DNA of 64,000 nt from Octopus sinensis (Eukaryota): NCBI RefSeq assembly GCF_006345805.1, contig NC_043007.1:71486001-71550000 (forward strand). The letters are read 5' to 3'. Shown one piece after another: positions 1-64,000 of the stretch (positions are counted from its first letter, which is position 1; each line of letters starts with the position of its first letter). The position numbers and the translations under genes were made by a program. A model generated the notes under the pieces. That model had not been told where the DNA came from. It made no database searches and saw nothing but the letters and a program-made list of their open reading frames with translations.

Positions 1-1539
1 TTTTGTTAAATGTCAATCCTCGAATATGTTTTTCTACATCACATGGTTTAATTCCTACAAGTTCAAAGGCTTTAATAAAGGGGGTTAGATCTTTCCCAAG
101 ATCATAGGCAACCTTCAACATATCACAAGCCCCTGAAGTGAAATCTGTATAATGATGCCAATATATTTCATTGGCAATAAGGAAAACTCGATAAGCTTCC
201 ATGATATCCATTTTTAATTCGTGTACAATGTAGTAAAAAATAAAATTATAAATCCCACTACCATGATGAGGATCCGTGTTTTCAGTGAAGTTATCTACAT
301 GACTTATCGATATATTGTCCAGGGATGGATCTGCCATAAATCTCAATGCTTCCTTATGTTTCAGGAGGTTGAAGCCAATTAACCAGTCATTTTTATCTAT
401 ATAATTTTCAGTAACTTCTCCTGTAATATCAGAAAAAGCCTCATTCATAGATCCAGACTGATTCAAGTAAATCAATCCAGAGTGTTGTTCTGTGAAACCA
501 TGAGCAAATTCATGTGCAACAACATCAGCATCTGTTAAAGGATAAAAGTATTTATAGCCATCACCAAATGTGCAATGTTTCCCATCCCAAAATGCCTCTT
601 CATAATTTTTCCCATAATGAACACGCAATATAGCTTGTTCGTTTAGTATTGAAGTATTATAACATTCCTGAAACATTTGAGATACTACACTGCCGTAATA
701 GAAAGCATCAAGTGCTGGAGATATCGCTGCATTGACACTATCATTAAAACCAACGTCACAAAGATAATACATAGGATCTGTATAATTAGAGACTCTCCCA
801 ATACTGTTTTGCATGTCTATAACCTTTACATAATTATTTTCCAGGAAACACATGTCACCAATTTGAGTTACAAAAGCTTTGTGATTTTTGTCACTAAATT
901 TGTATATTCCTGATTTTTCATTACCACCGGAACCAGTCAGTACTGTGGAAATGGTATCTAAATTGTTATATTTTAACAGTATTTCTCCAGTGTTACCATC
1001 AATGACAAATGTAGGCCGTTTAATAACTACTTCATTTTCTATTCTATAATTTATATCGTATACTAATCGAGGTTTGTCATTTTCATCCATGAAAATCATA
1101 ATTTCATATTCTGGTTCGATACTATTTGCGTAAATCTCATCTCCCTCTGCTTTAAAAGCAATATCAAAGACATCTGATTTGGAAAGCTTTGGTTTTACAT
1201 TTGTAATATCATCTTCAATTCCTTGAATAAATGTTCCTGTTGCATCACCAGTCAAATGTCCATCTTTATCTTCTGTAACAGTTAATGAAGCATCAAAAAC
1301 AGGAACACCTAAGAACTTCTCTTGTAAGCGTAAAACTTCTGTGCCTTCAACTGTTTTGATACGGTTTGACTCTTCAACTTCTTCATACTACTTCAAACCA
1401 AGAAGATCTCTGACTGTTACTTTAGCTTTATCTAAATGACGACGCTGAAACGGAGCTGAGGGATGATAAATCATCCTCCTTGCTCTTTCATGAGCATCAA
1501 CACGATAAGCTGCATCAGATGTCTTTATCAGTAATAAAC
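1..1539 (-). CDS. Exon 2 of a peptidase M4 (vibriolysin/pseudolysin-like) pre-pro-metalloprotease; continues beyond base 1; one in-frame TAG at 1390-1388, so possibly a pseudogene or null allele
   Basis: Acceptor ttttcattatttag|GT at 1540/1539. Manual translation: LLLIKTSDA-AYRVDAHE...RLQEKFLGVPVFDASLTV (FTP)...KPKLSKSDVFDIA...FVIDGNTGEILLKYN (PepSY)...GSGGNEKSGIYKF...NAAISPALDAFYYG...LRVHYGKNYEEAFWDGKHCTFGDG...VVAHEFAHGFTE (HExxH 514-500)...GSMNEAFSD (445-428)...DPHHGSG...GACDM...VGIKPC. Frame otherwise open to the window edge. Confidence 0.93.
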
Positions 1540-1809
1540 CTAAATAATGAAAACATTACAATTATTAATAACAGAACCATTAGGATTTTTTCTTTAAGAC
1601 GGACACTAATTTTTTGACAATACATAGTAAATAAACATCTGGGGCAGGCCTAATTTATTTTTTTAAAATTGTAATTAATTAACAATTCACATTAATACAA
1701 ATATGAACTTATAGTTTAAAATATATAGCTCATTGAAGAAATACATCAGTATCAAGAAATTCATCCAAAAAGAAATTCAATGGGTTTTTGCAGTTAATTT
1801 AGTGTTTGG

Positions 1810-3001
1810 TGAAATAGGGAGGTGATTTGTTAGACGGAATGAATAACTTTTAAGTGAATGGTTGCGAGTGACCTTTTAGTAAAACAACAAGCATAGCATT
1901 CAAACCAGAAATCTCAATACAAACATTTCAGATCGATTGAGTGTCAATCTGAAGACAGTGCAGAAGATTCGGAAAGAGTTGGATGAGTCCAATTGTAATT
2001 ACGAAGTTACGTCAGTTCCGAAAACTCACTCTGATCTGATAAGAAAAGAACTCCTGAAATTGTTGGTGAGATCCAGGCCATGATTGATAACGATTCCTCC
2101 AAGTCAATCAGGTCGATCGCCAGGGACATGAAAGTGTTTGAGTTTCTTATCAAGCAGGTAGTACTTCAAGGCATTCGGTATTCCTCATGCAAGATGAGAA
2201 AGGTCCAATTTTAATCTCAAGCCATCAAAGACAAGAGGAAAGACTGAACTACAGATCTTTTGAACAAACTCCCCTCTAACTGAACATGCTTTGGTTTTTC
2301 CCAGGTGAGTAAAAATTCTGCCAGGATTAGATGGTGAACACACAGAACCACCATTGGCTTGCTGTGTCCCCAAAACATGTACCGAGGGTGATAAAAATTA
2401 AACATCTCGTCAACATCATGATGTTTGGAGTGATCACTAGTCATAGCGACGTTATGCCTCCATTCATCTTCCCACGCGGCCTCAGACTCAACACGGAAGC
2501 CTACAACAAGTGCTTGGAAGTGTTAGCGTTGCCCTGGGTCAAGAGAGTGGCTGCTGGATGACCCTATGTCTGGCAACATGACTCTGCACTTGTCACACAA
2601 GCAGGAGAACCCAATCATAGTTGTCAGACAATTTCTGGGACCACATCACCCCTAACATCTGGCCACCTAACTCCCAGAATGCGATCCTCTTGATTATTGT
2701 GTGGGGCGCAGTTGAGAGACCAACAAAACTCCTTGTAACACTAAAGATGATCTGACGGCAAAGATTATAGCAGCATTCACCAGCTTAAGCAAGGAGACTG
2801 TCCTGAAGACCTGCAGTAGATTCCGGAGTTGTCTGGAAGTCATGGTTGAAACCAATGGCGATTTTATTGAATAAATTTACTTTTTAGTATTTCAAGATAT
2901 TTTTTATGTAATTTTGGTAAAATGTATCTGTTAAAATGAGAGGTCAGCATTATTTTCATATTTGCGTAATGTAGACGACGATTTATTCACCACACCTTGT
3001 A
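1810..3001 (+). mobile_element. Degenerate maT-family (ITmD37D) Tc1/mariner transposon, left end missing
   Basis: Broken transposase: KHLVNIMMFGVITSHSDVMPPFIF...WQHDSA...HITPNIWPPNS..(N)PLDY, consistent with DD37D spacing; right TIR-like end ttattcaccacaccttg|ta at ~3001. Confidence 0.75.
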
Positions 3002-3944
3002 TCCGTCTTGTGCGTTTACATTCCTGTCTTCTACCAAGAAATCTAATGCTTACAGCTTAGTTTTTTTCTTCTTGGGGCTGGCTGAGTTGGAGCAAATATA
3101 AGAATTGAACAGCCGAAATTTGCTATGATGATTCGGTGTCTGACTGAAGATTGAAGGCTTCGAATGATTTGTCTGTGTTCCGTGATCGTCCCTTCCTGTA
3201 TTTCACGTTCATTATATATAAAAACATTCATTCTTATATTATTGCGGCGTTACGTGCCCCCCCCCCCCCCCGTTTGTTTGTCCAATTTTAAACCCTGCAC
3301 GACTTCTTTACACACTGTCTTTTCCTACCCGCCATTGCTTCTTCACCAAACTATTTTGGCGCCCTCCGATTCTTCCCCCCTCTTCCTCCCATCCTCCTTA
3401 ATCCCTTCTTTCTCCTTTTCTCTTGGTCACTGATTCTGTCCCCTGCCTTCCAACCTCTTTGATTCCTCTCTCTCTGTCTCTCTTTCTCTCTCTCTCCTGC
3501 GACCTGCTGATTCTTAACCATTCTGTTGGCCATCGTATCTTGACCAACATGTGTCTCCGCTACCGAAACGGTAATTATTTCTACGCCAGCTGCTATGTTG
3601 TTGTTGTTTTGTCTCATTTGGTCTAAAGTCGTATGACAACCACCGTTATATATATTTTGTTTATTCATTACTGTTTTCAATTTCGTTTTCGTCTCTTGTA
3701 TTTACATCCGTCTTGTGCGTTCACATTCCTGTCTTCTACCAAGAAATATAATGCTTACAGCTTAGTTTTTTTTTCTTGGGGCTGGCCGAGTTGGAGCAAA
3801 TATCAGAATTGAACAGCCGAAATTTGCTATGATGATTCGGTGTCTGACTGAAGATTGAAGGCTTCGAATGATTTGTCTGTGTTCCGTGTTCGTCCCTTCC
3901 TGTATTTCACGTTCATTATATATAAAAACATTCATTCTTATATA
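3001..3944. repeat. Pair of ~240-bp direct repeats (3001-3239, 3706-3944) around a 470-bp spacer; pseudo-LTR-like ends of a Penelope-like element
   Basis: Near-identical atccgtcttgtgcgt...cattcttatat blocks; adjacent to Penelope-like RT fragment. Confidence 0.75.
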
Positions 3945-4069
3945 TATATATATATATATATACATATATATACATATATACACATACATCCATACATATG
4001 CACACATAAATACACATACATGCATTTTTTAATATTTTTGTGTTTGTTTTCCTCTGAGTCTGTAGTTGA

Positions 4070-4550
4070 GATGCCTTCTGCTTTCGTGACTACTGTGTCA
4101 ATTAATCTAGTGGGATATTTTTGTCCTTTTAGAAATACTTTTAATTCTTGTAATCTTCTATCCCTTAATTCTGCATCTATTACTATAGTGCAAATTCGTT
4201 TTGCCATATTAAAGGGTATGTTTCTTTTGGTATGTGAGGGAGGTGAGCAATGAATGTTCAAATACTGGTGTGTGTCAGAGGGTCTGCAGAAAAGGGCTGT
4301 TTTTATGGTGTTATCTTCTTTAATTAGAAGCATGTCTAAAAATGATAACTCCTTTGTGTGTCGTTTCATAGTGAATTTTATTGAGGTAAGTAAATTTTTG
4401 AAAAGTGAGTGAAAGATCCCTAAGAAGGACCTGCGAATGAAAAAGACACTGGAAACATATAGGATTATTAAAAGCAAATTACCCATCAAAAATACAACCC
4501 CACTAGTCAAAATGTGCAACCGCCCTAACTGCGGGATTTGCATCTTCCTC
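4070..4550 (-). mobile_element. Penelope-like element fragment: RT thumb on minus strand (4430-4070) abutting an inverted linker/endonuclease-lead piece on plus strand (4430-4550)
   Basis: IKFTMK...LSFLDML...DTHQYLN...HTKRNIPFNMAKRICTIV (minus); PLVKMCNRPNCGICIFLL (plus). Confidence 0.8.
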
Positions 4551-5100
4551 TTAGATGTTGTAGCTTCAGAGTATATAGGAATTTTTGAGAAATAATTTTT
4601 TGGATGGGGTGGAGAGAGGAGTTTTGGAAAATTCACACAATCTGACTTTTTTCCCTCATAACTTTCAGGAAGATGGGTATCTTTTAATGAAAATTTATAC
4701 AACTCCCTTTCAAACGGCATAGATTAGGATTATAAAGAAATTTGTGGGGGAAATTTTTTCAGGGCTTTTCCTCATTCTTTTTGAAACTACAGCTTTCGAA
4801 ATGATGGGGTGGGGAGGCATCTTTGTATGAAAAAAGTTTTGTAAACTCTTTTTTTATATATTTCTTCCTCCATCATCCCACTCCGAACCTATTTCCGCCA
4901 GTTTTTTTTTACACTTCAAAACTATGGGAAGAGTATTTAGGGTAATTTTTTTTTTTAATTGTTAATATTTTCAAGGAAAAAAATTGAGTGATTTAAGGGC
5001 GATTTGGATGTTGTTTCTAGCATATCCAAAGACAACCTTCCTCGTTTCTTTATCACTCTCGCATGTATTGTTTTTCAATATTTTCCCCATAATACATTTA

Positions 5101-5990
5101 TCTCTATATATAAAACTGAGAATGTGTGTCTGTCTGTCTGTGTGTTTCCCTAAAACTTGAAAACTACACAACCAATTTCATTCAAATTTTACACATGTCT
5201 TACTTAGGGTCCAGGGAGTGTCATCGGCAAAAAATGTTTAACTTTTTGCCTAGGGCGAGCCCACAGCAATATCATATCTTCTCCACTACGATTCCCTAAA
5301 ACTTCAGAACTACACAACCAATTTCATTCAAATTTTACACATGCCTTACTTAGGGTTCATGTAGTTTCATGGGCAAAAAAAATGTTCAACTATGGGCGAG
5401 CCCATTGCAATATCATATCTTCTCCACTATTTCAGTATTACGTGTTAAAAGTGAAACAAAAACATTTCTCTATTTTATGTCAGATACTTTCACTTTAACA
5501 ATAAAAATTAGAGATAATAATAACAATTGAATTATATGTTGTAAGTAATAATTAAAATCAAACTAAAGTATAATATAATCGTATCATAACAAAAGTAAAA
5601 ATAGCAATTGGTATAAAATTGCATCAATGACTTGAACTTGAATAAGTGGTTTCACATGAATGGGAATAAATTAAAAATAAAATTAGCGTGCAGAAATGGA
5701 ATATTATACATAAAGGACTATAGCTTCAACTGCGTACTGCTTTTTGATTCACCGTAAGGCTTGTTGTTATTAATATTACTGTTTAACTATTGTTATCACG
5801 TTTGTTGGTTCCTCGTAAGGGAAACGTTGTTGTGTTGCATTTGTTAAATAATTGTTTAAAAATTGAATTGTGTCCCTGTTTGGGGAAATTGACAATATTT
5901 TCACCGTTTACACGGAAGCATTTTTGTTAGAATGCCTTCGATAGAAGAAAGTCCAAAAATGAATTTCGCTGCAGCCGTCGGCGGGCGCGA
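5101..5990 (+). mobile_element. Non-autonomous Helitron-like element with an internal ~135-bp tandem duplication
   Basis: Starts A|TCTCTATATATAAAACTGAGAATG followed by (GTCT)n, the layout of Lep1/HINE-type elements; tacacaaccaatttcattcaaatttt...catatcttctccacta unit occurs twice (5167, 5310). Confidence 0.45.
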
Positions 5991-6124
5991 ACTCATTAAA
6001 ATTAAAATGGAAGAAATACAATCCTATTACGGATTGATCACCGACAAAGACGGTGAATCTAGGATAACACCACCAAACGAAATAAAAAATTAAATTAAAG
6101 AAAAGACTATTGTCTATTAAGTAT

Positions 6125-6470
6125 ACGATGTAGAGAAAAAAAAAGATTTGAACACCTGGAGGAAAGCACCATCGAAAAGTGTCTTGGTGCGACTATGAAA
6201 GATATCTAACCAGAGGCAGTAAATTCGCCACAATAGAAGCAAGGTTCGAATCAACGGAGCGTGCAAGGGAGTACTCGACTTGAACCTTGCAAAGTGGAAA
6301 TATGTTATTTTCACCTTTATATCTGGGACGTAGGACGTCCCGGATAAAAATTTAAAATGTCCCCCCAGAAGTAGAGGTAGGCTGGATTGTAGCCACACTT
6401 CTATACAAGATGGAGGACAAGATACTATTGATCGAAATTGCAAGAGATGGGCCTGCAATTCCAGTCTGTT
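6125..6470 (+). mobile_element. Degenerate non-LTR retrotransposon ORF1-like fragment
   Basis: Frameshifted YLTRGSKFATIEARFESTERAREYS...LFSPLYLGRRTSRIKI...PPEVEVGWIVA; family assignment from recollection only. Confidence 0.3.
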
Positions 6471-6942
6471 ATATATTTTGAGTATTGTTATCATTAGCGA
6501 TATCAAGATATAACTTTGTATTTTGTATTTTATGAGTAGATGTATATATATATATATATAGATGTACATGTAATATGTACACATATATATATACACATAT
6601 ATACATGCACTAGCACTATGATCCGGCAACGACGGGTCATAATGCTAGTATGCTATAAAAAAGAAAATTTGAGAAATTATGAATTTTTTGCAACCTCGCT
6701 CCCTGGCCCCGATTGTTTCTGTTTAGAAACGAAAAAAATTGGAGAGCCTGAGAAGGTCATTACTGGCATTTATCCACAGTGATTTTTAAGAATTACGGAG
6801 ATGTACTTGTATAGCAAGTGACTTGATATGAGATCGTGTGCTGACATAAAAACAATTGCAACATACACGTTTGTAAGCCATTCAAGGACACACAGAAACC
6901 GTTAGTTTCATGGCACTACAGAGGCACTACTTAAATACTTTA

Positions 6943-7156
6943 AGGCGGTGAGCCGACAGAAACGTTAGCCGCATTTCGTCTGTCTTTACGTTCTGAGTTC
7001 AAATTCCACCGAGGTCGACTTTGCCTTTCATCCTTTCGGGGTCGATTAAATAAGTACCAATTACGCACTGGGGTCGATATAATCGACTTAATCCGTTTGT
7101 CTGTCCCTGTTTGTCCTCTCTGTGTTTAGTTTTGTGGGTAGTAAAGAAATAGGTAT
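6943..7156 (+). mobile_element. tRNA-derived SINE, family B (ggcgg.gagctggcagaa.cgttagc head; gtagtaaagaaatagg tail)
   Basis: Shares gttcaaattcc.ccgaggtcgactttgcctttcatcctttcggggtcga core with copies at 25621, 27990 and 32890. Confidence 0.85.
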
Positions 7157-7187
7157 TTATGATGTCTGTGTACAAACAGCAACGCCG

Positions 7188-7840
7188 CATGATAGTGAAA
7201 CATGGGCTGTGACTACTAAGAGCATGTGAAGGCTTGAAAGAAATGAAGCAAATATGCTCTGCTAGATGGGTAATGTCAGTGTGCATATACAACAGGGTGT
7301 AAGTGATTTGAGAGAAAAACTGGGTATATGAGGCATCTCATGTAGTGTGCAAGAGAGAAGACTGCGCTGGTGCAGTCATGTAATGTGTATGAATGAATCA
7401 AAAACTGCCGAGCTCTAATTGTGGAGGGAATGCGTGGAAAAGGTTGACTCAGGAAGACTTGAGACGGAGTAGTGAGACAGGATCTTCAAATGTTTGGCCT
7501 CACAGAGGGGATGACTGGAAACCAAGACTTCTAGCAGTTTGCTGTGCTTTAGAAGACACATTAAGCCAAGTAAATACGCAGTCGTCCTTGCCTACAGGTG
7601 TGTCCCCTGCATCCCTCTTCAGCTAGGTATTCATAATCTTGCAAGCTAGTGCGTGTGAGTGCTACATAAAAAGCACCCATACTAGTGCCAAATGGCTGCT
7701 GTGTAAGAGCACACAATACACTTTGTACATTAGTTAGTATTAGGAGGGGCATCGAGCCATAGAAACTATGCCAAAACAGACTTGGAGACTGGGTAGGTCT
7801 TCAGCTGACCAGCCTTGGTCAAACGATCAAACCCATGCCA
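7188..7840 (+). mobile_element. RTE-clade LINE 3' end and 3' UTR, degenerate
   Basis: SETWAVT...RRLRW..HV...GRPRKTW-like remnants followed by aaaaagcaccc...caaacccatgccag UTR shared with other RTE copies in the window. Confidence 0.75.
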
Positions 7841-7956
7841 GATTGGATTCTATAAAATGTTTCATATAGAAAATGTGTCATTTGTCATCATAAGAAAACA
7901 TAAAGATAAAATATATGTAAATTTAAACAATGATAAGTTCTTGAAAATATACTTAC

Positions 7957-8008
7957 TGCCAAATAGAAGATACCAGGAATAAAATAATATAAACATCAAA
8001 TTCCTCAT
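7957..8008 (-). CDS. Exon 1 of the M4 protease gene (signal peptide N-half, MRNLMFILFYSWYLLFG)
   Basis: ATG at 8008, 17 codons + 1 nt, then donor A|GTAAGT at 7956. Phase 1 matches the exon-2 acceptor (A+GT=Ser) and gives a continuous hydrophobic leader MRNLMFILFYSWYLLFGSLLLIKTSDA. Donor and reading frame are conserved in the paralogous copy at 17896-17848. Confidence 0.82.
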
Positions 8009-8083
8009 GATTGCAAAATATTCACAAATATTATGCTCTTTCCAAAAACCAGCTCAAGGTTTAAACTGGTCCTTTCTTACCCT

Positions 8084-8091
8084 TATTTATA
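8084..8091 (-). promoter_or_regulatory. TATA box (TATAAATA) of M4 protease copy 1
   Basis: TATAAATA on the minus strand 83 nt upstream of the ATG; preserved unchanged in the otherwise ~80% identical paralogous promoter. Confidence 0.6.
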
Positions 8092-9139
8092 TTATGAGCA
8101 CGACTATTATGTGGAACACCCACTCTCTCAGTACCCTCGTTAGTTTACAAACGGAAAGGAACGCCAAATAATTGTTTTTGTCACGTATATTGAAAATAGG
8201 TTAATTTAGTCCCTATTATTTCTAAATTGCTACCTGACATTTAAGGTGAAATAATGAGGTATTTTTTATTTAATTATTTTTTCTCGTTCATTCTTATTTA
8301 ATCGACCCCTAAAGCTACAGAATCCATTCAATAAAAATTAGAAGCAATCTTAATAGGTTATATTCAAGGAGACTAAATACTATAATAGTAATAATTGGTA
8401 TAGATTAAAATTAATTATAATTTATATTCTTTTCCTTTTAGTTTCTTAAATAATCATCTACACATTCTTCCATAAAATTCTCTCCAATCTCATAAATGTC
8501 TGAAAAATTGAGGAAAAAAAGGCAAACTATCCATTTGATCAACCATATAGCAGAAATAGCATGTTTCTTTGCTTAAATTAATTACAATGAGCCAGGACAA
8601 TTGTCCTATGACACAGGGCAGTTTCAAAAGTTTATTATATTCAAAATTTTTTTCAGTGGCCACGTATTTCTTTTAAGAATCCTCTACAATTTAAATACTA
8701 TAACTAAGCTGTTACTACTTGTTAGACATGTACTTGACTTAATTTGGTTAACTGCAACCTCTGACTTGTGTTCCAAATTTTTAAAGTTATTCAATGATTT
8801 TAAATGAAAATTTTGGAATTGGCACAAAGGGATAACAATGCTTCTTAGTTATAAAGATAAACACACAAATTAACCATACTTCAAACAGTAACCATCACTG
8901 GGCAGTTTTAATATTCCAATAAAGAACTCTAGATGAAAATAGAATCTAATTACTAAGGATCAAGAAAATTAAGATTAATGGAAACTTCTATGCATCATTT
9001 ACTTCACCAAAGGTTCTGTTAAGTCTAGAATGAATAATAAAATGTTTAAAACTCTAATTTTAATATCTTAATAATACTAAAACTCTAGATGTTTGTACCC
9101 GAAATATCTCAGAAATAGTATATATTTTATCTTAATTTT

Positions 9140-9388
9140 TTTCATACTTAATAGTTGTTGTAGACAAACAACGGAAGTAATTTTATTCTGCTGAATACAC
9201 ATCATTGATTGGTTGAAATTACCGAAATAGGACTACTTTAACGTGAAATTACTTCGTAAATATAAGTTTTTCTCAAAAATGCTAAGAGTAAAAGATGTTT
9301 TATGACACATTCTACTAGTGTCTGAAGTTTGAAAGTGTTTAGTTACAAAAAATTATTTTTAAAATCTGTAGGTCAAAGGTAAAGATCC
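9140..9388. mobile_element. Single arm of a GGATCTTT-ended MITE
   Basis: Ends ggtcaaaggtaaagatcc; highly similar to 36885-37228 and related to the five complete MITEs. Confidence 0.7.
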
Positions 9389-9769
9389 TTAATTTTTATT
9401 TTATTTTTATTTTCTACTCACTGTTCCAGTTACAATGCTTTTGAAAAACCGTTCAAATGTGTATGTGTTATGTGAACTACATCATAATATTATACGTATA
9501 GCTTAAATTCTTATTCCATTCTGAATCACAACTGCCCGACAAACGGGAATGGGAAATTCTGAGTTGCAGTTTTTTGTGATATTTTTTATGATGTTTTTGC
9601 AGCTTTGACAATAAAGCATATAACTCTGCCTCCGGTATTGAAGTACCGTTTTTTCCCACTTTGCTTCACATTTATGTGCTTACTTTGGTGTACCCCGCTC
9701 TTTTTCAAGAAAGTTTGAACGACTCTCCACAAGAAGAAAGAAGAAACAGCTGAAAAAAAATGGAACTCT

Positions 9770-10730
9770 ACCCATTGGATTTTTCTATGAAAAAACATGT
9801 ATTCCCACGCAGAAACAATATCTCAGAAGCCTAATTGAGAAAACAGGGCACTTTATCCGAAGAATGAGATAGCAGGAATATTTCTTTGATATGAAAGAGC
9901 AACAGAATAACGTAAACAAATACAGACTTAAATCTACTAAAAACTCACCACCTATTTCAGAATTAGAACTTTTTGGAAAAGGCTTTTCAAACTCATTACG
10001 ATAAAATTTCATAAAATCAGCAATTCACTCCAGAGAATTATGAACGAAAAAATTAGAAGCATAAATAATTCAGATACGATTTTCGTGAACTCCAACAAAA
10101 CAAAAAACAAACTATAAGCGGCTGAAAAAGATCTTTACAAACGACTTTTTCTAATAGCATTAGAGACACTTATAAAAAAAGCTAACACTAATTTATATAA
10201 AGAAGTGAATAAGGAAGCAAGAAGGATCACTACCATTCTTAGAGTTAGTGATAGGATAGAATACCTTCCTCCGCGTCAACCCTTTATTAATTACCCTTAA
10301 GGACCACTAAGCCAATTTTTGTAGAAACCCTAAATGTCGACTAATTAACCCAGCAAAAACAGAAATAGTTATTATTAGCAAGAATATCTTAGATTCTATT
10401 CTAAATAAGTTAGATACGGAATTAGATTTATGGATTTGGGGTAATGGTAAGTTCATAATAGATTATAGCATTAGACATAGAAATAATTGCAAATTTACGC
10501 AATTTGATATTGTCAACGTTCACCCGTTAATATCCATGCCACTACCTCTTAAAGCATTAGATTTCGCCAAACAATACATTAGCATCGACAGTTCAGATAT
10601 AGATATTATCCTGCATACCAGGAAATCCCTCCTTTTTTATGGCAATTTCACCTGGGTTAAAAAGATTGAAGACTCTTTATTGCCTTTATTTGATGTGCCG
10701 ATGGGTGCGTACGACAGGGCGTAAATTTGT
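9770..10730 (+). mobile_element. Penelope-like element, Naiad-type RT 5' half, frameshifted and truncated
   Basis: QYLRSLIEKTGHFIRRMR...LKDH.ANF..NPKCRLINPAKTEI...QFDIVN...KALDFAKQY...RKSLLF...FDVPMGAYD(G)A motifs. Confidence 0.75.
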
Positions 10731-11113
10731 ATATTCCTGATTTTTCATTACCGCCGGAACTGGTCAGTACTGTGGAAATTGTATCTAAATTGTTATATTT
10801 CAACAGTATTTCTCCAGTGTTACCATCAATGACAAATGTAGGCCGTTTAATAACTATTTCATTTTCTATTCTATAATTAATATAGTATGTTAATCGAGGT
10901 TTGTCATTTTCATCCATGAAAATCATAATTTCATATTCTGGTTCGATACTGTTTGCATAAATCTCATCTCCCTCCGCTTTAAAAGCAATATCAAAGACAT
11001 CTGATTTGGAAAGCCTTGGTTTTACATTTGTAATATCATCTTCAATTCCTTGAATAAGTGTCCCTGTTGCATCACCAGTCAAATGTCCATCTTTATCTTC
11101 TGTAACAGTTAAT
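10722..11113 (-). pseudogene. M4 protease paralogue, exon-2 fragment (end of FTP, PepSY, start of mature domain); no catalytic domain
   Basis: 392 bp ungapped match to 895-1286 with 16 substitutions by manual count (~96%); ORF track 10657..11082 translates it. Bounded by a CR1 tail upstream and a Penelope-like RT downstream. Confidence 0.92.
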
Positions 11114-11640
11114 AATAATAATGAAATTATTGTATACAGTGCTCAGGTGCACTACAACTTGTCAAAAGTGCATATAAAGCATATGCAGTAATATACAAAT
11201 GTCTGGGATGTGAACAGTGTATGAGTCAGATACATGCTTGTGTGTGTATGGAGGGGAGAAAATCAGGTGTAGTGTTGGCGAATCTCAGGAATCATGGAAG
11301 TTTTGAAGGATGCAGTGCTCCAACAATTAACAACTGATGCTGGCAGTTTGTTCCATACTTCAGCAACTCTTAGCATGAAAAAATGTTTCCAAAAGTCATG
11401 GGAGCTGTGCTATTTTCTGACTTTGTAAACATGTCCTCGGGTGTTAGACAGGTGGAGTTTGAAAAGGTGTTCAGAGTTATTGTTAGTAAGATGGTTATGA
11501 TTTTATGGGTGTCTGCCAAGTTAGCTGCCAGACGTCGGAGTGTCAATGTATTTATGCCCAGGGAAGTAAGGTGTTCAGAATATGGCAAATGCCTGATGGA
11601 GGGTATTCTCTTGGTTGCACATTCTAAAAATTTTTTTAAT
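11111..11640 (-). mobile_element. CR1/L2-group LINE 3' end with (ATT)n tail
   Basis: ATKRIPSIRHLPYSE.L..LG..TL.LRRLAA.L...HKII C-terminus; tail ...gcactgtatacaataatttcattattatt shared with 24200 and 26640 copies. Confidence 0.85.
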
Positions 11641-12017
11641 GTTTCCCATATTCCCAAGCAAAATCCTCACGAAAAAATTATCCAATATAAGTTCACAATT
11701 CTTCATACACACACATAAAAAATATATATTTGTATACAAGCAAGTTGGAAGAACCCTTTCTTTCATAATCCTTTTTAATTTTTTCTTTCATTTCTTTTTT
11801 TTAAATTTAATTTTTTAATTTTTTAAAAACATATTTGTTTTTCTTTATACATGAATATACACACTTGTTTATAATACCCCACTTTCACATATATCCAGGG
11901 GCCTAAAATAATACATCATAAGATCCCCATGTTTGAAAGAGAACTGAACAAATATTTATAAACACACCCCCCACAAACTCTATTTCCATAAAACACAAAA
12001 GTGAAAATCTCAATATA

Positions 12018-12582
12018 TTGGGTTGTCCGGAAAGTTTGTGCCGATTTTTAAAGGAAAGAAAAAGGTCAATAAATACTTCCCATTACATTTTTAATCAACC
12101 AAATATGAACCATTTTGTTGCATAATGCGTCTCCATCTTTCCTTTAACTTGAAAATATCCTCTTCCCAGAATTGAGGTGGTTTCATGGCAAACAATTCAT
12201 CAAGGTATCTTTTTACGTCATCCAAAGAATTGAAATTTTTACCATTTAGACTATTCTGTAGAGACCTGAATAAGTGGAGATCTGAAGGAGCAATATCTTG
12301 TGAATATGGAGGGTTGGGTAACACATCCCAGCCAAGCTGCAGCAATTTTTGTCTGGTTTCTAAAGCATCAAGTGCCGAAAATGAACTTTCTTATCTTCCA
12401 TTTTAAAGGGTTACAGAATTAACACAGGTTACAGGAACATAAACCTTCTTCCATGAAAAGATAGCTTAAACTGTGCTCTAAATGGATGTGTAGTCAAATC
12501 CTATTTTATGGATTCACCATGTTCTAAAATAAGTCGAAATGTAAGCTACTATAAATTGGCATGAACTTTCCGGACAACCCAA
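12018..12582 (-). mobile_element. Internally deleted mariner element with both TIRs and TA target duplication
   Basis: TA|TTGGGTTGTCCGGAAAGTT ... AACTTTCCGGACAACCCAA|TA; transposase C-terminus LGWDVLPNPPYSQDIAPSDLHLFRSLQN. Confidence 0.92.
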
Positions 12583-13061
12583 TACTTATCAAATCACATA
12601 TAGTTCAATGAACACCTAAAGAGAAACATACACACCAATAACCTCTATACCTAACCAAATACTTTTGTGAACATCAAAGCACAGGAGAAACAATTTTTTA
12701 TACTAACAACACCATGACATGCCTGACTAATAGCCACCACCTCCCAAATAGAAATAAAAAATACCCTAAATAACAACAAGTAAAGAAACTGACCAGTTAA
12801 GACATACCATTTACTTACATTCTTTTGTGAACCCCTAAAAAGTTCCATTACAAAAATGTTGGCAAACTTAGTTATTAATGTTTTAAATACTGGGCTTTGT
12901 ACCTTTAGCTTTACATTGTCAAAGCAAGGGATTAAATCCTATAAAATGACTGACACATCCTGTGTCTGTCAAACAAAAAGGCCACACTTAAACATACATA
13001 TTTGTTTACAAAGTTCTACATATATGAATAAATTCTAAACAACATAACCCCCAATTTTTTT

Positions 13062-13308
13062 TTGTATGCGCCCTTTTCAAGCCTAGCCAGGCTCATGGGC
13101 CCGGTTTCCCGGTTTCTGTGGCATATGTGCCCCCCCCCAGCTGGACGGGATGCCAGTCCATCGCAGCATTACTGAAGAAACAGGAAGGAAGAGTGAGAGA
13201 ACAACAGGGGTCGCCACCACCCCCTGCCAGAGCCTCATGGAGCTTTAGGTATTTTCGCTCAATAAACTCACACAACGCCCAGTCTGGGAATCAAAACCAT
13301 GATCCTCC
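13062..13308 (-). mobile_element. tRNA-derived SINE, family D
   Basis: ctggacgggatgcc.gtcc.tcgcag core shared with 41409-41717. Confidence 0.7.
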
Positions 13309-13559
13309 TGGTTTTAAAAAAAGTACTGGGATCAATTCATTTGACTAAAAATTCTTCATGGCTGCATTCTAATGACTGAAACAAATAAAAAGATATATAT
13401 ATATATAGTAGAAATATGTTACAAAAAGAAAATATAAAATACACATGGAAATGTAAGGGGAAAATATGAAAAATCAACGAAAATGCACATTGTAACTAAA
13501 AAAAGAAAAGGCCTTTTATGAAAGGTAACGACAGATATATACATTTAGATGGACTGAGG

Positions 13560-15520
13560 TAGTAATAAAAGTCATTATTATGAGATGATTAAAAAGTCAG
13601 AAAACAAAGCATACCATGGTTTCTGCAAAGCTATTCATTGTTAGTGGTTTTAATTGAAGGGTTAGTGGTTTTCTGTATTAAGTTGTGTGTTCATATTTAG
13701 TTGGGGGAGATATTTATTGATGAAAATGCCTCTTTATTCAACCTTTGTTGCAATGTTCTGTGAACATTGATAGAAGGGGAAGATTTGGAAATTAGGATTA
13801 AGATTCCTGGCACACCTTTCTATGTGTTCACTAACCTGTAACTGTCTGTATTGTGGGTAGCAGATTTGCTCTTTGTGAATGGTGGTTCTTTGACGGAGTG
13901 AAATTCCTGTTTGTCCAATATAACAGTTACCACATCCTAAGCATGTCATGACATAGATTAGATTTTCAGAGGCGCAGGTGAATTTTGATTTGATCTTAAA
14001 TATATCTCCTTGTTTGAAGTGAAATTCTGAACCCTCCAAAAGGTGGGGGCATGTTCCACAGTTAGTACGACCACATTTTTTCACTTTTGGCTCTGTTGTT
14101 AGTGGATATAGTCTTGTGCTGGTTAATATTTTTTTCGGTGACTTCGGTTGCTTTTTGCTTTTTATAATTTTGTATGAGCTTAAAATTTCATTCATTGTTT
14201 TGTTTGCTGTGAGGATGGGAAGATTTTGGGTGATTATGTTGAAGGCTTCGTTGTTTGTAGGGTTATGTGTGGAAATGTATGGGAGTATTTTTAAGTCTGG
14301 TTTGGTATTTCGGCTGGTTTGCCTTAACATTTGTATATCTATTTCCTTAGCTCTTTTAATGCCTTCATTTATTAATGAGATTGGGTAATGTCTTTTAGTT
14401 AGTGTTGATCTAAGTTCAAGAAGTCTTTGTTCATGAGTATATGTATTCAAAACTATGGTACAGATTCTTTTCGCTAGATTAAAGGGTATATTAATTTTTA
14501 TGTGTTTGGGGTGGCAAGAGTTAAATAATAGGTATTGTTTAGAATCTGTGGGTTTATAAAAGATATCTGTTTCTATGTGGTTGTTAACTATTTTAATTAA
14601 GATGTCTAGAAAAGGGAATTGTTTACTGTTGTGTTCCATAGTGAATTGTATATTGCTATGTATGTTGTTAAGCATTATTTTGAAATCAAGGAGTTTATCC
14701 ATACTGTCTTTCCAAAGTATGAAGCAGTCATCCAAATATCTCTTCCAGTTCTCCTTTAAATAGCAATTAAAAGAGGTGCCATATTTTTCTAGTATGATTG
14801 TTATAACTTGAATTCTAGGTAACCCATTACAAGGTTTGCAATCACTGGAGCAGCTCTGGTTCCCATTGCAATTCCACATTTTTGTTGATAGTAAGTTGTA
14901 TTGAACATGAAATAATTGTTCAGCAGGATGAATTTGAGTGCTTCAATTATAAAACTGCGGTATCTCTTCTGGGTATTTTTCTAGCCAGAATGTGATTGCT
15001 TCTATACCATAGTTGTATGGGATATTGGTGTATAGATTCACCACATTGAAAGATACCAGCAGGGTTCCTTCCTTTACTGTCTTCGGAAGGTGGTTCAGCA
15101 TGTCTAGGTCATCCCTGATAAAGCTTTTCACATATTTTAAAAAAGGTTTGAGTAATATGTCGAGGAAGTTGCTCAAACGGTGGGTTTCACAAGAAGGGCC
15201 AGCTATGATGGGTCTCAGTTTGAGGTCAGTAGGTGGGGGGAGGGACATTAATGCATAGGCTTGTAGAGACTTTGCAGGCTTCACAAATGTGTGGATTTTT
15301 ATGTATTTTGGGTAATCCGTAGAATAGACTAGGACTGTATTTAAAATTGGATAAATAGTCTATTTCATGTTTAGTGAGACCCTTTCCTTGAATTTGGAGT
15401 AAGGAGGATAAGTTTTTCAGTGTTTTCTGTGGGTTGTAATGTATCAATTTCTCATAGTAAGTATTATTTTCCAACTTGGAAAGTATTAAATTTTTGTAGT
15501 ACTCTGTATCCATCGAAGCA
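13560..15520 (-). mobile_element. Near full-length Penelope/Poseidon-type retroelement (RT + GIY-YIG endonuclease), frameshifted
   Basis: LRPIIAGP, SFNVVNLYTNIP, GIAMGTRAAP (shifted frame), WKRYLDDCFILW, PFLDI, NLIYVMTCLGCGNCYIGQTG. Confidence 0.95.
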
Positions 15521-15600
15521 CCAAGTCAGTCCAGTATTATTCACACAGCTCGAAGTAAGGTGAATAAAATCAAAATAAGTAACAGGATATCAAGGAGTGA

Positions 15601-15686
15601 TGCAGTACAACCGTTTCAAGCAGCTACATTTAATTAAACAATGCAGTCCTTACACAAATTTAAATGCAGGGCTATCATCAGCTGCA
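15601..15686 (-). ncRNA. Type I hammerhead ribozyme upstream of the Penelope ORF
   Basis: UGCAG-CUGAUGA-[stem II]-GAAAC-GGUU-GUA-CUGCA: 5-bp stem I, both core boxes, minimal stem III, and a 10-bp extension CUGCAUUUAA/UUAAAUGUAG in stem II; first stem-II pair is U-U rather than G-C. Confidence 0.75.
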
Positions 15687-16060
15687 CAAATGAACAGAAT
15701 TTTAATCAGCCAGACTCATTAATAAAATTTTACTCAAGTAATTTAACAGAGAATGAAGATGGGATAAATCCATGTTGTTACTATTGTAGCTAAGAATATA
15801 CTACACTTCCAAGAAATGCATGAACCTTACTGGGGTCATAAAATATTGTGGTTCCTTTTTAATTTATTAGTCTTCTTATCAACTACTAAATCTAAGACTA
15901 AAGGACTGTGTCTGTTTAGAATAAAGGGCAAAAGTGAGCTGACAGCTCATGGCTAGGTATGGTCATAAATATTGTCAAGATTTTAGGAGTAGTAAATTGG
16001 GTGTCTGTCTATAAAGGAGGCTGGTTATGGGAAAGACCCCCAAACCATGATGTTAATGAT

Positions 16061-16136
16061 TGCATTGTTTAATTAAACAGAGCCGCTTGAAACGGTCATA
16101 CTGCATCACTTCTTGATATCCTGTTGCTTATTTTGA

Positions 16137-16137
<1 letters not shown>
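16061..16137 (+). repeat. Inverted partial copy of the Penelope terminal repeat (3' half of the hammerhead)
   Basis: tgcattgtttaattaaa...gcttgaaacggtcatactgcatcacttcttgatatcctgtt is the reverse complement of ~15566-15644. Confidence 0.75.
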
Positions 16138-16139
<2 letters not shown>

Positions 16140-16217
<78 letters not shown>

Positions 16218-16232
16218 CGCATATATATATAT
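16140..16232. repeat. (TA)n microsatellite (other long TA tracts at ~3939, 20349, 20467, 30806, 59698)
   Basis: Direct reading. Confidence 0.95.
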
Positions 16233-16233
16233 A

Positions 16234-16615
16234 GGCGCAGGAGTGGCTGTGTGGTAAGTAGCTTGCTTACCAACCACATGGTTCCTGGTTCAGTCCCACT
16301 GCGTGGCACCTTGGGCAAGTGTCTTCTACTATAGCCCCGGGCCGACCAAAGCCTTGTGAGTGGATTTGATAGATGGAAACTGAAAGAAGCCCGTCGTATA
16401 TATGTATATATATGCGTGTGTGTGTTTGTGTGTCTGTGTTTGTCCCCTTAGCATTGCTTGACAACCGATGTGGGGTGTGTTTATGTCCCCGTTACTTAGT
16501 GGTTCGGCAAAAGAGACCTGGGCTTACAAAAGAATAAGTCCCGGGGTTGAGTTGCTCGATTAAAGGCGGTGCTCCAGCATGGCCGCAGTCAAATGACTGA
16601 AACTAGTAAAAGAGT
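16234..16615 (+). mobile_element. tRNA-derived SINE, family A (ggcgcaggagtggctgtgtggtaag head)
   Basis: A/B-box-like head, central (TA/TG)n tract, ggtgctccagcatggccgcagtcaaatgactgaaac tail; six copies in the window. Confidence 0.9.
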
Positions 16616-17039
16616 ATGTACATATATATATATAAATAGTTAATTTTATGTCTGGTCATAGAGTGGCCAACAGTTTTGCATCCACAAAGACCTCAGCCTT
16701 GTGAACCTCTTACTAGACTCTAAAGCCAAAGACAAATGTAACTCTTCACCTCTGGGAGGCAGAAATCCGTTAGGTCATTCAGTCAATTAGTCATCAAAGA
16801 ATAAATAGTCCTGAGTCAGTGAAGACAGGTTATCTCCCTTAGACGAATTTTTGTGGACTAAAAGAGGGGGAACAAAAGATATATCCCATGGGCTGCCTAT
16901 GGATTGTAAGGACCCTTTATTGTTCCCCACTCTTTAGGCCCACCAAAAACTGGTCAAAGGGAGATAACCCATCCTCACTTACCCCAAACCGTTTATTCTT
17001 TGATGACTTTGATTTTTTTTTTGTGGAACTAACATAAGT

Positions 17040-17505
17040 AAGATTGCCAAGTAACTTTCAAGACAAGACCCCTCAAATGAGTCAAGAGTCCATTTGAAAA
17101 GAGAGAAATGATGAGCATGATGATATGTCAGGGCATACTTCAAGATAGAAGAAAGTGAATATTAGGGAGAACAGGGACAGGGAATAGAGAATTGGTGACA
17201 GGGTAGGCTTGTGAGAGTGTGAAAGTAGAGTGGAGATGGTTAGCGATGGGGTTAGAGAGGAATACAGTGAGTGGTGAATATGTGCAGAAGTGCGGTTAAT
17301 GTTGAATCTCAATTTGGGGGGAACATAAAGGAAAATAGAAATGTATTCTTCAGCAGAATGAATTTGAGTGTTTCAATTATAAAACTGTGGTTAATGCGTC
17401 CTGGGATCTCTTCTGGATATTTTTCTTACCAGAATGTGATTGCTTCTATACCATAGTCGTGTGGGATATTGGTGTATAGATTCACCACATCGAAAGATAC
17501 CATGA
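17040..17505 (-). mobile_element. Second fragment of the same Penelope family (RT motif region plus terminal sequence)
   Basis: 17361-17500 closely matches 14930-15060 (SFDVVNLYTNIPHDYGIEAITFW). Confidence 0.75.
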
Positions 17506-17847
17506 GTGCTGGTGGAGAGCAACAGTATAATAAAACCATAGGTTGAGAAATAGAGAATTGATATAAAGAGAAAGGGGTAAGACAGGAATGCACTGTCACA
17601 GAGATGAAGGTCCAATGTTTGCAGGGTCAAATATAGTGAGTGAGAAACAAAGGTATTGGGTAGTCACTTTATACTGGGTATCAGATGAGTGTTCAGGGTG
17701 AAAAAAAGGGCAGTCAATAGAAAATAAAGTAGGTAGGGATTCTACAAAATGTTTCATGTAGAAATGTGTCATTTGTCATCATAAGAAAATATTAAGATAA
17801 TATACATGTAAATTTGAACAATGAAAAATTCTTTAAAATATACTTAC

Positions 17848-17896
17848 TGTCAAATAGGAGATGCCAAGAACAAAATATAATCAACAAATGCCTCCT
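17848..17896 (-). pseudogene. M4 protease paralogue exon 1 with start codon lost (ATG to AGG)
   Basis: (R)RHLLIIFCSWHLLFD + A|GTAAGT, aligned to exon 1 of copy 1 with one codon deletion; same phase-1 donor. Confidence 0.8.
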
Positions 17897-17970
17897 GATT
17901 GCATAATATTCACAAATATGTTCTTTCCCAAAAAACCAGATCAATTCTTAACCCAATACTTTCTGAGTTT

Positions 17971-17978
17971 TATTTATA
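17971..17978 (-). promoter_or_regulatory. TATA box of M4 paralogue
   Basis: TATAAATA at the position equivalent to 8091-8084. Confidence 0.5.
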
Positions 17979-18315
17979 TTGTCAGCATGACTACTATGAG
18001 GGCCACCCACTCTCTCAGTACCTTCATCAGTTCAGGGTGCAGTTTACAAACAGATGGGGACACCAAATACTTGTTTTCGTTACATATGTCGGTAATAGGC
18101 TCATTTAGTCCCCATTATTTCTAAATTGCTACTTGACATTTAAGGTGAAATAACGAGGTATTTGCTTATTTATTTATTCTTTCTCATTAATATTAATTGC
18201 TAAAGCTACAGAATCCTTTCAATAAATAGGTTACACCCCAAATGACTCAATACTATAATAGTAATAATCAGTATAGATCAAAATTTATGATAACTTATAC
18301 TCTCTCTCTCTCCCT

Positions 18316-18709
18316 TTTACTCTTTTACTTGTTTCAGTCATTTGACTGCGGCCATGCTGGAGCACTGCCTTTAATTGAGCAACTCGACCCCGGGACTTAT
18401 TCTTTTGTAAGCCCAGTACTTATTCTATCGTTCTCTTTTTGCCGAACTGCTAAGTTACGGGGACATAAACACACCAGCATCGGTTGTCAAGCAATGCTAG
18501 GGGGACAAACACACACACACAAACACACACACACATATATATAAATATATACGACGGGCTTCTTTCAGTTTCCTTCTACCAAATTCACTCACAAGGCTTT
18601 GGTTGGCCCGAGGCTATAGTATCAGACACTTGCCCAAGGTGCCATGCAGTGGGACTGAACCTGGAATCATGTGGTTGGTTAGCAAGCTACTTACCACACA
18701 ACCACTCCT
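18316..18709 (-). mobile_element. SINE family A inserted in duplicated M4 promoter B
   Basis: Reverse complement of 16234-16615; absent from duplicate A. Confidence 0.9.
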
Positions 18710-20336
18710 TCTTTACGTCTCTGTATTATTTTAGTTTCTGAAATAGTTTTCCACTCATTCTTTTTGTAAAATTCTCTCCAATCTCATAAATGTCTGAAAA
18801 CGTTTAAAAAAAACAACAAACTATCCAGTTGATCATAAAGCAGATACAGCATGTTTCTTTGCTTAAATTAATTATAACAAGCCAGGAAAATTGTCTTCTG
18901 ACCAAGGCAGTTTCAAAAATTTATTACATTTAAAATTTTTTCCAGTGACCAAGTATTTCTTTTATGAATCCTCTACAATTTAAATATTATAACTAAACTG
19001 TTACTACTTGTAAAACACATATTTGACTTAAGTCAGTTAACTGCATTCTTTAATTTGTGTTCCACATTTCAAGTTATTCAATGATTTTAAATGATAATTT
19101 TGGAACTGGCGCAAAGGAATAACAATGCTTCTCATTATTTGATAGGTTTTTTAATAAAGATGAACATACAAATTAACCATACTTCAAACAGTAACATTAT
19201 TGGGTTGGTTATGAAAAAAGACAAAAAATGGTTATTAAGGCATTATCAAATATGAAAAAAAAAAAACCTTAATAACCATTTTATGCCTTTAGACTTTGGC
19301 ATAAAGCCAACAGTACTTCATTATCTATGAAAATCTAGGAACTCAAGGATAGTAATAGTGAATTTTGCCTAAAATGGAATATAGTCCGTAGAGCTCAGCC
19401 ATGCAAAAATAACCGATATGGAAAGTGGTTTTTTTCACCTGGTACCATTTTCAGAGGCCTCTAAATATTATATTATACCTTGTACATTGTGAATATTCTT
19501 ATCTTGAATGGATCAGTCCTCAAATACAAGAAACCCAGTATATACAATTTGGCCTCATAAGGGACCCTTGAATGTTGATTTTTTTTTCCACCCATGAAAA
19601 GGTTCATATTTGAAAGGCCAATAACTTGAAAATGAAGGGAGATAGAGCAATTCTGATAGCAGATTCTGACAGGCTGGGTTTGGATTACTCGGAGTAATTT
19701 CAGTTAAATACTAAGATTAGTTTTAAAGATATTCAGCACCAAAATCTGTATAAATTAACATTTGCACTCCACAAGGGGCATAGCCCTCAAATTTTGGAGG
19801 AGCATATCTTTGAAAGCCTTAGAAATTGGTCCCTAAAATTATATATGTACTCCTTATGCATATAGAGATATTGTCAAAATAAATTTGAGCCAATTCTGAG
19901 TTGGTCATGAATATAGCTTTGGTTGAGTTCATATATACAAATACAAAGCATCAAAGTATAATTGCTATCTGTGTATTATACTAAATGTATACATGCCATT
20001 AGAGGCATGATGCTGTGGAATGTTTTATTCAGTTTACCTATGTAACAAGGCACAAATATCATTTAAGCAAGTGACAATAGATTGCACAGCATTGACAAAT
20101 TTAAGAGGGCTGAAATGCATCTGTCTTTGTGGATCACTGCAATTATGATATTTGTCTCACTTCAACATATATTGTGTTTTTAACACATCAAGCCTGTGAA
20201 GAGATTTTATCTCAGACAATTCCACACCATCATACCTTTTAATGGTGTATATACATTTACTATGATACAAAGATAGCATATGTGTACACACACACAAGTA
20301 TACATATATGTATGTATGTAAATGTGTGTGTGTGTG

Positions 20337-20399
<63 letters not shown>

Positions 20400-20457
20400 A
20401 TCATATATATAATCATATATATATACATACATACACACAGACACATGTATGTATATA

Positions 20458-20492
<35 letters not shown>

Positions 20493-20552
20493 GGAAAATA
20501 AGACAAGGTAGAAAATGCTAAAGTAATTTTAACATGAAGTACATTATATATA

Positions 20553-20588
<36 letters not shown>

Positions 20589-20604
20589 TGTATGTATGTT
20601 TACA

Positions 20605-21180
20605 TGCAGATTTGTGTTTTGTTTTATGTATGTATTCTCATGCATATACTTGCATTTCTAGACATGCTCATATATACTTAAATGATAACATTCTGGGAAG
20701 TTTTATAGACTTTTACAGTTCCAGTGATGGACTGGATCTGTAGTCTTTGAATCAGCTTTCTCCTTTCTGGTTTTGAGAAGCCTAATTTCTCAAGATTGGT
20801 ATTTAGGTAATGTGTTACATATCCCAATGCCCCAATAATTACAGGTTTAAATCTGAACTTGTAATCTGGATAGAGTAACTGCAGATTTCTCAATAGTTCA
20901 GTGTAAGTTTTCTCTTTTTCACAGATCTTCAGCTTTATGTTAACATTCACTGGGCAGCTTATTTCCACAACAGTACACAGTTTCTCTTTTCTATCCTAAA
21001 TCATTTTATCAGATCCATTGTGTTTACATTTTATTGAGGTTTTCACTGGGACACTCCACCAGTACTTTTGTTATTATGAGTGGCTATGGCTTACATCATT
21101 CTGTGGGTTCTTATTTCTTTGTCCTCAGGGTTATCCTTTCGATAGATCTCATTATACAGTATTCCAGTCATGTCATGTCT
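20605..21180 (-). mobile_element. R4/Dong-like (restriction-like endonuclease) LINE 3' fragment between two (TACA)n arrays
   Basis: YWW.VPVKTSIKCKHN.(P)D...VVEISCPVNVNIKLKICEK...VIIGALG: PD-(D/E)xK REL domain; (TATG)n at 20560-20600 and 21183-21345. Confidence 0.8.
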
Positions 21181-21182
21181 CA

Positions 21183-21345
21183 TGTATGTATGTATTTATG
21201 TATGTATGTATGTATGTATGTATGTATGTATGTATGTATGTATGTATGTATGTTTGTATGTATGTATGTATGTTTGTATGTATGTATGTATGTATGTATG
21301 TATGTATGTATGTATGTATGTATGTATGTATGTATGTATGTATGC
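21183..21345. repeat. (TATG)n microsatellite, ~160 bp
   Basis: Direct reading. Confidence 0.95.
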
Positions 21346-21349
21346 ATGC

Positions 21350-22215
21350 ATGTTATGTCAGGTCACTTCTGAGTGCTACTGGTAACATGTAACCCAGTAC
21401 AACCTGTTGCATGGTTGGGTCGTCGGCGACTAAACCGGCAACCCCATCAAGCTTGCTTGGTGAGGAGGGTGTTTATTGGACACCCTGTGGGATGAAAAAC
21501 AAAACCCATCAAAGGACGGAGGAACTGTTGAGAGTCAACGGCCATCCAATAAATGTCTTAAGGCTGTATCATGCGTGGGAACATAGAAATAATCGGACTG
21601 AATACCCGATCGTGCGGTTAAACCATTGGGAGTGAAGGACTCCTAGCCTTTGTTAGGGCATCCTTCTAGGAAAAGGTGACTCAGGTAACTGAGACAACTC
21701 CGACATAAAACCTGTGGCTCAGTGATTACCGATGATGTTGACTTGTTCTTTTTTTCGGATTATGGCTGCTGTTGCTTAGTGAGTGGGATTGACTCAGTGC
21801 ACAGCCTTTCCTCACTTTAAAAAATCTTCTTGCACAGGCATTGCACGATAACAACATTGATTAAGCTTCATGCAATGGCCATACTCGATAACGAGGGGGC
21901 AGCCACCATGCATGCATGTATGTCGCTACCTGAGCTAAAGAAACTTAAGGCAAGAAAGCAAGACGGAAAACAGACAAATCTCTTCAGAGAGATAACTTTG
22001 CTCAGCATATAGAAAAGGTGTTTGTAAAAACTCCATACAGTGTATCCAGTGCAAGCTATGGACACATAAGAGGTGCAGTGATATCACAGGAAGGTTAACA
22101 GAAATTAGTCTTTGTGTGTAGCAGATATGCAGATACAATAAGAATGTACAGAGAATAGACACCCTCAAATTGCCAGTGTTGATCTTTAGTAGACAGCTTC
22201 TGTTACTTAGGCAAC
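21350..22215 (+). mobile_element. RTE-clade LINE, 5' UTR and degenerate RT pieces
   Basis: RT region with Cys-rich insert (SIQCIQCKLWTHKRCS) and VDSFCYLG-like motif; related to 48700-49400 and 51130-52500. Confidence 0.65.
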
Positions 22216-23364
22216 CAAATTAGCTATGGAAGAAAAAGTTATGGTGTCCTATAATCCTGTAGTTCAATAAGAGATTGATGGCATATGTATCAGATTAAAA
22301 TAAGTAATGGAATTGATATGAATGGCTAAATCTGGGCAAATAGTGCCCCAGCATGGCCAGTTCAATGACGCAAAGCAGTAAAAGTACAAAAGAATAATTT
22401 TCAATGTAACCTTATTGCTGTCATGTTACATAATTGGTTAAATTACAATGGAAAGGAGCAACGTTTTTGCTTTACTTTTGAAACAAGATCTTAATGACTA
22501 CATTGCAGGTAAAGTTACCTAATTACCGTATGTAGCAATTTTCATAATAACTTAACCAGCCATAGCTCAGAATTATCAAGGTAATTACAAGCATTTTTGT
22601 AAATATCAAAAGATTGTCATGAGTTATTTTAGTGGTCCTTTATAATTTATCAATGTATTTCTTTTAATATACTCAAATAAATTGCTAAGTGCACTGAGCT
22701 AATATCACTCAGATTCAACTTTTAATTGAAGCTATTTCATTTAACTTATAACACCAATTCTCATAAAAACACACAAATACATTCTGGACATTAAATGTTT
22801 TAAATATTATATTTACTGATTTCTCTTAGTCAAGTATCAGGTAAATTTAGGATTATAGTTGAAGTGATCTGAATATAATTGAGGACTTAAATTTTAAAAG
22901 ATGGAAAGCAAAGTTTAGATCACTTCTGATTTAATAATATCCCTAACTAGCAGCTCCATTGCATGACTTTTAGAGGGCCCCCTGCAACTTTTTGTTTCAA
23001 GGCCCCATCTCTTCAATCAAAATTCACAATCTACACACCATTTATTCATAGCTATATTTTACTTTGTTCTATCTGAAGTTCAATATTTCACATTATCCTA
23101 AAGAACATCTTTAAAAGTACAAGTTATAATTCATTTAGATCTATAACAAATTTCAGTAAGTAAAACTTCCAGATATGAATAAAAGAGCACTTTTATAATC
23201 CAGGCAACTTTCAAAGACAAACAAGGTGCACTTTTCGCTCCATGAAATCATCAATTAGTTCAGAATAATCAAGCTGAAAGTCTGGTACACGTTTGTGGTA
23301 CAATGTAATACTTTTACAAGAATTTTTGCAGGTACAATGTATTACTATTTTATTTCTTGAAATT

Positions 23365-23516
23365 TTCAGTTTCCGTCTACCAAATCCACTCACAAGGCTT
23401 TGGTCGGCCCAAGGCTATAGTAGAAGACACTTGCCCAAGGTGCCACGCAGTGGGACTGAACCTGGAACCATGTGGTTCATAAGCAAGCTACTTACCACAC
23501 AACCACTCCTACGCCT
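23365..23516 (-). mobile_element. SINE family A, 5' half
   Basis: Reverse-complement match to the head of 16234. Confidence 0.85.
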
Positions 23517-24199
23517 ATATATTCTTCTTTTTAAAGTAGTTGGGTGTTAAGGGATGTTTTGTTATTATCTCTAGCAGGAGAAATGACCACAGAGTGGCTC
23601 TCAAATATAGTCTGTCTTTCTGGAGATACAGAATGATTGCATGTTCATATATAGATAATGATGTCAGTGCATAAATTCCTCACATTAGTGTGATAAGTAA
23701 AGTCAATGACTTGTTTTTCTGCATTCAAAGCTCCTGTTGTTACACAACTATGTAGCATTAAATTTTGCCTACTTTCATTACTGTAAAGATCACCTAAATA
23801 GCATCACTGTCTAAATAAAGCAACCCACTCCACAACATCCTGACAAATTCAAGTCATCTAAATGCTCAGAACTCTGCTAATTCTAAAGTGGGTATTCTTG
23901 GTAGCAAATTTTCTTCAATCCTGACTTAATTCAAACAGCTAGCTAGAGTCTGGAAACCTGAAAAATTAGTGCCCTTCTTAAATCAAGGTAGATTTATAAG
24001 CTGTACTTCTGCAGGTAAAACTATCATATACTCTGCTTGCATTTCTTTAAATTCCACTCTTCAAAAGACAATAAAAATTTTCTAAGCTGTTGACTGATGA
24101 TATAGAGTGAAAGCAGAGGTATCCCATAGTCAACAACTGAACCAGTTGTTAATGTAGTGTTAATGTAACACTGACAGAGGTGTGAAACACTATAGGCAT

Positions 24200-24513
24200 A
24201 ATAATAATAATAATAATATAATAATAATAATAATAATAATAATGAAATTATTGTATACAGTGCTCAGGCGCACCACAACTTGTCAGATAGTGCGTATAAA
24301 GTATATTCAGTTATGTACAAATGTCTGGAAAGCGAATAATGTATGAGTCAGATACATGCTTGTGTGTGTATGGAGGGGAGAAAATCAGGTATAGTGTTGG
24401 CGAATCTCAGAAAGCATGGAAGTTTTGAAGGATGCAGGGCTCCGACAACTAACAACTGATGCCGGCAGTTTGTTCCATACTTCAGCAACTCTCAGCATGA
24501 AAAAATGCTTCCT
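24200..24513 (-). mobile_element. CR1-like LINE 3' end with long (ATT)n tail
   Basis: Matches 11111-11390. Confidence 0.88.
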
Positions 24514-24524
24514 AGCATGTACTT

Positions 24525-24731
24525 ACTTATTTAAGCTTTTAGCTCCCTAAGGAGTATAGGCCATCAACAGCTTTTCTACACAGTTCTTGAGCTGTCTTTC
24601 CTGTTTCTCTCCAGCTGAAACGCTGCTTTTTCCACTGGGCAACTACTTCCACGCCTTCAGCCACCATATCCTGTAAGTTCACTGTCAACAATTCACGTTT
24701 TCTTTTTTTGATAAAATAGTTTTTAATCATT
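24525..24731 (-). mobile_element. RTE LINE extreme 3' coding end
   Basis: ...QRFSWR...AVDGLYSLGS-stop followed by taagtaagta tail; more RTE-like sequence at 25190-25535. Confidence 0.55.
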
Positions 24732-24781
24732 CAATAATAAATCTCAGAGTGAGTTATAAACAGTAGCTACAACACATCATG

Positions 24782-25034
24782 ACGTATATTTGCCATTTAA
24801 ATATGGCTAACCCCTAAGGGTGGATGCTACTGTAGTTTGTAGCCCCAGGAGGCCACCGCCTCCAGCTGGCTATAGACACACTTTCTGTGCCCTATCAGTA
24901 TTTGCAAAGGGAAGTCACTAATACGGCACAGAAAGTGTGTCTATAGCCAGCTGGAGGCGATGGCCTCCTGAGGCTACAAACTACAGTAGCATCCACCCTT
25001 AGGGGTTAGTCATATTTCAATGGCAAATATACGT
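24782..25034. repeat. Fold-back (110-bp inverted arms, 33-bp loop) inside a 13-bp direct-repeat-flanked insertion
   Basis: Arms 24782-24891 and 24925-25034; gtttttaatcatt at 24719-24731 and 25033-25045. Confidence 0.92.
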
Positions 25035-25620
25035 TTTTAATCATTATTGGTGAGATACTATGGATATATTTTCTCAGTAAACTTTCCTTGTGGTGAAATT
25101 TCCTCATGGTGAAGTTTCTTCACAGTGAATTGATGGCAGTGAATTTTTCTTCAGTGAATTGATGATGGTGAACTTCCCTGTAATCTTCTACCACAGCTCT
25201 TCTCCTGATGGCCAGGAGGAGAGTCGACCTAGCAGCTTCATTTTGAATTCTGCTGTACTGCATCATATTTTCCTGTGAGACGGCCTTCCTCTCCCAAGCT
25301 TTGTAGGTTTTCAGTTGTCATCAATGTTTCTGTAATTTTGCTTTTTTTCTAGATAGCAGTGTTGGTCCTATGAAAAAAAAAATTTATTTCTGAGAAGAGA
25401 TGGTCCATATTAGTCTGGCTTCTATCCTTTGACTTGTCTAGCATGAGATGCCCTACAAAGAGCTTAAGCTCCACTGATATAGTTCTCTCTCAGGGTCATT
25501 AAGGCATACAAGCCACAACACCGCCACAACGAGTGACCCTTGTGGTGGTATATGACATATAAACAGGAGCCAAAACTTTGGAACAGCTTTGGCATTGTGC
25601 ATCAAAAAGAAGGAAAGAAG

Positions 25621-25858
25621 GACCTATTTCTTTACTACCCACAAGGGGCTAAACTCAGAGGGGACAAACAAGGACAGACAAACGGATCAAGTCGGTTACA
25701 TCGACCCCAGTGCGTAACTGATACTTAATTTATCGACCCTGAAAGGATGAAAGGCAAAGTCGACCTTGGCGGAATTTGAACTCAGAACGTAATGGCAGAC
25801 GAAATACGGCTATGCTTTTCACCCGGCATGCTAACGTTTCTGCCAGCTCGCCACCTTG
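25621..25858 (-). mobile_element. SINE family B
   Basis: Reverse complement of the 6943 type, full length. Confidence 0.9.
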
Positions 25859-26408
25859 ACCAAAGGCTATGAATGGTTGTGAGAAAATATGACAAATACC
25901 TCTTGCTGCCATCTTATATGATGTAAGATGACCAATGTCATCATACATGACATCACCCCATGCAAATATCCAGTATATATGGATGATCCTAAAAGAACAC
26001 AATAAAATCCTCAATACTGAAATGGTCATACTCCAAAATTGGTCAGAGACTCTGCTTTAGCTGCAATTATGGTTCACCTCTGAAGATCTTTTGACAATCT
26101 GTGGTCGTATTCACCTGGTGAATGGAAATCAGATGAAAGTTGAGTGGGAGGTAGAAAGTCCAGTGTCGAATCAAGGAGTACACTGAACATCAGAACTCTA
26201 GTACCACCATCAGAAGAGATATTGGAAGAAAACACCTTCCCCCATGGTAAAAAACATCACAAGAACAGAAGCTGTGATGTCCTCAAAAATGACTGCTTCA
26301 AGTTGAAAAGCAGAAGCTTTTGTGGGGTAACAGAGAAACCATCAACCAGCAACACACACACACACACGCATGCATGCATGCATGCATACATACATACATA
26401 CATACATA

Positions 26409-27120
26409 AAGAAAATACCTATGCTGAACTATTGAGAAATTTGCAGTTATTCTATCCAGATTACAAGTTCAGCTTTATACCTGGAATTATTTGGGCACTG
26501 GAATATATACCACACTGCCTAAATACCTATCTTGGGAAATTAGGCTTCTCAAAACCAGAAAGTAGAAAACTGATTTGATGACTACATATCCAATCCATCA
26601 CTGGAACTGTACAAATCTATAAAACTTTCCAGAGGTTTACTTCAGGAAACATTTTTTCACGCTGAGAGTTGCTGAAGCGTGGAACAAACTGCCAGCATCA
26701 GTTGTTAGTTGTCGGAGCACTGCATCCTTCAAAACTTCCATGCTTTCTGAGATTCGCCAACACTACACCTGATTTTCTCCCCTCCATACACACACAAGCA
26801 TATATCTGACTCATATATTGTTCGCTCTCCAGACATTTTTACATTACTGCATGTACTTTATATGCACTTTCTGACAAGTTGTGGTGCACCTGAGCACTGT
26901 ATACAATAATTTCATTATTATTATTATTTATATCTAGATATGTAACTATATGTATGAGAATACATACATAAAACAAAAGATACAAATCTGCACATATACA
27001 TACATAGAAAAATACCCTGTTGATGTTGTTGAAATTCTAATGAACGAAGCTTGGATCTAGGTTAGAAACCAACTCTTTCTCTATTGGCAAGAAATCTTGA
27101 AATAAAACTGAATAATGACT
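26409..27120 (+). mobile_element. R4/Dong-like LINE 3' fragment between (CATA)n arrays, interrupted by a CR1 tail
   Basis: KENTYAELLRNLQLFYPDYKF...LGKLGFSKPESRKLI matches 20678-20968 ORF. Confidence 0.8.
26641..26927 (+). mobile_element. CR1-like LINE 3' end
   Basis: Matches 24200-24513 in opposite orientation. Confidence 0.88.
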
Positions 27121-27249
27121 GACAGACTGACACATACATACATACATACACACACACATACATACATACATACATACACACACACACATACATACATACA
27201 TACATACATACAGACAGACATACAACACCATATAACAACAACTGCAAAA

Positions 27250-27456
27250 CCCCTGTTGTTTACAACTTCTTCCCAATGTTCAACAAGATTTTCAATACCT
27301 CATTGGTAGAAATCACCCGATTTCAACTCGAAAAATTGATCCAACCAAGCTCTCAATTCTGCATCAGTATTGAATGAAACTCCACGTATACCGTTTGAAA
27401 GAAATCGAAAGAGGTGGAAATCTGTTGGTGCCAAATCAGGAGCGTATGGCGGTGTG
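27250..27456 (-). mobile_element. Mariner transposase C-terminal fragment
   Basis: PPYAPDLAPTDFHLFRFLSN...AWLDQFFELKSGDFYQ*GIENLVEHWEEVVNNRG. Confidence 0.85.
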
Positions 27457-27482
27457 ACTTTGTTTGAAGAACACCCACCCCT

Positions 27483-27840
27483 TTTCCGTGACTACATGTT
27501 GACTTGTCAATTGTCAGTTGAGAAGAGAAAGCTAATGGGTTGCACGTGTGTGCTTGTTCCTGTGTGTGTGCGTACTTGTTCTTGTTTTTGCGTGTGTGTG
27601 TGTGCGTACTTGTTCTTGTTTGTGCGTGTGTGTGTGTGGTGTGTGTGTGTGTGTGTGCGTACTTGTTCTTATTTGTGTGTGTGTGTGCATGTTTGTTCCT
27701 CTGTGTTATTTCTACATTCCACAACATATAAATACAAAACAGAACGGACACACAAATACTCAGAAGAACAAGCACGCGCGTACACACACACACACACGCA
27801 CAAATAAGAACAAGCACGCACGCACACGCACACACACACA

Positions 27841-27873
<33 letters not shown>

Positions 27874-27949
27874 AACAAGCATGCACGCACAACCCATTAG
27901 CTTTCTCTTCCCAACTGACAATTGACAAGACAACATGTGGTCACAGAAA
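27483..27949. repeat. Fold-back element whose arms contain a (GT)n-tacttgttctt minisatellite
   Basis: tttccgtgactacatgttgacttgtcaattgtcagttgagaagagaaagctaatgggttg at left is the reverse complement of 27890-27949; ~55-bp spacer. Confidence 0.85.
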
Positions 27950-27989
27950 TGACCGAATTCAATGTTTACGTTATTTCCAGTTAAAACGA

Positions 27990-28517
27990 AAGAAAATTTT
28001 TGGAGAGGGAACCAGTCGTTTAGATCGACTCCAGTACGCAACTGGTGCTTAATTTGGATCTTTTTGGTTTGAACGGCAGTTTTTAACATAATTTCTAGGT
28101 AACTAAAAAATTTTAAACTTCGTATACTGGTAGAATGTGTTTATAAAACATTTTTTTCTCTTGGCTTTATTGAGAAAATTCTATGGTTTGTAAGATATTT
28201 GTTGTTTTATTTTTCTTCAATTTCTCCAATTTCAACCAATCAATGACGTCTATTGAGGTAAAAAAAAACATTCTTTGCCGTATGAATATGTCCCTCGTTT
28301 AAGAAACAGATTGGGTTTATTTACATTTCTGAAGAAAAAAAGATACCCTTCCCCCCACCCCTAACCCTAAAACAGATTGAAATGCAATAGATCGATACTA
28401 GGGTCATAATTATGGGTGACAATTACATATGACACCGCTAGAAAAAACTGCCGTTCAAACCGAAAAGATCCCTTAATTTATCAACCCCGAAAGGATGAAA
28501 GGTAAAGTCAACTTCGG
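27990..28517 (-). mobile_element. SINE family B fragment split by a MITE
   Basis: gatcgactccagtacgcaactggtgcttaattt | MITE | cttaatttatcaaccccgaaaggatgaaagg. Confidence 0.75.
28056..28471. mobile_element. GGATC-TIR MITE, 8-bp TSD CTTAATTT
   Basis: TIR GGATCTTTT(C/T)GGTTTGAACGGCAGTTTT; perfect TSD at 28048-28055 and 28472-28479. Confidence 0.93.
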
Positions 28518-28519
28518 TA

Positions 28520-29040
28520 CTACTAGCGAACAGTGGTCCCGGTGGCGCACACGCGCAGTAACGCATCCGCGCTAGCTAGTCGTAAGTAGTCGATCCTACA
28601 ACGACTTGCGCGTATGCAAATGAATAGATTCGCGCATGCGCGATACACAAATTATATAATATTTTTTTTATACAAATTAAATAATACTATTCGAACAAAG
28701 TAAATAAAAAGCAGATAGCAAACAAAAAATTGAATATCTCAGTTCTTGCAACAAAACAATAAAATAAAATGTTGAAGTTCATCGGGGAGTAACATGTGCG
28801 ATTGCGCATGCGCGAATCTATTCATTTGCATACACAAAGTCGTAGAATCGACTACTTACGACTAGCTAGCTAGGATGCGCGACTGCGCGTGTGCGCGCTA
28901 CGGGACCACTGTTCGCTAGTAGCGCCTACATACGTACATCTTTTGCGCATGCGCGAGTTATCTTAATGCGCTTATGCTTGATGTAGTAGGATCGACTAGT
29001 CACGACTAGCTAGCGCGGATGCGCGAGTGCGCGCACCGGG
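28520..29040. mobile_element. CpG-rich fold-back element (~125-bp TIRs, 28520-28922) plus a third partial arm to ~29040
   Basis: ctactagcgaacagtggtccc...gcgcatgcgc / gcgcatgcgc...gggaccactgttcgctagtag with AT-rich 150-bp core. Confidence 0.8.
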
Positions 29041-29559
29041 AACACTCTGATTGAATAGTACTCGGAATTGTTTATCGTAGCTTCAAAGAAAACTTTCCAA
29101 AACATGAGCGACATTCAGGTTAGAACTATTCTTTCATCGCTTTTCTTGTAGATTAAAAAAAACATGTGCTATTTTTTTTATAAACACGTCGTATTTAATT
29201 GGAAATTAAATACAAATTCAGGTGATACGCACATTTATAGTAGTGGAATGTCGAGAATGACACCGAAAATTTTATCTTTGATGTCACCGGCAGTGACAAA
29301 ATGAAAATGAGGAAACCCTTCTGCGAGGCTAATGTCAGCCACTGCAAAGCATAGTCATGTTCTGTTGATTTTACCCGAAGATCTATGCACCTCTCCTTCT
29401 CGGCATGCCAACGTTACAATGACGTGGCACGGCGAACAATGCTTTACTATCACCACACACCCTTCCGTTTTTTTTATACTTAGAAACTCACGTTTTCGGC
29501 TACGGAGATTCTAAATCTGTAAAAGTAATTGGCATTTCATAATTTCAGTTTCTTACTTC

Positions 29560-29966
29560 GGATCTTTTCGGTTTGACCGGCAGTTTTTTAAAATAATTTC
29601 CACGTAACTAAACACTTTTAAATTTCTTATACTGGTAGAATGTGTTTATAAAACATCTTTTTCCCTTGGCTTTATTGAGAAAATTCTATGGTTTGTAAGA
29701 TATTTGTTATTTTTTTCTTCAATTTCTGCAATTTCAACCAATCAATGACGTCTATTGAGGTGAAAACATTCTATGCCGTATGAATAAGTCCCTCGTTTAA
29801 GAAACTGATTGGGTTTATTTACATTTCGGAAGAAAAAAAGATACCTTCCTCCCACCCTAACCCTAAAACAGATTGAAATCCAATAGATCGATACTAGGGT
29901 CATAATTATGGGTGACAATTTCATATGACACTGCTAGAAAAACTGCCGTTCAAACCGAAAAGATCC
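29560..29966. mobile_element. GGATC-TIR MITE
   Basis: Same family; TSD cttacttc / tttatttc (6 of 8). Confidence 0.9.
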
Positions 29967-30797
29967 TTTATTTCAGTTCCACCCCCATTTTATTTTTTCC
30001 TTTTGCCAAAATATATAAAAATTAAAATTTCACCCCCACCTTACTTCAACACACTTTTTACAGTAATGTTCAAATGCTGTCACTTCTTACAATAATGTTC
30101 AGGTGCTGTATAAATTGTAATTAATCAAGGTTTACACACAGGTTGATCAAGTTAGACAAGTTGTAACATTTTTGTAAGTGTGGTAAGGGGTGGGCGTAAA
30201 TTCTGATAGCGAAAACATAGTAATCCCAAAAAATTTCTACGTATTTTGCTCCTTAAAATTCTGGAAAACGTGAAACATGAAGAAATTGGGGTCAATATAA
30301 AAATCCTCACCCGGGAACAAAAACAAAAATTAACCGGCTTGGTATGTGTTAACAACTATGTGGAAAAGGAATATGGAAAAAAAAAAAAAAAGGAAACACT
30401 TCCGCCCCCACCCCAATTTCTCCCAAATTTGTTTATTTAAAAATATTTTTTTTGCCAAAAATCCCCGTTTTCGGATACGGAGGTTCCGGAAAATTGCCCA
30501 AAATCGGCATTAGGATGAAAATGCGCGCTGTCGACCCTGGGAGGTACGGAGGGACTTTCGGAAAATTCACAAGATCCAATTTTTCAGTCGTAACTTCCGG
30601 TAAAATGAATATATATTTATCTTTTTTACGGAATCCCATGTTTTTGGTTATGGAGGATCCGATTCTGGAAAAAAATTTTTTTTTAATTTCAGTTAACCCC
30701 TCATCCTCACCCCCTCATTTTTCACTTTTTCCAGAGGGGACGGGCGGAAGTTTGGGAGAAAATGGGGGGGCGGAAATCTTTCCAATTTCAATTTTTG

Positions 30798-30841
<44 letters not shown>

Positions 30842-30844
<3 letters not shown>

Positions 30845-31182
30845 AGTAGGAATGGCTGTGTGGTAAGTAGCTTGCTTACGAACCACATAGCCTCAGACCG
30901 ACCAAAGCCTTGTGAGTGGATTTGGTAGATGGAAACTGAAAGAAGCCCGTCTTATATATGTATGTGTGTGTACATGCTTGTGTGTCTGTGTTTGTCCCTC
31001 CCAACATTGCTTGACAACCGATGCTGGTGTGTTTACGTCCTCGTAACTAAGCGGTTTGGTAAAAGAGGCCGATAGAATAAGTACTAGGCTTACAAAGAAT
31101 AAGTCCTGGCGTCGATTTGCTCGACTAAAGATGGTGCTCCAGCATGGCTACAGTCAAATGACTGAAATAAGTAAAAGAGTAT
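30842..31182 (+). mobile_element. SINE family A with internal deletion in the head
   Basis: Matches 16234 copy except missing ggttc...actatagc segment. Confidence 0.85.
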
Positions 31183-32249
31183 ATAACCTCAGGCCTTCAA
31201 GCAGGCTATCCACATGCTAGAAATAACAGCCAAATCTCACAAAACTGCGATAACATAATGCAATCAATCTACTCACCTTTCTGCAAAGATTTCTTTAAGA
31301 GTAATTTCCCACAGTAATATGACATAAATTGAAGTGGTCTTTTTTTTTGTTTCTTCAAACTTTTTAAAACTTTGTTGAAAACATTTTTGCGAATTTTTTT
31401 TCTTTCAATCTGCGTGGGAAAATACGGAGATTAAGAAAATGGAAAAAATAAACACGAATTTCAAATTTTTAATGAAAATCTCCGAACCCAAATCCCCCAG
31501 TCACCCCGCTGTCTAAATATGAAAATGAATGGTTGTTTTGTCTATTTGTATGAGTTCTAGTAAAAGGCCTGAGGGCATATATACAAAAAAATAGTGGATG
31601 TGGTTACGGTCTGCCTTGTCCGCCAAATTTTATATGGAGAGAGAGTGAGTGCCACTTACACATACATGCAAAAAAAAAATACATACATGACAACGTACAC
31701 CTTCACTCTCTCTCACTCTCTCTCTCTGCCGTGTGTGTGTGAGAAAGAGTGAAGGTGCATGTTCTCATGCATGTCTCAGTGGCACTCGCTCTCTCTCTCT
31801 CTCTCTCACACGTATTTTTTTGCATTTACGTCTAAGTGGCACTTTTTTATGCGCGCACACATACATACAAAAAATGTATGCATCACTCTCTCTCACACAT
31901 ACACACACGTCCATTTCATATACATTTGCATGCATCTTTCACTTTCCACTCTCCTTCACTTTCTGCTCTCACTTCAAAGCAAATGTCACCTTCCACAACT
32001 CATGAAAACAAAAGTAAATAAATCAAAAAATTTTATGGAAATTAACGAATAACCAGCTGGGATCGAATGACATTTGGTGCTAGTCAAAATGAAACATCGC
32101 CAGGGTGGTGGGGATGATGAAGTTTGATGTCTTGAAGTCAGGAACACAAAGTCACATTTTATTTAAATGTTATAAACAAAGTTGATAAAATATATGACGG
32201 CTGGTGAGAATGGACTGGACCACTACATATAAATAGTAGCGGTCTAAGT

Positions 32250-33320
32250 AAGTGAGGCAGTTGACCGGCCTACCGCATCTCTCGGGGAGGGAGGCAGAGT
32301 GCTGTGAAGGGCCAATCACAGCTGCAGGAGTGGAGGAGGCATTGTCGGAGTGTAGTGGTGACAGGTCACCCGGTCGCGATGGTCTCCCCTATGAATTGTA
32401 TTATACTATGGCAGACTTGTTTGGGCACCTGCTGGCCTGTGTCTTCAATAACTGGCAGCAGAACGGGAGTATTCCTGTGTCTCTGAGCCAGGGAGTGGTG
32501 ATACTGATCAGGAAGGACCCAAACAAGGAGGAGATAATTGACAACTTTAGGCTCATCACCCAGCTTAACGCAGAGTTGAAGATTCTGGCCAAGGTATTAG
32601 CTAAATGGCTGGATAAAGTCATAGATGGTATTGTTGGGGAGGCACAAACCTGCACCATCCCCGGCAGGACTATACACGATAATATCCACCTTATACACTT
32701 ATACATTATAGAAAGGGTAAATAGGATTCCTGGCAAGGGTGTTGCATTGGTCCGTTTAGACCAATCGAGGACCTTTGATAGGTTGGATCATTGGTATCTG
32801 GCGGCGGCCTTCCATGGCTGGAGCAACACTTTATATAGCAATGTCAAGTCGGTAATTCGGGTGAACGGTTTCTTTTCAGAGCCATTCAATATCTATTTCT
32901 TTACTGCCCACAAGGGGCTAAACACAGAGAGGACAAACAAGAACAGACAAACGGATTAAGTCGATTATATCGACTCCAGTGCGTAACTGATACTTATTTA
33001 ATCGACCCCGAAAGGATGAAAGGTAAAGTCGACCTCGGCGGAATTTGAACTCAGAACGTAACGGCTGACGAAATACCGCTAAGCATTTCGCCCGACGTGC
33101 TAACGATTCTGCCAGCTCGCCACCTTCAATATTGAACGCTTGGTTCGTCAGAGTTGTCCACTTTCGCCTCTGCTGTATGTCTCGAGCCACTATTGTGGAC
33201 ACTGTCACTGTCATCGTATCCAGGGACCAGGATCGACAGAGGGGAGGTGAGGCCCTAAAAGATTACGAAGCAGTGGCAGGAACAAGAATTAACCGATATA
33301 AGTCGCTCAGCACCTGAAGA
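32250..33320 (+). mobile_element. L1/Tx1-clade LINE RT fragment, interrupted by SINE B (32890-33125)
   Basis: GPIT...SPGRDGLPYELY...GVVILIRK...NFRLITQLNAELKILAKVLA...GRTIHDNIHLI...LDQSRTFDRLDH; resumes after the SINE with QSCPLSPLLY; ttcaatat flanks the SINE on both sides. Confidence 0.88.
32890..33125 (-). mobile_element. SINE family B
   Basis: Full-length reverse copy. Confidence 0.9.
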
Positions 33321-33344
33321 GGGAATTCGATGCCATCTAATAGT

Positions 33345-33720
33345 GTCGTCAGACGCTGGACAGACAATCCGGTGAAAATGCTGAAACACTTCTTGCCGTT
33401 CGTTATCCAGGAATATACCTTACCCGGAACTACAATCATTTCAGATCTTTGGCGTGCATATCATACAATAAATCAACTTGATTATGTACATTTAAGGATC
33501 AATCATTCTATTAATTTTATTGATCCTGTGGCATTTGCTACAACTAATCACATTGAATGTTTGTGGAAGCATGCAAACAACAGAAACAAAAGAGAAAATG
33601 GAATCAGTTCAAAGTTTATTGGATTCACACCTCATTGAATTTATGTGGCACTATGAATTCAAAGATGAAGCATTCCAAAAATTGTTGGAGCATATTCGTT
33701 GCGAATATCCTTGCAATTGA
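33345..33720 (+). mobile_element. Merlin (IS1016/ISXO2-like) DDE transposase C-terminal fragment
   Basis: LPGTTIISDLWRAY...HLRINHSINFIDP...TNHIECLWKHAN...LDSHLIEFMW motifs. Confidence 0.85.
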
Positions 33721-33820
33721 AACAATTTACAAATTACTGTTTTGAATGTTGTTTTATGAAAAGATTAAAAATGTGCATCAAGTTGTCTATTCATAACATA
33801 CAATAATATATACTCGAGTC

Positions 33821-34251
33821 AGATCTTTTCGGTTTGACCGGCAATTTTTTAAAATAATTTCCATGTAACTAAACACTTTTAAACTTCATATACTGGTAGA
33901 ATGTGTTTATAAAACATCTTTTTCTCTTGGCTTTATTGAGAAAATTCTATAGTTTGTAAGATATTAGTTGTTGTTTTTTCTTCAATTTCTGCAATTTCAA
34001 CCAATCAATGAGGTCTATTGAGGTAAAAAAAAACATTCTGTGCCATATGAATATGTCCCTCGTTTAAGAAACAGATTGGGTTTATTTACATTTCTGAAGA
34101 AAAAAAGATACCCTTCCCTCCACCCCTAACCCTAACCAACCCTAACCCTAAAACAGATTGAAATGCAATAGATCGATACTAGGGTCATAATTATGGGTGA
34201 CAATTTCATATGACACCGCTAGAAAAACTGCCGTTCAAACTGAAAAGATCC
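33821..34251. mobile_element. GGATC-TIR MITE, 8-bp TSD CTCGAGTC
   Basis: Perfect TSD at 33813-33820 and 34252-34259. Confidence 0.93.
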
Positions 34252-35829
34252 CTCGAGTCATTTCACATCTCCACATAATACAAAAGTTATAAGCAGTTTA
34301 TATCATATAGTATGTACTATTTTAGACGCCTCCCCAATTAAATGTAAATAAAATTTAATGTGAATCACGATTCTTTCACTTTTGACACATAATACCAAAC
34401 CAGTGCTGATCATGATTATGTGAGAGAATAAAAAACATGTTTTTAGAGGATCATTTTCTTCGCCATTAGACTTTCATGCATAATTTTTTATTAAATTTTC
34501 CAGTGACACATTTTCGATGGTTCAGGTTACAACTATTGTTGTTTTTGGTTAATTTTATCAAGTTCTCAGGTCGATTTGTTCAACTAAACCCTTTAAGGCA
34601 GTGCCCCAGAATGGCTGCAGCCCAATCACTGAATCAAGTTTAATAAAGATAATCTTCTCTACATACCACAAAAATCTGTTTCAGAAAATTTCACTTAAAA
34701 TTGTTTATTTTTAATAAACTTATGACGAAGCAAATTTTTTCATAATGTTAACAAAGTGACAAAGCCAAAAATTTGGGGTAAAGAATCAGTCGATTGAATT
34801 CATGAATTCGCTGCTATTTAGGTTACATCTAGCATGGTGTTTCAGCTGACTAAAAGTTACTTCCTTTGTAATGTGAAAGTGTTCGATGTTGGAGTATTTT
34901 AATTAATAAATTATGTAATTGTCGGTGAGTGGAAGTATCTACTTCATGCATGGGAAACCTTTTATTTGAAGTAAGCTGATAGGAGAGACTTAGTTCATTG
35001 TTATGTGGGCCACACCACTAAAAACATTCAAGGTACAGGTTATCTATGACTGGTTTACTTTTCAGTGTTTAGTAATGTTAATGAATTTATGTATTCCAGA
35101 AAGTTAAAGTGAAGGCTCGAGAATAAGGTGTATGTGATGTTCAACTAGATTTCCTTACAATGAACACGAGCGAGTTATTGGATAGCTAATCATCTAAATA
35201 ATTTTAAACAAAATCTTTGAAAATGCATATCTCTGAAATTTCATGGGGGGAAAATGCTTTATTAAGAAATCAAGTTAGATGATGGTGAACTCTAAGCTAC
35301 AGTTAGGCTGAACTTAGTTACCTGTCTACCTGTTGTAGGTGATTCGGTGGCGATAAGTAATTTTAATTGCTAGTTTTGCTTGATGACTACTATTTATAGA
35401 AATACTGCAAAGTGTATGTTCCACTGCTTTTAAATTTTCATTTTATGGCTTTGGTGGAGAAATATGAGGAAAGGGACATGGGTATTGTTATCCACTAACT
35501 ACAAAAGACTAGATCTGAAGCATTGAAAGAGAAAGAATTCCAAAGACATTGAAAGGTCAGATGTAGATATTAAACAAGTCCAGTGATTTCAGCTTACCTC
35601 CCAGTAACTTGAAGTCACGTTCAATTACTGTTGGGAGTAATTTCAAATCAATTTCATCCTATTCTTTTTCATTCCAAATTAACCACCTCAAATTCCCTTA
35701 TTGGAAAATGAAAAAATTATTATTATTATTATTATTATTATACAAGATGGCAAGTTGTCAAAATCATAAATTTGAACACTATATCTCATGTTTGAGAAAA
35801 AACAAAACATTTTACATTTTATTTTTTAT

Positions 35830-35858
35830 GAATGCTGTGACTTACTCACCCTCCCTCT

Positions 35859-35889
<31 letters not shown>

Positions 35890-36378
35890 TTTGTCTTTAC
35901 CTTTTTTTTTTGTTAGATCGCTGTCAAACTCCCTGCCTCTCTTCCACTTTTCTTTACCTTGTTTTTTGTTAGATGCTCTCAAACTATCTCCCACTTTTCC
36001 TTACACATACTTTTTCTTTACTATTTTTGTTAGACGTTGTGAAATACTCTCTCTCCCTCACACACACACACACACACACACATACATCAACACACAACTT
36101 CTCTCTCTCCCTCACACATACACTTTCGCTTGGCTATGGCTAGAAGGGACTTAACTCATGTTAGCAACCTTCAAAATTGGGAAAAGCTATGGCTGAAAAT
36201 AGATTTTTACCGCTATCCACGGGTGCCTCGGGGAAAAAATAAGTTGAAAAAACCCAGGTAGGATGTTGACGAATGTCCTCCTAAAATTGGAGCGACATGC
36301 ATGCTAATTTGTGGACGAGCATAAATTACAATCACGTACACACACACATACACATCGTACCTTTTTATAGATACAGAT
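35830..36378 (-). mobile_element. Non-autonomous Helitron-like element
   Basis: Minus-strand start TCTGTATCTATAAAAAGG then (GT)n; internal ttaga... subrepeats with (CT)n/(CA)n. Confidence 0.35.
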
Positions 36379-36884
36379 GTCAAGATTCATTTCGTAGTTG
36401 CAACGTGTGTTAGTACGTATGTGTATGAGTCAACCCTTTTTTTTTTTTTTTTCCATATTAAATTCAAATGTAATTGTAATCTACATACTCTGAAAGATAT
36501 TTATATAAAATTTCATTTAAAAAAAAAATTACCTATTTTTCCGAAAGTTATGAGTAAAGAAAACCGTCTCGTATGAATTTTCTGAAACTTCTCTCCCCAC
36601 TCTCGCAAAATCGCACATATTTAGGTATAATCAGAATCTATGTCATCCAAAGCATATTTGAAGAAAATTTCAATAAAAAGATTTTCATTTTTCTGGAAGT
36701 TATGAGGCAACAAATTCAGTTATTTCTGGAAGTTATGAGGCAAAAAAAAAAAAAATTAAAGAAAAACAATAATTTGCAAGAAAATGGTGGTTGAGGGAGG
36801 AAGTCTTTCCGAAAATAGTAGCTGAAAAATAGGAAAAAAAAAAAAAAACTAAAATCAGTAGAAATGCACAAACGATTATGGTGG

Positions 36885-37228
36885 TGCCGTGAAGTAAACA
36901 TGCTTCAAATACGCTTGTTTATTCATATGAATGTAACTGAGATGAAATATGTCATAAATAACAGTGACAAACGAAATATACACTACCGGAAGTTGTTGAC
37001 AAACAACAGCTGTGATTTTAGTTTAGCTGAATACACGTCATTGATTGGTTGAAATTACCAAAATATGACAACTTTAACATGAAATAACTTCGTAAATATA
37101 AAGTTTTCTCAAAAACGCTAAGCGTAAAAGATGTTTTATGTGACACATTCTACCAGTATACAAAGTTTGGAAGTATTTAGTTTCAAAAAATTATTTTCTA
37201 AATCTGCCGGTCAAAATGTAAAGATCCC
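36885..37228. mobile_element. Single arm of a GGATCTTT-ended MITE just upstream of the probable GNPNAT1 promoter
   Basis: Ends ggtcaaaatgtaaagatcc; similar to 9140-9388. Confidence 0.7.
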
Positions 37229-37481
37229 CATAAAATTTACGAATGAAATTACATTTGCGAACACTTATCACCGGGGCATTTCATAAACTACGAGTGATGC
37301 TCCGACACCAACAATACCACGTCTTTTATCATTTACTTGAGATCGCTTCCCGACCATGGCAGAAATATTACAGTGATTATATATAATAGCATTAATAAAA
37401 TTGCAAAATGTGGAATGGCTTTCGGTATCATTTCCGTTGCTAAAAATACTGCTGGAAGCGTTGTACTATGTTTGTGCAGGC

Positions 37482-37484
37482 ATG
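37482..37484 (+). CDS. GNPNAT1: Probable first coding exon end of GNPNAT1 (ATG only, preceded by 5' UTR)
   Basis: gcaggcATG|GTAATT followed by T-rich intron-like sequence; phase 0 fits the next exon, giving MNNIYYLFDPK. No other suitable ATG exon was seen before 46237. Confidence 0.5.
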
Positions 37485-37840
37485 GTAATTTTTTTTACGT
37501 GTCTGTATTATTTTCATTTCTTACTTTCCTGTTTGCGTAGTTTGCATTTTTATTATCATTACATTCATTTCTTTCTGATTTTGTCGTTACTTCTATTTGT
37601 AACTTTAGTCTCTTTAGCATTTTACTTCCACATTTTTACATCTTAAAATACTTACTAAATATGTGAATAACACCCTGCTCCTCTCTCTCTCACTCCGTTC
37701 AATTTCAACATATTTTTGTGATGTTCTGGGATACATTATCATTCATAATTTTCGTAGGGTCGTTTGTGATTTCGCTTCTTTTAACATCAGCCGTTCACTG
37801 CCAAGTTGACCAAACCAGGTTGATTAAGTTCTTGTTTGCA

Positions 37841-38247
37841 TGCATGGCTGTGTGGTAAGAAGCTTGCTTCCCAACCACATGGTTCCGGGTTCAGCCCCAC
37901 TGTGTGGCACCTTGGGCAAGTGTCTGACCAAGGCCTTGGGTGTGGGTTTGGTAGACAATAACTGAATAAGGCACATTGTATGTGTATACACACACACATA
38001 CACACATATAAATATATATATGTATATTTGTGTCTGTTTGTCTCCCCAGTCATCGCTTGGCAACCAATGTTGGTGTGTTTACATCCCTGTAACCTAGCAA
38101 TTCAGCAAGAGAGATTGATAGCATAATTATTAGGCTTACGAAGAATAAGTCTTGGGGTCTATTTGTTCGACTAAAAAACCCTTCAAGGTGGTGCCCCAGA
38201 ATGGCCACAGTCAGATGACTGAAACAAGTAAAATAATAAAAGAATAT
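37841..38247 (+). mobile_element. SINE family A
   Basis: Head and tail match 16234 copy. Confidence 0.85.
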
Positions 38248-39425
38248 AGCTTCTGAGTCCAATAAGTTGGAGGGCTACATTATATTTCGATGTCTACTTC
38301 AACACGATTTCTGTAGCTGGAGGCCCTTCCTAGTACCAACCACTTTACAGAATGTACTGTTTCCTTTTTGTGTGGCACCAGAACTAGTGAAGTCGCCTTG
38401 CAACCCATGAGACTAAGGTTCTACCTGACCACTATAACTGGGGTAATGAGGAAGGTAAGATGAGAACTGATTTATAGTAGTAAGTGGGTGGTGATGGAGT
38501 GAGGAAGAGATTAGAGATAATTGTGGGAGGGAGCATAGCAGGAACTGAGTGTTGGTAATGAATGTTCTGCACAGTGTTCAAGACATAACTGTCCGTTCAT
38601 AATACAGTTTCCGATGCCTTTTCTCCTCACAGAAAGTAGTTCTTTCTGTCTCTGGCACTGAAATTACTAAGCAAGACAAGCTTGTCTTTAAGTAATATTT
38701 TGGAAAGAACAACCTTCAGTTGCTGATAATATTGGTTCTTAATGTCATCATCAGTGTCAAGAATTGGTGCACACCTTGATTTTTGGTGCAGTTATAATCC
38801 ATACTGTCATGTGACCTAACATGCTGACATAATCTATAAATGTTATCCATGCTGTCACGACACAGTCACTGACCGTGATTGTTGACGCAACTATATTTCA
38901 TATAGTCATATAGACCTTGTGACCAGTTTCAACCAACTAAACTGCACCTCAACTGATGGCAGTTTGAGCCATACTCTTTCTGTAAAAAGAAGCAAATTTT
39001 TAAACTGCAGTGAGAATAAGACAAATACAGTATAGTTTCATGTCCATCTATCTCACACAAAGTTTGAAAATCATGTAACTTTGAAACTGATGAAGAAAAT
39101 ATATATATATTGTAAAAATTTTAGATATATTTTCAGCCTTTCTTTACTAAAGCTTCTTTGTATGGAACAAAAGGAAAAACCAAAATTTCCTGTGATGTGT
39201 GTAGTGTGTGTGCAAAGAACATATATCAGGAATTAAATTAAAGCAGATTAATTTGTTTTTAATTTTTATAATGAAATTCCAAGCTTAAATGAATAAACTT
39301 TAACAATATCTATTTTGCCTTTTGTTGAATAGAACTACACATTCTAGATGATTCCAATATGTTTGAGTCACATAAAGGCACTAAATTTTATCTGGTAGTA
39401 GTGAAAGTGTTCATTGCATTAACTA

Positions 39426-40256
39426 CAGTCAACTCACGCTACTATGCCAGTTTTGCACGGTCCAGGCCAAATAATAAACAAAAAATTTTTACTATGCCAC
39501 CCTCAACTCTCGCTACTATGCCACTTGTAAACTGAAGCGTATGCAACTTTTCGAAATTTTGTACTCCTACATTTTGTACATTTCGTATTTGTAATCTTGT
39601 GGAAAAGTTCAGAAAGTAGCACACAATGTCAGCTCAGAAACGCAAGCAGACTGAGTTTACGCTGAAGGAAAAGAAGGAGATTATCGATGCTGCGAAAAAC
39701 GTTATTGTCGGGCCCCTCGTATCATTAGTAATATCTGATACAAGTTACCGCCCCTTGTATTGTCCGACATGTTTCACTCTAGAAGAAATAGCAAAGGAGG
39801 TAATGCATAACGAAGAGCTGGTGGAAAGTGAAGATGACGAGGTAATTGTGGAAGAGGAATACGTTTCGTTTGCAGATGCCCAGAGAGCATGGAGTACTAT
39901 CCGAAAGTTTATGCAGCAGCAGAGCAGCGGAAAACCCAGCGTCATGCAGGCGTGTGATAGGCTAGACAACGAAATGAATGAAATCCCCCGAAAGAAGATG
40001 CGTCAGCCGACAATTTTTGAGAGCTTCGGGATTAACTAAAAGCAATCTGAACTTAATAAACTTGGAAGTCTTCTTCTTACCATTGCATTGAACTTCTTAT
40101 TGGCCTTACTTCCTACCCTATGAATTTTTATTCGTATGTTCAGTAAATTTTTGGTTATGTAGTGTTTAGATAACAGACCCTCGGTACTATGCCACTCTCG
40201 GGACTATGCCACTTTGGCTCAGTCCCACAGGGTGGCATAGTAGCGAGAGTTGACTG
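39426..40256 (+). mobile_element. Internally deleted pogo/Tigger-type element with TIRs, TA TSD and a 137-aa fused ORF (39626-40039)
   Basis: TA|CAGTCAACTC.CGCTACTATGCCA ... TGGCATAGTAGCGAGAGTTGACTG|TA; ORF starts RKQTEFTLKEKKEII (CENP-B-type HTH) and ends VSFADA...KMRQPTIFESF. Confidence 0.88.
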
Positions 40257-40410
40257 TATCAGAAAGTTAATTAATAATATCTAATAGGAAAATGTGCAGG
40301 ATGTATATGTCTTGTAGAAATATTGCTTGATTAATTAAACAGTATTATTAATTTAATCCTTTTAACTATTTTGCTGCTCTCTTTTGAACATTGAGAAAGA
40401 CCCTCTCTCC

Positions 40411-40600
40411 CAGTGGTTCTCAACTGGGGTCCATATAAGACTTTGTTGTTAAAGTTTATTCTTCTACAATGCATGAGATATTTTAACAATTTTTTTAATA
40501 CAATCCCTAATAATTTCTAATTATAAAAATATAATAGGATTTTTTTTTAACATTGGGGTTCAGTAGAGTTAAATAGGCAAAAAATGATTGAGAACCACTG
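40411..40600. mobile_element. hAT (Charlie-like) MITE
   Basis: TIR CAGTGGTTCTCAA / TTGAGAACCACTG; decayed 8-bp TSD ctctctcc / atctatac. Confidence 0.8.
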
Positions 40601-41408
40601 ATCTATACCAAAATATCAGAATGTATTATTTAAAAAAAAATTAATTATAATTTTGGCTTTATTATTTACTTCCTTTAGATTTTGATCTGAAAAATATTTT
40701 TAAAAGAATACTGGTCAGAATCAACAGAACTAAATGGTGAAGGAACCATAATACAGTGGCTGCCGATGAGCTTAGGAGGGAAAACAGGGTATGTGGCATG
40801 TGCATGATGCAAGTTGTAGTCGATAGCTGATGATAATGATGATATATTGTGCATGTGTAAGAAGTATAAGGCTTCTCAAATTTTATTTGGAATGATTATA
40901 ACATTTGATGATGCTCTGAGCTCTCTATGGACAACAGGTCAAGCAAACATTCTCTTGATGAGAACGGATCATGAGTAATGTTCAGTACAGTCTCCCCTTT
41001 CACTACAGATATGAAGTAGTCATCTGCACTGGTAGATGTTGAAGAACAACCCAAAGAAAAGATAATTTAGCATCTTAAGAAAATGCTGGTACCTCATGGG
41101 TTTACCTTACAATGGGAAAAATTATCGAAGAACTTGAAAAGCCACAGACTATTCTGCTCTCGCAAAGAAATAATGTTTACAATTTCATGACTTCTATAAA
41201 AACAACCTAAAGTTTCAGTAGTCTAGACCACTTAACTGTAAATAGATTCCATTGAATGGAATGGTTTACTAATGTAAACTGTCAGGTGTACAGTGAAATT
41301 TATGAATTGTGGTTTGAAGGGATGTAAATAAAATTGTTCTTATCTTGACTTGCAATCCAGTACTGCTGGCAGATTGATCAATTCTTCACTTGCATTGTCA
41401 CAACTTCT

Positions 41409-41717
41409 GTTTGTTGTTTGTTCCTTCTCGAGCCATGCCTGGCTCGTAAGGGCCAGTTTCCCGGTTTCCTTGGCGTATAGGTTCCCCACCTGGACGGGAT
41501 GCCGGTCCGTCGCAGGTGAACTGCAAGATGCAGGAGGAAAGAGTGGGAGAAAGTTGTGGCGAAAAAGTCAGCAGAAGTTCGCCATTACCTACTGCCTGAG
41601 CCGCGTGAAGCTTAGGTGTTTTGCTCATAAACACACACATCGCCCGGTTTGAGATTCGAACCCACGATCCATCGACCGCGAGTTCGCTGCGCTAACCACT
41701 AGACTATGTGCCTCCAT
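41409..41717 (-). mobile_element. SINE family D inserted in the 3' LTR, 15-bp TSD
   Basis: attgtcacaacttct at 41394-41408 and 41718-41732; tRNA-like head tagtggttagcgcagcgaactcgcgg...ggttcgaatc. Confidence 0.92.
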
Positions 41718-44714
41718 ATTGTCACAACTTCTCTATCTTCACGACTAGCCTCTGTCACTGCTCACATCCCCAGGAAAAACCAAACTTGGGGAAAAAACTT
41801 TGCTTCTCATTTGCTGACGTGACGTCATCTCTTGTCGCTTCCAGTCTTCCACCATACGCTCCACCTGATCTAAAGATCACTGCTCCCCTGTTCTATCTCA
41901 TTATCATCCATCCACCTGGTGGGGATGACGTTCCCATAGAGATCTCCGTAGAGTCTTGGTGCTGCCTTCCCCCTCCCCTTCGTCATCGGAAGAGCTAATC
42001 ACTCTTTCAATATCTAGGATGTGATGCAGTATTCCATCCACTGATATGTTATTTGTAGCACTGATTGTGGTCGCCTTTCCTTTTTCCCACTCATTGTGCA
42101 CTAAGCGTCCGGTGGCTTCAACCACACTTCACACCAACCTGCAAAGATGTAATGCCTTCCACTTCTCGCTGCTGCAGCACTACACTTAGGTGTCTCCACT
42201 TGTATTGGAATATGGTCCTGTGCGGGACCAAGTATTTGGCTTGCTCTACTCTGGGCGACATGTTATACCAGAAGGCTGCCTCCATTGGGGAGATTCATCC
42301 CTTCTCAGCCATGGCTTTAATTGCATGGGGGTGTCATTCCACAATCCCATTTCCACCTTGGCCTGTATGCAGCTCTGAAAAAACCTCACGTGCTCCATCT
42401 TCTAAGCATCTCTCTCAGCTGCTCTGAGCAAAAAACTGTAGTTCGTCTATAGGCCCTCTTTCCAAAAACACTGCATTCAGTACCTCTGTAACCTCAGCAG
42501 CAGCAGTCTCTGCCTTGATTTCTCTCCATATAGCCATTCACCCTGGTTCACAGTCAACCATTGAAAGGTACACCTTTCCCTGATAGTATGTCACATCAAT
42601 GGCCAGCCTCTTCCAATCTTCCTCTACTTGAATCTTGCCTGGTTCGTGTGTGTTCAGGGCAGGATCAATCAAATGGCACTTGTTACGTTGTAATCCTCCT
42701 TTCTAAGCCATGTTGCGTCTTCCAACTTGACACCTATTTCCAGCATGACTCCCAATGCTATGCTGCTTGTATCGCACCATATGATCCCTTTCTTTGTATC
42801 AGGCACGTACTAGCCAACTCTCACTGGATCCTCTGCTCGCACTCTCTCCAAGACCTCTTGCATCATCATCACCATCATCTTCTCTCCCACTTTATCACCC
42901 CAGTTCTCTCCTCCTGCTCACTTTTTGAGATGGCTACATGCTGTTCAGAGCCATCCTATGACAGGTTCATGGCCCACCAACTTCCCACATATTGATAATA
43001 GTTCTGCAGCGTGGAAGGTGTTTGTAAGCCATTTAAGAAACACACAAAAGCCCGTTCGATTCACTTCAACATTTAAGTTTAATTTGTCAAAATATTTTCG
43101 TCGCTTTAAGAAAAAATTATTTTGACAAATTAAACTTAAACTTAAATGTTGAAGTGAATCGAACGGCTTTTGTGTGTTTCTTAAATGGCTTACAAACACC
43201 TTCCACGCTGCAATTGTTTTTGTTTCAGCACACGATCTCAGATCAAATCACTTGCTATGCAAGTACATCTCCGATAATAGTTCTCACTTATTCATATTCT
43301 GTTTCAAATCTGGGATCTTGTTTTCTCTGCGAAACACAAGCCTACCTACTTTGTCTCTTTTGAGCCCAAGCCCCAGCATTATACCTCTTTCTATACTCTC
43401 AGGCGGTTTTGCTGTCAGCCTGAACCTCCTTAGATGGTCTGCGATTTCCTCTCCCGGTACCACATTTTCATCTATTAATATATCGTCAATATATGAGCTG
43501 GTAGCCTGCTCCACTTTGGCCTCTTTGCCCAAAACCATCTTGAAGACCTTTGCCATGATCTTTGGCACAGAACTCAACCCAAAACCCAGTTGAGTCAGGC
43601 AGTATGTTCTGCCCCTGTACCTCCCAGTTGGTACCTTCACAACTTCTCTGATACATGGAACTGCAGATAGGCCAACTTGGGGTAGACGGTCATAGTTACT
43701 CTCCTCATTCGCCTGCACTCATGAAGGGTTTCTCCACATATATCTGCTGCCTCGCCACCCATATGATAGGACATATTTTCATTCAGTTCCCTGAAGACTA
43801 GCACCATTCGAACCTTATTTTTTGTCAGCTGAACCATAGCCATCAATGGCAGCACATTGCCCATCGTTTCTTCACTCCATGGCATCAGAATGCCTTCCTC
43901 TATCCACCTGTTCACCTCTGTCTTGAACTCAAACCTGACACTCAGGGTATACTCGTAGCAGCTCCTTTCAGGGTATACTTGTAACAGCTCTCCTGTTTCT
44001 CAATATGGAAGGTTCTCCTTTCAAGAACTACTACACTGTCCATCTTTTGCCATCAAACTCAGCACAGAAGTCCTCATCCTCAACAGAAAACTCTCTCTGG
44101 GCCAGTAATTTATCACTCTTATGGTCTTCTTCCTCCGCTTCACACTCGCAGCATGCAGCACACCAGTCACCAAATTCTATTCCTGCCCCGCCAACCATCA
44201 CGTCTCCCAATAGTATGATCATGTCCATTCCGACCACTACATTGACGCTGTCCACTATCTCATCAACTAAAAGCCAACTTCACCATTCATCCATCCCATC
44301 ACTACTCCAGTAAACCCTGCCAGGCCCACCAATCTCCTAATCTCGCTCACATAATTATCTATCAGTTCATCAGTCCATCTAACCTTCCTGAGCTTGCTGT
44401 AGGCTTTAAAAGTTTTCTCCGTGTACGCTTCTTTCAGCCACTGTTCAATTTTTTCAACTTTCTCTTGGTCTGCCTCATTCATCTCCAGGTAGAGATTCAA
44501 TGCATTGCCTTCTAAATACAGTGGCATAAGACTTGTCACATCTTTTATTCCCTTCAGCTTCACCACTAACCTCACCATCTTTATCCAGGCCACCCATTCA
44601 CCTTCCCTGTTGAACAGTCTCAACATATCATTTCCAATTCTGATTTTTGTGGCCATTACAAACGAAGAACAAAAACAACAAAAAATTATGAATTATCTAC
44701 TTCTCAGACATATC

Positions 44715-45051
44715 TTTGTGAAGGCGCATGGCTCAGTGGTTAGAGCGTCGAGCTTACGATCGTGCAGTTGTGAGCTCGAATCCCGGACCGGGCTGCATGT
44801 TGTGTTCTTGAGCAAGACACTTTATTTCATGTTGCTCCAGTTCACTCAGCTCTAGAAATTAGTTGTGACGTCACAGGTGCCAAGCTGTATCAGCCTTTGC
44901 CTTTCCCTTGGATAACACTGGTGGCGTGGAGAGGAGAGGCCGGTATGCATGGGCAACTGCTGGTCTTCCATAAACAACCTTGCCTGGACTTGTACCTGGG
45001 AGGGTAACTTTCTAGGTCCAGTCCCATGGTCTGTGTCGTGACCGAAGGGGG
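44715..45051 (+). mobile_element. tRNA-derived SINE family C, 13-bp TSD
   Basis: tctcagacatatc at 44702-44714 and 45052-45064; gtgttcttgagcaagacactttatttc core also at ~55995 and ~58460. Confidence 0.9.
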
Positions 45052-46236
45052 TCTCAGACATATCCTCACAGTTGGCCTGCAACAACATGCCAAAATAACT
45101 TGTGGTTTGAAGGCGCATAAATAAAATTGCTCTTACCTCGACTTGCAATCGGGTACTGCCAGCAGATTGATCAATCTTTCACCCGTATTGTCACGAAATC
45201 TCTATCTTCACAACTAGCCTCTGTCACTGCTTGCATCCCCGGGAAAAACCAAATGCAGGGAAAAACTTTTGTTCTCACTCACTCACATGACATCATCTCT
45301 CGTTGCTTTCAGTCTTCCTTCCACCGTATGAATTCCACATTAACTTGTTGTACCCAGTTCAATCCTCTCCTTGGTGTACATCTTAATAAAAACCCCAACC
45401 CTAACAACACCTCCCTCCATCATCAAATTTTATAAACATAGTTTAAGAATATATTCAAATTATTGAGAGTGAGGGATGCACTTCACACTTATAGCCTACA
45501 CAAACTAGATATTATCATTGTTACATGGACTTTTATATGTGGTCGCTTGGCCTGTTAGAAATAGCTGCCAAATCTCCCTCAAGTCTTGAATAGTGAGGTC
45601 ACATGGGATAATGTTGTCTCTCATATTCAAAATGATGGGGATGGTCAGAGGTGGAATGTTTGTGAACATAGGTCTGCTCCATCTAATTGATTTGAAGCTA
45701 AATGTTTGGTTATGTTGATATTGGTTTAAAAGATTCTTCCTCATAATGTTTATTTGTTTTATGGAAAGTAATTTTCCTTTTCAGCATTTGTGTACTTGGA
45801 AAGCTACTCTTTCAGTAATAGTTCACATTTCATTTAGTGTTAATGCTTATAATATCTTTTTTATTTAAAAGATTGACAAATTGAAGTGCAATGACATATT
45901 TTGGATACAATCTTTCTTGTATCTTGTATCTTTCTACTAAAGGAAATGGACAATCTAAGCAAAAATGACATGATATGAGAAGAATCTCAAAAAATTATCT
46001 AAATAAAATCTATGAAAAAAATAATAATAATGAAAATTTCCACAATTAATTTTTCTTTGTAGAATGAAAAATAATGCTAGAAGCAAAATATTTCTTATTT
46101 GATGTAGCTGTAAAATATAATAAGATATTGTTTTTGGTATTATATAGGAAATAGTCTTCATTAATTGGAGATTGGTAAACAGTTTTGGTGATGACATTAT
46201 TTTGTTAATTTTTCTTCCTTTCTTTTTTTTTTACAG

Positions 46237-46372
46237 AATAACATTTATTATTTATTTGATCCCAAATTGCTGGATGACATCAACACTTGTAACTTTGTTG
46301 GGAAAATCACACTGGAAAATTTAGGAAGCCATTTAAAAGTGAGGCCATTATGTTTATCTGATTATGAAAAGG
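46237..46372 (+). CDS. GNPNAT1: Glucosamine-6-phosphate N-acetyltransferase, coding exon 2
   Basis: tttttacag|AAT ... AAG G|gtaagc; NNIYYLFDPKLLDDINTCNFVGKITLENLGSHLKVRPLCLSDYEK(G), matching the GNA1 N-terminus (FDP.LL...L.LRPL..D..KG). Confidence 0.9.
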
Positions 46373-46891
46373 GTAAGCTTTTGATAATTTTATTTCACAT
46401 CAAAATAGACACCTGTTGTATAAAATTGATAATACTTCAGATAAGTCATTTCAAGAGTTTCATTTCTTAATTAATACTTTAGTGACAGAGGAATTAGATT
46501 CCTGGTAAACAGGCACCAAACTTGTTTTTCCCTTAAAAGCATAATTTCACATAAGACAATACCTACAACTTGAAATGGTATTTTCATTCCATACACAATT
46601 ATTATTGTATGAAATCCAAGAGTACTGACATGATGCATTGCTATAAACCAAGCTCTTATTTTACTTTCTTATTTAGAGCATATTTACATCAGAGATATTT
46701 TTGTCAACTCCTCAGTATTTATCATTGAACTGGGAATGGTTTGGATTGATTGTATAATCCGCTCTCTCCTGAATATATTGTGGTTGCCATTGTTGAAAGA
46801 GTTAATGTATTTGAAGCGAGAGGGTTCAAATTTTCAAATTAGTTTTTATTCCAATACAGGCTTTATTCTGTTCTCTCATACAAAACATTTC

Positions 46892-47308
46892 GGATCTTTT
46901 CGGTTTGAACGGCAGTTTTTTCTAGTGGTGTCATATGAAATTGTCACCCATAATTATGACCCTAGTATCGATCTATTGCATTTCAATCTGTTTTAGAGTT
47001 AGGGTTAGGGGTGGGGGGAAGGGTATATTTTTTTCTTCACAAATGTAAATAAACCCAATCTGTTTCTTAAACGAGGGACATATTCATACGGCACAGAATG
47101 TTTTTTACCTCAATAGATGTCACTGATTGGTTGAAATTGCAGAAATTGAAGAATAAAAACAACAAATATCTTACAAACTATAGAATTTTCTCAATAAAGC
47201 CAAGAGAAAAAGATGTTTTATAAACACATTCTACCAGTATTCGAAGTTTAAAATTTTTTAGTTACCTAGAAATTATGTTAAAAACTGCCGTTCAAACCGA
47301 AAAGATCC
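46892..47308. mobile_element. GGATC-TIR MITE, 8-bp TSD AACATTTC
   Basis: Perfect TSD at 46884-46891 and 47309-47316. Confidence 0.93.
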
Positions 47309-47739
47309 AACATTTCCCACTGCTGTAATATATCTGAAGGGAAGATATTCTAGAATGAGACAATTCAGTTGTTGATCACTGAAAGAAGAGAACAGTTGAT
47401 AAGGTGTAACTTGGCTTATAATCGTAAATTAAAATCTTACAAATGTCTAACAAGCAACAGCTGCACTAGAATGAAAAGTTCTTTGGGATACATTATGATG
47501 TAGACATTGAAATAGTATCTTTCCTTTTGTTCATTATGGAATGAATATATAAATATTTCATCTATAGATAAAAATATTTATAAATTTCTAAGACAGTACG
47601 CTGGCCAAATCATTACCACACCTGAAAAAGTGCATAGCAGCACTTCTTCCAAATTTACATTCTGAGTTTAAATACTACCGGGGTCAACGTTGCCTTTCAT
47701 CCTTTCAGCGTTTATGAATTCCTATTTTAGATTCAAAGT

Positions 47740-47770
<31 letters not shown>

Positions 47771-47951
47771 CAATCAGCTAGCGCAATCTCATAAAACCAT
47801 TGTTTCACCTTTAATCCAACAGTGCATGGATGGTTACAGATATACTTCCACAAATCTTTTTAATCTATAAAATAATGAAAATTATAGACATTAACACATT
47901 AAACCCCAACATTTAGTTATCATGAAACATTTCATAATTATTGTCATTTTA

Positions 47952-49400
47952 TGTGCCGGTGGCACATAAAAAGCACCCACTACACTCACGGAGTGGTTGG
48001 CATTAGGAAGGGCATCCAGCTGTAGAAACACTGCCAGATCAGACTGGAGCCTGGTGCAGCCTTCTGGCTTCCCAGATCCCCGGTCGAACCGTCCAACCCA
48101 TGCTATCATGGAGAACGGACGTTAAACGATGATAATGATGAATGTCCGTTGTCCATGCTGGCATGGGTTAGACGGTTTGACCGAGCTGGCACACAGGAAG
48201 GCTGCACCAAACTCCAGTCTGATTTGGCATGGTTTTCTACAGCTGGATGCTCTTCCTAACACCAATCACTCTGAAAGTGTAATGAGTGCTTTTATGTGCC
48301 ATTTGCATGCTGTGCTTTTAAATGCCAAAGGCACAGGTACCAAGTTGCATGACACCAGTATCTGCCACAACTGCAATTTTACTCAGCTTAATGGGTCTTC
48401 TTCTTAAGCATGAAATAATGCCAAAAGTCTCCATAAGGCCCAACACTCACTCAGAAGGAACTCAGCCACTTTGCCTCCATGAAGCCCAACACTCGAAAGG
48501 TGCACTTGGCTTGACAGGTCCTCTCAAGCACAGTACATCGCCAAAGGTCTTGGTCACCAGTCATTGCTTCTGTAAGGCTCAAAGTTTGAAGATCATGCTT
48601 CACCTTGTTCTGGGTCTACCTTTACCACAGGTTCCCTCAACGGTTAGAGATCGGCACTTCTTGACACAGCTATCCTCATCCATACACATCACATGACTAT
48701 ACCAGCGCAGTCATCTCTCTTGCACACTACACCTAATGCTTCTTATGCTTAACTTTTCTTGCGAGATGCTTACATTCTGTTGAACATGCACACTGACATT
48801 GCACATCCAGCAAAGCATACTGGCTTCATTTCTTTCAAGGCTATGCATGTACTTGGCTGTCATAGCCTCATGTTTCACTGTCATGCAGCATAGCTATTTG
48901 CACACAGGCATCAAACAATCTGCCTTTCATTCTGAGAGAGAGGCTCTTTGTTGCAGCTGGGGTTGGAGCTCTCTGAACTTTGCCCATCCTAATCTTATTC
49001 TCACAGCCATGATCTCGGAGCATCCACCTCCACTACTAACTTGGAAGCTGTTTACTACCTCTAGCTTGCCCCTCTGGCAGTTGATGGAGTCTATTTTCTG
49101 CTCATTTTCAGCATTTATTGTACCCATGAATCTTCCACATACAAAATCTAGTTTCCCTGTTAACCTTTCTCTGATATTACTGCACCTTTTATGTGTTCAT
49201 AGCTTACACTGGGTGCATGTTATGGAGTCTCTACCTACACTTTTTCTACAGATTGAGCAGGGCCATCTAACTGAAGGGATTTGTGATTTGTCTGCCTACT
49301 AAGACTTTGGTTTTTGCTAGGTTAACTCTAAGGCCCTTTGATTCTAGACCTTGCTTCCATACCTGGAGCTTCTCTAGTTCAGGTTCAGGTATTGTGTTTA
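47952..49400. mobile_element. RTE LINE pieces: plus-strand 3' UTR (47952-48141) tail-to-tail with a longer minus-strand copy (48142-49400)
   Basis: ggaagggcatccagctgtagaaac...ggacgttaaacgatgat tail; minus copy includes LEVVNSF..LG...VRIRLGWAKFREL. Confidence 0.85.
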
Positions 49401-49576
49401 AAAATCCCAAATACTAAAAAAATAGAATAAAAATCATTGGTTGTTTTGGGGGAGGGGTGTTTACCTCATAATACTGTTTTAAAATGTAAGGAAAAGAATT
49501 AATGGAAGTTTTCTTTAAGATTAGAAATACTAAATTTCTAAATCTCTCGTAGAGACATGTACGGTGGTGGGGCGAT

Positions 49577-49746
49577 AGAATGGTTGTATACTGTCAATCT
49601 AACACGAACGTGACAGTAGGGGGGTACACCACTGCTGTATAGCCCTAGGAAGCATCGACGCCTCAGGATGCTTCCTAGGGCTATACAGCGGTGGTGTACC
49701 CCCCTACTGTCACGTTCGTGTTAGATTGACAGTATACAACCATTCT
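49577..49746. repeat. Fold-back (80-bp arms, one mismatch, 10-nt loop) inside a 12-bp direct-repeat-flanked insertion
   Basis: Arms 49577-49656 and 49667-49746; ttctttaagatt at 49511-49522 and 49743-49754. Confidence 0.95.
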
Positions 49747-50079
49747 TTAAGATTGTTTTCCTTGAATGTTGTTTCATGATTATTAATTAGTGGTATGATA
49801 ACATAAAGCAGTAGAACCTGTGAAACCATTTCTCTTTTCATTTCAGCTTTCAAATTGATTTTTATTTTGTCTGCTCTCTTGTTTCAGTTTCGATTTGGAT
49901 TCACTTTTAGTCTTATTTTAAAGGTAAAACAAACTATAATATGCATGCATTTAGTCTTTCAAGCTTTCTCTCAACCAATATCTTTTGAATTTGTAGGCTT
50001 CCTCTTTCCCTTCTTTGTTGTCCCTTGCGCTGCAGCAACCTGAATCCTTGTTAGAGATAAAAAATCATTAAGAAAATGG

Positions 50080-50880
50080 CACATGAATAATAATTTCATT
50101 GAATTTTTAGCTCAAAGATGGAACCAACAAACCAGTTTATTATGTTTCAAAGATGAGAATGATGAGCCGGCCATTGAACACTTACATTCCATCTACCAAA
50201 ATTGCTCTGATTGTTGCTTCTCGAAATTTGTTCCATATATTTATAGGTGATTGCATCGTGGTGTTATCAGTGCAGATGTAGGGTTTTACATTCACAAGTT
50301 TTGATAATAACAGGAGTGTGTCAAGTATTGTACCTTGTGGGACTGTGCATTGATGGCTGACAGATCAGTGAATGGACTCAAAAGTGTGACTTCGATCAAT
50401 CTCATACCAAAATAACTTTGTTACCTTTTAAGTTCATTGTAGCACAGAATCTTTTGTATGAGACTCCTTTGATGTCCTGGATTTGTCACACATCTTCACC
50501 CATATCTTAGTTCCACATCTGAGAAAACCTGCTGTGCTATGGATATCAAATTGGATATCAAATTGCTTTTAAGGATTGAATTGGTTTTTCAGATGATAAG
50601 CTTGCAGTTGGTTATTGACTGTTGATTCCATTACTTTGCTAATGATAATTAGTACAAGACTATTCGAGGCAAAGGAACATCATTTCTGTGATGGTTTTAT
50701 GTTGGTCTGAAAATGTGCTGCAAATAAAGTATCATGCAAGGGGCTAGTTAATTCCTCACAGCTTTCCTTCAAGAATTTCATCAGAACTGATTGCTTTGTT
50801 AGGTTAAATTTCCTATATTGGTAATATTTTGGCTTTGAGATCTGGTGGGGGTGGTAGAGGTGGTCTAACATGCCCAGAAG
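50080..50880 (-). mobile_element. Highly degenerate CR1/L2/Jockey-group RT
   Basis: LKESCEELTSPL...SIISKVMESTVNNQL...YICTDNTT (YADD-region) remnants. Confidence 0.5.
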
Positions 50881-51129
50881 TGAAAATAAATTGTAGAGCT
50901 ATAGTTTGGTATACATAGGTTGGTGTGTGTGTTAGTTTATTTGATATACTGTTGTGTGTTAATAAATATACAAAATATCCAGTAAAGTAGAATATAGGCT
51001 AATCACCTGCATAATTAATCAGGTTATTCAGGAAGGTGTAATACTCGGTACTAGTGTAGCAGCATTATTGTTAGCTGCCACTAGGGTAAGTGAGATGCCT
51101 TAGATAGAAGCAATTATAGAGGTATAAAA

Positions 51130-52500
51130 CTCCTGGACCAGGTAATGAGAATTACGGAGAGAGTTGTAGCCTAATTAATTAGGAGCAGAATTAAGCTATA
51201 TGAAATGCAGTTCGACTTTGCTCCAGGTAGAAGTACTATGGATGCTATTTTCATAATCAGGCAACTGCAAAAGAAATACTTAGCTAAGAATAAACCATTA
51301 TACTTAGCATTTGTTGATCTAGAGAACACCTTTGGTAGATACTCTGCTGTGTGATATGGTGGGCTCTGAGAAGACTAGTGATAAAAAAAGTAGCTTGTGA
51401 AAGCTGTACAGGCTATGTACAAAGATTCTGTCAGTAAGGTGAGAGTTAACCATAAGTACAATAAAGAATTTGGTGTACAGGTAGGCATTTATCAAGGTTC
51501 CATCCTCAGTCCCCTCCTGTTCATCATTGTCCTCCAGACAATAACACAAGAATTCAAAACCAGGAGCCCCTGAGAACTCCTATATATATTGATGATCTTG
51601 CCCTTATAGCAGATTCTGTATCAGAGCTAGAAAAGAAATTCCAGGTGTGAAAACAAAACCTGAAATCTAAGGACCTTTAGGTTAACTTAGCAATGACTAA
51701 GGTCTTAGTAAGCAAGAAAATAGACAGTACCCTACCCACGTCAGATAAGTGACCCTGATCCCTGTGACTTTTCCCTGATTCTCCTAATGAAAAAAGTTCT
51801 TAATGTGGAAAAGGTGAATGAAAAAACAACAGAGGCATTAAAAGGCATCATTTTGCAAGAGTTCCAGGATTGCTTCAAATGAAAAATACTTCGAAGGCAA
51901 TAAAAGTGTAAACATGTAAAAGTAAATGGATAAAATAATATTGCAAATTTCCAGTTTCTTTTGGGTACCCTCTCGTATTCAGAGAGAAATTAAGCATAAG
52001 AGAAATGCATTGTGCACGAGAAAAGACTGCACTGGTTTGGTCATGTGATGTGGATGGTTACCAACAACTCCATAAATAAGTGCCGGTCTCTCAAAGTGAA
52101 TGGAACATATGGAAGAGGGAGGCCCAGAAAGATAGGGGACAAAGTACTGCAGGACGACCTCCGGACACTGAACCTCTCAGTCGAGATGACAAAGGACCAA
52201 GATACCTGGCATCTTGCTTGTACTCAAGAGAACCTCCTCCACAGCAGAAGTGTTAAGGCCACATCCCCTGGTGAAGAGAATTGACCTGCACGAGTTCAAT
52301 GCTAGTGCCGCATAAGAGTACTCATGCAGTGTCACCTTAAAAGCACCCAGCACACACTGTAAAGTGCTTGGCATTACAAAGGGCATCCAACTGTAGAAAT
52401 CAAGCCATATCAGACTAGAACTTTATGCAGCTCTCTAGTTTACCTGTTCTTGTTAAACTTTCTGGCCCATGCCAGCTTGGGAAACACATTAAAGGAAGAA
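51130..52500 (+). mobile_element. RTE LINE RT and 3' end, with a mariner 3' fragment nested at ~51755-51977
   Basis: QFDFAPGRSTMDAIFIIRQLQKKYLAKNKPLYLAFVDLE; EKRLHWFGHV...GRGRPRK; nested PCDFF...EALKGI...EFQDCF and TIR-like tttgggtaccctctcgta. Confidence 0.85.
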
Positions 52501-53639
52501 TAGGAGGAGGAGATATCTGTGTGTTTCATGTGTATGCAAGGAATTACAACCGTATTTCGTGGTCTGCTACCACAACAGCTCCTTTATAGGATCCAGTTAG
52601 CTCAAGACATCATCAGGAGGAATCATGTCCGGTTTCGGCCCCTACTCCTCTACCATTTTGACGTGGTGGGGCCCCCACTTTCAGAGGTGTCTTCAGCTCT
52701 GGTGTTGGGTGCATGTCTTCTTTCTTCTGTTCCTTGGCCTCTTCGATGTATCGTCAGCTAGTGTCAGCTGGTGACTGACTGTCTTGTCAAATTTTTCCCT
52801 TTAAATACGTGCCGCATAGGCTCCAGCAGGCAGCCCCAGCAAGTTGTCACGTGACACTGTCTCACCTTAACTGACTAGTGAAGGCACGTAGTTTTAGCCC
52901 GCGCTTTTTCTAAATGACCGTCACCTGTCAGTCAGCTTGTCTCACCTAATGATGTTATTTCCCGTCGGCGTGTTTATGAAAAAATGCTTTGTATTTATGA
53001 GTGATGATGGTAGTCTCTTGTTTTGTTGAGTTATTAAAATGAGACATGAAGAACCATTAAATTGTGATTTGACCCATACTATCTGGTAGTAGTGAAAGTG
53101 TTCATTGCTTTAACTTTATCTTTGTACCATCAGAAAGTTAATTAATAATATCTAATTGGAAAATGTGCAGGATGTATATGTCTTGTAGAAATATTGTTTG
53201 ATTAGTTAAACAGTATTATTAATTTAATCCTTTTAATTATTTTGCTGCTCTCTTTTGAACATTGAGAAAGACACTCTCTATCCCCAAAATAAGTAAAGTG
53301 ACTGGACTTAAATGTCTACACACACACACACACATACACACCTATACACAGTTAGTCTGTTTAAAAATCATAAACTATAAAATAAATAGATAAATAAATA
53401 TAGAATTAAAAGTTTAACTACTGACATATTTCACTGAATCCACACTGTATATGAACATATGTATACATACATACAGACATGTGGACACATATTCTTTCTC
53501 ACACACTCACATTATTCACTCCACATTCACACAGACTCTCTCTCATTCATATCCTTATAAAAATACATACAAAGAAGCTTTAAACCAAGAGACAGGCCTG
53601 AAGGAGACCTGGAGTAGGGAGGGCATGTCATTGAGCTGA

Positions 53640-55520
53640 TTGATTGATTGATTTTGGTTCTTTTAACAGTCAGATACACTCAGGTAACCCAGCTAAGGTT
53701 GATCAAGTTTCAGCTTAAGTCCAGTTAACTCTACTCCATCCATGGCTCACACTTGATCCACAGCCACCTTGAAGCAAGCCTTTCTGTCTCCATAGTCAAC
53801 TTGATGTTCTTCTACCTATTGTCCCCTGTTAATACTCTTCATGTTGTAGGCTCTGCGGAGAGACTCACCTGTGAACTATATGCATCCCTCACATTTTACT
53901 TGACACCTGTTGTTTTGACATAACTTCTCCAGCTCAGCATATTTTGATCTCTTTTTCTCTTTTATCTTCTCACTTTGGTTTTCTCAGCAAGTGGTGAGTT
54001 GTCATATTTGACCTTTATGTTGTTGAGGCAGCAGTTTCTGGCAACCTAGCTACATTCCCAGGTAGACTTTCAGTTCTTAGTCTTATGCCATTGCCAGTAA
54101 ACTTAGTAGGTTGAGGGGAAATCTTGGCAATTGGTATCATATTCACATCAGCTTTGACAAAAGCAATAGGTTTCTTCATTGGGTACTGGATCTGGTCTTG
54201 ATACTGGTGGTAGCATCCCTTCTCCCCGGGTTTTTTGACAACAGTTGAGGATGTACTCCTTATTATGCACAGAGTGAAATCTGATAACTCTACCTTTATC
54301 CAGCAGAACAAGTTGGATGGACTCACTAGAATGATGTAGTCTGCTTAAATCAATAATTCTGTCTAGTGGGGTTCCACTCATTAAAACTCAGACTATGACA
54401 CTTTGCATGTCACCACTGGTGTCTCACCCTAACCCTCTTGCTTGCTTACTCCTCAATTAATACTCACACCTCGTTGCAGATCAGTAATCACCCACTCTTT
54501 TCTTACAACTTGTCACAGTGAGGTGTAGTGTTGCTACCCAGGTCAACCTTTCCACATGGTACTACATCCACCAGCAATCCATGCTTTAGATGTGATTCTC
54601 TTCATCTGCTCTTCATTTCCATTTTATCCTGACTTCAGTATCAACCCAACAGACTTCTACATTGCAGAACTCTTAACATTGCAGTACTTTTCCAACATGG
54701 ATACTACAAATTCTTTTTTCGGGTTACCGGTGGGGAAATTTGTGTTATTATTCTGCTCAGTTCTTGTCATTTCTGTAAGAATCTGCTGACCTCCTCCCTA
54801 AAGCCCCCGATTGTCATTATCTGGACCTCATATACTAATGGTGACCAAAGAATACATGAATCTGGGAGGATGTCATGTTTGTAAATCCAAGTCTTAACCC
54901 TTTCGTTACTGTGTTTATTTCAATTATTTTAAATATAAAAAAGAATTTAGTAAAATAACTTAGTTATCATTAAGCTAGTGTTAGGAATATAAATTGTGAC
55001 TAAGGTTTGGTGGTATATTTTGATGCAAAACTTATGAAAACAAGACATTTGTACTACAAAGCCAGAGCCGGTTGGTAACGAAAGGGTTAAACATGCCTAG
55101 TAGGCTTCCAGTTTTTGGCTATGGATGCTGTACCATTCAGGCTACCATCAAACACCTTTCACAGACTCTTCTCTGGTTTCTTGTTGGTACTATCTGTATG
55201 ATATCAACCAAGATGAACTTGTTGCTAACCCTGCTTCAAACTTGACTGGTTTGAAACTTATGCAAGCCCAAATCCTTAGCTCCTCAAGTCTCTGCAGGTA
55301 AGGGTGGATGTGGAAGAGAGGCACATTAACCCCCTTGTACTTAACCCTTAAACTCCCAAACCTGAGCTGATGGATTTTACTGGCTCTTTTACTCATAATG
55401 TGGAAAGGTTTCACTACTTTCTTCTCCAGCGCAAACTTCTCAGCTGCTAGACTGAAAATGATGTTGGTTGTTGTTTGGGCCTTCCTGACTCCTGCACCTC
55501 ACCAGAGTTAGTTGTGAACC
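53640..55520 (-). mobile_element. Fragmented RTE LINE 5' region/AP endonuclease remnants
   Basis: Degenerate minus-strand pieces; boundaries uncertain. Confidence 0.45.
54898..55086. mobile_element. piggyBac-type MITE
   Basis: TTAA|CCCTTTCGTTAC ... GTAACGAAAGGG|TTAA. Confidence 0.9.
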
Positions 55521-55919
55521 ATCCAATAATATCAAATACTAATCACTATCTTCCTTATTATTCTTCCTTCTCTTTTCAAATTTTCAATATTTGTTCATTT
55601 CACTTTATTTATTTTTCCCTTTTTTATCACAATCAGCCATTCCTTATTCTAAATATCAGTAAGTTTTACATATTTTTGTTGCATCTTGGAAGGGTCATTG
55701 TGCCAATAATAAACAAACAATGGTTCTACTTCACAGCTTTAATATTGGTCAATTCATTAACTATTTAACCAAGTAACTAATCAATTATTTGAGCTGGAGT
55801 AGAGAGAGCATTTCATTGAAGAGCTTTGCAAATGGCAATGAAAGGACTTTAATAAACATAACTGATTGATCGATTAACTGAATAATTAATCAAATAATCA
55901 AGTAGTTGATTGGTTAAAT

Positions 55920-56140
55920 AGTGAAGGCGCATAGATTTGTAATTAGGGTGTTTGGCTCACGATTGTAAGATCATGAGTTCAATTCCTGGTGGAACATTGT
56001 GTCCTTGAGCAAGACACTTTATTTCACATTGCTCCAGTCAGCTCAGCTGATAAAACTGAATTTTACCTGTAATTCAAAGGCCCAGCCTTGTCACTTTCAG
56101 TGTATCACATATCTCCCTGAGAACTATGTTAAGGGTACAC
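55920..56140 (+). mobile_element. SINE family C-like, degenerate
   Basis: gagttcaattcc...gtccttgagcaagacactttatttcac core. Confidence 0.6.
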
Positions 56141-56275
56141 ATGTCTGACAGTGTCCTTCTTCCTTCCAGTAAACTTCTGAAGATACAAAAAATCTGTTTC
56201 AGCTCATGCATTCACATCAGGAATTTTGCTAACAAAATGTAAAAGCTTAACATATTTTCTTCTCTTTTTTATCAG

Positions 56276-56338
56276 GTTATTTGAAGTTGTTATCTGAGTT
56301 AACTAAAGTTGGAGATATTTCGTATGAACAATTCCAAG
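56276..56338 (+). CDS. GNPNAT1: GNPNAT1 coding exon 3
   Basis: ttttatcag|GT ... CAA G|gtaaga; (G)YLKLLSELTKVGDISYEQFQ; phases 1/1. Confidence 0.92.
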
Positions 56339-56639
56339 GTAAGATCAGTGTTTACAATCACATCTGCTGTGTGATATCCTTCAATAATTCACTATTGTTT
56401 TCTAACATAATTACTACCTGTGGTAAGAGCAAAGCTTCTACCAGACCAAAGGTGTCATGATGGTGGAACAGTGAGATAGACAGGATCATAAAAGGAAAGA
56501 GTGAGAAAATGGAGATAGCAAAGAACCATATCAGGTAGCTATAAGGGAAGCCTTGCAACAGATTTAGCTAGTAAGAGCACAAGCAGAAACAAAGAGAACA
56601 ACCAATGTCTTTCAGTGTAAGGATCAGAGATAAGAGGTG

Positions 56640-57082
56640 GGATCTTTTCGGTTTGAACGGCAGTTTTTTCTATGAAATTATCACCCATAATTATGACTCT
56701 AGTATCATCATCATCATCATCGTTTAACGTCCGCTTTCCATGCTAGCATGGAATTTCAATCTGCTCTACGGTTAGGGTTAGTTAGGGTTAGGAGGAAGGA
56801 TATCTTTTTTTTCTTCACAAATGTAAATAAACCCAATCTTTCTTAAATGAGAGACATATTCATACGGCACATGTTTTTTACCTCAATAGTGTCAGTGATT
56901 GGTTGAAATTGCAGAAATTGAAGAAGAAAAAAACAACAAATATCTTACAAACTATAGAATTTTCTCAATAAAGCCAAGAGAAAAAGATGTTTTATAAACA
57001 CATTCTACCTGTATACGAAGTTTAAAATTTTTTAGTTACCTAGAAATTATGTTAAAAACTGCTGTTCAAACCGAAAAATTCC
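56640..57082. mobile_element. GGATC-TIR MITE with a short RTE tail inserted at ~56704-56750
   Basis: TSD aagaggtg / aagaggta (7 of 8). Confidence 0.9.
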
Positions 57083-57343
57083 AAGAGGTATTTGGGATCA
57101 CTAGTCAATGTGCCAAGAAGAATTGAGATGTTGCGGGGTGAAAAGTGTGTATAGCTGAATAATGGTATGCTTGCACTTAATGACTGAAAAGAAATACACG
57201 TGGAAGTGCTATTATGAAAGACTATTAAATGTGGATAATGAATGGGGAAAAGGCAATCTCCCCTATAGGAACCCAACAGAGGGACCAGCTATCCTTGTTG
57301 AGAGTGGAAGACGGACGTTAAACAATGATGATATATATATATA

Positions 57344-57658
57344 TAGGTGCAGGAGTGGCTGTGTGTTAAGTGGCTTGGTTACCAACCACATGGTTCTGGG
57401 TTCAGTCCCACTGCGTTGCACCTTGGGCAAGCGTCTTCTACTATAGCCTCAGCCCGACCAAAGCCTTGTGAGTGGATTTGGTAGACAAAAACTGAAAGAA
57501 GCCCGTCGTATATATGTATATATATGTATGTGTGTGTATATGTTTGTATGTTTGTCCCCCCCCTCTCCCAACATCACTTGACAACCAATGCTGGTGTGTT
57601 TACGTCCCCGTAACTTAACAGTTTGGCAAAATAGACTGATAGAATAAGTACTAGGCTT
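57344..57658 (+). mobile_element. SINE family A, 3' truncated
   Basis: Matches 16234 copy. Confidence 0.85.
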
Positions 57659-57970
57659 TGAACTCAGAATGTAAAGAGCCACAAACATTTCTGCTGACAT
57701 GCCGATGATTCTGCCTCACTTCCACCCACAGGACAACGTAAAATGAAGTGTTTTGCTCAAGAACACAACACACCACCCAGTCCAGGAATCAGACCCATGA
57801 TCTAGCAATCATGAGTGCAACACCATTGCCACTAGGCTATACACCTTCATACATATATATATATATGTGTACCCTATACCATAATGACATGCTGAAAATG
57901 ATCCTAAGAACAAAATTTTCTTTTAATATTTTTTTAATATTGTTTTTTTTTTTCTTTTAATTACTTCTAG

Positions 57971-58101
57971 CTCGATTTAATTCCATGAAGTCTTGTTCTA
58001 ACACATATTATATAGTTGTGATAGAAGATACGAGCACGGGGTTAATAATTGGCAGTGCTACGCTTGTTATTGAACAGAAATTTATTCACAATACCTCAAG
58101 T
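57971..58101 (+). CDS. GNPNAT1: GNPNAT1 coding exon 4
   Basis: ttctag|CT ... AGT|gtaagt; (A)RFNSMKSCSNTYYIVVIEDTSTGLIIGSATLVIEQKFIHNTSS; phases 1/0. Confidence 0.94.
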
Positions 58102-58399
58102 GTAAGTATGGTTAATTCCTTATCTTTTCATTTTCAGTCATGTCGTACTTAATTCACTTTTAATTATAATGAATTATTAGCTCCAAGCAGTTTTAGGTAT
58201 AAGCAAATTTTAGGTTAGTTAAAATGTTTGTGACATATTTCAACAGTTGAAAGGTAAATACACTGCAGTTATCGTAGAGAAAATATTTCTGTCATGGTAA
58301 AAAGTTGCAGTGTCGCCATCTGTCAAGATTCCCAGACACTGATGTTTCAAGCTAGTTGGCTTTTAATTATACTTCCAAATAATGTCACTTATAAAAAAG

Positions 58400-58710
58400 G
58401 TACATGGCTCAGGCTCACAATCATGAGGTAGTGAGTTTGACTCCCAAACCAGGTTGTATGTTGTGTTCTTGAGCAAGACACTTTATTTCTTGTTGCTCCA
58501 GTTCACTCAGCTGTAGAAATGAGTTGCAATGTCATTGGTGCCAAGCTGTATCAGTCTTTGCCTTTCCAGTGGATAACATCAGCGGCATGGAGAGGGGAGG
58601 CTGGTAAGCACGGGCAACTGCTGATCTTCTATAAACAACCTTTCCTGGACTATGCCTCATAGGGGAACTTTCTATGTACAATCCCATGGTCAGTCATGAC
58701 TGAAGAGGCC
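58400..58710 (+). mobile_element. SINE family C
   Basis: Colinear with 44715-45051. Confidence 0.82.
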
Positions 58711-59673
58711 CTCCTCCAATCATCACTGTCATTTGATGTCTATGTTCAGTGCTGGCATGGGTTGGATAGCTTGACAGGATACAGCAAGCCTGAGCTATGT
58801 TGAGCTCCAGTATCAGCTTTGGAATGGTTTTTATGGCTAGTTGCCCTTCCTAATGCCAACCACTTTACAGGGTGTATTGGGTGCATTAATTGTGGTACCA
58901 ACACTAGTGAAGTTGCCAAGTTATTTGCAAGAGAGAAAGAGAAGTGACGATGGACTATTTGAGAGGTGGGGGTTCATAAGTGACAGGAGAGTGAAAATGA
59001 CAGATGGTTAGAGATGGGTGGAGGTAGAGGAGGTACAAATTTTTTTCTTGATGGAAAAAAAACATGGCTTCTTGTGACGTCAACACATACACACACAGAG
59101 CACACACACACATATAATGAATGTCATGGCTGTCAATTAACACAAACACGTCTGCTATCTGTGACATATACACACACACATAGTCTTTGCACTCTCTATG
59201 AAAAATAAAGTTGACATACACAACAGTTTAATCATTTGGTAATATTTTTAACTGAATGTGATTTCAAAAATGTAAGTTGTTTGTACTGTTAGTATTTATA
59301 TTTTAATGTTTTTTTTAATTATTTTCAAGTGAATGTCAATCTTTCGCTTGTCATCCAGAGTTTATTAATTTCCGTCAAAAATCTTTATTTCTTTACCTAT
59401 GTTTCAAAGTGAAAGAGAGGAGAAAGTGAAAGACGTATGTATGTGTATATGAAGTGGATGTGTATGTGTGAAAGAGAGAGAGAGAGAGAGAGAGCGAGAA
59501 AAAAAAGAGAGTGAGTGAAGTGGGTGTTGTCATGTATACATACATGCATCAATACATATGTTTACATCTTTTTTGTATGTACATGTGCATATGTGAGAAA
59601 GAGAGAGAGAGAGTGAGTGAACATCCATTTCATATACATGTTCATACATCTTTCACTTTCTCTTCTCTGTATC

Positions 59674-59722
<49 letters not shown>

Positions 59723-60051
59723 TAAGGGCTAAAAACCTTAAAATATACATATGTATTAGAATTTTCTCTGTTTTTTCAGATTTTTGTATGCTAGGCTACT
59801 GGTTTTAAATTGATATTAATTAAATTAATCAATTTATCTCCCTCATTATTTAAATGTTTATATATATATAATGCATAATGTTATCAATTTTTGGCCCATA
59901 TCTTTAGCTAAGCTATTCACAACCATTATCTAACTTCTATTATAATAGTGTTTAAACTGCTAATTTCGAGTATAGTTTTGATTTTCATAAAATACGAAAT
60001 TTTACTATAAATCCCTTCTGTATCAAGTAATTATTTTGTTTGTTTTTTTAG

Positions 60052-60113
60052 CGTGGAAGAATAGAAGATGTAGTTATTAAAAATGACTACCGGGGGCAAC
60101 AATTAGGAAAATT
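60052..60113 (+). CDS. GNPNAT1: GNPNAT1 coding exon 5 (acetyl-CoA binding motif A)
   Basis: ttttttag|CGT ... TT|gtaagt; RGRIEDVVIKNDYRGQQLGK(L); phases 0/2. Confidence 0.94.
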
Positions 60114-60269
60114 GTAAGTATGATAAAGGGACTTTTTTTCATTTATTTCTTTAACTGTTTAATAGCTTAGTTGCATCATGTCCGTATCATTACATTGTTT
60201 TCATATAAATCCAGGAAACCTTAAAGACTTTTAAGTGTTTTTGCATTCAAAATTTTGATATTTAGGATT

Positions 60270-60567
60270 TTTTGAGTGAGGTCATTGCCAATGCCGCTGG
60301 ACTGGCTCCTGTGCAGGTGGCACGTAAAAATCACCACTTGAGCATGGCCGTTGCCAGTACTGCCTGACTGGCTCTTGTGCCGGTGGCACATGAAAGCAAC
60401 CACTATACTCTTGGAGTGGTTGGCGTTAGGAAGGGCATCCAGCTGTAGAAACTCTGCCAGATCAGATTGGAACCTGGTGCAGCCATCTGGTTCGCCAGTC
60501 CTCAGTAAAATCGTCCAGTCCATGCCAACATAGAAAGTGGACGTTAAATGATGATGATGATGATGAC
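60270..60567 (+). mobile_element. RTE LINE 3' UTR with (GAT)n tail
   Basis: Matches 47952-48141; another reverse piece at ~58720-58900. Confidence 0.85.
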
Positions 60568-61678
60568 TCTCAAATTACTAGAAAATATTTACTCTTTAGA
60601 TATTTCTTCTACCTATACAATCTTTTAGAAATAGGAAATGATTTCTGTGTTTCTTGTTACATCAATGTTGTTCAAATAGTTAGACATTTAGGGAGAACTT
60701 TTAGTGGTCGTTTTGTGCTTTAAAGGTTGAGGGAAAAACGGCAATGATAACCTGCAGAAAAGTACCATCCTATATTCTATAAGAACCCTAAGGAAATTCT
60801 TGAGATTTGTGGAGACATACCTGCTAACTAAATTAGTATGTACTAGCATAATAATAATTATAACAACAACAACAACAATAATAATGACAACAATAATAAT
60901 ATAATAATATTTCTGAATTTATTTGCAATATAGATTTCCGAAGGACTTGATTTTTAGAGTCTGGCGAACTTCTGTTTTTAATACACTTGTTTCAGTTGCA
61001 GATGCTTCCATTGATAGATCCTTATTAATAATGTTGGTAAAATACTGGTATTTTTATCAAATTACCTGGTCATTTAATACTGTCACTAACCAAACCAAAA
61101 CTGATTGACCAGAAACACATAACACTAATTATTAAGGATTTTCAACAGGTTTACTTTGAACAATGTCAGATCTCTGTTGGGTGTGACAGAATGTCTTTGA
61201 GATTCTTATATCAGCCACACAGTAAGAGCCCAGTTTCACCAAATGTTTGTTTTTCTTTCTCAGCACATTCTTATCAGCTGCTCCTTATAGATCTGCTACA
61301 ATAGTTTAAGAGTTTATTTTGTCTAGAACCACCAGAACCTCAAACCTAATTAAGTTTCTATAGTATAATAAGATAAACTAAAACAAGAATCCAATAGCTA
61401 ATTTCCCTATTTTCCTTGACCTAGGAGGTGTCAGCTTCTAAATGTTCAGCTGATCAGTGGCTGAGTCTTGTAGCCAAAGAGTAAATTAATGAAAACAATA
61501 CCATTTGTTTCTTTGCCAATATAAATTACTGTTTCTGGAAACCCTGCAACTGTTTGGCCAACATTTCAGTTTGTTCTATTTCATTTCTCTCAAATATATG
61601 TAGATTAAACAAGCCCAATTAATTGATAAATAATTCTTGCTTTCTAATTTACATCTGTTGTTATTTTTTCCTCAACAG

Positions 61679-61829
61679 GTTGGTTGATATCTTAATTGAA
61701 AGAAGTCAAAAGCTGGGTTGCTATAAGATCTCCTTAGAATGTAAAATGGAACTGATACCTTTCTACAATAAGTTTGGTCTTAAACAAGAAGAGAGCTGTA
61801 ATTGTTTAGTACTGCGGTTCAGGGACTAA
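61679..61829 (+). CDS. GNPNAT1: GNPNAT1 last coding exon
   Basis: cctcaacag|G; (L)LVDILIERSQKLGCYKISLECKMELIPFYNKFGLKQEESCNCLVLRFRD-stop. All exons sum to 546 nt = 181 aa + stop. Confidence 0.94.
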
Positions 61830-62757
61830 TTTACTAAATTTTTTAAACATATCAAATTTGAATCTCAAAATTTTAAGAAAATATTGATGAAGCTTTTGCA
61901 GGATGTTTAAAGAAATCAATTTATATCGAAATACCATTCAGCTAACCATTTTCTCTTGCATCTCCAATTGCCAGTTGAGATATACTTAACCACAGAAATA
62001 TAGAGAAAATAATGGCATCACCCACATTACAGAATTCTGTGTTCCTCGACATTTTGCTATCACGTGAAATTCTGTGAAATCTATTTTACTATTAACCTTT
62101 CGAATACCAATCTGCCCCAAAGCACCCCAGATTTTTTAATCCAAAATTCATGTCTTAAAGTGATCTAAATGAAAATCTTTCATTAAGATTTCATGTTAAT
62201 TTATGTTCCAAATACCAGCTTAATATAGACCAAGTTATTTTAATAAATATTTCATAATTTTCCGAATTAATTGAAGCAAAGTATATTTCAAAAGGAATAT
62301 GGTAACAAAAGGGTCAATATCCATGAGATGGGTTTTAACTGAATTTTCATAGAAAAAAAAGTAAGAACAAGGAATATGACCACTTTTATGCATGTATATA
62401 TTAATTGTTAACCACACACACACTCTATACAGTATGTATATAAATAGTGCAGGAAATAATAAAACTACCATAATATAGTACAGTGTGTGCAGATTACAAA
62501 TAATGTTAATAACTGTGTAATTGGGGAAGGTGTAATGAGAGTTCATTGAAGGGAGAGGGGCACTATCTTCAGCAGCAGGAGTAAATAACTTATATATTGT
62601 CATTACTCATTTAGAATGTAGCATCTCTTTGTACACTGCAGTGTAGGAACTGAACTCATTATAAACACCTCTTGTAATTTTTATGTTGTACATTTCTCTT
62701 CAATTCTTTTTATACATAGAGACTGTATTATGTGGATATTTTTTTTTTTTTAATTAA

Positions 62758-63060
62758 CCGTTTAGCATTTAAACCAGCCATACTTGGCGCTATTCTACCT
62801 GTTTTGTGTTCAAACTGGCTATATCCAGCCTCTCAAACCTACCTTACAATGTTATTCTAAAAATAAACAATCACATCCAACCCGTCCAACCATCCAACCC
62901 GTCCAACCATCCAACCCGTGCTAGCACGGAAAACGGACATTAAACGATGATGATGATGACATCATTGAAATCTCAAAGCCACGAAATAAAGTAGAATTAA
63001 TTCGAAAAAATATGAATAAATAAGCATTATATTTGACAGAGTGATCTGAATACTAAAGTG
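62758..63060. mobile_element. piggyBac-type MITE containing an RTE tail with triplicated aacccgtccaaccatcc unit (~62877-62959)
   Basis: TTAA|CCGTTTAGCATT ... AATACTAAAGTG|TTAA. Confidence 0.75.
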
Positions 63061-64000
63061 TTAATATATTCTCACATCAAAATAGGTGTATTCCTTGTTT
63101 TAGCCCTTATTTTCATATTCCATTAAAAACACATCTCAATTTATAACTGTGAAATCAATGATAAACAGATATTGCACCACAGAATTTTTCATCACAGCAA
63201 GATTTTTTGAAATATGGAATTTGTAATGTAGTAAATGCATATGTTTTCTCTGTTTCACAATTGCAGACATCTGATAATAATAAAAAAAAATTTTTAATGG
63301 TTGCGGAATAGCTTTTCAATATTAATTGATTTATTTAAACTCTTTGCTAAAAATTCTTCAATATTTTCTCAAAATGTTGTTTCAAAATTATTTTCTGATA
63401 ATATGCCTTTGTCGGTTGGTTGGAGTAATGAAGTTGTGTCCTTGGGAATATAGCTCATTTTCACATTGGGGATATTATTTATATTCAGTGGGAGGCTTGG
63501 TGCATGCAATTATAATGGAGAAAGAAAGAATTAAAAATGTATCTATACCACCATGTAACCCTGTGTCATGTTAGTGAACTTGAATGATGAACTGAGTGAC
63601 AGAGTAAAAGAAAAATCAGATGTTGTGTACAGCAGGACTGCACTTGTATGGGCAGGTGCTGTGTATGGAGGACAGCTGCATAAAGATAGGGTTGAGTGCT
63701 GAAAGACTTGGAACAGTGTAGTAACAAATGATCTCAAGATGTCATATCTGATGAAGTTGATGACAGAGGACCATGTTGATTTGTGATATATGTGAAGCGC
63801 CTTGTCTTAAAAGTCTCACTGCTCTATGTGGTCTTTGTTCAAGGTAACATGTAGAAAAGAGGGCAATTACAAAGGATGGTCTAGGGTGAAAGAGAAGGAT
63901 CATGGAACTTAACTGGTCTTTGTGGGATTGTGTAAAACAGGAGGAAATACCAGCAGAGGAGAGAGAATAAATTGCTGTAGAATACTAGAAATTAGACTGC

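Follow-up and report, generated by a model that had tools for sequence, protein, structure and literature searches.

The window, a 64,000-nucleotide stretch of the Octopus sinensis genome, carries on its minus strand a two-exon gene for a zinc endopeptidase of peptidase family M4, of the vibriolysin/LasB type. The gene is read here as one unit of a tandem array, its family as the likely result of a single acquisition from a proteobacterium before the cephalopods and bivalves separated, and its product as a likely secreted digestive protease; to this reading as a whole a probability of roughly 60% is assigned. The coordinates of all features are given in Table 1.

Table 1. Features of the M4 gene and of the relics of its upstream neighbour (positions in the window).
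Feature	Position	Strand	Details
TATA box TATAAATA	8084-8091	-	76 nt 5' of ATG
Exon 1, coding part	7957-8008	-	52 nt, ATG at 8008, phase 1
GT-AG phase-1 intron	1540-7956	-	6,417 nt, high-copy repeats
Exon 2	1-1539	-	matching phase; runs ~320 nt further left of base 1 to the stop
Premature in-frame TAG	1388-1390	-	inside propeptide, 50 codons into exon 2
FTP (PF07504)	1250-1366	-	E 4.6e-5, above cut-off
PepSY (PF03413)	974-1189	-	E 1.2e-4, 22.8 bits vs 24-bit cut-off (below)
Peptidase_M4	488-904	-	E 1.2e-24, 87.9 bits vs 22.4; HEFAH at 514-500
Peptidase_M4_C	50-481	-	E 3.7e-26, 92.4 bits vs 24.4; NEAFSD, ALRF, DPHHGSG
Relic exon-2 fragment, upstream tandem copy (L010)	10722-11113	-	95.9% identical to 895-1286
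Relic promoter and exon 1, same upstream copy	17737-18303	-	78% identical, start codon lost

The TATA box, the separate signal-peptide exon and the 6.4-kb GT-AG intron, all of which had been claimed in an earlier sequence-only reading of this DNA, were confirmed. The TATA box is kept in five of the seven exon-1 copies and reads CATAAATA in a sixth. Exon 1, which is also used by the NCBI models of the paralogues, encodes with its 17 codons the beginning of a predicted signal peptide; exon 2 is free of introns and encodes the remaining signal peptide, the propeptide, the catalytic domain and the start of the C-terminal domain. The intron opens with the donor GTAAGT at 7956 and closes with a pyrimidine-rich acceptor (AG at 1541-1540). 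It had been described as filled with transposable elements: it is indeed full of high-copy repeats, with summed contig depths from hundreds to about 1 million times the single-copy level in most bins (two DNA-type runs), and the description rests on this repeat depth because the intron ORF at 3938-4720 was given no family name by Pfam.

The splice junction 7957/1539, previously proposed as a check, was read exactly in one contig of run X1, the only one of the four runs compared to contain it and, by our guess, an RNA run. This contig agrees with exon 1 of the present copy at 30/30 letters and is distinct from the remaining exon-1 copies. The copy-specific flanks are present at single-copy depth in the DNA-type runs X2 and X5, and base composition (GC3 0.24, GC 0.34) is similar to that of the host window. 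A host gene lies on the same contig of 77.5 Mb; its last exon at 61701-61829 (+), identified by sequence motifs, is presumably GNPNAT1-like, in keeping with the gene named there before. Intron, junction contig, GC and host gene together place the gene in a host chromosome with eukaryotic gene structure: it is a spliced octopus gene, encoded by the host. Bacterial contamination or mis-assembly, which might be suspected from the fact that the closest named proteins outside the molluscs are bacterial, is already refuted by the spliceosomal intron with its junction contig, the host-like GC, the length of the contig, and orthologues from three species of Octopus, from Argonauta and from 13 further mollusc genera.

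With the open frame 1387-2 as the Pfam query, FTP, PepSY, M4 and M4_C were recovered, and all of the motifs quoted earlier are there; only PepSY scored just below its cut-off, which it passes in the relative P0009. The zinc motif consists of HEFAH and NEAFSD, with H, E, H, E and D invariant in 31/31 sequences, and the catalytic residues of LasB (Glu, Tyr, Arg, His) are all retained. Four Cys residues are likewise invariant in 31/31 mollusc-type sequences, as expected for the two Cys pairs of LasB pattern that had been proposed; three of the four are aligned to LasB Cys, the fourth being placed just beyond the end of the printed alignment, and the bonds are predicted from sequence only. Among solved structures the best matches are LasB pro-elastase, with E 8e-83, and MCP-02, with E 4e-61; thermolysin is far weaker (E 8e-31). 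This supports the assignment to the Gram-negative vibriolysin/LasB type rather than to Bacillus thermolysin. The intact paralogue P0003 was folded to stand in for the window copy, and its predicted fold (pLDDT 83) was superposed on MCP-02 (3nqx) with TMt 0.96 and rmsd 1.5. Membership of family M4 is thus supported by zinc motif, domain scores and thermolysin-like fold; zinc endopeptidase activity is predicted. A PPC-type C-terminal domain had been expected left of base 1: the C-terminal domain of the P0003 model matches the PPC structure 5sv5 (E 7.7e-4, TMt 0.67) and the atlas gives PPC as its lead for residues 515-656 (0.89), but a Pfam PPC match was obtained in 0/9 mollusc proteins, and the tail is suggested by these models to be a degenerate PPC.

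From the domain layout, residues and splice described above and by analogy with the biology of LasB and MCP-02, the following course of action is proposed: the signal peptide, split across both exons, would direct the zymogen into the secretory pathway, where the FTP and PepSY propeptide would fold and block the enzyme until removed autocatalytically. Zinc would be bound by HExxH and the NEAFSD Glu, cleavage before bulky hydrophobic residues would be promoted by the hydrophobic S1' pocket, and the degenerate PPC-fold domain could bind insoluble substrates such as collagen.

Searching the genome for M4 loci gave 17 candidates and 14 matches, which correspond to 11 loci, 7 of them with an open full-length exon 2. 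The window gene belongs to a tandem array with three intact copies (87-92% identical). Upstream of it, the relic exon-2 fragment is flanked by unrelated DNA, and further homology was seen at 18729-19204. For an orphan exon 1 at C11:71,444k, no exon 2 was found within 20 kb around. Among four copies, 51 of 125 codons are variable in the stretch 251-375 versus 7 of 150 in codons 1-150; the propeptide of the window copy has dN/dS values of 0.14-0.37, and the edge-strand residues 111-114 (LasB numbering) vary between paralogues. That the paralogues differ mainly at the substrate cleft is possibly a new observation; with a near-uniform propeptide and differing clefts, the tandem copies could act as a series of enzymes that each prefer other substrates. 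Positive selection in the cleft is not claimed, dN/dS exceeding 1 in only one of six pairs (2.6, on 1.5 synonymous changes).

The open reading frame implied by the sequence-only reading is interrupted by the TAG, which that reading had missed. A frame open from signal peptide to catalytic domain is present in the three neighbours but not in the assembled window copy, which could not make the enzyme, the TAG sitting in the propeptide. The NCBI model of this copy (P0126) begins after the doubtful stop and is without signal peptide and propeptide. A young pseudogene, with a TAG both real and common and with the three intact neighbours doing the work, would agree with this start of P0126, with the truncated C-terminus, with a Cys in place of a conserved Trp (codon 664-662) and with the decayed copy directly upstream. 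It is nevertheless unlikely: the O. vulgaris orthologue P0125 is open at the TAG site (7/472 positions differ from the downstream model), contigs at full depth in X1, X2 and X5 contradict the letter of the Cys codon, and the spliced contig has the exon 1 of this very copy. The TAG site is covered in X2 and X5 by one unbroken contig at ~4x single-copy depth with one mismatch, and depth arithmetic on the contig records listed gave no second contig branch there in X2, X3 or X5; the letter at the site was deduced, each contig having one unlisted mismatch and one contig being clipped exactly there. Locus L005, moreover, is broken in this assembly and intact in O. vulgaris (P0131), which points to assembly errors. 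Judged by contigs from four other runs and by the orthologue in O. vulgaris, the TAG is likely an assembly error or a private or rare allele. A 25-nt deletion costs the C-terminus, which lies left of the window, ~20-25 residues relative to the paralogues, and this deletion is real (bridged gaplessly in X2 and X5, common to O. vulgaris). Because of this deletion and of a Glu where LasB has Asn112 (numbered by the alignment), the window copy may be weakened even when its frame is open.

Relatives were found in 15 named mollusc genera (cephalopods, bivalves and gastropods), among them the cloned Haliotis discus hannai metalloprotease AJF36072.1. They form one clade separate from the bacterial vibriolysins, with support of 96/98 (68 rows, LG+G4) and 99/96 (46 rows, mixture model), and this clade consists of two subfamilies, each with cephalopods and bivalves; position and phase of the intron are identical in 8/8 octopus loci checked from both. 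All named eukaryotes among the best matches listed are molluscs except one contaminant-flagged entry, which was placed among Shewanella/Vibrio. The trees were built from top-scoring matches only, without a thermolysin-type or fungal outgroup, with the root among proteobacteria and with long mollusc branches. The earlier proposal of a domesticated secreted M4 protease of bacterial origin is supported by the structure matches, the junction contig and the trees, and a single acquisition from a proteobacterium, preceding the cephalopod/bivalve split, is the likely origin of the family.

Unnamed eukaryote-like M4 sequences group with the mollusc clade at a support of 98/95 (87/90 when a second unnamed group is included), and the transfer may therefore predate the molluscs. 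These sequences share the 'ARRVD' start and have signal peptides of animal style; they form arrays with as many as five members on a single Mb-size contig, and include one mRNA-like contig with an AATAAA end. Among the 120 matches listed from a profile search, no named member of the unnamed sister group was present; cluster look-ups of P0031, P0264 and P0280 gave no names and the atlas bacterial clusters only, and of 80 metagenome loci one was placed in the sister group. The eukaryote-like rows lie on one side of a branch opposite 18-26 bacterial or unnamed rows, with a weak backbone and without a distant outgroup. The placement of two groups (P0030/P0040/P0257 and P0264/P0285/P0295) shifted between trees, so that both one and two eukaryotic acquisitions are left standing. 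Vertical descent of an old eukaryotic gene, with loss in most lineages, would require no transfer into animals; in its favour, the unnamed sequences branch below the molluscs and a single clade of all 42 eukaryote-like rows was not rejected (p-AU 0.35). Such descent is very improbable, given that the best matches listed include no named protist, fungal, plant, arthropod (bar the flagged contaminant) or chordate sequence, that identity to the proteobacterial enzymes is 36-40% with their disulphide pattern, and that exon 2 has no introns.

The family, retained in three mollusc classes, provides a clean and testable case of an old passage from bacteria into animals. Its intron was gained within the signal peptide ahead of an ancient duplication, and the copies of the young octopod array vary mainly where substrate would bind. 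If the unnamed relatives belong to other animal phyla, date and breadth of the transfer will need revision. A broader picture, to which we give slightly less than even odds, is that of a little-noticed animal M4 branch from one pre-mollusc bacterial transfer, in which the octopod array is diversifying its cleft and gene conversion keeps the propeptide uniform.

As to function, a digestive role is the likeliest. ZnMPs were amplified from cDNA of the hepatopancreas of O. bimaculoides, which was the sole tissue in the 2018 PCR, so that presence and not specificity was shown (PMC6011040). A salivary or venom component, suggested in the sequence-only reading, is improbable: a secreted protease with recent tandem expansion and fast cleft change is typical of venom genes, but in the rows listed of the O. 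vulgaris posterior-salivary proteome supplement 0/7 ZnMP accessions were found, nor was there any row with 'thermolysin', 'neutral protease' or 'hemagglutinin', the same words are absent from the main text of the cephalopod venom and gland papers examined, the cDNA came from hepatopancreas instead, and the family is present in non-venomous bivalves. Also unlikely, with the same family and origin, is a main role in the turnover of mucus, in immune defence or in tissue remodelling, hatching included; the family is kept alike in filter-feeding bivalves, grazers and predators, a PPC-like tail would fit matrix substrates, and a companion paper in Gene to the ZnMP data reportedly proposes immune and remodelling roles. 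Against this stands the digestive-gland cDNA as the only expression evidence, and the digestive role is preferred.

The high novelty and octopus-centred story first claimed for the gene were not borne out. NCBI already annotates the paralogues (as 'elastase' and 'neutral protease'), the family spans cephalopods, bivalves and gastropods, and ZnMP1-7 of Octopus bimaculoides were published as horizontally acquired, expressed Zn-metalloproteinases of bacterial origin (Liu et al. 2018, Data Brief, PMC6011040). That is the same claim for another Octopus species, and accessions were matched: ZnMP3 (XP_014776931.1), ZnMP4 (XP_014776937.1), ZnMP5 (XP_014781458.1) and ZnMP6 (XP_014782361.1) are in clusters of the matches found here, the cluster representative of ZnMP4 being 86% identical to the window frame. 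The locus itself therefore confirms a known case, the domestication of bacterial-type zinc proteases in octopus. In the data paper, family M4, the tandem array, the shared intron, cleft variation and non-mollusc relatives are not mentioned. A literature search outside subscription papers gave only PMC6011040 on this family and nothing on a wider animal M4 clade; the joining of unnamed eukaryote-like M4s to the mollusc clade is possibly new. The mollusc 'elastase-like' and 'neutral protease-like' NCBI models fall into one clade with the window gene, with bivalve and gastropod members at 41-45% identity, whereas the copies of the octopod C11 array, which expanded recently, are 87-92% identical.

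Thermolysin (Bacillus-type M4) has the same family and fold (TMt 0.81) but is distant, at 25-26% identity and E 1e-24 to 1e-30, and to our knowledge is without the LasB-type disulphides. MCP-02 (3nqx/3nqy) and LasB (1ezm, 8cr3; MEROPS M4) have the same layout (FTP-PepSY-M4-M4_C, with a putative PPC at the end of the octopus protein), zinc ligands and catalytic residues, and the S1' pocket and disulphide pattern are also common to them and the octopus protein (TMt 0.92-0.96 at 37-40% identity). Unlike these enzymes, the octopus gene has a eukaryotic promoter and intron, an animal signal peptide, a single, apparently degenerate PPC invisible to Pfam, and positions 111-114 that are variable between paralogues.

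The window carries a real, spliced and domesticated vibriolysin-type protease gene, one unit of a tandem array, and its product is most likely a secreted digestive enzyme. The TATA box, separate signal-peptide exon, GT-AG intron and phase-compatible exon 2 described in the sequence-only reading were all located (see the table), as were the M4 pre-pro layout and its motifs; Pfam returned FTP, PepSY (marginally below cut-off), Peptidase_M4 and Peptidase_M4_C in this order. The C-terminus is approximately 20-25 residues shorter than those of the paralogues because of a 25-nt deletion. The coding frame had been taken as open, and an in-frame TAG within the propeptide of the assembled copy (1390-1388) had been overlooked. 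The three degenerate ORFs, which gave no Pfam match, resemble retroelement RT/endonuclease C-termini by eye.

Coordinates of gene features and element remnants (window positions unless a contig is named)
Feature	Position	Strand	Basis or remark
TATA box	8091-8084	-	sequence inspection
Start codon ATG	8008	-	sequence inspection
Exon 1, coding part (52 nt)	8008 to 7957	-	sequence inspection
Intron, GT-AG (6,417 nt)	between 7957 and 1539	-	sequence inspection
Exon 2	1539 to past base 1	-	phase compatible with exon 1
Orphan exon-1 copy L017	G000:C11:71,443,756-71,444,187		TATA box lost, donor damaged
Reverse-transcriptase fragment RVT_1	32252-32956	+	Pfam, below cut-off
ISXO2-like transposase fragment PF12762	33318-33635	+	Pfam, above cut-off
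Degenerate ORF	3938-4723	-	by eye
Degenerate ORF	13734-15359	-	by eye
Degenerate ORF	10311-10724	+	by eye

Bacterial contamination was excluded. The window sits on a 77.5-Mb contig; coding GC (0.34) and GC3 (0.24) are in line with the AT-rich host; and the flanks specific to the window copy are at single-copy depth in the DNA-type runs X2 and X5. The 7957/1539 splice junction was found in one contig of X1, a run taken as RNA by guess: this contig leaves exon 2 precisely at 1539 and continues with 30/30 letters of the window copy's exon 1, including those that distinguish it from the other exon-1 copies. Contigs ending at 1539 were absent from the three other runs examined (four in all). Positions 61701-61829 (+) are presumably the last coding exon of a GNPNAT1-like host gene, identified by motifs; no further exons of it were located.

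The deletion is real, and the TAG is likely an assembly error or a private allele, as judged from run contigs, depths and the O. vulgaris orthologue P0125, which is open through the stop position and has the same short C-terminus. In each of the four runs, the listed contig spanning the site carries one mismatch (position near the contig end, letter deduced), and within that stretch the window copy departs from all three paralogues at the stop position. One X5 contig is clipped exactly at the site. Unbroken contigs cross it at about four times single-copy depth in X2 (38 vs 6-10) and X5 (196 vs 46-52), and by arithmetic on the contig records listed, the bin depths of X2, X3 and X5 do not accommodate a second branch. 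Another letter peculiar to the reference puts Cys where Trp is conserved; X1, X2 and X5 all contradict it at full depth. The N-terminus of P0125 is chimeric, beginning with a propeptide fragment that resembles a relic at 10722-11113 of the window; this suggests that the relic-plus-gene arrangement is common to both species and that the P0125 model misses the true exon 1.

A search of the octopus's own genome gave 14 matches from 17 candidates, corresponding to 11 M4 loci (seven with an open full-length exon 2, three broken, one fragment); octopus paralogues are already in the NCBI annotation. Three intact paralogues (92, 89 and 87% identical) lie in the same orientation 26-81 kb left of the window. 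Six exon-1 copies are in the cluster and one is at a far site on the same contig; the relic, its start codon lost, is paired with the copy at 17737-18303, and no exon 2 for the orphan L017 was found in the 20 kb examined. Some 320 nt downstream from where the window gene ends, L103:9142-9369 holds a second, diverged (47%) stretch of M4 C-terminal coding sequence. Far away on this contig, copy L005/L011 (G000:C11:31,414,941-31,416,322) is frameshifted in the assembly, and its O. vulgaris counterpart P0131 (645 aa) is unbroken; the frameshift is likely another assembly error or a null allele. A second-subfamily copy near L008 is broken into three pieces (L012-L014, G000:C10:4,189,469-4,190,803). 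In L007, L008 and L013, the intron end upstream of exon 2 is filled with long (ATT/TAT)n microsatellites, whose poly-Ile open frames add as many as 190 codons to the ORF; GC3 is 0.5 in this subfamily vs 0.24-0.33 in the other.

Among four near-complete array copies, amino-acid-variable codons number 7/150 in the first 150 and 51/125 in the cleft region. With residues placed by alignment to LasB (pseudolysin), none of the zinc ligands or catalytic residues changes, and edge-strand and S1'-lining positions vary. Synonymous divergence is also greater in the cleft region in five of six pairs, which would fit gene conversion of the propeptide; the cleft-focused divergence is presented as sequence variation and not claimed as positive selection.

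Homologues were taken from the best 120 of 679, 120 of 499, 150 of 17,956 and 120 of 2,144 matches. Named proteins among the matches listed cover 15 mollusc genera in three classes, followed by proteobacteria at 36-40%. Outside the molluscs these matches hold a single named animal entry, which is flagged as a contaminant and groups with Shewanella/Vibrio. The Haliotis discus hannai 'metalloprotease' P0378 (AJF36072.1) is a member; no matching paper was found in the literature search. Trees were built on a 298-column catalytic region from top-scoring matches, with long branches and no distant outgroup. Mollusc-type rows formed one clade in FastTree (SH 99, 313 rows), LG+G4 (96/98, 68 rows) and a mixture model (99/96, 46 rows); the two smaller sets were hand-picked to span groups, and a few rows in the clade are without a species label. 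Cephalopods and bivalves occur in each of two subfamilies. A phase-1 acceptor stands at the aligned signal-peptide position in 8/8 octopus loci checked, across both subfamilies, and the intron therefore likely predates their duplication.

Between the molluscs and all named bacteria fall further sequences that carry signal peptides and whose start is 'ARRVD'-like. In a first such group, 7/8 join the molluscs at 98/95 (mixture tree) and 12 rows at 98/99 (LG+G4); a second group of six shifts between trees. All eukaryote-like rows, molluscs included, form one group at 87/90 in the mixture tree, and the AU test does not reject a single clade of them (p-AU 0.35). Of the 'ARRVD'-type sequences, as many as five sit together on a 1.19-Mb contig, and P0280 (L063) occupies a contig of 2,470 nt whose untranslated ends are short and which has AATAAA 7 nt before it stops. 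These sequences may come from other animal phyla, and a bacterial transfer older than molluscs is a possibility at slightly below even odds. A 2018 article on octopus Zn-metalloproteinases reportedly dates most transfers to a molluscan ancestor. A search of literature outside subscription journals and bioRxiv supplements gave no paper on a wider animal M4 clade.

The proposed salivary or venom role found no support: M4-type terms occur in none of the searched passages of three cephalopod gland/venom papers, none of seven Zn-metalloproteinase accessions is in the portion of the PMC7693380 supplement examined, and passages of PMC7864903 do not bear on it. These seven horizontally acquired O. bimaculoides enzymes, nested among bacteria, were amplified from hepatopancreas cDNA (PMC6011040); four of the accessions belong to homologue clusters found here, and a term search of that paper's supplements gave no match. 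The earlier claim of a horizontally acquired, domesticated secreted protease stands as to host gene and bacterial type; the family is mollusc-wide and its bacterial origin already published (PMC6011040), so the core finding is known. Interest remains in the cleft-focused array divergence, the shared intron and the chance of a pre-mollusc transfer. The Gram-negative vibriolysin/pseudolysin pattern read earlier held up, the four Cys being unchanged in 31/31 mollusc-type sequences, and LasB and MCP-02 (vibriolysin) came well ahead of thermolysin in sequence and fold searches. Left of base 1, where the sequence-only reading proposed looking for PPC-type domains, the frame runs on for about 320 nt before ending; Pfam gave no PPC match, and the C-terminal domain in the predicted structure of the intact paralogue P0003 (pLDDT 83) is by its fold match a putative PPC domain, the model as such agreeing with MCP-02 at TMt 0.96.
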